A stretch of DNA of 64,000 bases from Nitrospirota bacterium (lineage in GTDB: Bacteria > Nitrospirota > UBA9217): contig CAVWHO010000021.1 in the NCBI GenBank assembly GCA_963754875.1, forward strand, positions 160,001 through 224,000. Direction: 5' to 3'. Under the pieces are notes generated by a model. It did not search any database. It was not told where the DNA came from and was given only the letters and a program-made list of their open reading frames with translations. This document shows, piece by piece, positions 1 through 64,000 of this stretch (position 1 is its first letter; every line of letters begins with the position of its first letter). The position numbers and the translations under genes are program-made.

Positions 1-45
1 CCGCAACAACTAAATCGTATTTGGGCACACTTCCTCCCATCCATC

Positions 46-92
46 AAAAAACAAAAAAGGAAATAGGTTGTAGCAGTAACCTCCTATTTCCT
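46..92 (-). terminator. Intrinsic terminator after pnp
   Basis: AGGAAATAGG...CCTATTTCCT hairpin followed by T-tracts on the minus strand. Confidence 0.7.
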
Positions 93-132
93 CTCCGTCA
101 CCTGCATGCTCTCATATTAACCGTTGCTCTTA

Positions 133-2227
133 TTACGTCTTGCCTCTTTCACGCATTGCTTCTTTTCGGGAGAGACGAATCTTGCCTTGCCGGTCTATTT
201 CGAGCACCTTCACGAGGACCTCATCTCCTTCTTTCAGCTCGTCGGTCACTTTTTCGAGCCTCTTATCGGAGATCTGCGAGATGTGCAGCAGCCCGTCGGT
301 GCCGGGGAATATTTCCACAAACGCACCGAAGTCCATGATCTTCCGCACCTTGCCCATATAGATTTTGCCCGACTTCGGCTTCCTGGACAATACCACGGAT
401 GATCTCTTTGGCCTTGTTCGCTGCCGCCTCGTCTGATGATGCGATGTTGATCACGCCGCTGTCTTCAATATCGATCTTGGCGCCCGTTTGTTCGACGATG
501 CTTCTGATCACCTTGCCGCCGCTGCCGATCACATCCTTGATCTTGTCAGGGTTGATCTGCATGGTGATGATGCGAGGCGCGAAAGGATTGAGGTTCGTCC
601 TCGGCGTGGAAAGCGTCTCCAGCATCTTTCCGAGGATATGCATCCGCCCGTCTTTTGCCTGCTGAAGAGCGCGGCGCATGACCTCGATCGTGATGCCTTC
701 GATTTTCATGTCCATCTGGAGAGCGGTGATGCCCTTGCTCGTTCCGGTCACCTTAAAGTCCATATCGCCGAGGTGGTCTTCAAGACCGAGGATATCGGAA
801 AGGACTATTACCTTATCCCCTTCCTTGATGAGCCCCATGGCAATTCCGGCGACCGGCGCCTTGATCGGAACACCGGCATCCATAAGAGCGAGTGTCCCGC
901 CGCAGACCGTGGCCATCGACGAAGAACCGTTGGATTCGAGAATATCCGATACGAGCCGGATAGTATAGGGGAATTCCAGCTTGGTGGGCACCATTGCCTT
1001 GAGCGCCCGCTCTGCAAGCGCTCCGTGTCCGACTTCACGCCTGCCCGGTCCCCTGAGCGGCTTGGTTTCACCTACGCTGAAGGGCGGGAAATTGTAGTGC
1101 AGCATGAAGGTCTTGAAATATTCACCTTCAAGTGAATCGATCCGCTGTTCGTCCTCGGAAGTCCCGAGGGTGGCAACGACCAGGGCCTGAGTTTCACCGC
1201 GGGTAAAGAGTGCTGAACCGTGCGTCCGGGGCAGGAGGCCGACCACGGAGCTGATCGGCCTGATCTGGTCGGGCTTTCTGCCGTCAGCGCGGATGTTCTT
1301 TTCGAGGATGATCTTGCGGACCTCATTCTTTTCCAGGTCCAGGAAGATCGACGAGATCTGACGGCCCCGCAGGGGGTCGTCCTCCTTCTTCAGCTTCTGT
1401 TTGATCTCGTCGAGCAGGGCGTCGAGCGTCTTCTGACGCTCCATCTTGTTCGGGATAACGATTGCGGTCAGCAGGCGTTCCATGGCAAGAGCAGCCACTT
1501 GCTTGGCAAGCTCCTGATCGATCTCTACGACCTTGACGGTCCGCTTCTGTTTCCCGACCTTTGCAACCAGTTCGTTCTGAAGGGCAACAAGCTTCTTGAT
1601 CTCGCGGTGAGCTGTTTCGAGCGCCTCAAGCATCTCGTCTTCGGTCAGCTCATTCGCTCCGCCTTCCACCATCATGATGGCTTCGGCCGTGCCCGCGACA
1701 ACGAGGTTGAGACGTGTCGTCTCGAGCTCTTTCTGGCCCGGATTGATGATGAATTTGCCATCGACAAGACCGACCCGCACCGCCCCGATGGGCCCGTTAA
1801 ACGGGATATCGGAAATGGCGATCGCCGCAGATGATGCGATCATCCCCATGAGATCCATCGAGCTTTCTTCGCCGATCGAAAGCACCGACGCAATGACCTG
1901 CGTATCATAGTAATAGCCATCAGGAAACAACGGCCTGATCGGCCGGTCAATCAACCTCGATGTCAGGATTTCCTTTTCAGTCTGCCGTCCCTCGCGCTTA
2001 AAAAAACCGCCCGGGATCCTTCCGGCAGCATAGGCCTTTTCCTGGTAATCCACGGTCAACGGGAGAAAATCAACATTTTCCCGTTCTACCTTCGATGCAA
2101 CGGCCGTTGAAAGGACTACGGTATCGCCGTACTTCGCTACGACAGCACCGCCTGCCTGTTTGGCCATTAATCCGGTTTCCAGAATGAACCGTTTGCCGCC
2201 TATTTCTGTCTCTACAGTTGTTACCAT
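133..2227 (-). CDS. pnp: Polyribonucleotide nucleotidyltransferase (frameshift near 370, probably sequencing error)
   Basis: RNase PH domains ([22 protein letters not shown]), KH domain; S1 domain continues in ORF 133..396. Confidence 0.97.
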
Positions 2228-2259
2228 GAAACCTCACTTTTTAATTGTTAGCGTAATGT

Positions 2260-2523
2260 TTATTTGCGTATACCGAGCTGGTCTATGACCTGACGGTAAC
2301 GGTCCAGATCGTTTTTCTTCAAATAGTCCAGATGGCGACGCCGCTGGCCGACCATTTTCAGGAGACCTCTCCGCGAATGGTGGTCATGCTTGTGCGCCTG
2401 CAGGTGTTCCGTCAGGTGACTGATACGCCCGCTTAAAAGCGCTATCTGCACTTCCGGAGAACCCGTGTCCGTTGCGTGTCTGCGATAGGTACTGATCACG
2501 CTGGTTTTCTGTTCTTTATCCAT
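2260..2523 (-). CDS. rpsO: 30S ribosomal protein S15
   Basis: [12 protein letters not shown]...[18 protein letters not shown] motif; upstream of pnp. Confidence 0.98.
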
Positions 2524-2604
2524 AACCGCACCCTCCTTTCTTAAGACATTTCTAAAGCGAGATAAAATATCATATTTACAGCATGTTGTAAAGCTATTTA
2601 TTCA

Positions 2605-3517
2605 CTATTCTAAGAAAAAACGAGCTCCGGTTTCAGCATCCCTGCTGCGACCCGCGCAAGGGCCAGCAGCCTGCCGCCTTGATCTTGAAGTCTGACGAGA
2701 TCGTTCGTTCTGTTTGCAAAAGATCCGGGACAGGGGACCTGGTTTCCGTGCATTACCCTGGCTGACTCTGCTATCGCTGACCAGGACCATCGGGAAATCG
2801 GCAAGCGCTTCGCTGGTCGAAATAAGAGCCTGTTCTCTCAGCGACGGATTCTCCATGTCTGCAAGTTTGTCGAGCGTAACAGACTGTTCAATGATGAACC
2901 GGCCGGAACGGGTTCTCACGAGACCGGTGAGGTGCGCACCCATGCCCGAGCATTTCCCCGATATCCGCACAGAGCGTCCGTATATATACGCCTTTCGAGC
3001 ATCTTACGGTAAAGCTCACGAAGGGATCGTCGTACGCCGTTAAGTGCAATATCGTAAATATTCACCTGCCGGGGTTTCAGCGGTTCCGCCTTCCCTTCTC
3101 TGGCAAGTTTATAGGACGGCACTCCCGCCACCTTTATTGCCGAGATAAGCAGGAGGCTGCTGCATGATCGTCCCGATAAACCGCCCGAAAACGTCGAGAA
3201 CCGTTTCTCTCGAGGGGGAGCATAGGCCCGAGTTTCCAAAACGCGCCCCTCCGCATCAAGCGTATCAGTCGTCACGCCAAGACGCATTAGTTGCCTGGTA
3301 TTCTTTTTCTCCGGCTTCGAGATACTGGGCGATCCTCGTTGCCTTTCCCACACAAAGAACAAGCACACCGGTTGCGAGAGGATCGAGCGTTCCCGTATGA
3401 CCGATCCGTTTTTCCTTCAGGAGAGAGCGGACTTTTTGCACGACATCGTGCGACGTCATGCCTGATCGGTTTATGGATATTAACGACGCCGTCCATCGGG
3501 ATCAGGACCTCCGTCAC
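2605..3517 (-). CDS. truB: tRNA pseudouridine(55) synthase (several frameshifts)
   Basis: MTSHDVV...[31 protein letters not shown] and [13 protein letters not shown] spread over several frames. Confidence 0.93.
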
Positions 3518-3540
3518 CGAGTTGGCACTGACGGCTTTTA

Positions 3541-4481
3541 CTACGCGTTGATGACCGTCTTTTTTACGTCTTCCAGTGCGCCGTTCACAGCGCCTCCGGC
3601 GGCATTCTTATGTCCTCCGCCGCCAAATGATTGAGCAAGACGGGAAAGGTCAATACGCCCTTTGGAGCGCAGGCTCAGTTTATACTGAGATTCTCCGGTT
3701 TGTCGGAATAGAACTGCGACCTCTACGCCTTTGACGGAGCGGACAAAATTGATAAAACTGTCGGTGTCTTCAGCCGTAGTTCCCGTCTGCCGGAACAGTT
3801 CATCGGTTACCACAACCCATGCGACCCTACCGTCCTCACTCCGCTCCATACCGGCAAGGACCGCTCCCAGGAGCTTTAACCTCCGGTAGGCAAAGGATTC
3901 ATAAACATTTTCCGTGACAAGCCACGGGTCGGCACCGGCCTCGAGCATTGCAGCGGCGATCTTCATGCTCGTCGGCTGACGTATTAGAATAGCGGAACGA
4001 TCCGGTGTCGGTAAAAATGGCGGTGTACAGACAGAGCGCGATATCACGATCGATGGCCACACCGAGCTCTTGAATAAGTTTATAGATCATCTCGCCGCAT
4101 GCCGACGCGTCGGGATCGAGCCACGTCAGGGGCCATTCACGAGGGTTCGTGACGTGATGATCGATATTAATCAGGATATCTGCGGGATACTGTCTTGTCA
4201 AAAAGACCGGTGCGGGGCGGGTCAGCGTCAACGACGATATACGCGTCGTAGCGGCCCTGCACGGGTAAACCGGTTTCGATCCTGTCGGCATGTGGCAGAA
4301 ATCGGTAAATCTCCGGCACGGGGTCGAGATTGTGCACAGTCACGGTTTTGTGCATTTTTTTCAGTGCGAGCATGAGCGCCAGCTGGGAGCCGAGGGTGTC
4401 ACCGTCCGGACTTTTATGAGCGGAGACCAAGATGGTTTTACACCCTTTGAGCGTTTTTGCAATGCGGACAGGATCACTCAT
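3541..4481 (-). CDS. nrnA: DHH/DHHA1 bifunctional oligoribonuclease/PAP phosphatase (frameshifted)
   Basis: HKSPDGD, NIDHH, TDTGSF and GGGGHKNAAG motifs in successive frames. Confidence 0.9.
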
Positions 4482-4848
4482 CCGACGAATCCTTTTTATC
4501 GTCTCTCGCATGAATGTCGCGCAAAAGTTCCATGATGTGCGCCCCCTGCTCCACGGTGCTGTCATACTTGAAAAGGAGTTCGGGGATGACCCGCATGCGC
4601 ATACGCCTGCCGAGTTCAGACCTGATAAAGGGCGTCGCGCTCTTCAATCCCTTGAGCGACTCTTCTTTGTCCCCGCCGTAGACACTCACGAAGACCTTCG
4701 CGTTCTTCAGGTCGTCTGCAATATCAACATCTATGACGGTGACAAAGCCGATGCGGGGATCTTTGATTTTGCGCATCAGGATATCTGCAATCTCCTGCTT
4801 CATCTGGTCGCTGACGCGCTCTGATCGTTTAAACGTAGGTTTGGACAT
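4474..4848 (-). CDS. rbfA: Ribosome-binding factor A
   Basis: KDPRIGFVTV...DLKNAKVFVS...PELLFKYD; synteny with infB. Confidence 0.96.
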   Translation of the reverse strand: MSKPTFKRSERVSDQMKQEIADILMRKIKDPRIGFVTVIDVDIADDLKNAKVFVSVYGGDKEESLKGLKSATPFIRSELGRRMRMRVIPELLFKYDSTVEQGAHIMELLRDIHARDDKKDSSDE

Positions 4849-4925
4849 TGTGTTTAAATGAGGAAACAGATGGCAGTCGCCAGAAGAATCGTTACTTCCG
4901 GGTTCTGTCCTCCGGCTCCAGTCCT

Positions 4926-5207
4926 TTAAAATATCTCGATATGAAAGTCCAGAAGATCTATTTCCGGGACACCTCGAACCATGTTCAGTACATGGTCCAG
5001 TGTCTGGTTAAGGTGGGCTTTGTCATTACTCACAGCGGCTACTGCCAGGGACGCCTTTTGCCAGAGATCATTGTCTTCAATTTCAGCCACGGATACGTTG
5101 AACTTGTTCCGAATCCGGTCCTTCAGGCTGCGAATCGAATGTCTCTTGGTCTTGAGCGAACCGCTTTCAGAAACATGTAATTCTATCGTACAAACGCCGA
5201 TGAACAT
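4926..5207 (-). CDS. DUF503 (YlxP-like) protein
   Basis: SLKTKR...KFNVSVAEI...DLWQ motif; between infB and rbfA. Confidence 0.9.
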   Translation of the reverse strand: MFIGVCTIELHVSESGSLKTKRHSIRSLKDRIRNKFNVSVAEIEDNDLWQKASLAVAAVSNDKAHLNQTLDHVLNMVRGVPEIDLLDFHIEIF

Positions 5208-5303
5208 AAGTCTTGGCCGCGAAACCGCCGCCTCGCCGGTACGAGCATCACACGAAGCTTTTCGCCAATCCGATCTCTGTGCTGCGGCGAAAGGACAGAG
5301 CAG

Positions 5304-7874
5304 CTACAACTTTGCCGCGACCTTGTCGATGACGAAGGCCTCAATGATGTCGCCCACCTTGATATCGTTGAAATTCTCGACGCCGATGCCGCATTCGTAT
5401 CCTGATTGCACTTCCCGAACGTCGTCTTTGAAGCGTTTCAGGGAATGGAGCTTCCCTTCGTAGATCAACACGTTGTCACGAAGCACCCTGACGCCGTCGT
5501 TTTGCCTCGTCATGACGCCGTCGATCACATACGAGCCTGCAATCGTGCCGATCTTGGATACATGGAACGTCTGGCGGACTTCCGCACGGCCCAGGATGCG
5601 CTCTTTGAGCGTCGGCTCAAGCAAGCCCTCCATGGCGGCCTTGATATCGTCGATGGCGTTATAGATGATGTTGTACAACCGAATGTCCACGCCTTCGCGC
5701 TGGGCGAGTTCGGTAGCCTTGGGCTCGGCACGGACGCTGAATCCGATGATGATGGCATTCGACGCCGCCGCCAACATGACGTCGGTCTCGGTAATGGCGC
5801 CTACGGAGCTGTGGATGACCTTGAGCTTGACCGCGGTGGTGGACAGCTTCTCGAGCGAATCCACAATAGCGCCAGCGGACCCGGACACGTCCGCCTTGAT
5901 CACGATGTTGAGTTCCTTCACCATGCCTTCCTGTATCTGGGTATGGAGGTCTTCGAGCGTCACTTTCTTCAACGAGCCCATCTCGGTGCTTCTCTGCTTT
6001 GTTTGTCTGAGCTCCGCGATCTGGCGGGCCTTGCGTTCTTCTTCGATGACCGCAAAACGATCACCTGCGAGGGGAACGCTGGAAAAACCTATGACTTCGG
6101 CCGGCATGGAAGGACCGGCGCTCTCGATCCGTTCGCCCTGATCGTTGATAAGTGCACGAACCTTCCCGAATTGGGCGCCCGTTACGAAGAAATCGCCCAC
6201 TTTGAGCGTACCTGACTGCACGAGCACTGTTGCTACGGGTCCGCGGCCGCGGTCAAGTTTGGCTTCGATGACGGCGCCGCGTGCCATTTTATCGGGGTTC
6301 GCTTTCAGTTCAAGCACGTCGGCCTGGATAAGGATCATCTCGAGCAAATGTTCGAGGCCGATCTTCTTCTTGGCCGATACCTCGCAGAAAATGGTTTGAC
6401 CGCCCCACTCTTCGGGTGTAAGCTCGAATTCCGCGAGTTCCTGCTTGACCCGGTCCGGCTTTGCATCGGGCTTGTCGATTTTATTGATAGCGACGATAAT
6501 GGGAACGCCGGCAGCTTTCGCGTGGTTGACCGCTTCACGCGTTTGCGGCATGACGCCGTCGTCTGCCGCAACAACGAGGATGACAATATCTGTTACCTGC
6601 GCGCCGCGTGCCCGCATGGCCGTGAATGCAGCATGGCCCGGCGTGTCAAGGAAGGTAATATCTCTTCCTTTCAGCGTGACCTGGTAAGCGCCGATATGCT
6701 GAGTGATCCCGCCAGCTTCCCTCGAAACAACATTGGTTTCCCGGATTGAATCGAGCAGGGATGTCTTTCCATGGTCGACGTGCCCCATGATCGTGACCAC
6801 GGGCGGTCTGGCGACCATAGTCTCGGCCGCATCGGCAACCTCTTCAAGAACGTCTTCAGCGGACTCAATGCCCGCAATCTCGGCCTTGACGCCGTATTCT
6901 TCGGCCATCAACAAGGCCGCATCCATATCCATGGGCTGGTTCTGCGTCGCCATAATGCCCATGACCATAAGCTTCTTGATGACGTCTCCCACTTTCTGGC
7001 CCATGACCTCGGCGAATTCTTTGATCGTACACCCTTCCTGGATTTTAACGACTTTTTTCCGGGGTTTCGTGATCTCCGCTACTTCGGTCTGCGGTCCACT
7101 GTGCCTGTCGTCCTTCTTATGCGGTTTCTTGCCGATAGGAAGCGTTTTCAGGTCGGGAAGCTTTTTGAAAGACGGTTTTTCTCTGAATTCACGCTCTTTT
7201 TTCTGGTCATAATCGGGCTGCTTCTTTTGCCATTTTTTCTTTGCCGGCTTGGCCGGAGCCGGGGCAAGGGAAGGCGGGACCTGCGAGGGCTCTAAAACAC
7301 GGGATCCGAAAGTCGGTTTTGTAAAAAGTCTGGCGCCAGGGCGCGGAGAGGGGCCTCCGGGTCTCCCCAGTGGCTGCTGCATCCGCGCAGCAGGAGGCAG
7401 AACATGACGTCCCCGCTCAGCCGGTTGCGGTTGCTGCTGTGCAACCGGAGGAGTCTGAGCAGACGGTACAACTTTAGGCTCTTCTGATGGAACGGGTTGA
7501 GCCGGTTTTACCTGGCCCGGCGGGGGAATGAGCGGCGGAGCTGGCATCTCGGGCTTCGGCGGTGGAATCGGTGCGGGTTTCGGTTTTGTTCCCGGTTTCT
7601 CCAGCGTAGATGAAAACTTTCCGATCAATGCGGCTGCTTTTTTCAATCGTTCTTCTTTCGAAAGGAGAGGATCAACAGTTTCTTTTTTCGTCTTTTCTTT
7701 TTCTTTTTCCTTGCGAACGGCCTTGAGCTTCTCGATCAGGGATTTCGTCTCTTTGTCGTCGAGTCCGCTGGACGCAGTTTTCCCCTTGATGCCCATCTTT
7801 TCGAGCACCGAGACAAGGTCCTTGCTCTCGACTCCCATTTTTTTTGCCAGCTCATGTACCCTGATCACGGTCAT
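5304..7874 (-). CDS. infB: Translation initiation factor IF-2
   Basis: [21 protein letters not shown] GTPase motifs; Pro-rich N-terminal linker. Confidence 0.99.
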
Positions 7875-7956
7875 AAAATCTCATCCCCCCGGCGGTTCTC
7901 AGCACTTAACAGCACTATTCAGTAAATTGCTAAATAAATTAATGCGATATTTTACT

Positions 7957-8553
7957 CTACTCATTGACATTTATCAAGCCTTTTAATCTTTGCGTCTCGT
8001 TCCAGAGCGCATCTGCAAGCCCTTTATCGAGAATCGCAATGACTCCGACCAGTTCGCGGTTGAGAATGCTCCCGTAAACATCGCGTGTAAAGAGCGTCGC
8101 GCTACGTATAGACTTGGTCACCTGTATTGTAATCTTCTCCTTGGTCCCCTCAGACAAGTCTTCAGCGTAAAGCAGGAGTTCCACCCGCCCCTTCTCGAGA
8201 GCATCCTGCACTGCTGAATATCCCGCTGCCAGTTTCCCGGCCTTCAGTGAGATGGAGAGCAGCGACTTGATCTTTTCCGTGATACTCGTCGACAACTGGG
8301 CCAAAAAATCTTCTGCATCCGGGGGGCGGATCTTGATCCGCAGGGACCTCCCCAAGGCTTCTTTGGTGAGCGCTTTTTTGATGCACTCGGTCTTCGGGCA
8401 TATATAAGCGGCGCGACCGTCCAATTTTTCACGATAATCGATGACAACACTCTCAGGACCGGCGACTATCCTGACAACGTCGTCTTTATTGAAAACCTTT
8501 TTACAGCCTATGCACGTCCGTTCCGGTTGATGTCTCATGTTCCCCGCGGGCAT
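7957..8553 (-). CDS. YlxR (DUF448)-L7Ae/YlxQ fusion RNA-binding protein
   Basis: PERTCIGC...GRAAYICP N-half; KAGKLAAGYSAVQDAL L7Ae-like C-half. Confidence 0.85.
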   Translation of the reverse strand: MPAGNMRHQPERTCIGCKKVFNKDDVVRIVAGPESVVIDYREKLDGRAAYICPKTECIKKALTKEALGRSLRIKIRPPDAEDFLAQLSTSITEKIKSLLSISLKAGKLAAGYSAVQDALEKGRVELLLYAEDLSEGTKEKITIQVTKSIRSATLFTRDVYGSILNRELVGVIAILDKGLADALWNETQRLKGLINVNE

Positions 8554-8562
8554 GAATACCGT

Positions 8563-9915
8563 TTACTTCCCGAGCAGGGCACGGGCAGACACGAGGATTT
8601 TCTGTGCCGTTTTTTCACCGATGCCCGGTACGGCAAGGATTTCTTCATCAGACATGGCCGCAATCTTTTCCACGGTGTCATAGCCCGCCGTCTTGAGCTG
8701 TTCCGCGGTCTTCTCGCCAACTCCGTCGATAGCGGTCAAATCAGCGTCTGTCATCTCGGTTCCCGGCTTTCCTTCTGTTGGCGAGGCTTCCATGGTTGCC
8801 GCCGCTTCGGTTTCCTCGGCCATCTTACGCGTCTCTTCAACAATGGCGGCCTCGATCTCTTGTTCGCGTTCTTTCTGGCGTTCCTGATCATATTCAGATT
8901 CGCTCAGGATATCGATCTTCCAACCCGTAAGTTTTGCTGCAAGCCTCACGTTCTGTCCTTTTTTGCCGATCGCGAGGGAAAGCTGGGTATCAGCGACCAC
9001 GGCGAGAGCTGAGCGGTCTTCCTCGGTTACGCCGACCTTTTCAACAACGGCGGGGCTCAATGCCTTCGCGATAAAGATGCGAGGATCTTCGGACCAGGGA
9101 ATGATATCAATCTTCTCTCCCCGCAGTTCGCGGACTACGGCCTGCACACGCGAGCCTTTCATGCCGACGCAGGCACCGACTGGATCGACCTGCGATTCCT
9201 TGGAGGAAACAGCGATCTTTGTGCGGTCACCTGCCTCGCGGACAACACCTTTGACCTCGACAATGTTCTCATAGATTTCGGGCACTTCCATCTCGAACAG
9301 CCGCGCGACGAAATCCGGATGAGCGCGGGAAAGCACCACTTGCGGCCCCTTCGACGTGTCACGCACTTCCTGCACGTAAGCGCGGACACGGTCTCCCCTG
9401 CGGTAGCTCTCGCGGGGCACCTGTTCGCGCGCGGGCAGCACCGCCTCGGTCTTTCCCAGATCGATGTAGTAAGCGCCCTTCTCATGACGCAGCACAATGC
9501 CGTTCACAAGCTGGCCGATTTTGTCGTTGAACTCTTTGAATATGACATCACGTTCAGCCTCGCGCACCTTCTGCACAATGACCTGGCGCGCGGTCTGCGC
9601 CGCGATCCTACCGAACCCCTGGAACTCAACCTGAAGCGGGACCTCGCCGTCCATTTGCGCTTCGGGATAGAGCGTCTGGGCCTCTTCCAGCGTTATTTCT
9701 TCATCGGGGTTCGCCACGTCCTGCACGACCTTTTTATAGGCATACATGACGATATCGCCCCGCTTCGGGTCGATCTGCACCGCGATCCGCTGCGCCCCGT
9801 ACTTTTTCTTGGCAGCGCTCACGAGTGCCGATTCAACGGCTTCGATCACCATTTCCTTGGATATTCCCTTTTCTTTGCTGATCTGGTCTATCACATGAAT
9901 CAATTCCTGACTCAT
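8563..9915 (-). CDS. nusA: Transcription elongation factor NusA with C-terminal HhH repeats
   Basis: FGRIAAQTARQV, DPVGACVGMKGSRV, AIGKKGQNVRLA; start taken at MSQELI after AGGAG. Confidence 0.98.
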   Translation of the reverse strand: MSQELIHVIDQISKEKGISKEMVIEAVESALVSAAKKKYGAQRIAVQIDPKRGDIVMYAYKKVVQDVANPDEEITLEEAQTLYPEAQMDGEVPLQVEFQGFGRIAAQTARQVIVQKVREAERDVIFKEFNDKIGQLVNGIVLRHEKGAYYIDLGKTEAVLPAREQVPRESYRRGDRVRAYVQEVRDTSKGPQVVLSRAHPDFVARLFEMEVPEIYENIVEVKGVVREAGDRTKIAVSSKESQVDPVGACVGMKGSRVQAVVRELRGEKIDIIPWSEDPRIFIAKALSPAVVEKVGVTEEDRSALAVVADTQLSLAIGKKGQNVRLAAKLTGWKIDILSESEYDQERQKEREQEIEAAIVEETRKMAEETEAAATMEASPTEGKPGTEMTDADLTAIDGVGEKTAEQLKTAGYDTVEKIAAMSDEEILAVPGIGEKTAQKILVSARALLGK

Positions 9916-10026
9916 AGGTCTTTCTCCTCCTGACAAAATCTTCATGAATAAAAAAGTATGCGCCCCGTCTGTGGAACTATCTGCACGTACCATACAGGGG
10001 TGCGACAATAAAAATCTATAATTCTA

Positions 10027-10488
10027 TTAAAAAACCACCTCAAGAGCGGCCTTTGCAATATCGCGGAGCGGAATTTCCATTATCATCCCCGTTTCAAGCT
10101 CCACTTTTACTATTTCATTGGCCAGGCCGAGCAACTTGCCATGAAACACTTTCTGGCCGTTCATCTGCTGGTACGTTTTCACTTTGACTGCGCTACCCGC
10201 GAAACGGATATAGTGCTCGGGCTTAGACAACGTGCGATCCAACCCGGGAGAAGAGACCTCCAGAGTGTACGCGTGAGGAATGATGTCCTCCACATCCAGC
10301 AGCGCGCTTAAATCCCTGCTCACGGCCTCGCAATCATTCAGCGTGACACCTGGAGCCTCCCGGTCGATATAGACCCTCAGCAACCATTTCGGCCCTTGCT
10401 TTTGGAATTCCAGGTCCCAGAGGGAGAGCCCGAGCGATTCCAGAATCGGTTCAAGTAGCTGCCGGATCTGCTTATCCATATCGGCCAT
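10027..10488 (-). CDS. rimP: Ribosome maturation factor RimP
   Basis: LRVYIDR...DCEAVSR...YTLEVSSPGLDR. Confidence 0.96.
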   Translation of the reverse strand: MADMDKQIRQLLEPILESLGLSLWDLEFQKQGPKWLLRVYIDREAPGVTLNDCEAVSRDLSALLDVEDIIPHAYTLEVSSPGLDRTLSKPEHYIRFAGSAVKVKTYQQMNGQKVFHGKLLGLANEIVKVELETGMIMEIPLRDIAKAALEVVF

Positions 10489-10500
10489 GATTCCCCCCAA

Positions 10501-10533
10501 ATAAAAAGAGTGGGCAATGAAAATGCCCACTCT
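10501..10533 (-). promoter_or_regulatory. Terminator-like leader hairpin upstream of rimP
   Basis: AGAGTGGGCA-7nt-TGCCCACTCT followed by TTTT just before the rimP RBS. Confidence 0.65.
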
Positions 10534-10686
10534 AAAAGGAATTTCCCAGAGTGTTGTTCTATTTTTAACACAGAGAAGATGGGAATGCAAGAAAAAAGTG
10601 CACGGATCAAGCTTTTTGCAGACTACTCGCGCATGGCAGGCAGAGCACCGGCTAGGAGCGGGCGCAGTAAATGGGGCAGGAAACGG

Positions 10687-11661
10687 CTATTTGTTAAGCA
10701 GGGCTGCCGCCTCTTTGGCGAAATAGGTGAGGATGATGTCGGCGCCGGCCCGCTTCATGGCGATGAGCGACTCCATCATGACGCGATCACCGTCGATCCA
10801 GCCCATTTTGGCCGCGGCTTTGACCATGGAGAACTCGCCGCTCACGTTGTAGGCGGCAACAGGAAGGTTGAAGTTCTGCTTAACCTGGTAGATGATGTCC
10901 AAGTACGCGAGCGCTGGTTTCACCATCACGATGTCCGCGCCTTCGTCGACGTCCAGGGCAACTTCACGCAGCGCCTCGCGGCTGTTCGGGGCGTCCATCT
11001 GGTACGAACGGCGGTCTCCGAATTGGGGCGTTGACTCTGCTGCTTCACGGAAAGGACCGTAGAAGCTCGATGCGTACTTGGCGGCATAGGCCATGATCGG
11101 CGTATCGTGATACCCTTCGCTGTCGAGCATGTGCCGGATGGCGCCGACCCGGCCGTCCATCATGTCCGAGGGCGCGACCATGTCTGCGCCTGCTTTGGCA
11201 TGGGAGAGCGCTTCCCTGGCCAGAAGTTCGAGCGTGGCATCGTTCTGGACCACACCGTTTTTGATCACGCCGCAGTGGCCGTGGCTGGTGTATTCGCAGA
11301 GACACACATCGGTAATGACGATCAGTTCCGGAAGTTTGTTCTTGATCGCCTTAATGGCGTGCTGGACAATGCCTTCGTCGGAGTAGGCCTCGCTTCCGAC
11401 CTCGTCCTTATGCGCCGGAATGCCGAAGAGAATGACGGCGGGGATGCCGAGCTTCTTGATCTCCTCGCAGTCCTTCACGAGGTTGTCGATGGACTGCTGG
11501 TAGTTGCCGGGCATGGAGCTGATCTCTTTTTTTACGCCCTTGCCGTGGGTCACGAAGAGCGGATAAATGAAATCGTCGGGGGAAAGCTTCGTCTCCCGCA
11601 CCATGCGCCGGATGTTCTCGTTGGCCCTGAGCCGTCTTGGACGATATAAAGGTTGAAACAT
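10687..11661 (-). CDS. hemB: Porphobilinogen synthase
   Basis: [34 protein letters not shown]. Confidence 0.99.
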
Positions 11662-11771
11662 GAGCTCTCCTGGTTTAATTACGGCTCAGATCGCAACGCA
11701 CAGACTTCTGCGTGGAGCAAAGTATTCTTAGCTGCAGCCGCAACCGCCGGAACCGCAGCCACTGCCCGTGA

Positions 11772-12116
11772 CTATCCATGGCTGTGATCCGACTCTTCTC
11801 CACCGCAACCGCAGCTGCCGCCGGCCGGTGCGCCGTTCGGAAAGCCGATAACAAAGCCTTCACCGCGTTCGTCGCTGATGAACCCGAGCTCAGCGCCGTC
11901 AAGAGTCTTGGACGTCGATTCGTCGACAAAGAGCTTGGCGCCGTTCTTTTCAACCACGCTGTCGCCGTCGCCCGTCTTGTCGTCGATCATGATCTCGTAG
12001 GAAGGACCGCAGCATCCGCCGCTGGCTGCCGATACCCGCAAGGCATGATTCGGAACGCCCTCTGCCTTCAATATTTCTTTGATTTTGTCTGCTGCCACAT
12101 CTGAAATGGTAATCAT
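11772..12116 (-). CDS. HesB/IscA-family Fe-S cluster assembly accessory protein
   Basis: ITISDVAA...GGCCGPSY...SCGCG. Confidence 0.88.
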   Translation of the reverse strand: MITISDVAADKIKEILKAEGVPNHALRVSAASGGCCGPSYEIMIDDKTGDGDSVVEKNGAKLFVDESTSKTLDGAELGFISDERGEGFVIGFPNGAPAGGSCGCGGEESDHSHG

Positions 12117-12170
12117 ACTGTCTCCTTTTTTGTACGACGAAGACACGAAGGTGTTTTTGTCGTGAATGCG

Positions 12171-13701
12171 CTACTGCTTCTTAAAAAAATCCGCAAGCTC
12201 ATGAACGAGTGCGGGAATCGTATAATCCTTCGGCATGATGTTTGTCTTCATCCCGTATTCTTCAGCGGTCTTTGCCGTTACGGGCCCTATGCAGGCCACT
12301 GCGACACCGTTTAAGAGTGCTTTATACTCTTTTTGGCCGAGTATTTCAACAAAATTATGGACCGTGGAAGAGCTCGTAAAAGTTATTGCCGCGATCTTTT
12401 TCTCTTCCAGCAGCTTCCTGACCCGGACCACGTCGGATGCCGGTTTTATGTTTTCATAGGCCGTGGCCACCGTGACGTCTGCGCCGAGCTCCCGCAACTT
12501 GTCCGGAATGATTTCCCGGGCAACCTTTGCCCTGGGGATGAGAAATTTGAGGCCTCTGACCTTTACTCCACCGAGCGCGGCGAGAACTCCCTCGGCCTTG
12601 AATTCCGCAGGTATAAGATCGGCCCTAAGACCATAAGACTCCAATGATTCCGAGGTTTTCGGCCCAACCGTACAGATACTCACGCCTTTGAGAATACGCA
12701 GGTCCTTGTTAAGGCTGCGAAGGCGTTCCATGAAGAATTTTACCGCATTCGTGCTCGTGAAAATGAGCCAGTTGAACGTTTCTATTGATTGGATAGCGCT
12801 GTCGAGCTCGTCCCAGCTTGCAGGCGGAACAACGTCAATGGTCGGAAACTCAATGGTCGTTGCGCCGCGGTCGATCAGCATTTCAGCGAACACACTTGCC
12901 TGGTCGCGCGAACGCGTGATAATGATACGCTTGCCGAAGAACGGTTTCGATTCATACCAGTTCAGCTTTTGCCTCAGCCGAACCACTTCTCCGACAACGA
13001 TGATAGCAGGCGGGCCAAGCTTTGCTTCCCTGACCTTGGGAACGATATCTTTCAGTATTCCCGTCACGACCCGCTGGTCCGTTCGCGTACCCCACTGAAT
13101 AAGGGCTATCGGCGTTTCCGGACTTCTGCCGTGAGAAATGAGGTTGTCGACGATATTCTGGAGATTCTTCATGCCCATGAAAAACACGAGCGTCCCAATG
13201 CCGGTCGATATCTTGTCCCAGTGCACTTTTGATTCAGGTTTTGTCGGGTCTTCATGGCCGGTTACAAAAGCCACGCTTGCCGTATGTTCGCGGTGTGTTA
13301 GCGGAATGCCTGCATAGGTGGGCGCCGAAATGGCCGAGGTCACGCCGGGAACCACTTCAAAGGGGATGCCGTTGTCAACCAACTCCTCGGCTTCTTCCCC
13401 ACCGCGGCCGAAGATAAAAGGATCGCCACCTTTTAACCTCGCGACGACCTTTCCTTCCCGGGCTTTTCTGACAATGAGTGCAGTTGATCTGGTCCTGGGG
13501 AAGCGTGTGCCGGCTCCCCTGCTTCCCCACGTAAATGAGTTCTGCCTCGGGACGACGCTGGTCGAGCAGCCGTTCGTTCGCGAGGTAATCGTAAATGATG
13601 ACGTCGGCTTTTTTTACACACTCGAGACCCTTGACTGTGATGAGTCCAGGATCTCCGGGACCGGCGCCGATTAAATATACTTTTCCAATTGTTTGGGCCA
13701 T
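12171..13701 (-). CDS. cobA/hemD: Uroporphyrinogen-III C-methyltransferase/synthase fusion (frameshift near 13485)
   Basis: [19 protein letters not shown]; HemD domain with FTSSSTV and CIGPVT. Confidence 0.93.
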
Positions 13702-13712
13702 ATGAAATAAGA

Positions 13713-13798
13713 AACCACAGATAGATACAGACAAACACAGGTCGAGAATTAATCAACAATCACTTCTCTATCCGTGTCAATCCGTGAAATCTGTGGTT
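13713..13798. repeat. Imperfect palindromic intergenic repeat (CACAGA-type units)
   Basis: aaccacagat-agatacagac-aaacacagg ... atccgtgtca-atccgtgaa-atctgtggtt. Confidence 0.65.
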
Positions 13799-13817
13799 AC
13801 AAAATCTTTCCCTGTAA

Positions 13818-14780
13818 TTAATTTTCCAGCAGATTGCTCCCGCTGAAATCGGAATTATTTCCGTACACTTCCCGCAAGATCACATCTGCTCCTTGGGACA
13901 AGAGTTTCTCCGCAAGAGTAACGCCAAGTTTTTCCGCCTTATCCGGGGTCCCTTCAATGCTGTCCTTGATGATCCGTTTTCCGTCCACACTACCGACGAG
14001 ACCGGTGAGATGCAAATTTCCGTTCTTCATCTGGCCGTAGCAGGCGATCGGCACCTGGCAACCGCCCTCAAGCCGCCGCAGAAGCGCGCGTTCGCCCGTG
14101 ACGCAGGTGCGGCTGTCCGCATGGTTGAAAAAAGCGATCAGGTCGTTCAATTCCCGGTCATCTACGCGGCACTCGATGCCGAGGGCTCCCTGCCCGATTG
14201 CCGGCAGGCTGATCTCGGGATCGATAAATTCCGAAACATTGTCCGCGAGACCGAGACGCTTGACGCCGGCTGCGGCAAGAATAATGGCATCATACTGCCC
14301 CTCTTTGAGCTTGCGGAGCCTGGTGTCCACATTCCCGCGAAGCTGATGGATCACAAAATCCGGACGAATGTTCATGAGCTGGGCCTGGCGCCTGAGGCTG
14401 CTGGTGCCTACATTCGCACCCTTGGGCAGGTCTTTAAAAGCGATCTTGTTACGCGTAAGCAACGCGTCCCTGGGATCTTCTCGCTTGGTGATAGCTCCTA
14501 AATGGAGCCCGTCAGGAAAGAACGTGGGTACGTCTTTCATGCTGTGGACGGCAATGTCGATCTCATTCGCCAGCATCGCCTCCTCGATTTCCTTTACGAA
14601 GAGCCCCTTGCCGCCGACCTTTGCCAGCGGGACATCAAGGATTTTGTCTCCCGTTGTCTTTATCTTGGTGAGCGATACAGTCATGCCCGGATATTTTTTT
14701 TCGAGCTCTGACTTCACCCATTCCGCCTGCCAGAGCGCAAGTGCGCTGCTACGGGTGCCGATCCTGATTTCTTTTCGCAA
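13818..14780 (-). CDS. hemC: Hydroxymethylbilane synthase
   Basis: IGTRSSALALWQA, GGKGLFVKEIE, LEGGCQVPI. Confidence 0.99.
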   Translation of the reverse strand: MRKEIRIGTRSSALALWQAEWVKSELEKKYPGMTVSLTKIKTTGDKILDVPLAKVGGKGLFVKEIEEAMLANEIDIAVHSMKDVPTFFPDGLHLGAITKREDPRDALLTRNKIAFKDLPKGANVGTSSLRRQAQLMNIRPDFVIHQLRGNVDTRLRKLKEGQYDAIILAAAGVKRLGLADNVSEFIDPEISLPAIGQGALGIECRVDDRELNDLIAFFNHADSRTCVTGERALLRRLEGGCQVPIACYGQMKNGNLHLTGLVGSVDGKRIIKDSIEGTPDKAEKLGVTLAEKLLSQGADVILREVYGNNSDFSGSNLLEN

Positions 14781-14889
14781 TGAAGACTCCTAGAGAAGTT
14801 ATTTGGATGCAGATGAAACAGATTACCGCAGATTAAAAACATTGCGCGGTTAATGTAAATTTTATATCCGCAATCCGTAATTGATTAGA

Positions 14890-16260
14890 TCACCGGCACT
14901 CGCTCTTCTTATTGTTGCCCAATATGGTTTCGCTTGTATTTTCGGATGTCCCCTCGTTCATATCGCTTCGATGATGCCCCGGCCGCTTGAGTTCCTTGTC
15001 CAGATTGAAAAGCTTGCGAGCGACCGTGATGGTGTTATCGCTTCCATCCTGCGTTGAAGCTGCCTGCTTAAGAACGACGAGGGGGGCATGGAGCAGCTTG
15101 TTCACGATGGACTGTGACATGATGTCTATTGCCCTTTTCCCGTCCTCACTGATCCCGTTCAGAGAGCCCAGGGTCTTTTCCAGTTCGCGTTTTCTGATGT
15201 CCTCGATCTTTTCACGAAGGTCCACGATGGTCGGCACGGCATCGAGCGCCCGTTCCCATTGGAGATAGGTCTCCACCTCCTGGCTCACGATTTCCTCGGC
15301 CTTTCCCGCTTCCCGCGCCCTTCCTTCCGTATTAACGTCGACCTTGCTCTGCAGGTCGTCGATGTCATAGAGGTACACGTTGTCGACCTTGTCGACGTCA
15401 GGGTCGATGTTTCTCGGGTTCGATATGTCGATCATAAAGATCGGATTGTTGCGGCGTTGTTTGAGGGCCTTGTTGACCATGTCGCGGTTGACGACATAGT
15501 GCGGGGCGCCGGTGGCGCAGATCAGAATGTCCACCATGACGAGGGCGTCGGGGAAATGCTCGAACCGGATGGCGTCGCCCTTGAATTCCTTGGCAAGCTC
15601 TTCCGCGCGTTCGAACGTCCGGTTCGCCACCATAATGTTCTTCACGCCGTTGCCGAGAAGGTGCTGAGCGGCCAGCTCGGCCATCTCGCCCGCACCCAGG
15701 AGCATGACGTTCTTCCCTTCCAGGGTACCGAAAATCTTCTTGGCGAGTTCCACGGCAGCGGAGCTGATAGATACCGCTCCCTCCGCAAGCCGGGTCTCGG
15801 TGCGGACCCGTTTCGCGACGGATATTGCCTTTTTCAACAGTTTGTTCATGATCGTGCTGGTGGTCTTGGTCTTAAGGGCAACGTCGAAGGCGTCTTTCAT
15901 CTGCCCCAGGATCTGCGCTTCTCCCAGGACGAGGGAATCGAGGCTCGAAGCGACACGGAACGTATGGCGCACTCCCTGAGCGTCGGGATAGACATAGAGC
16001 GACTTATCCAGGGCCTCCCGGGACAGGCCGTGATATTCCGATATGAACTGCTTGATTCGTTCGATCCCCGGGGCGCTTTCGATCACTGATGCATAGATCT
16101 CCACCCGGTTGCAGGTGGACACGATCATGCTTTCCTTGACCCCGTCGTAGGTCATGAGCTTTTTGAGCGCACCGGGAAGCGTGTCCTCCGGGAAGTTCAG
16201 CTTCTCGCGGACTTCAATGGGCGCTGTTTTATGACTGAGACCGACTACGACAATTCCCAT
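14890..16260 (-). CDS. hemA: Glutamyl-tRNA reductase
   Basis: STCNRVEIY, SLDSLVLGEAQILGQ, GAGEMA. Confidence 0.99.
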   Translation of the reverse strand: MGIVVVGLSHKTAPIEVREKLNFPEDTLPGALKKLMTYDGVKESMIVSTCNRVEIYASVIESAPGIERIKQFISEYHGLSREALDKSLYVYPDAQGVRHTFRVASSLDSLVLGEAQILGQMKDAFDVALKTKTTSTIMNKLLKKAISVAKRVRTETRLAEGAVSISSAAVELAKKIFGTLEGKNVMLLGAGEMAELAAQHLLGNGVKNIMVANRTFERAEELAKEFKGDAIRFEHFPDALVMVDILICATGAPHYVVNRDMVNKALKQRRNNPIFMIDISNPRNIDPDVDKVDNVYLYDIDDLQSKVDVNTEGRAREAGKAEEIVSQEVETYLQWERALDAVPTIVDLREKIEDIRKRELEKTLGSLNGISEDGKRAIDIMSQSIVNKLLHAPLVVLKQAASTQDGSDNTITVARKLFNLDKELKRPGHHRSDMNEGTSENTSETILGNNKKSECR

Positions 16261-16272
16261 ACTGATGTCACC

Positions 16273-17085
16273 TTAAAACAAATGCTTTCCGATATTCACG
16301 CGACTCACGACAAAAAAGCTTACGAGAACGAACACAAAACCGGCGATCGAGAGGACAGCCATTTTTCTGCCCCGCCAGCCTATGGTGCGAAGGTGAAGGA
16401 GCACGAGATAGATGACCCAGGTTATGAGGGACCAGGTCTCCTTGGGGTCCCAGCTCCAATAGGAGCCCCAGGCGCTGTTCGCCCAGATAGAACCGGTGAT
16501 CATGCCGAGCGTGAAGAGCGGCCAGCCGAGCGTCAACGCCTTATAGGAGAGCGTGTCCATGATGTCTAGCGAGGGCAGACGGTGGAATATCGCGCCCAGA
16601 TGCTTTGCTTTCAATTGCCGTTCCTGGATAAGATACATGATCGACACAATGCAGGCGAACGCGAAGGCGGCGTCCCCGAGAACGGCTAGGCTCGTATGCA
16701 CTCCCAGCCATCCACTCTTCAACACGGGATTGAGTTCTTTAATTTCACCGGATAAAAGAAATACGGGGATCATGAGAATGACGACGAGAGGCAACATGAA
16801 CGAGCCGAGCGCGGCAATCTTGAAACGGAACTCCATGACCAAAAAAACGAAGATAATACCCATGCCGAGAAAATTGGCGGCTTCAAAAAAACTCGTGATC
16901 GGTATGCGCCCGGCTTCTGACCAGCGCAAAGAAAAATAGACAATATGGAAAAGGAAGCCTGCAAATGTAGCCCACAGGGATGCCGCTCCAGCCCATTTCT
17001 TATCAGGTTTGAAGATATAGGAAATATATCCGGCAGCGGCGAGCAGATAGGCGCCCGTTGCTGCTTGAAAAAAGAGAAGATTCAT
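16273..17085 (-). CDS. ccsA: Cytochrome c biogenesis protein CcsA/CcsB (system II)
   Basis: WANSAWGSYWSWDPKETW tryptophan-rich WWD motif; multiple TM helices. Confidence 0.93.
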   Translation of the reverse strand: MNLLFFQAATGAYLLAAAGYISYIFKPDKKWAGAASLWATFAGFLFHIVYFSLRWSEAGRIPITSFFEAANFLGMGIIFVFLVMEFRFKIAALGSFMLPLVVILMIPVFLLSGEIKELNPVLKSGWLGVHTSLAVLGDAAFAFACIVSIMYLIQERQLKAKHLGAIFHRLPSLDIMDTLSYKALTLGWPLFTLGMITGSIWANSAWGSYWSWDPKETWSLITWVIYLVLLHLRTIGWRGRKMAVLSIAGFVFVLVSFFVVSRVNIGKHLF

Positions 17086-17241
17086 ACGGTCGTTTCCCCG
17101 GGTAGAGATATGATTTCACTGAGCTTTTTATTTTACTTTTTACAACCTCTGAAAGTCAAGAAAAAACATGATAACCGCATGGTTTGAGCAGCTGGTGCGG
17201 AGCGATCAGGTGGGAAATCGATCGTAAGAGTGAGAACCGAA

Positions 17242-17920
17242 TCAATAATCATGTGCCTGCGCAAGCTTGCCGTCTGCCATCCGGAGCACTCGATCTGCGC
17301 GGATGGCGAGCTTATCATTGTGCGTTACGATAACGAAGGTGATTCCCCTCTGTTTGTTTATGGAAAGCAGGAGGTCATGGATCGCCTCTCCCGTATGCGC
17401 ATCCAGGTTCCCCGTGGGTTCATCTGCCAAAACCACGTCCGGTTTGAGCACAAGCGCCCGAGCAACTGCCACGCGTTGCTGTTCACCGCCCGAAAGCTCG
17501 CCCGGACGGTGGTGCAGCCTGCTACCGAGCCCCACTTCAACCAGAATATTCGCTGCTGTTTCGGCGGCCGCCTTCGTGTCGGCCCTCCTGATAAGTGCCG
17601 GCATCATCACATTCTCGATAGCTGAGAACTCGGGCAGCAGGTGATGGAACTGAAAAATGAAGCCTACCCGCTCGTTTCTGAACCGGGCGAGTTCCGCAGG
17701 CGGCCAGTGAAAAGACGTCCACCTCTCCGTAAAAAACTCTTCCCGACGTCGGCCGATCAAGACCCCCCAGAATGTGGAGAAAGGTACTCTTTCCGACGCC
17801 GGATGCACCCACAATGGCGAGCATTTCCCCTTCGCGGATTTCGAAATCGATCCCATCGAGCACGCGAAGTTCTTGCGGACCGCTCATGAACGTTTTCCGA
17901 AGGTCGTGAATATGAATACG
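17242..17920 (-). CDS. lolD: Lipoprotein-releasing ABC transporter ATPase (frameshifted; start uncertain)
   Basis: [37 protein letters not shown]. Confidence 0.88.
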
Positions 17921-17928
17921 ATGCTGTG

Positions 17929-18172
17929 TTATTTCTTTTCTCCCGGCTTTTCGTCTTCCTTCAGCTTGTTAACGTTCCCGTTTTCTCAATCGTTGTGGCT
18001 TTCTGTTCAATGTCTTTCTTTACTCCTCAGCCTTCTTCCCGCCACCCCGATCTGATTTCCGGCGGATTTCAGCAGATTGTCGCCTCCGAAGAGGACGAAA
18101 ACGAAACAAGAGCGCGAGCAATACCAATAAAAAAAAGAACAGATTTAACTTTGCTCCCCCTTTTGTCGCCAT
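17929..18172 (-). CDS. Small membrane-anchored hypothetical protein (frameshifted)
   Basis: Manual reading MATKGGAKLNLFFLLVLLA... after GGAGG, then a charged coiled-coil-like tail in another frame. Confidence 0.45.
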
Positions 18173-18282
18173 ACCTACCTCCTCGTCTTCAGTAGAAGTT
18201 CAGATCACGATATCTTGGTACCAGTGAATGCGAAGGAATTTGATCAACGGTATCGTACATCCAGTCTTCCAGCGTATCTTTT

Positions 18283-19520
18283 TTATTCGTATCTGAGCAC
18301 TTCCACCGGGTCTTGCTTTGCGGCCTGCCATGCCGGGTACAGGGTCGCGAGAAAGCTGATCCCGAGCGCTGTCAGCGATATGAACAAAATATCGTACCCT
18401 GAAGTGACAAGCGGCAGATGGCTGACCTGGTAGACGTCCTTGGGCAACGTGATGACATCTGTTTTTGTAATCACTGTTACCGCGCTATAACCGATGATAA
18501 CGCCGATGTGGTGCCGACAATGCCGATCACAAGTCCGGCGAACATGAATATTTTTACGATACTCAGGGACGAGGAACCCATGGATTTCAGGATCGCGATT
18601 TCCCGGCTTTTTCTCCATGACGATCATCGTAAGCGTGCCGATGATGTTAAATGATGCCACGATAATAATAACAAAAAGAATGAGAGACATGCCGATCTTT
18701 TCAAGCAAGAGGGCAGAAAAAAAATTTTTATTCTGCTCCATCCAGTTACGGGTAATATACGGATACCCGGCGGCTTTTTGAATATCGGACGAAATCGTAT
18801 TTGCCATGGTAGACATCGTCAATACGGACCTGGATCCCGCTGATACGTCCCTTCATGTCGAAAAATTTCTGCGCATCGGGGAGCGCGATATACACGAAGG
18901 TAATATTATAGTCGTACATACCGGCGTCAAAAAGTCCGGCGACGACAAACTTCTTCATTTTCGGAATGAGCCCCATAGGCGTTTCTTCGCCCAGGGGATT
19001 GACCATCGTAACGGTGTCCCCGACCGATACTCCGAGTTTGCGCGCAAGGTCATCACCGATGATGATTCCCGGCAGTTTGCTGTCGCTGTTCTCCAGGTCT
19101 TTCAGCGTCCCGGCAGTCATATTCCTGGCAAGACCGGTGACCTTAGCCTCGGTATCCGGATCGATTCCCCGGACGACCACGCCCTGCATCCGGTCCTGCG
19201 TCGTAAGCATGGATTGGCCGTATATGAAAGGCGTCGTGGCCTAGGACATGCGGCACCTTCTCGACCTTGTTCTGAAGGGTCTGCTGATCTTTCACACCGG
19301 TGCCGGTAAATTCCATGACCACGATATGCGGCATGGCGGAGAGTATCTTGTCTCGGAAATACCCCTGGAAACCCGTCATCACGGCAAGGGTGATAATGGA
19401 TGTCGCAACGCCAATGACGACCCCGGCAATCGAGATGAATGTATTGAGCGAAACGGTGCCGTATCGCTTTTTCGTTCTCAGATAGCGCAGGCTGATGAAT
19501 ATTTCGTAGGGAAGCTTCAT
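18283..19520 (-). CDS. lolE: Lipoprotein-releasing ABC transporter permease LolC/E (frameshifted)
   Basis: FISLRYLR...AVMTGF, VASFNIIGTL, YPAWQAAKQDPVEVLRYE. Confidence 0.9.
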
Positions 19521-19575
19521 GCTAATCGGATAAACACGGTAGACTATTCTGCACTACTCGCTTCGAGCATGTATC

Positions 19576-21055
<1,480 letters not shown>

Positions 21056-21251
21056 GCAAATCCCCTTTATGTTTTAAAGTCAACCGCGGCGCGACAAAAA
21101 ATGACCTGCTCTCGTCTTCTCAAAATGATCACGCGGTCTTTCAAATGTGTAATCGTCGAATTTTATTAATAATATTTTTATGATCCGATGCGGATTATAC
21201 TGATTATGGACTGATGCTGTCAAGGATAAACGGGACTGCAGAATACTGTGT

Positions 21252-22228
21252 TCAGAACTTCTGACGATAATCGAGGCCGATCATGATGTCAGGCGCCCCG
21301 GACACATCAGGGTCTTCGGTCACCGAAAGGCCAAACGACGATCGGGCGTCCATTTTGTACCTGCCGCCGAAACTCGCCGTCATTGAGGGGTTGTCAACAC
21401 TCACAATACCTGTTTTCGGGAAAGGAGAAGTCTGGATGCTCGTTTGTAAATTAAGAAGCACCTTCGGCGAATATATCCATTCAAAACCTGCTCCGCCGTA
21501 GTAATAGTTTTTGAGTTCGACATGTTCAATTGCCGCCAGTTCATGAATGAGGCCGATACCTGCATTCAGGTACAGCATAAGGTCGCTCCGCAGTTGTTCA
21601 TTCACGAGGGCTGCGATTCCCCCATTGACCCTCCCGCTGCCATAGCTGTTTTCCGGGTCTCCTGTCGGGAGGTTCAGGAATGTCTGAACACTGACCGTTG
21701 ATAGAATCGCTGTCATACAGGTTTTTTTTGGCTTCGAGCATCAGATCCCCGAGAGCGGTCTCGCTGGGTTTTCCATGAATGACCTCTTTGCCGTTATGGG
21801 CTACTTCCAGAAGAAAATCGTTTTGTGGCCGATCTCTTCTTCCGTATGCGTTGGGCATGCCTATCAGGCGGTGGTATGTTTCGATCTCATTATCGAAAAA
21901 GCCACTGCCATACCGGATAACCGGGAGGTCAAAACCTATTTCGAGCCCTTTCCCCACCACCTGTTTGTATTGAATGTCGAGCAGGGCGGTTTCCAGATCG
22001 ATCCCGACATACCAGTTGTTGCTTCCAGCCACGGCATAGGTGCTCGAATAAGACAAGTCGATATTCAGAGAATTTTCCGGTTCTGCTGATACGAGAGGGG
22101 GGCTGTTCAGTGCAGCATAGAGCGGTTGCCCGTTTTTGATGACGAGAGGACCTTCGAAGCTCTCGGCGAAGCGCAGTTGTCGCAATGAACACGAATAGAA
22201 TGACAAGAGAAAGAGTCTTTTTTATCAT
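21252..22228 (-). CDS. Exported beta-barrel-like protein, DUF3187-like (frameshifted)
   Basis: Signal peptide, GPLVIKNGQP, GSGFFDNEIETYH, LPTGD motif, terminal Phe. Confidence 0.6.
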
Positions 22229-22354
22229 GCAGAATCGATTTGGGTCGAGACATCTGCCGCCTGCATACCCTGTTTTACAGGTAGTTCGAGCAGGCAACTC
22301 GATTTGATCGGATTGAAACCGCTGTCCCCTGTGCAAGCTTCAAAGAGAAACTGC

Positions 22355-23247
22355 TCATTTCTCGGTCAACAGTCTGAGGACTTCGAGGTACTTTTCGCTT
22401 GTCTTCCGGACCACGTCATCGGGGAGCGTCGGGGCCGGCGGTTTCTGGTTCCAGGAAAGCGAAAGCAGGTAGTCTCTGACGAACTGTTTGTCATAACTTT
22501 TCTGCACGACCCCTTCCCGGTAGTCGTTTTTCGGCCAGAAGCGGGACGAGTCGGGTGTCAGCACTTCGTCGATCAGGATGACTTCGTTATTATGAGATTC
22601 CGAATTCGAGCTTGGTATCGGCTATGATAATGCCTTTGGCTTCTGCAATCGTGCATGCTTTATGATACACCGCGAGGGCGTACGATTTGATTTTATCAGC
22701 AACCTCGTTCCCCACGAGTTTTCTGACCGTGTTAAAATCGATATTTTCGTCATGTTCGCCGACTTCGGCCTTGGTGGACGGTGTAAATACGGGTTCCGGG
22801 AGGCGCGAGGCCTCGGTCAATCCTTGCGGAAGTTTAATGCCGCTCACGGCGCCCGTTGCCTTGTACTCCTTGAGCCCCGACCCCGTGAGATAGCCGCGAA
22901 CGATGCACTCTACCGGCAGCGGCTGCGATTTTTTGACCAGCATGCTTCTGCCCTCAAGGAGCCGCCGCGTGGGGCCTGCACTCTGCCGGGAAGTCCTTGA
23001 CCTCCGTGGATAATCAGATGGTTCTTGACGATCGCTCTCGGTCTGAGAGAACCAGTATTTTGATATCTGCGTCAGGACCCTGCCCTTTTCCGGGACGGCA
23101 TTCGGGAGCACCACGTCGAAAGGCGGAAATCCTGTCTGTTGCAACGATCAGCAGCGTATCGCCTAAATCGTAGATGTCCCGGACCTTTCCCCGCTTGGGC
23201 GGCCGCAATCCCGCGAGATCAGTCTTGAGTACCAGTGGCGTCATCAT
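22355..23247 (-). CDS. purC: SAICAR synthase (frameshifted)
   Basis: [46 protein letters not shown]. Confidence 0.96.
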
Positions 23248-24560
23248 TTTCACCTCTCTCATGATTTGCCGGCGCGAACTTCAGGACACGGATACGGGAT
23301 ATCCGGTTTTTGTGCAGCCGGAGAACGGTAAACAGCAGATCCTGATATTTGATCTGGTCGCCTTCAGCAGGCAATCGTCCGAACAGGCCCAGCACAAATC
23401 CACCGATCGTTTCGAACTCGTCCTCGGGAATCTTGACTCCGAGCTTTTTATTCAGCTGTCCGATGTCCGTTCTTCCGTCGACGACATAACGGTTGGCCGC
23501 GACCTCGTGGATTTCACGCAGTTCTTTTTCCTGCTCGTCCCGTATGTCTCCCACGATCTCTTCGATGAGATCTTCCATGGCGACGAGACCGTCGGTACCG
23601 CCGTACTCATCTCCGACGAGAGCCAGATGAATGCGCTTTTCCCGCATTTCCCTGCAGAAGCACGCTCACATTTTTGTTCGGCGGCACGAAGTAAGGTTTC
23701 CGGAGCACATCCTCGAGCTGAAATTGCCGGTTTCCCATGTGGAGCGCAAGGATATCCTTGAGGTATACGACACCGATAATATTATCGATGGTCTCGCTGT
23801 AAACCGGCAGGCGGGAAAACCCCTTTTCGTTCATGGTTCGGAGAATGACGTCGAGAGAGCTCCCTGTTTCTATCGCCACGATCTCGGTCCGCGGGACCAT
23901 GACCTCTTTTACGACCGTGTCGGTAAACCGGAACACGCTGTGGATCAAATCCTCTTCCGATGATTCGAATACGCCGCTCTTGCGTCCTTCCCGAATCAGG
24001 TACTTCACCTCGTCTTCAGAAATCAGATTGGACTCCTGGCCCTCTTCGAGCCCGAAAAAACGGAGGACCGTGTTGCTCGACATCGCCAGGACCCGAAGCA
24101 CAAAGGAAAGGACGCGCGAAAGAAAATCAATGGGCGCCGACGTAAAAAAAGCAATCTTCTCGGAATGCCGGATGGCGAGTGATTTGGGGACCAATTCTCC
24201 GATCACGATCGTAACGTACGTGATCAGGCCCACCATGATCGCCAGGGCGAGGGGCTCTGCCGCCCTCTGGATAAAAGCAACCGGCAGCGAGAGTAACACC
24301 GGTTTAACGTGTACGACGGCGATTACGCCGCCGATCGCCGCGGCCAGCGTTCCTACCAGGGTAACGCCGATCTGGACTGTCCCGAGAAATCGCTCCGGCT
24401 CTTCCTGCAGCCTCTGAACTCTTAGCGCAGTCGGATTTCCGCTTTTGACCAGGTGACGTACACGACTTTTTCTGAGCGAGATCAGAGATATTTCAGACGC
24501 CGCAAAAAAACCGTTCACGACGATCAGAGATGAGATCAGCAGTATGTCAAATAGCCACAT
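23219..24560 (-). CDS. CNNM/HlyC-CorC family CBS-domain transporter (frameshifted)
   Basis: [47 protein letters not shown]. Confidence 0.92.
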
Positions 24561-24712
24561 AGATTAGAGATCAATTGTACATTGAAGTCCGAAAATTGGA
24601 AATGTTACCGCAGAGCCGAGTAGCCGCTTCAATCATTGGTGGATCTTGTTCGCCCTGCGCCATTTCAAATTTACAACTTACCATTTCCAGGTTAGACGTT
24701 CTTCGGTGTCGT

Positions 24713-26184
24713 TTAAAACCCGTACTCTTTCCACCGTTCTTCGACTTTCTTTTGAATCTGCCTGGTCCATCTTAATTTCATCAGGCCAGGATCTCAGGAA
24801 CCCTTCGCCCGACCCTTTGCGGGTCGCATCGATCCCCATTTTGCCGCCGAAACCGATCTGCGGGCAGGAATGATCGAGGATGTCCAGCGGACCGTCAGTG
24901 ATGATCACATCGCGCTGCGGGTCCACATGATTCATGACTTTCCACGTCACCTCGGAATAGTCGTGAATATTGACGTCTTCATCGCAGACGATCACAAACT
25001 TGGAGAGCATCAGCATCCCGGTTCCCCAGATCGTGTGGAGAACTTTTTTCCCGTGGCCCGGATAGCGTTTTTTTATCTTCACAATGACGTTATTGTGAAA
25101 AACGCCCTCGATGGGCATGTCCATGTCGAGTATATCGGGCGCCACCATCTGGAGGAGCGGCAGAAAAATCCGTTCGGTAGCTTTGCCGAGGTAGGCGTCT
25201 TCCTGCGGAGGCCGTCCGACCAGGGTCGCCGGGTAGATGGCATCTTTCCGATGCGTTATTGCCGTAATATGAAACACCGGGTATTCGTCTGCCTCGGAAT
25301 AGTAACCGGTGTGGTCGCCGAAAGGGCCCTCCACTCTGTCGTTCGAGGGGATCGACGAACCCTTCCAGAATGAATTCAGCTTCGGCAGGCACCCGGACAT
25401 TCACGGTCTTGCACTGAACGACTTCAAGTTGCTTCCTCCTGAGGAAACCTGCGAAAAGATACTCGCCGATCACGGGCGGCAAAGGCGCTGTTGATGCGTA
25501 AATGATCGAGGGATCGCCTCCTATGGCGACAGCCACTTCCATGCGTTTTCCCGCGGTTTCATAGTGCTGGTAGTGGCGTGCGCCGTCCTTGTGTTTATGC
25601 CAGTGCATGCCGGTTGTCTGGTGGTCAAAGACCTGCATGCGGTACATTCCGACGTTGGTTATGCTCGTAACGGGGTCGACGGTACAGACCATGGGAAGCG
25701 TGATAAACCGTCCGCCGTCTGCAGGCCAGCACTTCAGCACGGGGATTTTGGATAGATCTACTTGGTCACCGGTGAGAACGACCTCCTGGCAGGGCGCTTT
25801 TTTTACGGTCTTCGGAAAGAACGAGGAGAGTTCCGTCAGCTTCGGAAGCATCTGGAGCTTATCCATGATCCCCGCGCCCGGGCCGGGGAACAGGTTTGTA
25901 GGATCGACAATCTCCTTGATCCGCCCGCCGATTTCGTCAAGATTGTTAACGCCCAGGGCAAGACACATGCGTTTCATCGAGCCGAAGACGTTGGTCAAAA
26001 CAGGAAAAGAAGATCCTTTTACCCGTTCAAACAGAAGCGCTTTATTTGAAGTTCCTTTTTCTTTCGAGACCCGGTCGGTAATTTCCGCGATCTCAAGCTC
26101 TGCGTCGACCTCCGTCTTGATCCTGGCCAGCTCGCCCTCTTTCTCAAGAACCGATATAAACTCTCTGATATTGTCGTATACCAT
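24713..26184 (-). CDS. UbiD-family decarboxylase, menaquinone (futalosine) pathway type (frameshifted)
   Basis: WPADGGRFITLP, NVGMYRMQ, EGPFGDHTGYYS, GGKMGIDAT. Confidence 0.92.
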
Positions 26185-26244
26185 AAGGGTTGAATTGTAG
26201 CGAAATTAGGGAGGATTTGCAATCAAAAACTCGGCGAACAGGGG

Positions 26245-27618
26245 TCACGATGCATCGTATTTTTGCAACCGGTGGCGAAAAGACCTGAAGGAAAGCCCCA
26301 GCAGCTTCGCTGCCTCGGTCTTCACCCCTCCGGATTTTTCGAGAGCCTTATGCAAAAGCGTTTTTTCAGCCTCTTCTAATAAGGACTCCAGATTCAGGCC
26401 TTTCTCGGGAATATCCAGCGCAACAAGTTCGGAGCAGGGGTGCCTGGTGTTCACGACATCAGGTATATGCTCAAGGCCGATCGTTTCTTCGGGCGTCATG
26501 ATCATAAGACGCTCGATCATATTTTCCAACTCCCGCACGTTTCCCGGCCACTGATACTGCATCAACATTTTTAATGCGTTGGGATAGATTTTTTTCGGCC
26601 GTATTGATGTCCCGTCTCTTTTGGCATATTTCACAAGAAAAAAATCGATCAGCGGCGGTATATCTTCCTTTCTCTCGCGGAGAGGAGGAAGGTGAATAGG
26701 AATCACGTTGAGTCGGTAATACAGATCTTCCCGAAACAACCCTTTCGCAACCTCAGAAAGCAGATCCTTGTTGCTGGCGGCAATAATATGTACGTCGACT
26801 TTGATGTCCACGGTTCCCCCAATGCGCATAAATTCGCGCTCCTGGAGAACGCGCAACAGTTTGACCTGCAGTGCCGGCGTTGTTGTGCTTATCTCATCCA
26901 GGAAAATAGCTCCACCATGGGCTGCTTCAAAAAGTCCTTGTTTGTTCGACGTCGCACCGGTAAATGCTCCCTTCATATAGCCGAACAGTTCGCTTTCAAG
27001 CAGCGTCTCCGGCAGAGCCCCGCAATTGACCGTAACAAAGGGGCCGTTTCTTCGTGTACTATTGTAATGGATAGCCCTGGCAACGAGCTCTTTACCCGTA
27101 CCGCTCTCCCCCGTTATCAAGACGGTACTGCTCGTTTCAGCGACTTTTCGAATGAGGGCAAATACCCTCTGCATGGGTTCGCTCTTCCCAATAAAATTTT
27201 CGAATCCGGCGCGGGCTTCTATTTCCCGTTTGAGAAGAATATTCTCCTTCCGTAAGTGGCGCTTCTCGAGCGAGTTATTGATAATCAGCTTCAGTTCATC
27301 GACTTTGAAAGGCTTAATAACGTAATCGTAGGCTCCGAGCTTCATTGCCTCTATGGCCGTTTCAGCAGTTGCAAAGGCGGTAATCATAATTACAACAGTT
27401 TCCGGAGAAATATCTTTTGTTGTTTTCAGCACGTCGATGCCGTCCATACCCGACATCTTTACGTCGCTGATCACGAGATCAAATATCTCTGATTGCACTG
27501 CTTTCAGCGCACTGGCGCCGTTCTCGGCAGTCACAACATCGTGGCCCTCTTTTTTCAGCATGATTGCGAGGAAATCCCTCATGCTTTGTTCGTCGTCAAC
27601 GACAAGAATTTTGCTCAT
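26245..27618 (-). CDS. pilR: Sigma54-dependent response regulator PilR
   Basis: Receiver, GESGTGKE, GAFTGA, HTH ending SFRSFRHRLQK; follows pilS in the pil operon. Confidence 0.88.
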   Translation of the reverse strand: MSKILVVDDEQSMRDFLAIMLKKEGHDVVTAENGASALKAVQSEIFDLVISDVKMSGMDGIDVLKTTKDISPETVVIMITAFATAETAIEAMKLGAYDYVIKPFKVDELKLIINNSLEKRHLRKENILLKREIEARAGFENFIGKSEPMQRVFALIRKVAETSSTVLITGESGTGKELVARAIHYNSTRRNGPFVTVNCGALPETLLESELFGYMKGAFTGATSNKQGLFEAAHGGAIFLDEISTTTPALQVKLLRVLQEREFMRIGGTVDIKVDVHIIAASNKDLLSEVAKGLFREDLYYRLNVIPIHLPPLRERKEDIPPLIDFFLVKYAKRDGTSIRPKKIYPNALKMLMQYQWPGNVRELENMIERLMIMTPEETIGLEHIPDVVNTRHPCSELVALDIPEKGLNLESLLEEAEKTLLHKALEKSGGVKTEAAKLLGLSFRSFRHRLQKYDAS

Positions 27619-27619
27619 G

Positions 27620-29326
27620 TTACTCCTGGCCTTCAGGATCATGACGATAAGGTCGCACTGGTGCGGCTAATGAATAAGCGTGATTTTCAATCATTGGCAG
27701 CCTGATTTTAAACTGCGTACCCTTTCCAGGTTCACTGTCGACGGTGATTCCTCCCCCGTGATCATCGATAATCCGATGCGCAATCGACAAGCCGAGCCCC
27801 GTCCCTCCTGCTTTTGTCGTAAAAAAAGGATCAAATATTTTACGCAGGTCTTTATCGTTAATCCCCAACCCGGTATCAAATATCGTAATCTGGCACCAGG
27901 TGGCATCATCTTCCGCTCGTAAAAAAGGTTCGGCAGTAATCGCTAAAACACCGCCGTCCGGCATAGCCTGACAGGCATTGATCAAAAGGTTCCAGAAAAC
28001 TTGGCGCAGGCGCTGGGAATCTCCTTTGAGGACCAGCCGAGGGTCAATTTCTCGCCGGACAACGATATTCTCCTGAAAATCTTTGCTGTTTTGTAGAAGT
28101 GTGATTGTTTCATCCAACAGGGAATTGAGTTCAATCTGATCAGTCTGAGCGCCGGCGGGACGAGCATATTCAAGGAATTCCGTAATAATGGTGTTGAGCC
28201 TGTCTGTTTCATTCACGACGATATCCATGAGACGCTTATTATCATCCTTCAGTTTGAGTTCGCCCTGCAGCACTTGAATGGACCCGCTAAGGGCAGCAAG
28301 AGGATTTCGTATTTCATGGGCAATACCGGCAGCGAGGCTCCCGACAGTTACCAATCGTTCCTGTCTTCTGATATGCTCCTCCATTTCAAGAATTTTTGTA
28401 ATATCTTGAAAAGTCAGGATGATGCCGCGAACAGCATTAATATCGTCTTTGAGGAGTGAAGCTGTCATGCCGAGACTTGCGGGACTGCCGTCTTTTTTAA
28501 TGAGCCATCCATCAAAACGATAGGGCCGCTCCTTGAGAGAATCTGTATGGCCAAACAGTTCTTTAATACTACTTCCGAATACGTCTTGCCAATTGCTCTT
28601 TATCTCATCATGGCTGTAGCCGGTAATCTGTTCGGCTGCCGGGTTCCAGGAAGTAATATTGCCGTTTAAATCCATAGTAAGAATGCCGCTGCCGACACTT
28701 TTCAAGATATGTTCCTGGAGGACCCGGAGATCATCGAAATCTATGCTTTTTTCACGAAGCTCATCGTGTGTTTTTCGAAGACGTTCGGTAAGGTAGCCGC
28801 TGAGAAGCGCTACGACGTAAAATGAGACTATGTTGATAAAAACCTGATAGAGAACTTGCGCTGCGGTAAAGTTCTGGCTTCGCACAAAAAAGAGAGCATT
28901 GTAGTACTGCATGTCCAGCATGCTCCCGTACAGAATGCTGGCAAAAGAAGCCGCCAGATACCCGCCGCGTCGGGATAAGATGATGCTTGCCGATATGATC
29001 GCCAGATGGTAGAGGACAGAAAAACCGCTGTCTATGCCGCCGGTAAGATACACGAGAAATGTTACGAGAAGAATGTCTACCGAAGTTTGAAGATATCCAA
29101 GAAAAGGCAGGTTTGCTACCGTACTGAGCAAATATCGGTAGAGGACAGATAAGAAGTAAACCGAAAAGAGAACATAATACAAAACAGCGATGTGGAAAGG
29201 ATAAATTTTATATCGCTGTTGAAAAAAAATGAGTGTGCCGACCAGGAAGGTCGTAAGCGCTACCCTGCTCCAAATGAGCCACTTGATGCGAACGGAGTAT
29301 TCTTCTCTTGAAAATTCCCGAGTCAC
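27620..29326 (-). CDS. pilS: Sensor histidine kinase PilS
   Basis: TM region with TGGIDSGF, PAS domain, AHEIRNPL, HATPase; next to pilC. Confidence 0.88.
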   Translation of the reverse strand: MTREFSREEYSVRIKWLIWSRVALTTFLVGTLIFFQQRYKIYPFHIAVLYYVLFSVYFLSVLYRYLLSTVANLPFLGYLQTSVDILLVTFLVYLTGGIDSGFSVLYHLAIISASIILSRRGGYLAASFASILYGSMLDMQYYNALFFVRSQNFTAAQVLYQVFINIVSFYVVALLSGYLTERLRKTHDELREKSIDFDDLRVLQEHILKSVGSGILTMDLNGNITSWNPAAEQITGYSHDEIKSNWQDVFGSSIKELFGHTDSLKERPYRFDGWLIKKDGSPASLGMTASLLKDDINAVRGIILTFQDITKILEMEEHIRRQERLVTVGSLAAGIAHEIRNPLAALSGSIQVLQGELKLKDDNKRLMDIVVNETDRLNTIITEFLEYARPAGAQTDQIELNSLLDETITLLQNSKDFQENIVVRREIDPRLVLKGDSQRLRQVFWNLLINACQAMPDGGVLAITAEPFLRAEDDATWCQITIFDTGLGINDKDLRKIFDPFFTTKAGGTGLGLSIAHRIIDDHGGGITVDSEPGKGTQFKIRLPMIENHAYSLAAPVRPYRHDPEGQE

Positions 29327-29334
29327 GTGTTGTT

Positions 29335-30554
29335 TTAGCCGCCAGTCAATGATCCCATCTGGAAGATTGGCATGTACATCGCGACGATAACAAAGCCGAC
29401 CGTTACCCCAAGAAAGATCATCAGTATGGGTTCGAGCAGGGAAGTGAGCGTCGCTACGGCAGCATCGACTTCATCATCGTAAAAATCTGCGATTTTGTTA
29501 AGCATATTGTCCAAAGCGCCGGTTGCTTCGCCGACAGCAATCATCTGGACAACCATCTGGGGAAATACTTTGGATTTAGCCAGAGGGTCTGCAAGCGTTT
29601 TACCTTCACTCACGCTCTGTCGGGTAAACAGGATTGCTTCCTCTACTACCTTATTGCCGGCCGTCCGTGAAACGATCAATAAACCTTCGAGAATCGGCAC
29701 ACCGCTCGTCATCAGCGTCCCGAGTGTACGCGTAAACTTGGCCACGGAAACCCTTTGTATCAACGACCCTACTACCGGAATTTTCAAGGCGATCCTGTCT
29801 GTCATTCTCAAGCCATTTTCCGTTTTTCTGAATTGCTTGATCCCGACGAAAGATAGCGACTATCACACCCAGGGTAATCCAAGTCCACCCCATCCCTTAA
29901 GAAAGTTGCTGAGCCCAATCACAATGCGGGTCGGCAAAGGCAACGCCTGCCCCGATATCGGCAAACATGTTCGCCAACATCGGCACAACAACGACCATCA
30001 AGAGGGCGACGACTGACGACGGCAACAAAAAGGATCACGGAAGGGTAAATCATTGCAGACTTGATTTGTCCTTTGATTTTTGCGAACTTTTCCATATATG
30101 CCGCGAGTCTCTGAAGAATGGTATCGAGAATACCGCCGGCCTCTCCTGCGGCAACCATGTTTACGTACAGGTTGTCAAATACTTTCGGGTGTTTTTTGAG
30201 TGCATCGGCAAAGGTTGATCCGCTCTCCACGTCAGACCGGACTTGCCCGACAATCTTGCCGAGAGCTTTATTTTCAGTCTGGGTGCCGAGGATATCAAGA
30301 CACTGTACGAGCGGTAAACCGGCATCGATCATCGTTGCTAACTGCCGGGTAAGGATCACAATGTCCTTATCAGTGATTTTTGGTGCTCCAAAGCTCAGCT
30401 TGATTTCCTTGGGTTTTGATGCGACATTGATCGGCAGGATGTTTTGTTTCCTGAGAAGAGCGATAACTTCTTCTTTGCTGTTTGCTGCAAGCTCTCCCTT
30501 TTGAACTGCCCCCTGTCGTGTCTTGCCTTCCCACACAAAAACGCTTGCTGCCAT
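29335..30554 (-). CDS. pilC: Type IV pilus inner-membrane platform protein (frameshifted)
   Basis: TRQLATMIDAGLPL, AGEAGGILD, AMYMPIFQMG. Confidence 0.95.
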
Positions 30555-30662
30555 TTTTCACTCCTTTACTATTTTACAAACTTCGAGGTTTCGATTAGTA
30601 TCGAGCGCCTAATCCACTGCATCGCGTGCCAGAACAAATACCGAGGCCTGAGAGTAGCGGTA

Positions 30663-31767
30663 TCATCGATACTCTTTTTGGGCCGGTTGTGCACCTGCAA
30701 GGCCTGATCGACCAATCATCTGCACGAGTTCATCGACAACGGACGACCTCCCGATGCAATCCTCGTAGGAAATCAACTTTTTTGACATAGAGTTCGTACA
30801 ATGATTGGTTCAACGTCTGCATGCCGAATTTCGACTGGCCTGTCTGCATGATCGAGTATATCTGATGGATCTTATCCTCGCGGATAAGATTCCGTATGGC
30901 GGCGTTCGGTATCATGACCTCGAGCGCAAGAACGCGTCCACCTCCGATTTTCGGTATGAGCTGCTGAGATATTACTCCTTCCAGGACAAAAGACAATTGG
31001 GCCCTAACCTGCGACTGCTGGTGGGGCGGGAACACATCGATAATGCGGTTCATGGTCTGCACTGCGGAATTAGTATGGAGCGTAGCAAAGGTCAGGTGTC
31101 CTGTTTCAGCGATAGTCAGGGCCGCCTCTATGGTTTCTAGGTCACGCATTTCACCAACGAGCACGACATCAGGGTCTTGGCGTAGAATGTATTTCAATGC
31201 GTCTTTAAATGACTTCGTATCGGCGTTCACTTCACGCTGGTTTACGAGGCATTTTTTGTGCGGATGCAGATATTCGATCGGGTCCTCGATCGTTATGATG
31301 TGTTCCTGCCGCTCATTGTTTATTTTGTCGATCATCGAGGCAAGGGTAGTGGACTTACCGCTGCCCGTCGGTCCGGTAACGAGAACAAGGCCTCGTGGTT
31401 TCTTACAGAGGTCCGATGCGACTTCCGGCAACCCGAGTTCCGGAAATGTTTTTATTTTAAAAGGGATGGTCCTGATTGCCGCGGCAACGGCGCCGCGCTG
31501 CATAAAGATATTCGCACGAAAACGCGACAGGTTCTTTATACCGAAGGAAAGATCAAGCTCGCTGTTTTCCTCGAACTTATGTTTCTGAGCGTCCGTAAGA
31601 ATACTGTAACAGAGGTCCTTCGTTTGCGTCCCCGAAAGAGGTTCGAGGCTGGGTATCGGTTTCATCTTGCCGTCGATGCGGATGGACGGAGCGATGCCGG
31701 TCGTAATATGAAGGTCCGATGCGCCCTTCTCAATCATGTACTTCAGCAGATCGTGCAGATTGGCCAT
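30663..31767 (-). CDS. pilT: Type IV pilus retraction ATPase (frameshift in A-run near 30780)
   Basis: ASDLH, GPTGSGKSTTL, LRQDPD, AIRNLIRE. Confidence 0.97.
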
Positions 31768-31816
31768 TGAGGATCCTCTTTCTGTTTTACCTTTGACGTA
31801 CTTCCGGGCCTCAAGA

Positions 31817-33658
31817 TTACTGATTGTCCGGGAAGGTATTTTCAACAACTTCTTCCAGGGAAGTCAGGCCGGCCTTCACTTTCAGGAGTCCGCTTCGCCG
31901 AAGCGTCTTCATTCCCCCTGCAATGGCCTGTCTTTTAATGTCGAACACCGATGCGCCCTGCAGGATAAGTTCCTTGATTTCTTCTTTGATGGGCATGACT
32001 TCATAGAGCGCCACCCTGCCCTTATAGCCCGTTTTGTTGCAGACGTCACATCCCGTCCCTTTATGACTGACGACGGATGCGGCCTCTTCAGGCGAGAAGC
32101 CGGCGTCGATGAAGACCTGAACCGGCAATTTTTCGGGCTTGTTTGCAATTGCGCAGGCCCTGCGTACGAGCCGCTGAGCAACAATTAAGATCACGGCCGA
32201 CGAAACCAGGAAAGGCTCCACACCCATGTTGAGCATACGGTTGATCGTGCTCGGCGCGTCGTTGGTATGTAGGGTCGTGAGCACGAGGTGGCCGGTAAGA
32301 GCGGCTTTCACCCCGATTTCAGCCGTTTCGTAGTCGCGTGTTTCTCCCACCATGATAATGTCGGGGTCCTGTCGCAGAAAAGAACGGAGTGCGGCAGCGA
32401 AGTTAAGCCCAATTTCATCCTTCATCTGGACCTGGTTGATTCCCATCAGGTTAAACTCGACGGGGTCTTCCGCGGTCATGAGGTTCTCTGAATCCGTATT
32501 CAGTTCGCTCAGCGCTGAGTAGAGTGTCGTGGTTTTTCCGCTTCCCGTAGGGCCTGTTACCAGGACCATGCCGAAAGGCCTCCCCAGCGCTTCCTTAAAA
32601 TCGACTAGCTGGTCTTCATCGAATCCAAGCTTGGTCATATCGAGCTGCAGATTCGATTTGTCGAGCAAACGCATCACGATCTTTTCGCCGAAAAGCGTTG
32701 GCAGGACGGAGACCCGGAAGTCCATGGTTTTGCTTTTCCCCATTTTCAGTTTGATTCTGCCGTCCTGGGGAAGGCGTCGCTCCGCGATATCGAGGTTTGA
32801 CATGATCTTGATACGGGAAATGATCGCATTCTTGATTTTCAAGGGAAGTCCCATGACCGTTTTCAAAACACCATCGAGACGGTACCGAACACGGAATTTC
32901 TTTTCATAAGGCTCGATGTGGATATCGCTCACGCCTAATTTTGCCGCCCTCAGCAGAATACCATTTACGAGTTTGACTATCGGCGCTTCGACATCTGCCG
33001 ACAGATTGTCGAGTTCCTGGTCCTCAACGACTTCAAGTTCATCCACAGCTCCGTGAACGAGACTGTCGAAGTCCTCGACATCCACCTCACCGCCGGTATC
33101 GATGTCATCTACAAAACTGTCTTCCTTCATCTCCTCATCGAGAGAGTAGTCTTTGGCATCCAACGATAGCTTCTTGTCGTCCTTGACCGCCGGAGCCGCG
33201 CCTGCCTTGGCCGTGACAAGAGATTTCGCACCGCCATAATACTTCTTAATGGCCTCAACGATGGCTCCTTCAGTCGCAACGACCGCCTCGACATTGTAGC
33301 CCGTCATAAATTTGATATCATCGATAGCAAAAATATTGGAAGGGTCCACCATGGCGATCGTTATCGTGGCCCCTGCGCGATTGATCGGCATAATGCGGTA
33401 TTTTTGGGCAACATCGGGGGGGATATGTTTTATGACCGCGGGATTGATCTCGAACTTGCTCAAGTCAACATAAGGGACGCCGTACTGCTTGCTGAGAAAC
33501 GTCATGAGCTTATCTTCTTGAACGAACCCGAGCTTTACCAGAATGGACCCCAGCCTGCCCCCCTCGGATTTTTGTGTCGAGAGGGCTTTTTTCAGTTGTT
33601 CATCTGTGATAAGACCCGACGAAACGAGCATGGAGCCGAGTCTGCCTGACATCGCCAT
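31817..33658 (-). CDS. pilB: Type IV pilus assembly ATPase
   Basis: MshEN-like RLGSMLV/RLGSILV, SDIHIEP, GPTGSGKTTTLY. Confidence 0.97.
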   Translation of the reverse strand: MAMSGRLGSMLVSSGLITDEQLKKALSTQKSEGGRLGSILVKLGFVQEDKLMTFLSKQYGVPYVDLSKFEINPAVIKHIPPDVAQKYRIMPINRAGATITIAMVDPSNIFAIDDIKFMTGYNVEAVVATEGAIVEAIKKYYGGAKSLVTAKAGAAPAVKDDKKLSLDAKDYSLDEEMKEDSFVDDIDTGGEVDVEDFDSLVHGAVDELEVVEDQELDNLSADVEAPIVKLVNGILLRAAKLGVSDIHIEPYEKKFRVRYRLDGVLKTVMGLPLKIKNAIISRIKIMSNLDIAERRLPQDGRIKLKMGKSKTMDFRVSVLPTLFGEKIVMRLLDKSNLQLDMTKLGFDEDQLVDFKEALGRPFGMVLVTGPTGSGKTTTLYSALSELNTDSENLMTAEDPVEFNLMGINQVQMKDEIGLNFAAALRSFLRQDPDIIMVGETRDYETAEIGVKAALTGHLVLTTLHTNDAPSTINRMLNMGVEPFLVSSAVILIVAQRLVRRACAIANKPEKLPVQVFIDAGFSPEEAASVVSHKGTGCDVCNKTGYKGRVALYEVMPIKEEIKELILQGASVFDIKRQAIAGGMKTLRRSGLLKVKAGLTSLEEVVENTFPDNQ

Positions 33659-33746
33659 AGGAACTCCTTATACTTTTAAGGAATAAATCACTACAATATT
33701 ACTTTAATGCAACAGTTATGTCAAGATGAGTCCGTCTATTAGGCGT

Positions 33747-34616
33747 CTATTTCCTTCGACCGTTTCCCAGCGCGGCAATCTGCCTGGCAAGCGCATTTTT
33801 CATGATTGAGACGGGAGCTTTTTTACCCGTCCATATTTCAAAGGCAATAGCACCTTGGAACAGCAGCATTCCGATTCCCGGCAACCTCTTCGCTCCACGC
33901 GCTTTTGCTGTTTGCAGAAATCTCGTTTCTGCCGGATTATAGACGAGGTCGCAGACGAGGTGTTTTTTCCGGATGTGCTCCAGAGCAAGCGGCAAGGGGT
34001 CTGTTGTCTTCAGGCCCAGGGGCGTGGCATTGATAACGCAGTCAGCTTCTGCGGCAGACTCACCAACCGATTCCTGTTTTACATATTCCGCGAAACGGCC
34101 GGTCTTGTCTGTGATGTCGGTCACCAGTGCAATGGCCTTCGCTGCGTCGAGATCGGTAAAAACGATTTTTTTTGTTCCCTCCAGCGCAAGACTGAAACCC
34201 ACGGCTCTCGCCGCGCCTCCTGAGCCGATAATAACAACCTGTTTCCCTTTCGGAGTAAATCCCGCATTGTCCCGGAGCGATCTGAGAAAACCCCGGCCGT
34301 CGGTGTTGTGGCCGATCAGCTTTCCTTCCTTGATCTCAATGGTGTTGACTGCGCCGATCAGCCGTGCCTCTTCCGACAGTTCATCCAAATAGGCTATGAT
34401 CTTTTCCTTATGCGGCACGGTAACATTTAATCCGCAGAGGCCGAGAGGAATGAGTGCCTTCGCTGCTTCTCCGAGGTTGTCCGGAGGGACGGCAAAAGGA
34501 ACATAGCACGCATCCAAGTCCATTTTTTTAAATGCAGCATTATGCATGCCTGGTGAAAACGTGTGTCTGACAGGATATCCGAAAATGCCATAGAGTTTCG
34601 TTTTGCCGGAGATCAT
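33747..34616 (-). CDS. aroE: Shikimate dehydrogenase
   Basis: SPGMHNAAF, NVTVPHK, GAVNT, NTDGRGF, GSGGAARA. Confidence 0.97.
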   Translation of the reverse strand: MISGKTKLYGIFGYPVRHTFSPGMHNAAFKKMDLDACYVPFAVPPDNLGEAAKALIPLGLCGLNVTVPHKEKIIAYLDELSEEARLIGAVNTIEIKEGKLIGHNTDGRGFLRSLRDNAGFTPKGKQVVIIGSGGAARAVGFSLALEGTKKIVFTDLDAAKAIALVTDITDKTGRFAEYVKQESVGESAAEADCVINATPLGLKTTDPLPLALEHIRKKHLVCDLVYNPAETRFLQTAKARGAKRLPGIGMLLFQGAIAFEIWTGKKAPVSIMKNALARQIAALGNGRRK

Positions 34617-35908
34617 GGACAACCCCTCCCTGCACTGCGTAGCACGAGCATCAATTCGCGAAACGTCGCTGCCGGCACTATTTTGATGTCGAGTCGTTTC
34701 GCAAGTTGTTTGAGCGTCATGTTATCGAGAAATACGTCTTCGTCTTCTTTCAGCATACTGGCAGGAATAACCAGAACATCACCCAACCGTCGGCGTTGCA
34801 ACGCCTTCAGAATGTCGCCTCCTGTTAAGAGTCCGGCGACCGTTACTGTCGGCCCAAAATAATAATTCTTTACTGTTACGAGATCGACGGAAACTCCGCG
34901 AATTGAATGGACACGCGTTAAAACACGTTTGAGGATTTTACCAAATGAAATCCCGGTCGCAATAGTAACGTGCAGGGGTGAAATACGTGAAGGCAACCTC
35001 GTACGCGACGCCTCTCGGAGAAACGTCGCTACCATGCCCACGCCGTTTTCTATCTGCGGAAAATCCTCGTAAAAAGACGGGGCGGGAAAGGCCTCTTTTG
35101 CCCGAATATAAAATTCATCAGACGCAAACACGAAACGCGAGCCGACCCGCCTTTTGCATTCTTTTCCGAACCTCTCGGTTGTAGCAAGCACTGCGCGGGC
35201 TTCACGCGGGGTAAATGTTCGGAGCGGATAGAGCTCTTTTCTGAACGTGGTGATGCCGACGGGGACGACAGCAACGGAAGCTACGGCAGGAAACAGCCCC
35301 GATAAATCATCCAGCGTTCGCTCAAGGTATGGCCCGTCATTGACTCCCGGGCACAAGACGATCTGCGCATGCATCTTGATGCCGCCGGCAGCCAGCCGCT
35401 TCATGCTCGTCATAATATCCGGAGACTTTCTGTTCCCGATCATGAAGGAGCGCAGTGCCGGTTCGGTTGTATGTACGGAAATATAGAGAGGAGAGAGGCG
35501 CTGTTGAAAAATCCGCTCGAAGTCTGATTCAGTGAGGGATCCGAGCGTAATATAATTCCCGTGGAGAAACGACGCACGGAAGTCGTCGTCTTTAATGTAA
35601 AGGCTCTTTCGGCAACCTTTCGGCATCTGGTCGACGAAACAAAAAATGCATTTATTTCTGCAACGTTTAATTTGGAGAGGGGGAAATTCAAGTCCGAGGG
35701 CATCGTCGGCGTCTTTATCAAGAGTGAACGTTCTGCGCCTGCCCTTTTTCGTCTGCACGATGATGACGACATGCTCATCTGCCACAGAGAATTTATAGTC
35801 TATATCGTCGTTAACCTCTTCGCCGTTAATAGAGACGATCCTATCGCCCTGTTTAAACCCTAAGTCGGCGCCAAGACTCCCCGGCAGGACCGTACAAATC
35901 TCCAGCAA
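34613..35908 (-). CDS. PDZ/DUF512 Fe-S (radical-SAM-like) protein
   Basis: CRNKCIFCFVDQMP, KDDDFRASFLHGNY, QIENGVG, VTVAGLLTG. Confidence 0.9.
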   Translation of the reverse strand: MLEICTVLPGSLGADLGFKQGDRIVSINGEEVNDDIDYKFSVADEHVVIIVQTKKGRRRTFTLDKDADDALGLEFPPLQIKRCRNKCIFCFVDQMPKGCRKSLYIKDDDFRASFLHGNYITLGSLTESDFERIFQQRLSPLYISVHTTEPALRSFMIGNRKSPDIMTSMKRLAAGGIKMHAQIVLCPGVNDGPYLERTLDDLSGLFPAVASVAVVPVGITTFRKELYPLRTFTPREARAVLATTERFGKECKRRVGSRFVFASDEFYIRAKEAFPAPSFYEDFPQIENGVGMVATFLREASRTRLPSRISPLHVTIATGISFGKILKRVLTRVHSIRGVSVDLVTVKNYYFGPTVTVAGLLTGGDILKALQRRRLGDVLVIPASMLKEDEDVFLDNMTLKQLAKRLDIKIVPAATFRELMLVLRSAGRGCP

Positions 35909-36345
35909 TCACGCTACTCCTCTTGGAAGCAAACATAAAATCGACATAGCCGGCTATCTGTGTCCGTGCTTCATCGGACACTTGCCGGAATTTTCTCAGC
36001 ATCATGATCTCGTCCACACTCAGGATTTTTTCGAGGTAATTGATCTGTTCTTCGGAAAGCGGATATTTGCGTTTTCCTCTCCTGAATTTTGCCAGGGACG
36101 GAGAGAGGAAAAAACCTTTCACTTCTGCAGGGACCTTTTCCTGGTGCGCGGCAAGAATAAGGACGGATTTGTCAAGATTCAGTTTGCCCAGCTATCATCA
36201 TGAGCGTCGTGTCTTTCGGGATATGCCCTTTATTGATCGTAACACGCAAAAGCTCCGGGCTGATTCCGAGGACCTTGGATGCATCCTTCAGGTTTCTGAA
36301 GCCCTTCTTTTCCAGCGCCTGTCTGATCATGTCGGATATTTTCAT
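35853..36345 (-). CDS. Putative HTH DNA-binding protein (frameshift near 36185; end uncertain)
   Basis: Manual reading MKISDMIRQALEKKGFRNLKDASKVLGISPELLR..., continuing in ORF 35853..36122. Confidence 0.55.
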
Positions 36346-36369
36346 AAACGACCTCCCTGATTAATGACG

Positions 36370-36906
36370 TCACGAGACATCTTCTCCGACGATCTTCATG
36401 CCCCGGGTAACATACTGAACACCCGAAACCATCGTGAAGACCGCCGTGGTCCAATATAAGAGGGACATGAGCCCTACGTTCACCCCGTAGCTTTTCAGCA
36501 GGAGAGAAAGCGTCACCACGGTCAGTTGCAATACTGTCGTGGCTTTTCCCACAATTGAGGGACGGGCTTTCAGATCATGTCCTGTAAAATAAATCACGGC
36601 ACTGCCGAGTACGAGAATGACATCCCTGCTTACGACAATGATCACGAGCCAGATCGGGAGCATGCGCAGAAGCACAAGCGTCACGAATGCCGATACGATG
36701 AGCAGTTTGTCCGCCATCGGATCGAGAAACGCACCCAGCTCTGTTTTTGAATGAGTAATTCGGGCTATCATGCCGTCGAGCGCATCTGTCACACAGGCAA
36801 TCGCAAAAACGCCCAACGCGCTCCGGTAATAACCGTAAATCATCAGATTAATAAAAAACGGGATCAGTATGATACGTGCAAGCGTAATGTAATTCGGAAG
36901 GTTCAT
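36370..36906 (-). CDS. CDP-alcohol phosphatidyltransferase (PgsA-like)
   Basis: NLPNYITLAR, TDALDGMIAR...GAFLDPMADK. Confidence 0.93.
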   Translation of the reverse strand: MNLPNYITLARIILIPFFINLMIYGYYRSALGVFAIACVTDALDGMIARITHSKTELGAFLDPMADKLLIVSAFVTLVLLRMLPIWLVIIVVSRDVILVLGSAVIYFTGHDLKARPSIVGKATTVLQLTVVTLSLLLKSYGVNVGLMSLLYWTTAVFTMVSGVQYVTRGMKIVGEDVS

Positions 36907-37053
36907 CAGCACCCCGTTTCGTCCGGCACTCTGCCAATAATATTAAACATACTTATTTGGGTTGTCAACCTTTTTCTTTTTGTTACCATTTGTTTTTGTT
37001 CCGGGGGGCGCATCAGTTACAACGGAAGAAGACGCGAAGGAGAAAAAAATGCG

Positions 37054-37099
37054 TGGAGCCGGCGGTCAGGATTGAACTGACGACCTGCTGATTACGAAT
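37054..37099 (-). repeat. Displaced 3' half of tRNA-Thr (att site of island)
   Basis: 42/46 nt identical to 48023-48068; contains anticodon loop, T arm and CCA but no 5' half. Confidence 0.9.
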
Positions 37100-37173
37100 T
37101 ACGTGGTCATTCCGATTTACTTTTTTTATCATTGTATTATATGGCATGAAATACTCCACGGTGGAGTACAATA

Positions 37174-37729
37174 GTGAATTACCCCGCAGCAGAGCTGCGG
37201 GGCATCCTAAATGCGCTAGAACCTAAAGCCAACTTGCTCATCATGCTGATACCGAATATACTTTCTTATAACTTCTGCCGTTACTTTGTCGCCAACCGAA
37301 CGGACAAAGTAGCCGTCATTCCAGAGTTCTCCTCCCCAAAGTTTTTTCTTTATCTCGGGGAATTCTCGAAACATCATCTTTGCCGATATGCTTTTGATTA
37401 TCTGTACTACCCTCGCTGGAGCATACTTCGGTGGCACAACCAAAAACAAATGCACATGATCATCCATTGCTTCCATCGTATCTATTTCAAATTCATATCG
37501 CTCTGCGATCTCACGAAATATCTCTTTCAGTCTCGTCGTCATTCGATCGCTGAACAGCTTCCTTCGATATTTTGGTATCCATACAAAATGGTACTTCAGA
37601 TCATAGACGCTATGTTTGCTTCTTCTCAATGGGCTCATGGCCCGTATTGTAACAGATTCTCATCCTGACTTCGTCAGGATATCCTTTTCATCCCAGCAGC
37701 AGAGCTGCTGGGTATTTCAGGATGTTTTT
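37174..37729 (-). mobile_element. IS200/IS605-family element, tnpA only, copy 1
   Basis: Subterminal hairpins CCCCGCAGC-AGA-GCTGCGGGG and CCCAGCAGC-AGA-GCTGCTGGG; right end TTCAC; target TTTAT at 37730-37734 (minus). Confidence 0.92.
37216..37638 (-). CDS. tnpA: Y1 HUH transposase
   Basis: YHFVWIPKYRR, DHVHL (HUH), LWNDGYF, KYIRYQ (catalytic Tyr). Confidence 0.97.
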   Translation of the reverse strand: MSPLRRSKHSVYDLKYHFVWIPKYRRKLFSDRMTTRLKEIFREIAERYEFEIDTMEAMDDHVHLFLVVPPKYAPARVVQIIKSISAKMMFREFPEIKKKLWGGELWNDGYFVRSVGDKVTAEVIRKYIRYQHDEQVGFRF

Positions 37730-37920
37730 ATAAAGTGATGTATGCCCATGATCCTGTCCCGATTAATCGGATGACGCCGGTTTATCCTCAATTCAACCAA
37801 ACATACGGCAGCGCCGTCACGAAAAGGACGGTGTGAGCCGCTGCTCCATCTTCCCGGAGTTTGCAGAACTTCAGAGGTCCTGCGAACATCGTTTCCAGGT
37901 CCGCAGCACCTTCCAAGAAG

Positions 37921-39402
37921 CTATTTCCCAACAGTAACGATTTCGCTGGGTGCATAACCCGTCTGGACCGATGGATTGCTCATAAGCGTGAGCGCTCCAG
38001 TCGTCTGGTCGATCGTGTACTGCGAGATGGACGTACCAATGCCCGCGTCATTGTTGCCGCTGGTCGCATAGGCGTACTTGCCCGAGGATTCGATCGCCAT
38101 CCAGGCTACTAATGCCTGCGCTGTCGAGACCGTTCCGTTTGACACGAGCGCTCCGGTCGTCTGGTTAATCGTGAACTGGGCGATAACCCCAGTCGACGAG
38201 GTGAAGATCGGCACATAGGCGAACCTGCCCATGGGGTCAACTGCGATGGATAAAGCATATTGCGCCACCAACGAGACCGTGGCGGGGGTCAGTGGTGAAA
38301 GCATTCCATTTGTGTTGATTTTGTACTGCGAAATGAAGGTGGGATGGACGCCGTCACCATAGTTCGCAACATAGGCATATGTGCCTGAGGGGATCGAGAC
38401 GATCTTGATTTCCCAGGCGTTATAACCCCCCGTCGCCACCGAGGGCGTGGACATTGATGTGAGCACGCCAGTCGTCTGGTTGATCGTGTACTGGGAGACG
38501 GTGTTGGCGGGGCCGTTTGGCACGTAAGCATAATTGCCTGAAGGGTCGATTGCGACAGCGTTGGGACTCGTCCCTGCCGCAACGATGGACGGGGTCATTG
38601 CTGAGAGCGTCCCATCCGTGCCGATCGTGTTCTGACTGACGGTACCCCAAGCACTGTTTGTAACATAGTACCAGGGTTTCGTGGGGTGGACCGCACCGCC
38701 TGCGGGATACGCACCCGCCGTGAAGAACGTAGGCGTGGACAAGGATGTAAGCGACCCGTCCGCACCGATCGCGAACTGAGATATGAAACCACAGCCGTAG
38801 GAACAGCCGGTGATAGGGGTTAGACCATGGTAGTTGCTGACGTACAAATACTTGCCCGAGGGGTCGACCGTGAGGAATCGGGGATCGTACCCTCCTGTAG
38901 AAACCGGGGGCGTGAACATGGGGGTGAGCGCTCCATTCGGGCCGATCGTATACTGAGAGACGTTGCTGTCAGACCAGTTCACAGCGTAGGCATAGCCCCC
39001 TGCCCATAACGCATACATGGTGACATTGGCAGAGCCCATCGAGAAGGCCTTTCCCGGCGTATAGGCCTTGCCGGATCCATCAGCCTTCGTCTGCCATCCC
39101 ACGAAGGTATATCCGGTATATGCGAGGCTTCCCGTATTCGCGGGCACCGTGACAGTCTGCCCGGTCACATAGCTGCTTGAATCAACCGGGACGCTGCCAC
39201 CGGTGGCGCCGTTTGCATTATAGGTCACGGTATAACCGTTGCCACTACTGCTACTGCTACTGCTACTACTACTGCTACTACTACTACTACTACTACTGCT
39301 GCTGCTACTCCCTCCTCCACCACCGCCGCATGTCGCGAATACAATCGTAAATAGAAGAAGCACAAACAATGATATAAACGATGACGTAATGTCCTTTTTC
39401 AT
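37921..39402 (-). CDS. Predicted surface lipoprotein: Gly/Ser linker, InlB B-repeat-like domain, lactonase-type beta-propeller
   Basis: Signal ending FATC-GGGGGG-polySer; YTVTYNANG...GYTFVGW...MYALW; repeated (V/I)DPSG.YAYV...(V/I)SQYTI blades. Confidence 0.82.
   Translation of the reverse strand: MKKDITSSFISLFVLLLFTIVFATCGGGGGGSSSSSSSSSSSSSSSSSSSSSSGNGYTVTYNANGATGGSVPVDSSSYVTGQTVTVPANTGSLAYTGYTFVGWQTKADGSGKAYTPGKAFSMGSANVTMYALWAGGYAYAVNWSDSNVSQYTIGPNGALTPMFTPPVSTGGYDPRFLTVDPSGKYLYVSNYHGLTPITGCSYGCGFISQFAIGADGSLTSLSTPTFFTAGAYPAGGAVHPTKPWYYVTNSAWGTVSQNTIGTDGTLSAMTPSIVAAGTSPNAVAIDPSGNYAYVPNGPANTVSQYTINQTTGVLTSMSTPSVATGGYNAWEIKIVSIPSGTYAYVANYGDGVHPTFISQYKINTNGMLSPLTPATVSLVAQYALSIAVDPMGRFAYVPIFTSSTGVIAQFTINQTTGALVSNGTVSTAQALVAWMAIESSGKYAYATSGNNDAGIGTSISQYTIDQTTGALTLMSNPSVQTGYAPSEIVTVGK
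39245..39327. repeat. Trinucleotide CTR tract plus Gly codons (encodes G6-polySer linker)
   Basis: ctactgctactgctactgctactact... run. Confidence 0.9.
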
Positions 39403-39597
39403 GGTTATTTCCTCCGTCTATTTGATTATACTGATGTTACTTGTCTGCGTTGCTTCTTCTTTTTCCAACTTCTCTTATCTTTGTTGTTCCAACACCTCAT
39501 TTGTCAGCAGTATTATCCGCGAATGCTATGTGCTGATTTGAACAACATCTAATGAACTTCTCAAAGTTAAAAAACTGTTGGTACATCATTTCCTAAA

Positions 39598-40153
39598 GTG
39601 AATTACCCCGCAGCAGAGCTGCGGGGCATCCTAAATGCGCTAGAACCTAAAGCCAACTTGCTCATCATGCTGATACCGAATATACTTTCTTATAACTTCT
39701 GCCGTTACTTTGTCGCCAACCGAACGGACAAAGTAGCCGTCATTCCAGAGTTCTCCTCCCCAAAGTTTTTTCTTTATCTCGGGGAATTCTCGAAACATCA
39801 TCTTTGCCGATATGCTTTTGATTATCTGTACTACCCTCGCTGGAGCATACTTCGGTGGCACAACCAAAAACAAATGCACATGATCATCCATTGCTTCCAT
39901 CGTATCTATTTCAAATTCATATCGCTCTGCGATCTCACGAAATATCTCTTTCAGTCTCGTCGTCATTCGATCGCTGAACAGCTTCCTTCGATATTTTGGT
40001 ATCCATACAAAATGGTACTTCAGATCATAGACGCTATGTTTGCTTCTTCTCAATGGGCTCATGGCCCGTATTGTAACAGATTCTCATCCTGACTTCGTCA
40101 GGATATCCTTTTCATCCCAGCAGCAGAGCTGCTGGGTATTTCAGGATGTTTTT
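39598..40153 (-). mobile_element. IS200/IS605-family element, tnpA only, copy 2
   Basis: Same sequence as copy 1 by eye at offset 2424; different flanks; target TTTAT at 40154-40158 (minus). Confidence 0.92.
39640..40062 (-). CDS. tnpA: Y1 HUH transposase
   Basis: Translation identical to 37216..37638. Confidence 0.97.
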   Translation of the reverse strand: MSPLRRSKHSVYDLKYHFVWIPKYRRKLFSDRMTTRLKEIFREIAERYEFEIDTMEAMDDHVHLFLVVPPKYAPARVVQIIKSISAKMMFREFPEIKKKLWGGELWNDGYFVRSVGDKVTAEVIRKYIRYQHDEQVGFRF

Positions 40154-40190
40154 ATAAAATAGTGGGACGGAATGCCGAAAGAACTTATCC

Positions 40191-40270
40191 TTAGGCAGCT
40201 CGGCCGTCTTGGTCTTTTAAGACCCGTAGCTTTCCGTCCCCCTCTAACAAAGGGTTTGGCTTTATCGTGA
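40191..40270 (-). ncRNA. Cyclic di-GMP-I (GEMM-I) riboswitch
   Basis: Minus strand reads CGATAAAG-CC-AAACCCTTTGTTAGAGGGGGAC-GG-AAAGCTACGGGTCT...AAGACGGCCGAGCTGCC, matching the GEMM-I architecture. Confidence 0.88.
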
Positions 40271-40678
40271 TAGACGATTTATAAAAAAAAATAATGCAAG
40301 ATATGTACGTATTCTGTTATTATATTTTTTTTAAGAAACGAAGGAAAGTCATTCTAAATATTTTACTATTATAGCAAAGAAAGAAAAATTGGGCTTTGGT
40401 ATTTTTTGGGTATTCGCATAAAATAATTATAAGGAGCAAGTTTAACATACAAGAGTACGCAATGCATAATTCTGGATTATCTATTTCGCTTAGAATGCAT
40501 GATCGATTAGATGTTCCTTTAATGCCGCCGAATGGACATATTACGGGGATGAACTGCAGGATTCAGGTTCAGACTTTAAGTGTTTTGGAGAATGGAATCA
40601 TTGACGACTCCAGGATGTATTCATCGGCAGATAATGTTTAGGCTTCTTTCTGCTTGCCTTTTTGCAGAAAGAAGCGAG

Positions 40679-42175
40679 TTGGACTATGCCGCTACGCGCC
40701 TCGCTATGGGATTTCAAACGATTCTTCTTTTTAAATGAGGGTAACGACTACAGTATCGGTTGGGGCATACGACCTGTTACGGGATATGTTCGAGTAAAGA
40801 GCGGTGATTCTGGACGGCGCCGCATGCCCCATTCAGTGGAGGACTATACGGGAATCTGACCTTTTTGACAATAGAAGATCGTTGCGAAGAACAAGGTCGT
40901 TTTCGGGAAGAGATGCAGAGGGCAGTTTTTCGATTCGAGTGATGTTCTCGCTCATGTGCGTGGCGGTCCTTTGCAGCGAGCGGGCAGTATAATCTCCACG
41001 GAGTGCATTCTGCCTTCGCCACATGCAGGGCATTTATTGACGTCGATTCCGGTAAACCGGAGCAAGGCTTCTTGCCACGTTTCGGTCTTTTGTTCCGACT
41101 TGTTCTGATCGGCGCAGGCTCAAAGCTCCCTGCACCGGTCAAGTTTCTTCCTGCGGCACCGGTTGCCCAAAAGGCCGTAATGCCTGATTTTGACGAACCG
41201 GTCAGGAAGGACGTGAAGTAGGAACCCCCGGATGAGCTCATCGGCGTCCACGGTCATGATTTTGCTTTTGTTGTTGTCGGAGTAATCGCGCCACCGGAAG
41301 GAAACCTTGTCGTCCTCCATCTTCACAATTCTGTGGTTGGTGATGCCGGCCTTGGCTTTAGCGTGCTGGAATATCATATGGATCGAGGTAAGCGAAATGT
41401 GTTTGTCCGGCTCCTGCCCTGGAAACAGCCACTGAGAGGGGTGATACTTTTTCCAGTACTGCCTGAGCGCATCGAGTGCGACATTTGACAAGATGGTATA
41501 GCGATCGCGGCCTCCCTTGCCTTGCCGGACGTGTATCAGCATACGTTTGCTGTCGATATCGGCAAGGGTGAGATTCGCGGTCTCGCTTATCCTGAGCCCG
41601 GCGGAGTAGGTCAATATCAGGACAGCTTTGTGCTTCAGGTTCTCGGTGACCTCGAAGAGTTTAAGTACCTCTTCAAGGTCAAGAACGACGGGAAGCTTCT
41701 CTTTCTGCTTGGGATAGGGAATCTTTTCGACCACCCAGCCGCGCTTCAGGGTAATCATATATAGGAAGCGTAAGGCACTGTAATAGATCCGGAGGGTTGA
41801 AAGAGCAATCTTCCGCACTTTCACGGCATGGTGCAAGTACTCCTTAACTTCCTTGGTACCGAGTTGTTCCGGCGGTTTCTTGTAGAGCTTCACAAAATTA
41901 CGGACTTCTCGAAGATATGCCTTTTGTGTCGTTCTACTGAGTCCCCGGAGCTCCATGTCTGCCAACATTTGATCGCGCAACTTTCCCAGGATTGAATCTC
42001 CTTCCGTGTGTCGGATTATCCTGCAGCATGACGCCGATGGTGATACGGAAAGAGATTTTACAGGGGAGAGGTATATTGATCAAGCGTGGGTATTGACGAC
42101 GAGAATACGCAAGGCGAAGGATTTTTCAGCCGTTGTGCCTTGGGGTGTTGGCCACCGCGTAGCGGTTTAGTCCAA
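40679..42175 (-). mobile_element. Internally deleted IS91-like element of the tyrosine-recombinase-carrying type
   Basis: 20-bp inverted ends with 18/20 match (ttggactatgccgctacgcg / cgcgtagcggtttagtccaa) around integrase and transposase remnants. Confidence 0.75.
40952..41989 (-). pseudogene. Tyrosine recombinase N-part fused in frame to IS91-family transposase C-part
   Basis: SAM-like N-domain, YSAGLRISE, QGKGGRDR, then NHRIV...SFRWRDY...FLLHVLPDRFVKIRHYGLL; TGA at 41120, then CPAC tail in frame; CTG at the expected start. Confidence 0.85.
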
Positions 42176-42195
42176 TTCGTGATGTAGCGAGCTAA

Positions 42196-42453
42196 CTACG
42201 CTTCTGGAATTTCAGGCAATCGGTTAAGTGCCTGAACAAACCGATCATGATTATATGGTTCACGGCGATTGACAACTTCGAATATTTCGACGGCGACGAC
42301 ACTTGCGATTAGAAGTTTTGCGTCTTGTTCCGAATGCCCCTCACTAATCAGGCGCCTGTAGGTTTCTTTTGTCTCTGGTGGGTTATTATTTGCAAGTTGA
42401 TTCTCAACTGCTTTTAAAATTGCTTCCCGGAGATTCGGATTGAAGGCTTGCAT
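42196..42453 (-). CDS. Small helical hypothetical protein
   Basis: Clean 85-aa ORF with GGAG RBS; VENQLANNNPPETKETYRRL. Confidence 0.75.
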   Translation of the reverse strand: MQAFNPNLREAILKAVENQLANNNPPETKETYRRLISEGHSEQDAKLLIASVVAVEIFEVVNRREPYNHDRFVQALNRLPEIPEA

Positions 42454-42514
42454 TTTGTCTCCGAATAAGAGTATGCAGTATAAAACTTCATTTACAGACG
42501 GCTAGCTAGGATAC

Positions 42515-42802
42515 TTACGCCGTTTTTTTTGCTTTGAGAGTAATAACAAGCTCTGCATCGAGAGCTTGCGCGATCTTTTTTAGCGTTGACAGGCGGGGCA
42601 GTCCATGAGTTAGTCCCTCAATGCGCGCAACAGAAGATTGAGGCATGCCCGTCTTTTTCGCCACATCGAGTTGAGTCATCTTTTTCCTGAGCCGTTGCTC
42701 CATTATACTCCGAGCTAGCTCGTACTCAGGCTGAAGCTTTTCGTACTCCGTCTTGACAGCTTTGTTTTTCAATAGCTCTTTTCTGTGTTCTTTGTAATTC
42801 AT
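42515..42802 (-). CDS. XRE-family HTH antitoxin (HigA-like)
   Basis: MTQLDVAKKTGMPQSSVARIE; directly downstream of the toxin. Confidence 0.88.
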   Translation of the reverse strand: MNYKEHRKELLKNKAVKTEYEKLQPEYELARSIMEQRLRKKMTQLDVAKKTGMPQSSVARIEGLTHGLPRLSTLKKIAQALDAELVITLKAKKTA

Positions 42803-42848
42803 ATTTATAATCCTTTTCTAGCCAAATAATTCTTCATTCTGGCTTCTG

Positions 42849-43928
42849 CTAGTGTAGTGCGTCCAACGCTTCTTTACTTTTGGCGACCTTGGACAAAATC
42901 TGTTCCACAGGTGCAGTCCATACAAACACCTGCGGATTTTGGTTGTGATTATCGATATAGTTTTTGATAGCATCGATTAATGCTGGCACGTTCCGAAACG
43001 TGCCACGACGTATCCGCTTGTCGGTAATTTCTCGGAACCACCGCTCGACCATGTTCAGCCAAGAGCTCGAGGTCGGGATAAAGTGCAAATGGAACCGTGG
43101 ATGCCGCTTGAGCCAGGTTTTTACGCTGGGATGCTTGTGGGTCCCGTAATTGTCTACGATCAAGTGCAGGTCGAGACCGATCGGGGTCTCTCCATCTATT
43201 TTCTTGAGGAAGCGGATAAATTCTTGATGCCGATGGCGCGGCAGGCAGTCGCCGATAATCGTACCGTCGAGCATGCTGAGGGCTGCAAATAATGTTGTTG
43301 TGCCGTTTCGTTTGTAATCGTGCGTCATGGTCCCACAACGGCCCTTTTTCAACGGCAACCCCGGCTGCGTCCGGTCGAGTGCTTGGATTTGACTCTTCTC
43401 GTCGACACAGAGCACGAGGGACTTGTCCGGAGGATTGAGATAGAGCCCAACAACGTCGTACAGTTTCTCGACGAAGTTTTTGTCGCGGCTGACCTTGAAG
43501 GTTTTGATCAAATGAGGCTTTAAGTCGTGTTGCTTCCATATACGGCGTATTGTGGCTTCGCTTAACCCTTGAGCCTTGGCCATGCTGCGAGTGCTCCAAT
43601 GGGTTGCATTGGGTGGAGTGGTATGGAGGGTGGCTTCGATGACTGCTTGAACCTTCTTCACCGGTATTTTGGGGATACGACCAGGACGGGGTGCATCCTT
43701 TTCCAGTCCCTCCAGTCGAAAAGCCAGAAACCGCTGTCGCCAAAGCTGCACGGTTGGCCGGGAGACACCAAGCTCCTGTGCAATATCTTGGTTCTGTACT
43801 CCATCCACAGCCATTCGGATGATCAGTGCACGTTGTACAAGTCGCAAGGGAAAGCTTTTTCCACGAACCCAGACGTCCAATTTGGATTGTTCCTCAGGAG
43901 ACAAAATAATGGGCGCTGCGCTTTTCAT
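42849..43928 (-). CDS. IS630 transposase
   Basis: HTH, CVDEKSQIQAL, HDYKRNGTT, DNYGTHK, SSWLNMVERWF. Confidence 0.96.
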   Translation of the reverse strand: MKSAAPIILSPEEQSKLDVWVRGKSFPLRLVQRALIIRMAVDGVQNQDIAQELGVSRPTVQLWRQRFLAFRLEGLEKDAPRPGRIPKIPVKKVQAVIEATLHTTPPNATHWSTRSMAKAQGLSEATIRRIWKQHDLKPHLIKTFKVSRDKNFVEKLYDVVGLYLNPPDKSLVLCVDEKSQIQALDRTQPGLPLKKGRCGTMTHDYKRNGTTTLFAALSMLDGTIIGDCLPRHRHQEFIRFLKKIDGETPIGLDLHLIVDNYGTHKHPSVKTWLKRHPRFHLHFIPTSSSWLNMVERWFREITDKRIRRGTFRNVPALIDAIKNYIDNHNQNPQVFVWTAPVEQILSKVAKSKEALDALH

Positions 43929-43986
43929 GATGGCTTAGCATACAGAGTTCCATATCATAAGTCAAGTTATTTATGACGCAGTACAC
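42852..43986 (-). mobile_element. IS630-family insertion sequence
   Basis: Ends GTGTAGTGCGTC / GACGCAGTACAC flanked by duplicated TA within CTAG. Confidence 0.93.
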
Positions 43987-44308
43987 TAGCTCTATCTCTC
44001 GCGGAGGCGTTTTGTCGGTCTTTTTTGTGAACCCGTGCAAAAGAACTAATTTCCGACCGGTAAAGGCAAAGTAGAACACTCGATGAATGTTTTGCCGGTC
44101 CTTAATCCTCATCTCAAAAAGCTTCCGCGATCCGGTTATTGGTTTAACGTATGGTTCTCTAACGTTCAGACCATATTATGTGAGCAAATCAGCTATAAAA
44201 ATGAATTTCGCTTTGCTTTCTGCAGAAAGAGAGTCGATAAAATCTCTAGCCGGCGATTTGCCATTTTCGGCCACGTAGTATTCTATCGACCACTGCATGC
44301 ACTTAGTA

Positions 44309-44326
44309 TATAGCATTATTGCTATA
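44309..44326. promoter_or_regulatory. Putative TA autoregulatory operator
   Basis: TATAGCA-ttat-TGCTATA palindrome 10 nt upstream of the toxin ATG. Confidence 0.6.
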
Positions 44327-44372
44327 ATTTCAATAAAAAAAGTTTACCTTCAACGATTTGGGACAAAGGGCA

Positions 44373-44420
44373 ATAAACTACCCCGCCGCAAGCGGCGGGG
44401 AATTTGATCCAGTGCACCGA
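44373..44420 (-). mobile_element. Single-hairpin IS200/IS605-related mini-element
   Basis: ataaactaCCCCGCCGC-aa-GCGGCGGGGaatttgatcc..., same layout as the IS right end gtgaattaCCCCGCAGC. Confidence 0.6.
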
Positions 44421-44704
44421 TTAAACCGCATAATACCCCTTTCAGCATTACTCCCGGAAGTGTTCCATAATGGAATTGGTCAGTAAACGTGTATGTACAT
44501 TAATACTGGCTCGCCCCAGAGGCCAGAGTGGATAGTGTCAAAACTTTCATGAAAATGAGAGTAGGCCCTATGAAATGATCGTTGGGTAAGGTTAGCGACG
44601 GGGAGCCGGATCATCTAGCGGCGGATTGACCGGCGGCATGGGACGCAACAAATAATAGAAGTCCATTAACGAAGAATCGTTCTTTGAGAATACAAGACGG
44701 AAGT

Positions 44705-45161
44705 TTAAGCGGTGAGGGAAAGAATCTTCGCCCACTTGCCTTGGAGCGTGGTAATTGTCGCAAGCTCTGGCAATTGAACCGATGGCTTGTAGTTTAGAGA
44801 CATGTGAGGGCGGAGAAAGTTGTAATGGGTCACAAAGAGCGTCGTCAGGACCACGGAGCCGTTGTTACTGTTGAAACCGGCCGCAGGCCTCACGTGATAC
44901 TTGTAGGTCCTATTCAAGCGCTCGATGAGCTGTTTAAACGCCCTCCATTCCGTTGACTCGGCATCGAGGTTTTGGAGGCCGATGACCTTGTGGTGCTGGA
45001 TATCGGGATCATCGCCTTCCTGAGCATTCAGAAAATGGATGCCGGCTGGGTAGGAAGGATTGCCGTCGGTCGAGGTTTAGCATAACGACAGCGCCGGAGA
45101 TATTCCGTGCGAATAGAGCCGCCCCCGCCTTCTGCGTGACTTCTAAAAAACGCTCTGTCAC
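44705..45161 (-). pseudogene. DDE transposase remnant (internal deletion)
   Basis: TDGNPSY...FKQLIERLNRTYK...HYNFLRPH C-terminal portion only. Confidence 0.75.
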
Positions 45162-45365
45162 GTGGTTGCCCCTTTCTCTTTCATGTCAACAACGACCCTG
45201 AATCCTTTGCTCAATCATAAAAGCATCGTTTATTATGCTTTGAATCATGCTCTAAACGATTCAAGCAATATTCTTCAATCCGATCCAATTCTGGTCCCTG
45301 TCATGGCCAACCTACAACTATTGATATTTTTGATGAGCGGCAACTTATCGAATACCGGTTGTACA

Positions 45366-45422
45366 TGAGAACGCGGAGTTAAGGCGGCGCCGAAGGCGTC
45401 CGCCTTAAACGAATTGTTATGT
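45366..45422 (-). other. Integron attC site (degenerate R')
   Basis: ACATAAC-5nt-GTTTAAGG...CCTTAAC-5nt-GTTCTCA. Confidence 0.8.
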
Positions 45423-45434
45423 GCCCGGCGCATG

Positions 45435-45884
45435 TTATCCGCGGCGTACGGCCAAAAACACGCCGACCGACATCAGAATGAGACCGATAGACCTCTGAAA
45501 AGTGATGGCATGCGTTGGAGCACCCAACAGCCCGAATTGATCTATGGCCGCCATGGATATGAGCTGGCCTAGAAGTACAAAAGCCACAGCATTTCCGACA
45601 CCGAATTGTGGGGCTACCCAGGTGACGCTGAGGACGTAAAAGGCTACGAACACACCGCCTAAGTAGAAATAGAACGGCAGCGATGTTTTCGGGAATGGCC
45701 TCAGGCCACCCTCTACAGCGAAAAGGAAAGCAACCGAAATAGACAGCGCGACCAGAAACAAGACAGAGGCGGCGAACGCTGGGCTTCCGTACTTGGTGCC
45801 CAACGTTGCGCTTAGCGCCGCCATAACAGGGATACCAATGCCTGTAGCAAGCATGAGACATGCGAAGAAAAGTTGGTTTGCCAT
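45435..45884 (-). CDS. DMT-superfamily (YdcZ-like) transporter, gene cassette
   Basis: Five hydrophobic segments, YLGGVFVAFY, GQLISMAAIDQFGLLG; between two attC sites. Confidence 0.85.
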   Translation of the reverse strand: MANQLFFACLMLATGIGIPVMAALSATLGTKYGSPAFAASVLFLVALSISVAFLFAVEGGLRPFPKTSLPFYFYLGGVFVAFYVLSVTWVAPQFGVGNAVAFVLLGQLISMAAIDQFGLLGAPTHAITFQRSIGLILMSVGVFLAVRRG

Positions 45885-45912
45885 TAGCTAGGGCCTCTCG
45901 GGTTAGAAGGGT

Positions 45913-45970
45913 GCACAACGCTGGAGTTCAGCTGCTAGCGAAGCGAGTCCGCTGCAACGACGGGTTAGGC
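45913..45970 (-). other. Integron attC site
   Basis: GCCTAAC-5nt-GTTGCAGC...GCTGAAC-6nt-GTTGTGC, with extrahelical G. Confidence 0.9.
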
Positions 45971-46036
45971 GGCACGAATTCGCATACCACGTACAACACC
46001 GCCAAGTCACCGCTGGCGGCCCTATAGAAGGAATGG

Positions 46037-46584
46037 CTACCTTCTCGGCTCATACCGCATCGCGACCGCCCCCGAGCCGAACTCCAGCCGGCTCACGAGC
46101 TTCAAGTCGATACGTTTCGATAGCCCCGCGAACAACGTCGGCCCATGGCCCGCTAGCCTGGGCTGCACCACGAACTCGTACTCATCGATCAATCCCAGCT
46201 CAGCCAACGCCATCGGGAGCTTCACGTCTCCCAGGAACAGTCCCTTACCCGATTTCTGCGTGAGCTGCTGAACGGCCTTCCCCAGATCCCACGCACGAAT
46301 TCCGCGTTCCAATCGACCCGGTCCAAGGTGCTCGACACGACGTACTTCTTTGCCGCGTCAATCGTCCGGGCGAAGGGTTCCATCCAATCGGGCATCTCTC
46401 CCGTCCGCGCCGGCGACCGAAACGCTGCCTCCATCATTTCATAAGTCACCCGGCCAAAAAGGAGGGCATCGGCCCGGTTGAGGTTCTCGACCGCGTGACG
46501 ATGCAACTCTTCGTCCGCGAATATTTCCCGGTGATCGCAGCACCCGTCCAGTGTGACGTTGATGGAATACCGAAGGGGTCGCAT
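46037..46584 (-). CDS. Dihydrofolate reductase/RibD C-terminal family protein, gene cassette (frameshift near 46295)
   Basis: SINVTLDG, LLFGRVTYEMM, KKYVVSSTL, LIDEYEFVVQPRLAGHGPTLF. Confidence 0.88.
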
Positions 46585-47020
46585 TATGTAAGAGTACCTC
46601 TAATCATAGGGCAGCCTAATGTTATTATCGGTTCGGAAATACAGTAGCATAGATCGCAAACACGGTCAATGAATTTGGGAAAAAATCGTCACATCTACAT
46701 GTATTTATTAGAATATGACCAACTGACTAATATTCAATTTACGGAATAGCTTTCAACAGGTGGCTAATATGCAAATATGGAATAGTCTTTTGAGGGAAAG
46801 GTCGATCCAACCCGCATCCCAGCGAAGTCAATCCACGGGCTTGGGTATTAAGCGGAGTATCATCTGTCGTTTAATTCTGGATGTAACTTTGATTATTGAG
46901 AGGCTTGTAAACTCCAACAGTTCAGGAAGTTAATCGCACTTCAATTATCAACGAGAACTATTACCTTACTGCTGTGCAGCAAAATAAATACGGAGACATG
47001 CGAAGGGGCAAGTCGAAATG

Positions 47021-47416
47021 TCATGTTCGTAAGCAACCTTCCTGTTTCAGCCATGCAAGTGCATCTTCTTTGCGCCGAAACACTTGCGATTTCCACGTGG
47101 ACGTGTCCGTGTGAGTCAGCCACATGCGCACCATCCCGAAGATATTGTCAGTGGGTGCAACTATGGCGAGTGTGATCGAGGGAAGAAGGCGGGCAATCTC
47201 ATTGTTAAGTGCTGCGTTCCTTGCAATCTCACTGCTGGAAGCAGTAAATTCCGTAACGTCTGTTAGATCAGCCAGGCCATACTTGGGCGTCAGTCCTTCC
47301 TGAACAAGTTTAAGCACAGTTGATGCGCTGGTCATTAAGTCATTTCCACTTACTGTACCACTCCCAATGTGAAGGATACCAGTACCATTATTGATAACTT
47401 CAGTGGTGTAAGACAT
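47021..47416 (-). CDS. Hypothetical protein (STAS/SEC14-like)
   Basis: 131-aa ORF; LAIVAPTDNIFGMVRMW...VFRRKEDALAWL. Confidence 0.65.
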   Translation of the reverse strand: MSYTTEVINNGTGILHIGSGTVSGNDLMTSASTVLKLVQEGLTPKYGLADLTDVTEFTASSSEIARNAALNNEIARLLPSITLAIVAPTDNIFGMVRMWLTHTDTSTWKSQVFRRKEDALAWLKQEGCLRT

Positions 47417-48022
47417 GTAGATTCCCTTGTAGTATTGTTTTATTGCGAGGAGTATAGCTGAATCAGGGTATCAGGTAAAGACAAAGATTCGATATGTACT
47501 GTGCAATTTCGATAAATCGATACTGCTGCGAAGTTCAGGAAGTACTTCGCGAGTTATTATGAATCGAAATAATTGCACTTTTCAATCTGAATTTAGTATC
47601 TAGAGGCAATGATTCTAACTGCAGTATGCTATATCACTTCCCGTGAAGCAAATCCATCAATCGGATTGCTTCGTATGTTTGGTTTTGCCAAGGTATACTC
47701 GAGTCGTTTTGAGATCTTGGTGTCTCAATATCACTTTTGAAACGACGCCGCATTGGACCTCGCAGATCGCATACTCCCTCTATGCCATGCATCTCGTTTA
47801 TGCACCCGTGGAACATCGGTGAATTGAATACGGTCATCGACAATCGTTTAATAAAATACTTTATTTTTGGCCACAAAGAAATATATAAGTACTTTTGTTT
47901 TTAAACCTGGGAGAAAGGCCTGAGGTGTATGCATTTTGACTGCAATAAGGTACCAAAATGCGGCATTTTGCGGAGCTCTATGGAAATCATAAACTCGGAA
48001 GTTTGTGAAATGCTTGATAAAA

Positions 48023-48097
48023 TGGAGCCGGCGATCCGGGTTGAACGGACGACCTGCTGATTACGAATCAGCTGCTCTACCACTGAGCTACGCCGGC
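48023..48097 (-). tRNA. tRNA-Thr(CGT)
   Basis: GCCGGCG TAGCTCAGTGGTAGAGC A GCTGA TTCGTAA TCAGC AGGTC GTCCG TTCAACC CGGAT CGCCGGC T CCA. Confidence 0.96.
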
Positions 48098-48278
48098 GTA
48101 TCGAAGCAAAGCCATGAAAAAAGAGACGGTTGGTTATACCTTATTCCTGCTTTCGGTGTCAAGAAAATCTTTTCCGTTGAACGCTTCAATGCGATGAACT
48201 GTCCTGTTGCAGGCTTGTCGGTTCGTCGGTATTCCTTCTTGACAACGAGCGGACTTGCCAGCCTGATGAAATGTCTTT

Positions 48279-49658
48279 TTATATAATACCGAACCGCTTC
48301 ATTCTCCGCCGGAACGCGTCCCGCGGCATTTTTAAAAGCTGGGCAGCCTTAGTCTGGTTACCGCCGGCAATATCGAGCGCTTTGTGTACCAGGGCATTTT
48401 CCACATCTTCGATCGACAACCCCGTGTCGGGGATGACAAACCCGTCGAGGGAGACCGGGGTAGTTGACGGCGCCGATGCAGCAGATCTCGCTTCCAAAAT
48501 ATCTCGGGACAAATGCTCGGGGAGGATCTCGTTGTCGATGTCGAGGATCATCGCCCGTTCTATGACATTCTTCAGTTCTCTCACATTCCCGGGCCAGTAG
48601 TGAGAAAGGAGAATTTGCTCCGCTTCTTTTGAGATCCCGCGTACGTTTTTATGGCACTCCCGGTTGAAATACTCGATAAAGTGGTTCGCCAGCAGCAAAA
48701 TATCCCGGCCCCGTTCCCTGAGGGACGGCAAAAAGATCGGCACTACCTGCAGCCGATAATACAAATCTTTCCGGAATTGTCCTTCATTCATTGCTTTCAC
48801 CAATTCCTGGTTCGTTGCCGATACGACCCGTACATCGACCTTGATGTCTTTCACGCCGCCGACGCGCTTAAAAGTCTTTTCCTCGAGCATGCGGAGCAGT
48901 TTGGCCTGCATGCTCATGTGCATGTCGCCGATTTCATCGAGAAAAACGGTGCCGCCGTCGGCGAGCTCGAAGAGGCCTTTTTTGGAGGCCTTGGCATCTG
49001 TAAATGCGCCCTTCTCGTGTCCCATCATTTCGCTTTCGAGGAGCGTCACGGGAAGAGCTGCGCAGTTGATCGCCATGAACGGTTTTTCCGCCCGGGCGCT
49101 GGTGTAGTGCAGGGCTTTTGCTACCAGTTCTTTTCCTGTTCCGCTCTCCCCCTGGATCAGGACGGTCGTAGCATCGCTCTTGGCGATCTTGCGGATGAGG
49201 TTTTTTAATTTCTCCATTTCGTCGCATTCGCCGATGATCGTGTCGACCGTGCCGCTGGATTCCTGGCGGAGCCGTTTCACCTGCGTCCTCAGCGAACCGG
49301 CTTCCAAAGCTTTCTTGATCACAAACGTGATTTCTTCGAGATTAAACGGTTTGCTGATATAATCATAGGCGCCGTGCTTCATGGCTTTCACCGCGGTCTC
49401 GACCATGCCGTAGGCAGTAATCATGATGACCATGAGCCCGCGCTCGGGCACATTGAGTTTTTCGAGAAGCTCCAGCCCGGACATTTCCGGAAGACGGTTA
49501 TCGAGCAGGATGAGGTCAGGCGCATCTTCGGTGATAAGTTCCAGCCCCTTCTCTGCGGATTCCGCGGTCGACACGTCGTAGCCCTCTTTTACCAGATGCT
49601 GTTCCAGCGTCCAGCGGATCAACTTTTCATCGTCAATTACAAGAATTTTCTGTGTCAT
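48279..49658 (-). CDS. Sigma54-dependent (NtrC-family) response regulator
   Basis: Receiver, GESGTGKE, GAFTDA, WPGNVRELKN, Fis HTH. Confidence 0.95.
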   Translation of the reverse strand: MTQKILVIDDEKLIRWTLEQHLVKEGYDVSTAESAEKGLELITEDAPDLILLDNRLPEMSGLELLEKLNVPERGLMVIMITAYGMVETAVKAMKHGAYDYISKPFNLEEITFVIKKALEAGSLRTQVKRLRQESSGTVDTIIGECDEMEKLKNLIRKIAKSDATTVLIQGESGTGKELVAKALHYTSARAEKPFMAINCAALPVTLLESEMMGHEKGAFTDAKASKKGLFELADGGTVFLDEIGDMHMSMQAKLLRMLEEKTFKRVGGVKDIKVDVRVVSATNQELVKAMNEGQFRKDLYYRLQVVPIFLPSLRERGRDILLLANHFIEYFNRECHKNVRGISKEAEQILLSHYWPGNVRELKNVIERAMILDIDNEILPEHLSRDILEARSAASAPSTTPVSLDGFVIPDTGLSIEDVENALVHKALDIAGGNQTKAAQLLKMPRDAFRRRMKRFGII

Positions 49659-49668
49659 GGTGATCCTC

Positions 49669-51147
49669 TTATGCGTTGCCGTTCTGCGGGTACGGTAAAA
49701 TGATGGTAAAGTTCGCTCCCTTTCCGAAAGAGCTCATCACGCTGATCTCGCCGCCGTGCTGTTCGATGATCCTCTGGGTGATAGAAAGGCCGAGGCCCGT
49801 CCCCTGCTGCCGTGTCGTAAAAAATGGGTTGAAGATCCTGCTCAAATTCTCGGAGGAAATGCCCTTTCCCGTATCGGAGAAAATGATCTCAACAGATCCC
49901 GAATTTTCTCCGCCCGGCTTCATCGCTTTCGTCTCGACCGAGAACTTTCCACCTTCCGGCATCGCTTGAATTGCATTCAACGCGATGTTGATCAGCGCCT
50001 GCTGCATCAGGTCCGGATCGAGCGTCAACCACGGCAATCCCGGCGACAGCCGCCGGTCAGCTACGATGGAGTTCTTGGCGAATTGCGGCGCGAGAAAATC
50101 GAGCAGTTTGCTGAGCAGCTCGTTGATGTCCACGAGCGTCATCTTCGGCTCCGGAGGCCTGGCAAAAGACAGCAGGTTCCGCACGGCCTTGTCCATGCGC
50201 TCAACCTGAGAGAGCACCTCATCCAGCACGACCCGTTTCTGATCGCCGACTGCCTGGTCTTTTTTGAGCACCTGGATCACGCCTGCGATGCCGGCCAGCG
50301 GGTTCTTGATCTCATGAGCTATGCCGGCGGCCATCTCTCCGATGGAGGCGAGCCGGTCGGCGCGTTTCATCTGCTCATAATGATACCGCTCCACCCGTCT
50401 GCGCGCCCGCTCCAGCTTCGTCAGGAGCGAATTAAAAGCTTCGCCGAGCCTGCCGATATCGTCCGAGCTCTTTACTTCCACCCGTGCCTCAAGTCCTCGT
50501 TCTGCACGTTCCATGGTGGTGATCAGCTCCTGTATCGGATCGGAAACAAAGCGGGTCAGGAAGAGCGAAAGGGACACGGCCAGGATTGCGGTGATTCCGA
50601 CTGCCCAAAAAAACATCGTCTTGCTGTACTCGTCCAAATCCTTTTGTGCGTGTGCCATGGTCACGTCAACGGCAAGCACTCCGTTCAGTTTGACTTTCGA
50701 GCCGTGGCAGTGAAAGCAGCGTTCCTCGTTCACAATGGGAAACAGTACGGTGAAGGTACCCCCGCCCTCGCGTTTGATCGGTTTCTTGAATTCCTCGTTG
50801 AGAAACCATTTCTCAACGACGGGGTCCACTTTTCTCCCCATCTTCCACCGGTGGGACGATTTCAGAACGACCCCGTGCGGGCTGAAGATCTTTACTTCCT
50901 CGATATTGTGGTACGCACCCACGGCTTCGAGAATGCTCTGGACTTCCTTGCTCTTGCCGGAAATCATGGCATTGGAAAGGCTCCGCTCGATCGTGTTTGA
51001 AATAATGAGCGCGTTATCTTCGAGCGAATGCTCTATCTGCGCGCGCTGATACCCGATGTTGATCCAGGTACCGAGACCGATAGTCACCGCTAGAATGGCA
51101 GAGACAGCGATGATGATCTTGCTCTTGAGGCTCGAGACTATTCTCAC
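49669..51147 (-). CDS. HAMP sensor histidine kinase with periplasmic CxxCH motif
   Basis: Two TM helices, CFHCH, HAMP, AHEIKNPL, HATPase. Confidence 0.93.
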   Translation of the reverse strand: MRIVSSLKSKIIIAVSAILAVTIGLGTWINIGYQRAQIEHSLEDNALIISNTIERSLSNAMISGKSKEVQSILEAVGAYHNIEEVKIFSPHGVVLKSSHRWKMGRKVDPVVEKWFLNEEFKKPIKREGGGTFTVLFPIVNEERCFHCHGSKVKLNGVLAVDVTMAHAQKDLDEYSKTMFFWAVGITAILAVSLSLFLTRFVSDPIQELITTMERAERGLEARVEVKSSDDIGRLGEAFNSLLTKLERARRRVERYHYEQMKRADRLASIGEMAAGIAHEIKNPLAGIAGVIQVLKKDQAVGDQKRVVLDEVLSQVERMDKAVRNLLSFARPPEPKMTLVDINELLSKLLDFLAPQFAKNSIVADRRLSPGLPWLTLDPDLMQQALINIALNAIQAMPEGGKFSVETKAMKPGGENSGSVEIIFSDTGKGISSENLSRIFNPFFTTRQQGTGLGLSITQRIIEQHGGEISVMSSFGKGANFTIILPYPQNGNA

Positions 51148-52082
51148 CGAACGTTCACCTTCCCGATAAGCTCGCGTATACGGCCGACACCTTGTTCAAC
51201 CAGGAAACGCTCCATTCCTTCCAGCACGTCGAGCGTGGCCCGAGGATTTACAAAATTCGCCGTACCCACGGCTACTGCCGAGGCCCCTGCAAGGATGAAT
51301 TCGAGGGCATCGTCTCCCGTCACGATACCGCCCATGCCGATGATTGGAAGGGGTACAGCCTTTGCGGCCTGCCAAACCATGCGGACCGCCACGGGCCTGA
51401 TCGCCGGACCGGACAGACCGCCGGTGCAGTTTGCAAGCCGCGGCCTCCGGCACCGGACGTCGATCGCCATGCCGAGCAGTGTATTGATAAGCGAAAGCCC
51501 GTTGCACCCGGCATCCCGGGCAGCCTTGGCAAACTCCGTCACGTCAGTTACGTTCGGCGAAAGTTTGGCGATAAGCGGCAACTTCGTTACTTTTCGGATT
51601 GCTGAAAGCAGTTCAAAGGTGACCTTCACGTCCGTTCCGAACGCCATGCCTCCTGCTTTCACATTCGGACACGAGATATTCACTTCAATGCCCGATACTC
51701 CCTGCACTCCTTCAAGGCGCTCTGCAACTTGAACGTATTCGTCCAGGCTGTAGCCGAACATGTTCACGATTACTGCGGTATCGAACTTTCTCAAATAGGG
51801 AAGTTTTTCCCTCAGAAATACTTCCACGCCCGGATTTTCGAGTCCAATGGCGTTCAACATGCCTGATGGCGTTTCCCATATGCGCGGCGGCGGGTTGCCC
51901 TTGATCGGGTTCAACGAGATGCCCTTCACGATCACGCCCCCGAGCTTGTTCAGGTCAACGAACTCGGCAAACTCCTCGCCGTATCCGAAAGTCCCGGACG
52001 CTGTGAGAACGGGGTTCCTGAGCTTGATCCCGGCGAAGTCGACCGACAGATCGGGCTTCGTTTTTATTTTTGTCCTTGGCAT
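51144..52082 (-). CDS. pyrD: Dihydroorotate dehydrogenase 1B catalytic subunit
   Basis: ASGTFGYG, NAIGLENPG, NISCPNV, KLSPNVTD. Confidence 0.97.
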   Translation of the reverse strand: MPRTKIKTKPDLSVDFAGIKLRNPVLTASGTFGYGEEFAEFVDLNKLGGVIVKGISLNPIKGNPPPRIWETPSGMLNAIGLENPGVEVFLREKLPYLRKFDTAVIVNMFGYSLDEYVQVAERLEGVQGVSGIEVNISCPNVKAGGMAFGTDVKVTFELLSAIRKVTKLPLIAKLSPNVTDVTEFAKAARDAGCNGLSLINTLLGMAIDVRCRRPRLANCTGGLSGPAIRPVAVRMVWQAAKAVPLPIIGMGGIVTGDDALEFILAGASAVAVGTANFVNPRATLDVLEGMERFLVEQGVGRIRELIGKVNVR

Positions 52083-52112
52083 AATAAATAAAAACCAAAT
52101 TCTAGAACGTTC

Positions 52113-52307
52113 ACCGCAAAGGCGCGAAGAGCGCGAAGGAGACCAGAATCAATCACATCTAATATAAAACCGAACCACAGTTGTTGAAGATTAAAAATAT
52201 TTTTTAATCTTTTTAACCCTTGCGTCCACCCCGCGCTGGCGCAACCGCTGGGTGCTAGGACCCTAAACGCCGCTCGGTTTAGCGGCAGGGCTTCGCACCT
52301 TCGCGGT
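52113..52307. repeat. Palindromic 9-nt-unit repeat with an insert in one arm
   Basis: accgcaaag-gcgcgaaga-gcgcgaag ... cttgcg[~65 nt]cttcgcac-cttcgcggt. Confidence 0.6.
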
Positions 52308-52316
52308 TCAACGCGT

Positions 52317-53138
52317 TCATGATTTTCGATGCGGTACCGGCAACACGACGCGTTCACTCCAGTCGATCTCCTGCGCGTCGAACACCGGGCCTTCCTTGCA
52401 TGCCCGCTTGTACCCGCCTGCCTTCATCGGGATCGAGCAGCCCATACAGGCGCCAAGACCGCAGGCCATGCGCTCTTCCATCGACACATAACAGGGGATC
52501 ACATGCTCGGCCGCGATTCTGCCCACTGCCGCGAGCATGGCGTGAGGACCACAGGCGCAGAGGATAAGATCAGCCTTCTGCTCCATTTTGGTCAGAAACG
52601 CATTCAGGATATCCGTGGTCATCCCTTTGGTTCCCCTGCTTCCATCCTCGGTCGCAATGTGAACCCTGGTACAAGTGTCCCTAAAATTCTTCAGAATGCC
52701 TGCAGGGGGAAGGCATTCCTTGTCCCGGGAGCCGAGGAACAGATGGGAACTGCATCCTACACGCTGCGCCAGAAAATGCAGAGGAGGAAAACCGCTCCCT
52801 CCGGCAACCATGACGAGCGTCGCCTGCTTGTCCGGCAGGGGGAAACCTTTTCCGAGCGGACCGAGCACGCCAAGCTGCTCTCCCGCTTTTCTCCTGGTCA
52901 GCAGAGTTGTGCCCCTGCCGACAACCCGATAGAGGATCTCGATGGATGATTTTGTAGGGACGGAAGAGATGCCGAACGGACGGGCAAGGAGCGGATCAAG
53001 ATTTTCCGACACTCTGAGCATTACGAACTGACCGGGAAGCGCTGTTGATGCAATCTCCGGCGCCTTGAGCACGATGCGATAGTATCCCCTGCCTGCCGAT
53101 TTATGGGAAAGTATGGTCGCCTCGTGCAGCCTATTCAA
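52317..53138 (-). CDS. pyrK: Dihydroorotate dehydrogenase electron transfer subunit
   Basis: [35 protein letters not shown]. Confidence 0.95.
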
Positions 53139-53615
53139 GGGCAATCTCGATCTCCTGTATTTCATATTCCACGGTCTTTGACGGGGTCTTGATCGTGACC
53201 ACGTCGCCGACCTTGTGACCGATGAGCGCCTTGCCCACGGGAGATTGTATCGATATCTTCCCTTTTTTGAGGTCCGCCTCTTCCTGTCCCACGAGCATGT
53301 ACTTTTTCGATATCGCCGGAGTCAGTGTCAGCGAGCGTCACGGTTGCACCGAACACGACCTTTTCATTCGTCAGCTTCGAGACATCGATGATCTGGGCAG
53401 TTCGCGAGTTTGTGCTCCAATTCGCGTTTTTTGGCGTCGAGATGCCCCTGGCGTTCCTTGGCAGCGTGGTACTCGGCATTTTCCGACAGATCGCCGTGCG
53501 CCCGCGCTTCTTCGATGTCCCTGATGTTTTTCCCCCGTTCAACTTTGACGATGTGGTCGAGCTCAGCCTTGAGCTTCTCGTAGCCTTCTTTGGTCATGGG
53601 TATTTTCTGCGTCAT
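53131..53615 (-). CDS. greA: Transcription elongation factor GreA (frameshifted)
   Basis: [24 protein letters not shown] in the next frame. Confidence 0.94.
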
Positions 53616-56600
53616 GATGTATGATACTCCTGAATAGACTTGACTTGCATGGGATTTGCCTTTATCGCCGAGATGCCGTGCACCGCGGCCTTTGCAGCTG
53701 AAATCGTCGTAAAATAGGGGATGCCTTTGACCAGCGTGGTTCTCCGTATCGAGTAGGAATCCTTCTGCGACTGGGCGCCGTACACCGTATTGATCACGAG
53801 GTCGATCTTCATGTCCGTTATCTGGTCCACGATGTGCGGCCGTCCCTCGGTCACCTTGTTCACGGTCTCGACGGTGATGCCCCGTTTCCTGAGATAATCG
53901 GCGGTGCCCCGCGTGGCCACGATCTGGAACCCTGCTTTTTCGAGTCCCTGCGCCACTTCAAGCACGCCCGCCTTGTCCTTGTCCTTCACGCTCAGGAAGA
54001 CCCGTCCCGACACGGGCATGGGGTTGCCCGCAGCCATCTGGGACTTTGCAAAGGACATGCCGAAGTCCATGTCGATGCCCATCACCTCGCCGGTGGACTT
54101 CATCTCCGGTCCGAGCAGCGTGTCCACGCCCGGAAACTTGGCAAAGGGAAAGACCGCTTCCTTGACCGCGATATGCTTGATCGTGACCGGCTTGGTGAAA
54201 CCGAGTTCAGTGAGCGTCTTGCCGGCCATGACCCGCGCAGCCAGCTTGGCCACGGGACGCCGATGGCTTTGCTCACAAAAGGCACGGTCCGGGATGCCCG
54301 GGGGTTGACCTCAAGCACATAGATCCTGCCTTCTTTTACCGCGAACTGGATGTTCATGAGACCGACCACACCGAGTTCAAGGGCAAGCGCCTTGGCCTGA
54401 CGGTCGATTTCCTCGATGATGTTCCGGGAAAGCGAGAACGGCGGGAGCGAACATGCCGAGTCGCCGGAATGTACGCCGGCTTCTTCGATATGCTCCATGA
54501 TGCCGGCAACGACGACCATCTTCCCGTCGGAGATCGCGTCCACATCGATCTCGATGGCGTCTTCAAGATACTTATCGACGAGGACCGGCCGTTCGGGCGA
54601 CGCCTTTACCGCCCGGGTCATATAGTTCCGGACGCTGTCTTCGTCGTACACGATCTCCATGGCCCTCCCGCCGAGCACATAGGAAGGACGGACCATGACG
54701 GGATACCCGATGCGGTTCGCGGCGTCCACTGCCTCGTCGCAGGACACTGCCGTGCCGCTTTCCGCCTGGAGGAGACCCAGTTTGTCGAGCAGTTCCTTGA
54801 ACCGCTTCCGGTCTTCGGCCCGGTCGATGCTGTCCGGCGTCGTGCCGAGGATCTGCACCCCTTCTTTCTCCAGCGGCACGGCGAGTTTGAGCGGCGTCTG
54901 GCCGCCGAACTGCACGATCACGCCCATGGGTTTTTCCCGATGTATAATATGTAAAACATCTTCCAGTGTCAAGGGTTCAAAGTACAGGCGGTCCGAAGTA
55001 TCATAGTCCGTGCTCACGGTCTCGGGGTTGCAGTTCACCATGATCGTTTCATAGCCGTCCTCCTTGAGTGCAAAGGCAGCATGGACGCAGCAGTAATCGA
55101 ACTCGATGCCCTGCCCGATCCTGTTCGGACCTCCGCCGAGGATCACGATTTTCTTCCGATCGGTCGGATTCGCCTCGCACTCGGCTTTCCCCGGCCCCCT
55201 GCCCCCGGTCTCCTGAATTTTATAGAACGGCTTTTCAAAGGTCGAATACAGGTACGGCGTATGGGCCTCGAACTCGGCTGCACAGGTATCCACGGTCTTG
55301 AACACCGGCAGGATGCCGAGATCATAGCGTGTTTTTCGAACCGCATCTTCGGTGGTCGTAAACAATCTGGCCAGTCTTCGGTCGGAGAAGCCGTATTCCT
55401 TTGCCCGTCGTAACGGATGATCAAGCGAAGCAGATTTATCGTTCAAGATGCTCGCCCCGTTGTCCTGCAGCTCTTTCTCAAGGTCTGTGATCTGCTTGAC
55501 CTGGTGCAGGAACCAGGGATCGATCTTCGAGAGGTTGTAAACTTCGTCCACGCCCATGCCGAGCCGGAAGCCGTCAGCGATATACCAGATCCGTTCCCAG
55601 TTCGGGACACTGATCTTCTGTCGGATCTCGTCTATGCCATGCTCAACGTCGCCGTCCCGGTCGCGGCGCGATTCAAGACCATAGCGGTCGATCTCGAGCG
55701 AACGAAGCGCCTTCTGGAGTGATTCCTTGAACGTCCTGCCGATGGACATGGCCTCGCCCACGGACTTCATCTGTGTCGTGAGCGTGGCATCGGCTTGCGG
55801 AAATTTTTCAAAAGCAAAGCGCGGAAATTTGGTGACCACATAATCGATGGTCGGCTCGAACGAGGCGGGAGTCGCCTTGGTGATATCGTTCGTGATCTCG
55901 TCGAGCGTAAACCCTACAGCCAGCTTGGCGGCGATCTTGGCAATGGCAAAACCCGTGGCCTTGGACGCCAGGGCCGAGCTCCGGGAAACACGCGGATTCA
56001 TCTCGATAATGACCATCCTGCCGTTGTCCGGGTTGATGCCGAACTGGATGTTCGACCCGCCCGTGTCCACGCCGATCTCACGGATAATCTTGAGCGACGC
56101 GTCGCGCATGAGCTGGTACTCCTTGTCGCTCAGCGTCTGAGCAGGGGCAACGGTGATGCTGTCGCCGGTATGGATGCCCATGGGGTCGAAGTTCTCGATG
56201 GAGCATACGATCACCACATTGTCCTTGGTGTCGCGCATCACTTCGAGTTCAAACTCCTTCCAGCCTACGACCGACTCTTCAACCAATACCTGATGGACCG
56301 GGCTCGCTTCAAGACCGCGCGTGATCAGTTCCGTGAATTCCTCGCGGTTGTAAGCAATGCCGCCGCCGGTCCCTCCGAGCGTGAATGCCGGGCGAAGGAT
56401 CGCCGGGAATCCGACCGTTTCGAGGATATCGTACGCCTGGTCCAGGCTCGTGGCGAAGCCGCTCTTCGGCACCTCAAGGCCGATGTGCTCCATGGCCTTC
56501 TTGAACAGCTCGCGGTCTTCGGCTTTTTTGATCGCCGGAGCTTGGCGCCGATAAGCTCCACGTGGTACTTCTCGAGCACTCCCATTTCAGCAAGCGCCAC

Positions 56601-56897
56601 CGCCGTGTTCAGCGCAGTCTGGCCGCCCATGGTCGGAAGCAAAGCATCAGGACGCTCGCGCTCGATGATCTTTGCGACCACTGCAGCTGTGATCGGTTCG
56701 ATATAGGTGCGATGGGCCATTTCCGGATCGGTCATGATCGTTGCCGGGTTCGAGTTGACGAGCACGATCTGGTAGCCTTCTTCTTTGAGAGCTTTGCAGG
56801 CCTGCACGCCGGAGTAGTCGAACTCGCAGGCCTGTCCGATCACGATCGGCCCAGCACCGATGATCATGATTTTTTTGATATCTGTGCGTTTCGGCAT
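53612..56897 (-). CDS. carB: Carbamoyl-phosphate synthase large subunit (two frameshifts)
   Basis: MPKRTDI...[44 protein letters not shown] domain. Confidence 0.98.
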
Positions 56898-56994
56898 TTA
56901 TCCCTTCCTCACACCACGAACTCTGAACTCTGCCTACACCCAGCGCCTATGAGTGCTTAGCGCGAATGCAGGGTGTACTTTGTACCCAAAACTA

Positions 56995-57900
56995 TTATTC
57001 CAGTTCCTGCACCCACCCGTTCTCCAGCCCGTACGACTGCATGATCCGATACGCCTCGTCATACTCTTCCTCGGTGATCCTGCGCGACAGTTCCTTGATA
57101 TCGTGCGCTTTGTATGCCGGGAAGTACTGGGACATGAGGCTGATGTAGACGTCCTTCGAAATTTCTTCGGCAAGGAACTTCATGACGCCCCCCGTACCCG
57201 AGAGATGGTTGGGCAGGATAAGGTGACGTGCAATGAGCCCTCGTTTTGCCATGCCCTTTTCATCGAGCACCAGGTTGCCGACCTGGCGAAACATCTCTTT
57301 CACCGCTGCCTGATTGACGGCCCAATAGTGAGGCGCGATAGAGAAGCGCATTGCAGACCGGTCGTCCGAGTACCGCATGTCCGTCAGGTAAATATCTACG
57401 ATACCGTCGAGCAGTCTCAAGGCCTCAACCGATTCGTAGCCGCTCGAGTTGTACACGAGGGGCAGATTGAAGCCGCGTTCCCCGGCGATTCCGAGTGCCT
57501 TGAGGATCTGGGGCATGAAGTGCGTTGGCGTCACGAGATTCAGATTATGGCAGCCCTGTTCCTGAAGCCACAACATCTGGCAGGCCAGTTCAGCCGGAGT
57601 CCGCTCCGCGCCATTGCCCATCTGGCTGATCGGGTAATTCTGGCAGTACACACACTTCAGATTGCAGTTCGTGAAAAAGATCGTACCCGACCCCCGGGTG
57701 CCCGAGAGCGGCGGTTCTTCACCATGATGCGCGCTTGCGCTCGAGACCACCGGGTTCAAACCGGACCGGCAGAAACCGAGTTTGTCATTCTTTAATCGGT
57801 TCACCCCGCACTCGCGGGGGCAGGCGCGGCAGGCTTCGAGGAGCTGATAGGCCGCCTCGATCCGGCTTTGTAATTCAGTTTCCGAAATCATTGAAACCAT
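56995..57900 (-). CDS. Radical SAM protein (PflX-like)
   Basis: CRACPRECGVNR, HHGEEPPLSG, CNLKCVYCQN. Confidence 0.92.
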   Translation of the reverse strand: MVSMISETELQSRIEAAYQLLEACRACPRECGVNRLKNDKLGFCRSGLNPVVSSASAHHGEEPPLSGTRGSGTIFFTNCNLKCVYCQNYPISQMGNGAERTPAELACQMLWLQEQGCHNLNLVTPTHFMPQILKALGIAGERGFNLPLVYNSSGYESVEALRLLDGIVDIYLTDMRYSDDRSAMRFSIAPHYWAVNQAAVKEMFRQVGNLVLDEKGMAKRGLIARHLILPNHLSGTGGVMKFLAEEISKDVYISLMSQYFPAYKAHDIKELSRRITEEEYDEAYRIMQSYGLENGWVQELE

Positions 57901-57924
57901 AATACATCGACGTCGCTTCCAGTC

Positions 57925-58016
57925 CGTCATTCCCGAATGATTCTATCGGGAATCCAGTGTCTTCATCTCTCAGTAATATTCTAAGCGACTGGATTCCCGC
58001 TTTCGCGGGAATGACG
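57925..58016. repeat. REP-like double palindrome (GTCATTCCCG...GGGAATCCAG family)
   Basis: CGTCATTCCCG-n-CGGGAATCCAGT ... ACTGGATTCCCGC-TTTC-GCGGGAATGACG. Confidence 0.8.
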
Positions 58017-59165
58017 ACTCGAAGTTTTTCGTGTCTCCATGGTTAATTCTTTATGTTTCTCCATCATATCAATAAATCTCTGGAACAAATACCTGCTGTC
58101 GTGCGGCCCCGGCGACGCCTCGGGATGATACTGGACCGAGAAGGCCGGAAGCGTCTTGTGCTGGAACCCCTCGCAGGTCCGGTCGTTCAGGTTCATGTGC
58201 GTCATCACGACCTGGTCTTTCACCGTCTCCATATCAACGGCGAACCCGTGGTTCTCAGCCGCGATCTCTACCTTCCGCGTGGTAAGATCCATGATCGGCT
58301 GGTTGCCGCCGTGGTGTCCGAACTTGAGTTTGTAGGTCTTCCCGCCGAGCGCAAGCCCCAGGAGTTGCTGGCCCAGGCAGATCCCGAAGACGGGCTTCTT
58401 CCCGAGCAACTTCCTGATGTTCTCGATGGCATAGGTAACGGGATCGGGATCGCCGGGCCCATTCGACAGGAAAACGCCGTCAGGGTTCATGGCGAGGACT
58501 TTCTCGGCAGACAGGGTCGCGGGCACCACGGTCACGTCGCAGCCTGCCTGGGTCAGAAGACGCAGGATGTTCCGCTTGATGCCGTAATCATAAGCCACGA
58601 CCTTGTAGCGCGACTTTGGCTTCTTCGCATACCCGGTGGCGATGTCCCAATCTCCCTGTTCCCAGGTATAGGGCTCCTTGCAGGTCACGTCCTTTGCGAG
58701 ATCGAGGCCGCTCATCTTCGGGAGCGCCTGTGCCTTGGCAACCAGGCTCTCCGGATTTCCGTCTTTGGTCGAAATCACTCCCGGTTGCGCGCCGAAGTCG
58801 CGGAGATGGCGTGTCAGCGCCCGTGTATCGATCCCCTGAATCCCCACGATGCCGTTCTCCTGCAGGTAGAGCCGGAGGGATTTCTTTGAACGCCAATTGC
58901 TCGGGATATCGAGACCCTCTTTTACGATGAACCCTTCGACATAGGGTTTAACGGACTCGACATCTTCTTCATTCACGCCGTAGTTCCCGATCTGGGGGTA
59001 GGTCATCGTCACGATCTGGCCTTTATACGAGGGATCGGTCAGGATCTCCTGGTAACCGGTCATGCTCGTATTGAACACGATCTCTCCGGATGTCTCGCCT
59101 TCCGCTCCGAAGGAGTGTCCTTCGAACACCAAACCGTCAGCCAATGCAAGAATCGCTTTTTTCAT
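57981..59165 (-). CDS. carA: Carbamoyl-phosphate synthase small subunit
   Basis: [41 protein letters not shown]. Confidence 0.99.
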
Positions 59166-59207
59166 TTCCGTCCTTCCAATCCGAAATCTTCGATCCTACA
59201 TCCGTAA

Positions 59208-60068
59208 TCAGAACCTGTCCCGAACCCCGCCGTTACTGTCGATTACTTCGCCCCGCACGTTATCACCGTCAACAGTCACCACGATGAAGTGATAAAACCC
59301 TCCGCTGTTCTCATCGGCGTACAGGGGGGCGCCGCCCCCGCCGGTGATGATGTGGATGATGCCGTCTACCGTCTTTCGATGGTAGAGGTGTTCATGCCCG
59401 GCGAACACGACGTCTACCCCGTCTTTCACGAAGAGCGCTTCCAGCCTGTCCCGCTCCATCGTAAGCTCATCGTCGCCATTTCCTTCACCTTGTTCTGTTC
59501 TTAATACGGGATAGAGGGGGTGGTGAAGAAACACAAATTTGTGTTTCTGTTCCGCATGCACGAGCACTCCTTCGAGCCATGCGTATTGATCGCCGGTGAC
59601 GCGCTCCTCCTGATCAGGAAGAGAAGTATCGAGCACGATAAAAAGTGAGTTCCCCGCCGTGAAAGAGTAGTACAACTCTTTTCCGGGCAGATGGACTTGT
59701 TCTTTATAGATCTTTTCACTCTCCGGGACCCTCGTGCTCACATCGTGATTGCCGACGGTCAGGTAGTATGGGACCGAAATGGGCCTGGACATCTCCCAGA
59801 AGGTGCTCCACTCTGTTAAATCTCCCGGTGTCTTTATCACATCTCCCACATTGACGATAAAATCAGGATTCCGCTTTATTGCCATGGACACAATCCTGCG
59901 ATATATATCATCGCCGGAGCGGTTGTCGCCGAGCACGACAAACCTCAAATGATTCTGCTGGCCTTGCTCTGCAACCTGCTTTTGCCCGACCTGGCGGGTC
60001 GTTAGAGCACAGGACGAAACAGTCATCAGCAGGAACGACAATATCAACAACAACCATTTTTTCGACAT
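59208..60068 (-). CDS. Calcineurin-like metallophosphoesterase, predicted lipoprotein
   Basis: Signal ending VSSC; GD, GD, GNHD, HH, GHEH motifs. Confidence 0.9.
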   Translation of the reverse strand: MSKKWLLLILSFLLMTVSSCALTTRQVGQKQVAEQGQQNHLRFVVLGDNRSGDDIYRRIVSMAIKRNPDFIVNVGDVIKTPGDLTEWSTFWEMSRPISVPYYLTVGNHDVSTRVPESEKIYKEQVHLPGKELYYSFTAGNSLFIVLDTSLPDQEERVTGDQYAWLEGVLVHAEQKHKFVFLHHPLYPVLRTEQGEGNGDDELTMERDRLEALFVKDGVDVVFAGHEHLYHRKTVDGIIHIITGGGGAPLYADENSGGFYHFIVVTVDGDNVRGEVIDSNGGVRDRF

Positions 60069-60269
60069 GCTCACTGTATCTCAACCCCCCATGTCAACGA
60101 GTGCCATCCGGTCTCAGCAGGCTTCCCGTATCGGTCATCTGCCTTCCGCATTACAGCCTTCTACCTGCAATCGTCTGAATTGCTTTTCCCTTGAGGCACG
60201 TATGCCTCACGAACTTGCAAACCTGACTCTCTTTCCCGGTGCCTTCTGCATCATCAGCGGTGAACCATT

Positions 60270-61154
60270 CTAAAAAGTGTCTCGTATCTTCCCCTGCAGG
60301 TCTACTACTTCACCACTCACCCTGTCGTTATCAACAGTCACCACGATAAAGTGGTTAAATGCGCCGTCCTCATCCTTCCCGTACAGCGGAGCTCCTCCGC
60401 CGCCGGTTATGATATGCGTGATGCCATCGACGGTTTTTCGTTGATAAAAATGTTCGTGGCCGCAGAAAACGGCATCGACCTTTGATTTCACGAAGAGCGC
60501 TTCCAGCCAGTCCCGGTCCTCTGGATACAGATCCAGGCTGACGCCTGAATGTACTCCTTTTCCCGGAACGGTATAAAGCGGGTGATGAACAAAGACGAAT
60601 TTGTGCTTATAGTCGGATATTGCCAGGACATCTTCGAGCCATTTGAGTTGTTCACCAATGACCCTTTTTTCCTGATCATCGATAAAAGAGTCGAGCACGA
60701 TGAACAGCGAATTTCCTGCTGTAAAAGAATAATAAAGCTCGTTCCCGGGAAGGTCCACTTCCTGTTTGTACACCTTCTCGCTGAACGGCACCTTGGAATA
60801 AACATCATGGTTGCCGACGGTCAGGAAATAGGGCACCGTTATCGGTTTTGACATTTTCCAGAACTTCGCCCAGTCTTTTTTATTTCCCGGAGTTGCGATC
60901 ATGTCGCCAGTATTGACGACGAAAACAGGCTTACGTTCCATTGCCATGACAACAAGCTTCCTATATATATCATCGCCGGAGCGGTTATCGCCGATTACGA
61001 CGAAGGTGAATTTGCCCTGCGGCTTCCCCAGGTCGGCGAGTTTCCGGACAATATGCTGGTCTTGGGCAGCGAAGACGGTCCCGGCCGCGGACAAGATCAG
61101 AAAGAGAAGCGCAATAATTTTTCCCTTTCGTATTCCGCGTCCCCCATCCCGCAT
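60270..61154 (-). CDS. Calcineurin-like metallophosphoesterase, exported (paralog)
   Basis: Signal peptide; GDNRSG, GNHD, GHEH; ATG overlaps the pyrC stop (TAATG). Confidence 0.9.
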   Translation of the reverse strand: MRDGGRGIRKGKIIALLFLILSAAGTVFAAQDQHIVRKLADLGKPQGKFTFVVIGDNRSGDDIYRKLVVMAMERKPVFVVNTGDMIATPGNKKDWAKFWKMSKPITVPYFLTVGNHDVYSKVPFSEKVYKQEVDLPGNELYYSFTAGNSLFIVLDSFIDDQEKRVIGEQLKWLEDVLAISDYKHKFVFVHHPLYTVPGKGVHSGVSLDLYPEDRDWLEALFVKSKVDAVFCGHEHFYQRKTVDGITHIITGGGGAPLYGKDEDGAFNHFIVVTVDNDRVSGEVVDLQGKIRDTF

Positions 61155-62418
61155 TACAGCCGCCCTCCCACAATAGTCTGCACAGCTTTCCCCTTGAGCT
61201 TCCACCCGTTGAACGGCGTATTCTTTGACCTGGACTTGAAACGCGATGAATCTACAACCCATTCTTCGGAATGATCAATGATGGTAATGTCCGCACTGGA
61301 GCCCGGAGAGAGTGTCCCTTTGTCGATCCTGAGTATTGTGGCCGGTTTAACGCTGAATTTTGCGATAGTTTCAGAAAGCGTGAGAACCCCTTCCTCCGCG
61401 AGCTTCAACGCAAGTCCGAACGCGGTTTCTAGCCCCACGATGCCGAAGGCCGCGTAATCGAACTCGCCGGTTTTTTCGTCCGCTGCGTGGGGAGCATGGT
61501 CGGTCGCGATCACATCGATCGTACCGTCCTTGAGGCCCTGCTTGATCGCCGCAACGTCATCGGCCGTGCGAAGCGGCGGGTTCATTTTTGCCATGGTATT
61601 GTAACCCCGCACCGCTTCTTCAGTCAAAGAAAAGTAGTGAGGACAGGTCTCTGCCGTTACTTTGACGCCGCGGGACTTCGCATCACGTATCATGCGCACT
61701 GCCCCGGCGGTGCTCACATGGGCGATGTGCAGCCTGGCGCCGGTCAGCTCAGCCAGGGAAATGTCCCTGCCCGTCATGACGTCTTCGGCCGCGCAGGGTA
61801 TTCCCCTGAGGCCGAGTTCGGTAGATACAACGCCTTCATTCATCACGCCTTTTGCCGCCAGCGTTATGTCCTCGCAGTGGGAGATAACGAGCATGTCGAA
61901 GATTTTCGAATACTCCAGGGCCCGCCGCATGATGGACGCGTTCATCACCGGCTTGCCGTCGTCGGAGATTGCGGAAGCATCCCGCTGCATGGAGTTCGCC
62001 CATCTCGGCAAGCTCCTCGCCTTTTGAGCCTTTGGTAATAGCACCGATGGGAAAGACACGGGCCGCAGCATCCTTTGCCTGAGAAAGGATGAATTCAGTG
62101 ACCGAACGGTTATCGTTTATCGGGTTGGTGTTCGGCATGCAGCAGACCGACGTGAATCCGCCTGCCTTTGCCGAGGCCGTGCCGGTCGCGATCGTTTCCT
62201 TGTATTCGAATCCCGGTTCGCGCAGGTGCACGTGCATGTCGATGAGGCCCGGCACGACAAGTTTGTTTGCGGCATCGATGACCTGAGCGCCGTTCGCCTG
62301 AGATCGAACCCGGCTTCCCGAGTTTGGCGATCTTGCCGTCCGATACCAGGATGTCGAGCTTTTCGTCAACCTTGTTTGCGGGATCGATGATGTGACCGTT
62401 TTTGATAAAGATATTCAT
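61154..62418 (-). CDS. pyrC: Dihydroorotase (frameshifted)
   Basis: [32 protein letters not shown]. Confidence 0.96.
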
Positions 62419-62532
62419 TGTGGGCACCTAATTGAAAATCAGCCTAGGAGAAAGGGAGAAGGTACAGCGAAAGGGGGATAAAAACAGAGCCCTCTTTACT
62501 TTGCTCTTTCTCCATTTCTCCTAATCGCTTTT

Positions 62533-63463
62533 TCAGCTTTCTGCTTTCGTACCGCCGGACAGCAGGAACATCACCGCCATCCTGACAGCCACGCCGTTCG
62601 TGACCTGGTCGAGAATGACCGGCGTCGTGTCTGCGACTTCCGACGATATTTCCACTCCCCGGTTCATGGGACCGGGATGCATGACGAGCGCATGCTTCGC
62701 AGCCCGTTCCAGGCGCTTGGGATTGAGCCCGTACAGACTTGCGTATTCGCGCACCCCCGGGAAGAGACCGGCAGCCTGGCGTTCGAGCTGGAGCCGGAGC
62801 ATCATCACCACGTCCGCTCCTTCGATTGCTTTGTCCATATCGTAGTAAACCTGCGCTCCCAGGCACTCGATGCCCGGCGGGACCATGGTGGGAGGACCGC
62901 AGACCCGGACCTTTGCGCCCATGGTCGTGAGACCGTACATGTTGGACCGTCGCGACCCGGCTGTGCATGATGTCGCCGACGATGGCCACGTTCAGCCCGT
63001 CGAGCTTGCCGAGCTTTTCCCTGATCGTGAACATGTCGAGGAGCCCCTGCGTGGGGTGCTCGTGGGCACCGTCTCCGGCATTGATCACCGAACTCTTGAG
63101 CCTTTTGGAAAGATATTCCGGAGCGCCCGAGCAGGAGTGGCGGACAATGATGATATCGCACTTCATGGCTTCGATGTTCCGGGCCGTATCGAGCAGGGTC
63201 TCGCCCTTGGTCACGCTGCTGGTCGACGTGGAGATGTTGATCACGTCGGCCGAAAGCCGTTTTCCTGCAAGTTCAAAGGACGTCCGCGTACGGGTGCTCG
63301 CTTCGTAGAAGAGGTTGATGACCGTCTTGCCGCGGAGCGTCGGCACTTTCTTGATGTCCCGCTCGGACACGTCCTTGAACGTCGCGGCAGTGTCGAGGAT
63401 GAGTTTGATCTCATCAGCGGTCATGCCTTTGATGCCGAGCAGGTCTTTTGTACTGAGTGACAT
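62533..63463 (-). CDS. pyrB: Aspartate carbamoyltransferase catalytic subunit (frameshifted)
   Basis: [24 protein letters not shown]. Confidence 0.97.
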
Positions 63464-63544
63464 AAGTTTAACCTTCGCGGGGTGCGGCCTGAAGTTGTCG
63501 TATTTCCAGGACCCTTGCTACTCGACCCTTGACCCCTTGCTTTT

Positions 63545-64000
63545 TCATTCTCCGAGGATCACAACCTTTTCTTCCCCGCCGTCCTCGGCAAGCATGACTT
63601 CCACCTTTTCCCGGGACGAAGTCGGCAGGTTCTTGCCCACAAAATCGGCGCGGATCGGAAGCTCACGGTGTCCCCGGTCCACGAGGACCGCGAGCTGGAT
63701 GCGCTTCGGCCTGCCGTAGTCCATGACGCTGTTCAATGCCGCCCGGATGGTCCTGCCGGTAAAAACCACATCGTCCACCAGGACCATGATCTTGTCCTGA
63801 ATATCGAAGGTGATGTCCGTGGCCTGAGGAACGGGCTGGGACTTGCGCGTTGACAGATCGTCGCGGTACATGGTGATGTCCAGGCTTCCGACCGGGACCT
63901 CTACTTTCTCGATTTCCAGGATTTTTGCAGCCAGGCGCCTGGCAAGGTGAACTCCGCCCCGCTGGATGCCGACCAGCACGAGCTCGCCGGCCCCCTTGTT
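63545..64000 (-). CDS. pyrR: PyrR regulator/uracil phosphoribosyltransferase (5' end beyond window)
   Basis: [39 protein letters not shown]. Confidence 0.97.

Follow-up and report, generated by a model that had tools for sequence, protein, structure and literature searches.

The region analysed here, called the window throughout, is a stretch of 64,000 nucleotides from a Nitrospirota genome (assembly GCA_963754875.1, contig CAVWHO010000021.1). On its minus strand, a c-di-GMP riboswitch aptamer is followed by an insertion sequence (IS) of the IS200/IS605 family and then by the gene of a predicted lipoprotein (Table 1). An earlier note on this DNA had placed tnpA and then the lipoprotein gene behind the riboswitch, and this order was confirmed by Pfam matches (PF01797 for the former, PF09479 and PF10282 for the latter).

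Table 1. Features of the riboswitch, IS and lipoprotein gene locus, in window coordinates
Feature	Position	Strand	Basis
Candidate extended -10 box of riboswitch leader, predicted	40368..40376	-	TG-n-TATAAT; TG-n-TACAAT at the aligned place in IS-free L030
c-di-GMP-I (GEMM-I) aptamer	40190..40270	-	Rfam covariance models and model alignment
Native first part of expression platform	40172..40189	-	Collinear with L077; near-match to a stretch of L043; last 7 nt also at the C17 flank (microhomology)
12 nt from flank of IS copy G000:C17:95127, in place of terminator 3' arm	40160..40171	-	Flank identity and orthologues
IS target TTTAT (left cleavage site), part of former terminator T-tail	40154..40158	-	Precedes 17/17 IS and miniature copies in the genome
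IS200/IS605-family element, 556 nt, tnpA only	39598..40153	-	Ends by target, right end TCAC and identity to other copies
Left-end hairpins	40137-40115 and 40104-40086	-	Inside the IS
Conserved extended -10 box, predicted own promoter of tnpA, leaderless mRNA	40070..40078	-	TG-n-TACAAT, 7 nt before ATG
tnpA, 140-aa Y1 HUH transposase, intact	39640..40062	-	PF01797, 155 bits, E 1e-45, full model
Right-end hairpin	39628-39604	-	Inside the IS
Remaining original leader: old T-tail, about 195 nt, GGAGG ribosome site	39403..39597	-	IS-free L077 alignable over some 55 nt beyond the junction
Predicted lipoprotein, 493 aa: signal with Cys, Ser-rich linker, Listeria-Bacteroides repeat, lactonase-like beta-propeller	37921..39402	-	PF09479 and PF10282
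Second IS copy, identical, same orientation	37174..37729	-	Sequence identity

The two identical IS copies bracket the lipoprotein gene in direct orientation (37174-40153); their outer ends could move the gene as a 2,980-nt unit, and recombination could delete it. On a larger scale, the riboswitch, the lipoprotein gene and several mobile remnants lie in an 11-kb island between a tRNA (anticodon CGT, Thr) at 48097-48026 (about 48023-48097) and a segment at 37108-37054 that repeats its 3' part at 85%, an arrangement that would be read as the usual mark of an integrated island. Within it, an IS630-type DDE transposase stands between an HTH antitoxin-like gene and a Gp49/RelE-like one (42515-44112), and a single open reading frame at 41120-41980, probably a deletion remnant, joins part of a tyrosine integrase to the end of a Y2 (IS91-like) transposase.

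Scanning with Rfam covariance models bore out the GEMM-I aptamer that the earlier note had placed at 40270-40191 on the minus strand. RF01051 matched these positions with 66.6 bits (cut-off 35) and RF03167 matched 40269-40190 with 66.9 bits (cut-off 59); RF01051 matched seven times in the whole genome, the window aptamer included. In the model alignment the ligand positions are occupied by G 40260, A 40233 and C 40195, the equivalents of G20, A47 and C92 of Vc2, and this G/A/C combination, as aligned, is the c-di-GMP set rather than that of cGAMP. G20 and C92 of the c-di-GMP-I riboswitch have been described as ligand positions in PMC6140456. Three features that homologous riboswitches conserve were found altered: the tetraloop is GUUA, whereas 27 of 31 homologues carry GNRA; its closing pair is U-G, where 30 of 31 have C-G; and one P1 pair is broken by a C-U mismatch at 40193, the P1 base being intact in 30 of 31. 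For Vc2, the contact of the GNRA loop with another helix and the formation of P1 are treated as part of the folded, bound state in PMC11705072. From the loop, the closing pair and the P1 mismatch we infer that aptamer function would be reduced; these changes weaken the claim of function, not the claim of descent, and ligand binding may survive, the contact bases being intact. Two other riboswitches met in the survey differ in arrangement. In L042 (G029:C53:17497-18171), three c-di-GMP-I riboswitches stand in tandem at intervals of about 290 nt, and each has a terminator of its own. L009, in the genome of the window (G000:C8:410217-410295), has G-G-G after the first bulge and stands, with no terminator, just before a cytochrome-like gene containing CxxCH; it perhaps acts on translation, with c-di-GMP or cGAMP as its putative ligand.

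The earlier note was also right about both ends of the IS, its TTTAT target and its identity with the second copy in the window. The genome carries 13 full copies (12 identical at 556 nt and one of 540 nt) together with four miniature derivatives, and every one of the 17 is preceded by TTTAT and followed by T. The base after the right end was likewise T at 13 of 13 sites in relatives (the copies compared are those of G000, the genome of the window, and of G001, G002, G011 and G019), so target choice reaches one base past the cut. In IS200/IS605 elements, guide sequences pair with the cleavage sites; here the right guide and the right end co-vary, GATG occurring with TCAC (the window and three copies of relatives) and AATG with TTAC (10 copies), and the right end was therefore placed at TCAC. 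The identity of 12 copies suggests recent movement or homogenisation. The miniature non-coding derivatives, about 150 nt long with the same ends and target, lie on C14, C16 (two) and C20 of this genome, and 23 pattern matches to such derivatives were obtained in G002.

One further copy matters for what follows. The copy on C17 (G000:C17:94557-95140; L049:1047-1650) interrupts a gene for a PAS-domain sensor kinase/response regulator of about 1,015 aa after the fourth codon; the remaining frame is open, and an in-frame GTG could restart it. The C17 reading frame and the length of its orthologues fit only an insertion at TTTAT^T without target duplication.

The IS stands in a T-rich run behind the riboswitch, as the earlier note had it: the TTTAT is part of the T-tail of a former terminator, and we take the presence of the TTTAT^T target in this tail as the reason for the insertion. 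The genome contains 2,631 TTTATT sites, and the chance that 17 random insertions strike one given site is about 0.6%. Hairpins were not enriched at the 17 IS sites compared with the other TTTATT sites of the genome (p 0.58); local GC skew on the IS top strand was positive at 13 of the 17, a weak strand bias.

To see what the expression platform had been, the window was compared with 32 homologous riboswitches, which were chosen by pattern from relatives' loci, include four loci of the same genome and are not independent samples. In 30 of them, the arm before the U-run pairs with the last stem of the aptamer, the exceptions being L043, whose arm is degenerate, and L004. The window keeps 18 nt of the platform and then has, at the place of the arm, 12 nt that belong to another locus (C17). 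The terminator stretch folds at -14.3 kcal/mol in the window versus -19.1 to -31.7 kcal/mol in 31 of the 32 homologues, L004 folding as weakly as the window. A counterpart of the empty site is L077, which is collinear across TTTTAT^TTTAG, has a normal arm, and stays alignable over about 55 nt of the leader beyond the junction. A terminator hairpin beside the U-run that excludes the ligand-bound form was not found in the window, the arm having been replaced. The earlier note had pointed to a 13-mer after the aptamer that is complementary to it. This 13-mer was confirmed: a perfect pairing joins its last 9 nt to 40240-40232, and the 3' end of the aptamer pairs with its first bases (fold z = -3.5). 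As a native platform it does not hold up, because its distal 12 nt derive from another gene and replace the conserved terminator arm; judged by the flank comparison below, the complementary segment is not native to the riboswitch locus.

The source of the 12 nt was located by comparing the flanks of all IS copies. The 20 nt to the left of the IS target recur unchanged in the left flank of the copy at C17:95127, whereas the longest flank shared in any other of the 136 pairs of IS copies is 5 nt. On the C17 side, the shared bases, read on the opposite strand, are the I-V-G-R-N codons of the N terminus of the PAS kinase. Three orthologues of this kinase without an IS (P0004, P0006 and P0007; the first two 88% and 81% identical to it over the full length) have Arg at an equal distance of 10 residues from Met and keep R-N-x-D; the shared bases are therefore native to C17, and a transfer from C21 to C17 is ruled out by these orthologues. 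Paralogues of the C17 gene in 64 genomes have N termini too divergent to settle the direction of transfer. Movement of the flank by TnpA cutting elsewhere was also rejected, since a TTTAT-like site precedes the 20 shared nt at neither end.

Since the 12 nt now stand at both loci, the exchange was one-way; its limits are the IS at one end and, at the other, a microhomology of up to 7 shared nt. We regard the 12 nt as acquired by a non-reciprocal exchange between IS copies, which would be gene conversion with somewhat better than even odds; an assembly or polishing error is a serious candidate too, with odds a little short of even. A repeat in 12 identical copies is just where consensus polishing is known to go wrong. 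Among the extensions listed for the other repeat families of the assembly, which were short or imperfect, none was a comparable flank extension of 10-40 nt, and this leans slightly to a real event. If real, the 12-nt flank shift is a clean footprint of conversion running from an IS into adjacent DNA; if an error, it warns that bases beside a multi-copy IS in metagenome assemblies can be swapped.

Next, the claim that the ancestral unit led from the riboswitch to a surface protein was examined in relatives. IS-free loci with the riboswitch directly before a lipoprotein gene of the same family were found four times above the Rfam cut-off (L030, L032, L199 and L200) and once below it (L031). The upstream region of L030 is 82% alike, its candidate extended -10 box included. 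Loci of the closest protein homologues (L201-L204) had no Rfam match nearby, and none was obtained at 11 loci of metagenome homologues, several of which have short upstream DNA. The first open reading frame fits the lipoprotein pattern behind only 6 of the 32 riboswitches. Lipoprotein homologues were beside none of 36 riboswitches in a first test, and in a rerun with 55 loci they occurred only in loci fetched for DNA similarity, so the link between riboswitch and lipoprotein is not general. The IS-free arrangements of relatives support a riboswitch-to-lipoprotein unit as the ancestral state of this locus, as claimed.

By the earlier note, a promoter of the lipoprotein gene's own between 39403 and 39597 would have counted against the proposal; the search for sigma-70 promoters returned 0 promoter-like sites there, with 0.7 expected. 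A second RNA motif in the same interval was not detected either, by Rfam or as a good homologue in 63 genomes. A short similar stretch occurs 40-60 nt behind the terminator in L043, L032, L077 and the window (about 39550-39480), with no Rfam or significant homologue match, and the leader in the window can fold into a long hairpin. The right-end hairpin of the IS and the old T-tail behind it are called terminator-like on the transcribed strand, and a polar effect of the IS on the lipoprotein gene is likely from this arrangement. Of the two outcomes foreseen in the earlier note, silencing of the lipoprotein gene is thus plausible, given this hairpin and the lack of a detectable promoter, whereas control of the transposase by c-di-GMP is not supported.

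The evidence on the second outcome comes from tnpA itself. TG-n-TACAAT recurs at the exact 7-nt spacing before the start codon in 12 of 13 related IS copies (four genomes), and tnpA has no well-spaced Shine-Dalgarno sequence. These features point to an own promoter and a leaderless message for tnpA, a kind of message that, going by established knowledge, read-through would not supply, and read-through is therefore likely to yield little transposase. The conserved, apparently leaderless start, together with the conserved features that the aptamer has lost, argues against c-di-GMP control of the transposase. In the literature searched, no report of a leaderless IS200 tnpA was found.

Taken together, we propose, with a probability of roughly 70%, that a multi-copy IS200-type element sits in the T-tail of a riboswitch terminator, that 12 nt from beside another copy replace the terminator arm, and that the switch has likely ceased to work, with the lipoprotein gene likely separated from its promoter. 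The aptamer, the IS ends, the target, the copy number, the foreign 12 nt and the loss of the conserved arm are its observed parts. In the ancestral leader, presumably an ON switch, bound c-di-GMP would have held the last stem of the aptamer and blocked terminator formation. The IS would have entered the T-tail at TTTAT^T, and a one-way exchange between IS copies would have put the 12 nt in the place of the terminator arm. Transcripts from the upstream promoter would now run into the IS largely irrespective of ligand. They would yield little transposase, tnpA being built for its own leaderless start, and the right-end hairpin would stop part of them, which leaves the lipoprotein either unmade or made without regulation at a low level. 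This is most likely ordinary insertional damage, neither a newly wired transposase nor a reversible switch, and as such it is of little consequence, an IS in a T-rich terminator tail that damages a leader being common. TTTATT occurs, however, in the tails of 16 of the 32 homologous riboswitches. With half of the tails carrying the exact target, IS strikes on such tails are to be expected across many genomes, and such predictable insertions would serve as natural tests of IS polarity.

A different picture follows should the 12 nt be an assembly error: the true terminator and most of the U-run would stand intact before the IS, read-through would still be under c-di-GMP control, for the IS and, to a weak degree, for the lipoprotein gene, and precise excision would restore the switch. 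The TTTTAT of the tail does remain upstream of the IS, the ligand-contact bases are intact, and the 12 identical copies are prone to polishing errors; ligand-dependent read-through into the IS is then possible. Such an account needs a working aptamer in addition to the error, yet the three conserved features are altered; other repeat families show no such flank extension, and tnpA would lack a well-spaced Shine-Dalgarno sequence even given read-through. We consider it unlikely. More improbable still is that the imported bases form a new working platform, which in the ligand-free state pairs with the aptamer core (40240-40232) and lets c-di-GMP switch read-through into tnpA and the lipoprotein gene, and that they were kept by selection or helped by pairing. 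A perfect 9-nt match was given by only 215 of 200,000 genomic 12-mers placed at the same spot (0.1%), 12 of 14 positions match the aptamer in an extended register, and the minimum-energy fold with the imported bases sequesters the aptamer core. The stem so formed is, however, a three-way junction that ends 4 nt before the U-run, leaving no hairpin beside it, and a stem of this kind ending short of the U-run is a poor terminator by established rules. The energy of the whole fold is ordinary, being matched by 6% of 3,000 genomic 12-mers. Of 401 genomes searched by pattern, a further 14 matched, a number close to that of the reversed control, and Rfam on one of these hits (L130) gave no match. 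We treat the 9-nt match as a coincidence noticed post hoc and offer no other explanation. Were the new platform real, at the low odds that we give it, multi-copy IS200 elements would be editors of adjacent DNA, able to rewire an RNA switch.

The earlier note further suggested that the IS could work as a reversible ON/OFF switch. Taken as a programme, this would be phase variation of the surface lipoprotein by excision and re-insertion. Excision of IS200/IS605 elements is precise, the affected gene does encode a surface lipoprotein, and the C17 reading frame speaks for insertion without target duplication. According to PMC6006769, these elements move by excision of a single-stranded circle. Against this, the 17 insertions are scattered over a genome with 2,631 targets and show no preference for the riboswitch site, and a precise excision would, on the sequence as assembled, produce a leader whose terminator arm is still missing. 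Because excision would not bring the arm back, the idea fails on the assembled sequence; only an assembly error in the 12 nt would let part of it stand. Recurrence was not found in five relatives or in a pattern scan of the genome collection. The former held 53 aptamer matches against 27 left-end and 15 tnpA matches, the nearest 2.8 kb apart by their coordinates; at 14 of the 15 loci, those that were scanned, no riboswitch lay within 1.5 kb of tnpA; and the scan, whose pattern covers only this IS subfamily, gave five matches, none of them an Rfam match. Reads of this strain were not found: no run scanned for the empty allele contained half of the query words (0.32 in the best run), the contigs of four runs showed no 40154-39597 joint, and four runs scanned for the C17 locus did not reach over its flanks. 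These outcomes carry no weight either way. A paper on an IS200 behind a c-di-GMP riboswitch was not found in the literature searched, a search that left most subscription journals outside. A programmed switch is the account that we hold least probable, and insertional damage remains the preferred reading of the locus.

Compared with known systems, the aptamer resembles the c-di-GMP-I (GEMM-I) class (RF01051; Vibrio cholerae Vc2) in its model score well above the cut-off, in the equivalents of G20 and C92 and in the surface protein gene downstream, and differs from it in the GUUA in place of GNRA, the broken P1 pair and the absence of the terminator arm of relatives. The c-di-GMP-I-GGC variant (RF03167) gave the highest Rfam score; its name presumably denotes the bases at the three ligand positions, and the window has A at 40233, the A47 equivalent, where the model consensus has G. 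Terminators upstream of IS200/IS605 elements are a published trend (PMC13548323), although the main text of that paper leaves riboswitches unmentioned, and the 17 sites of this genome show no enrichment of hairpins. The element itself is a tnpA-only member of the IS200 group that shares with IS608 and ISDra2, whose mechanism is set out in PMC6006769, the Y1 HUH TnpA, the subterminal hairpins with a guide tetranucleotide 5' of each, a fixed target left of the element and the absence of target duplication; unlike that family, its target here always has a T after it. IS200 of Salmonella, as described in PMC4513863, has a long structured leader, a hidden Shine-Dalgarno sequence and a bidirectional terminator at the left end, whereas tnpA of the present element is apparently leaderless. 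In the present element, the left-end terminator call falls on the antisense strand only, and the hairpins have T tails only there; entry of transcripts into tnpA is therefore probably possible, in contrast to Salmonella IS200, whose terminator acts in both directions.
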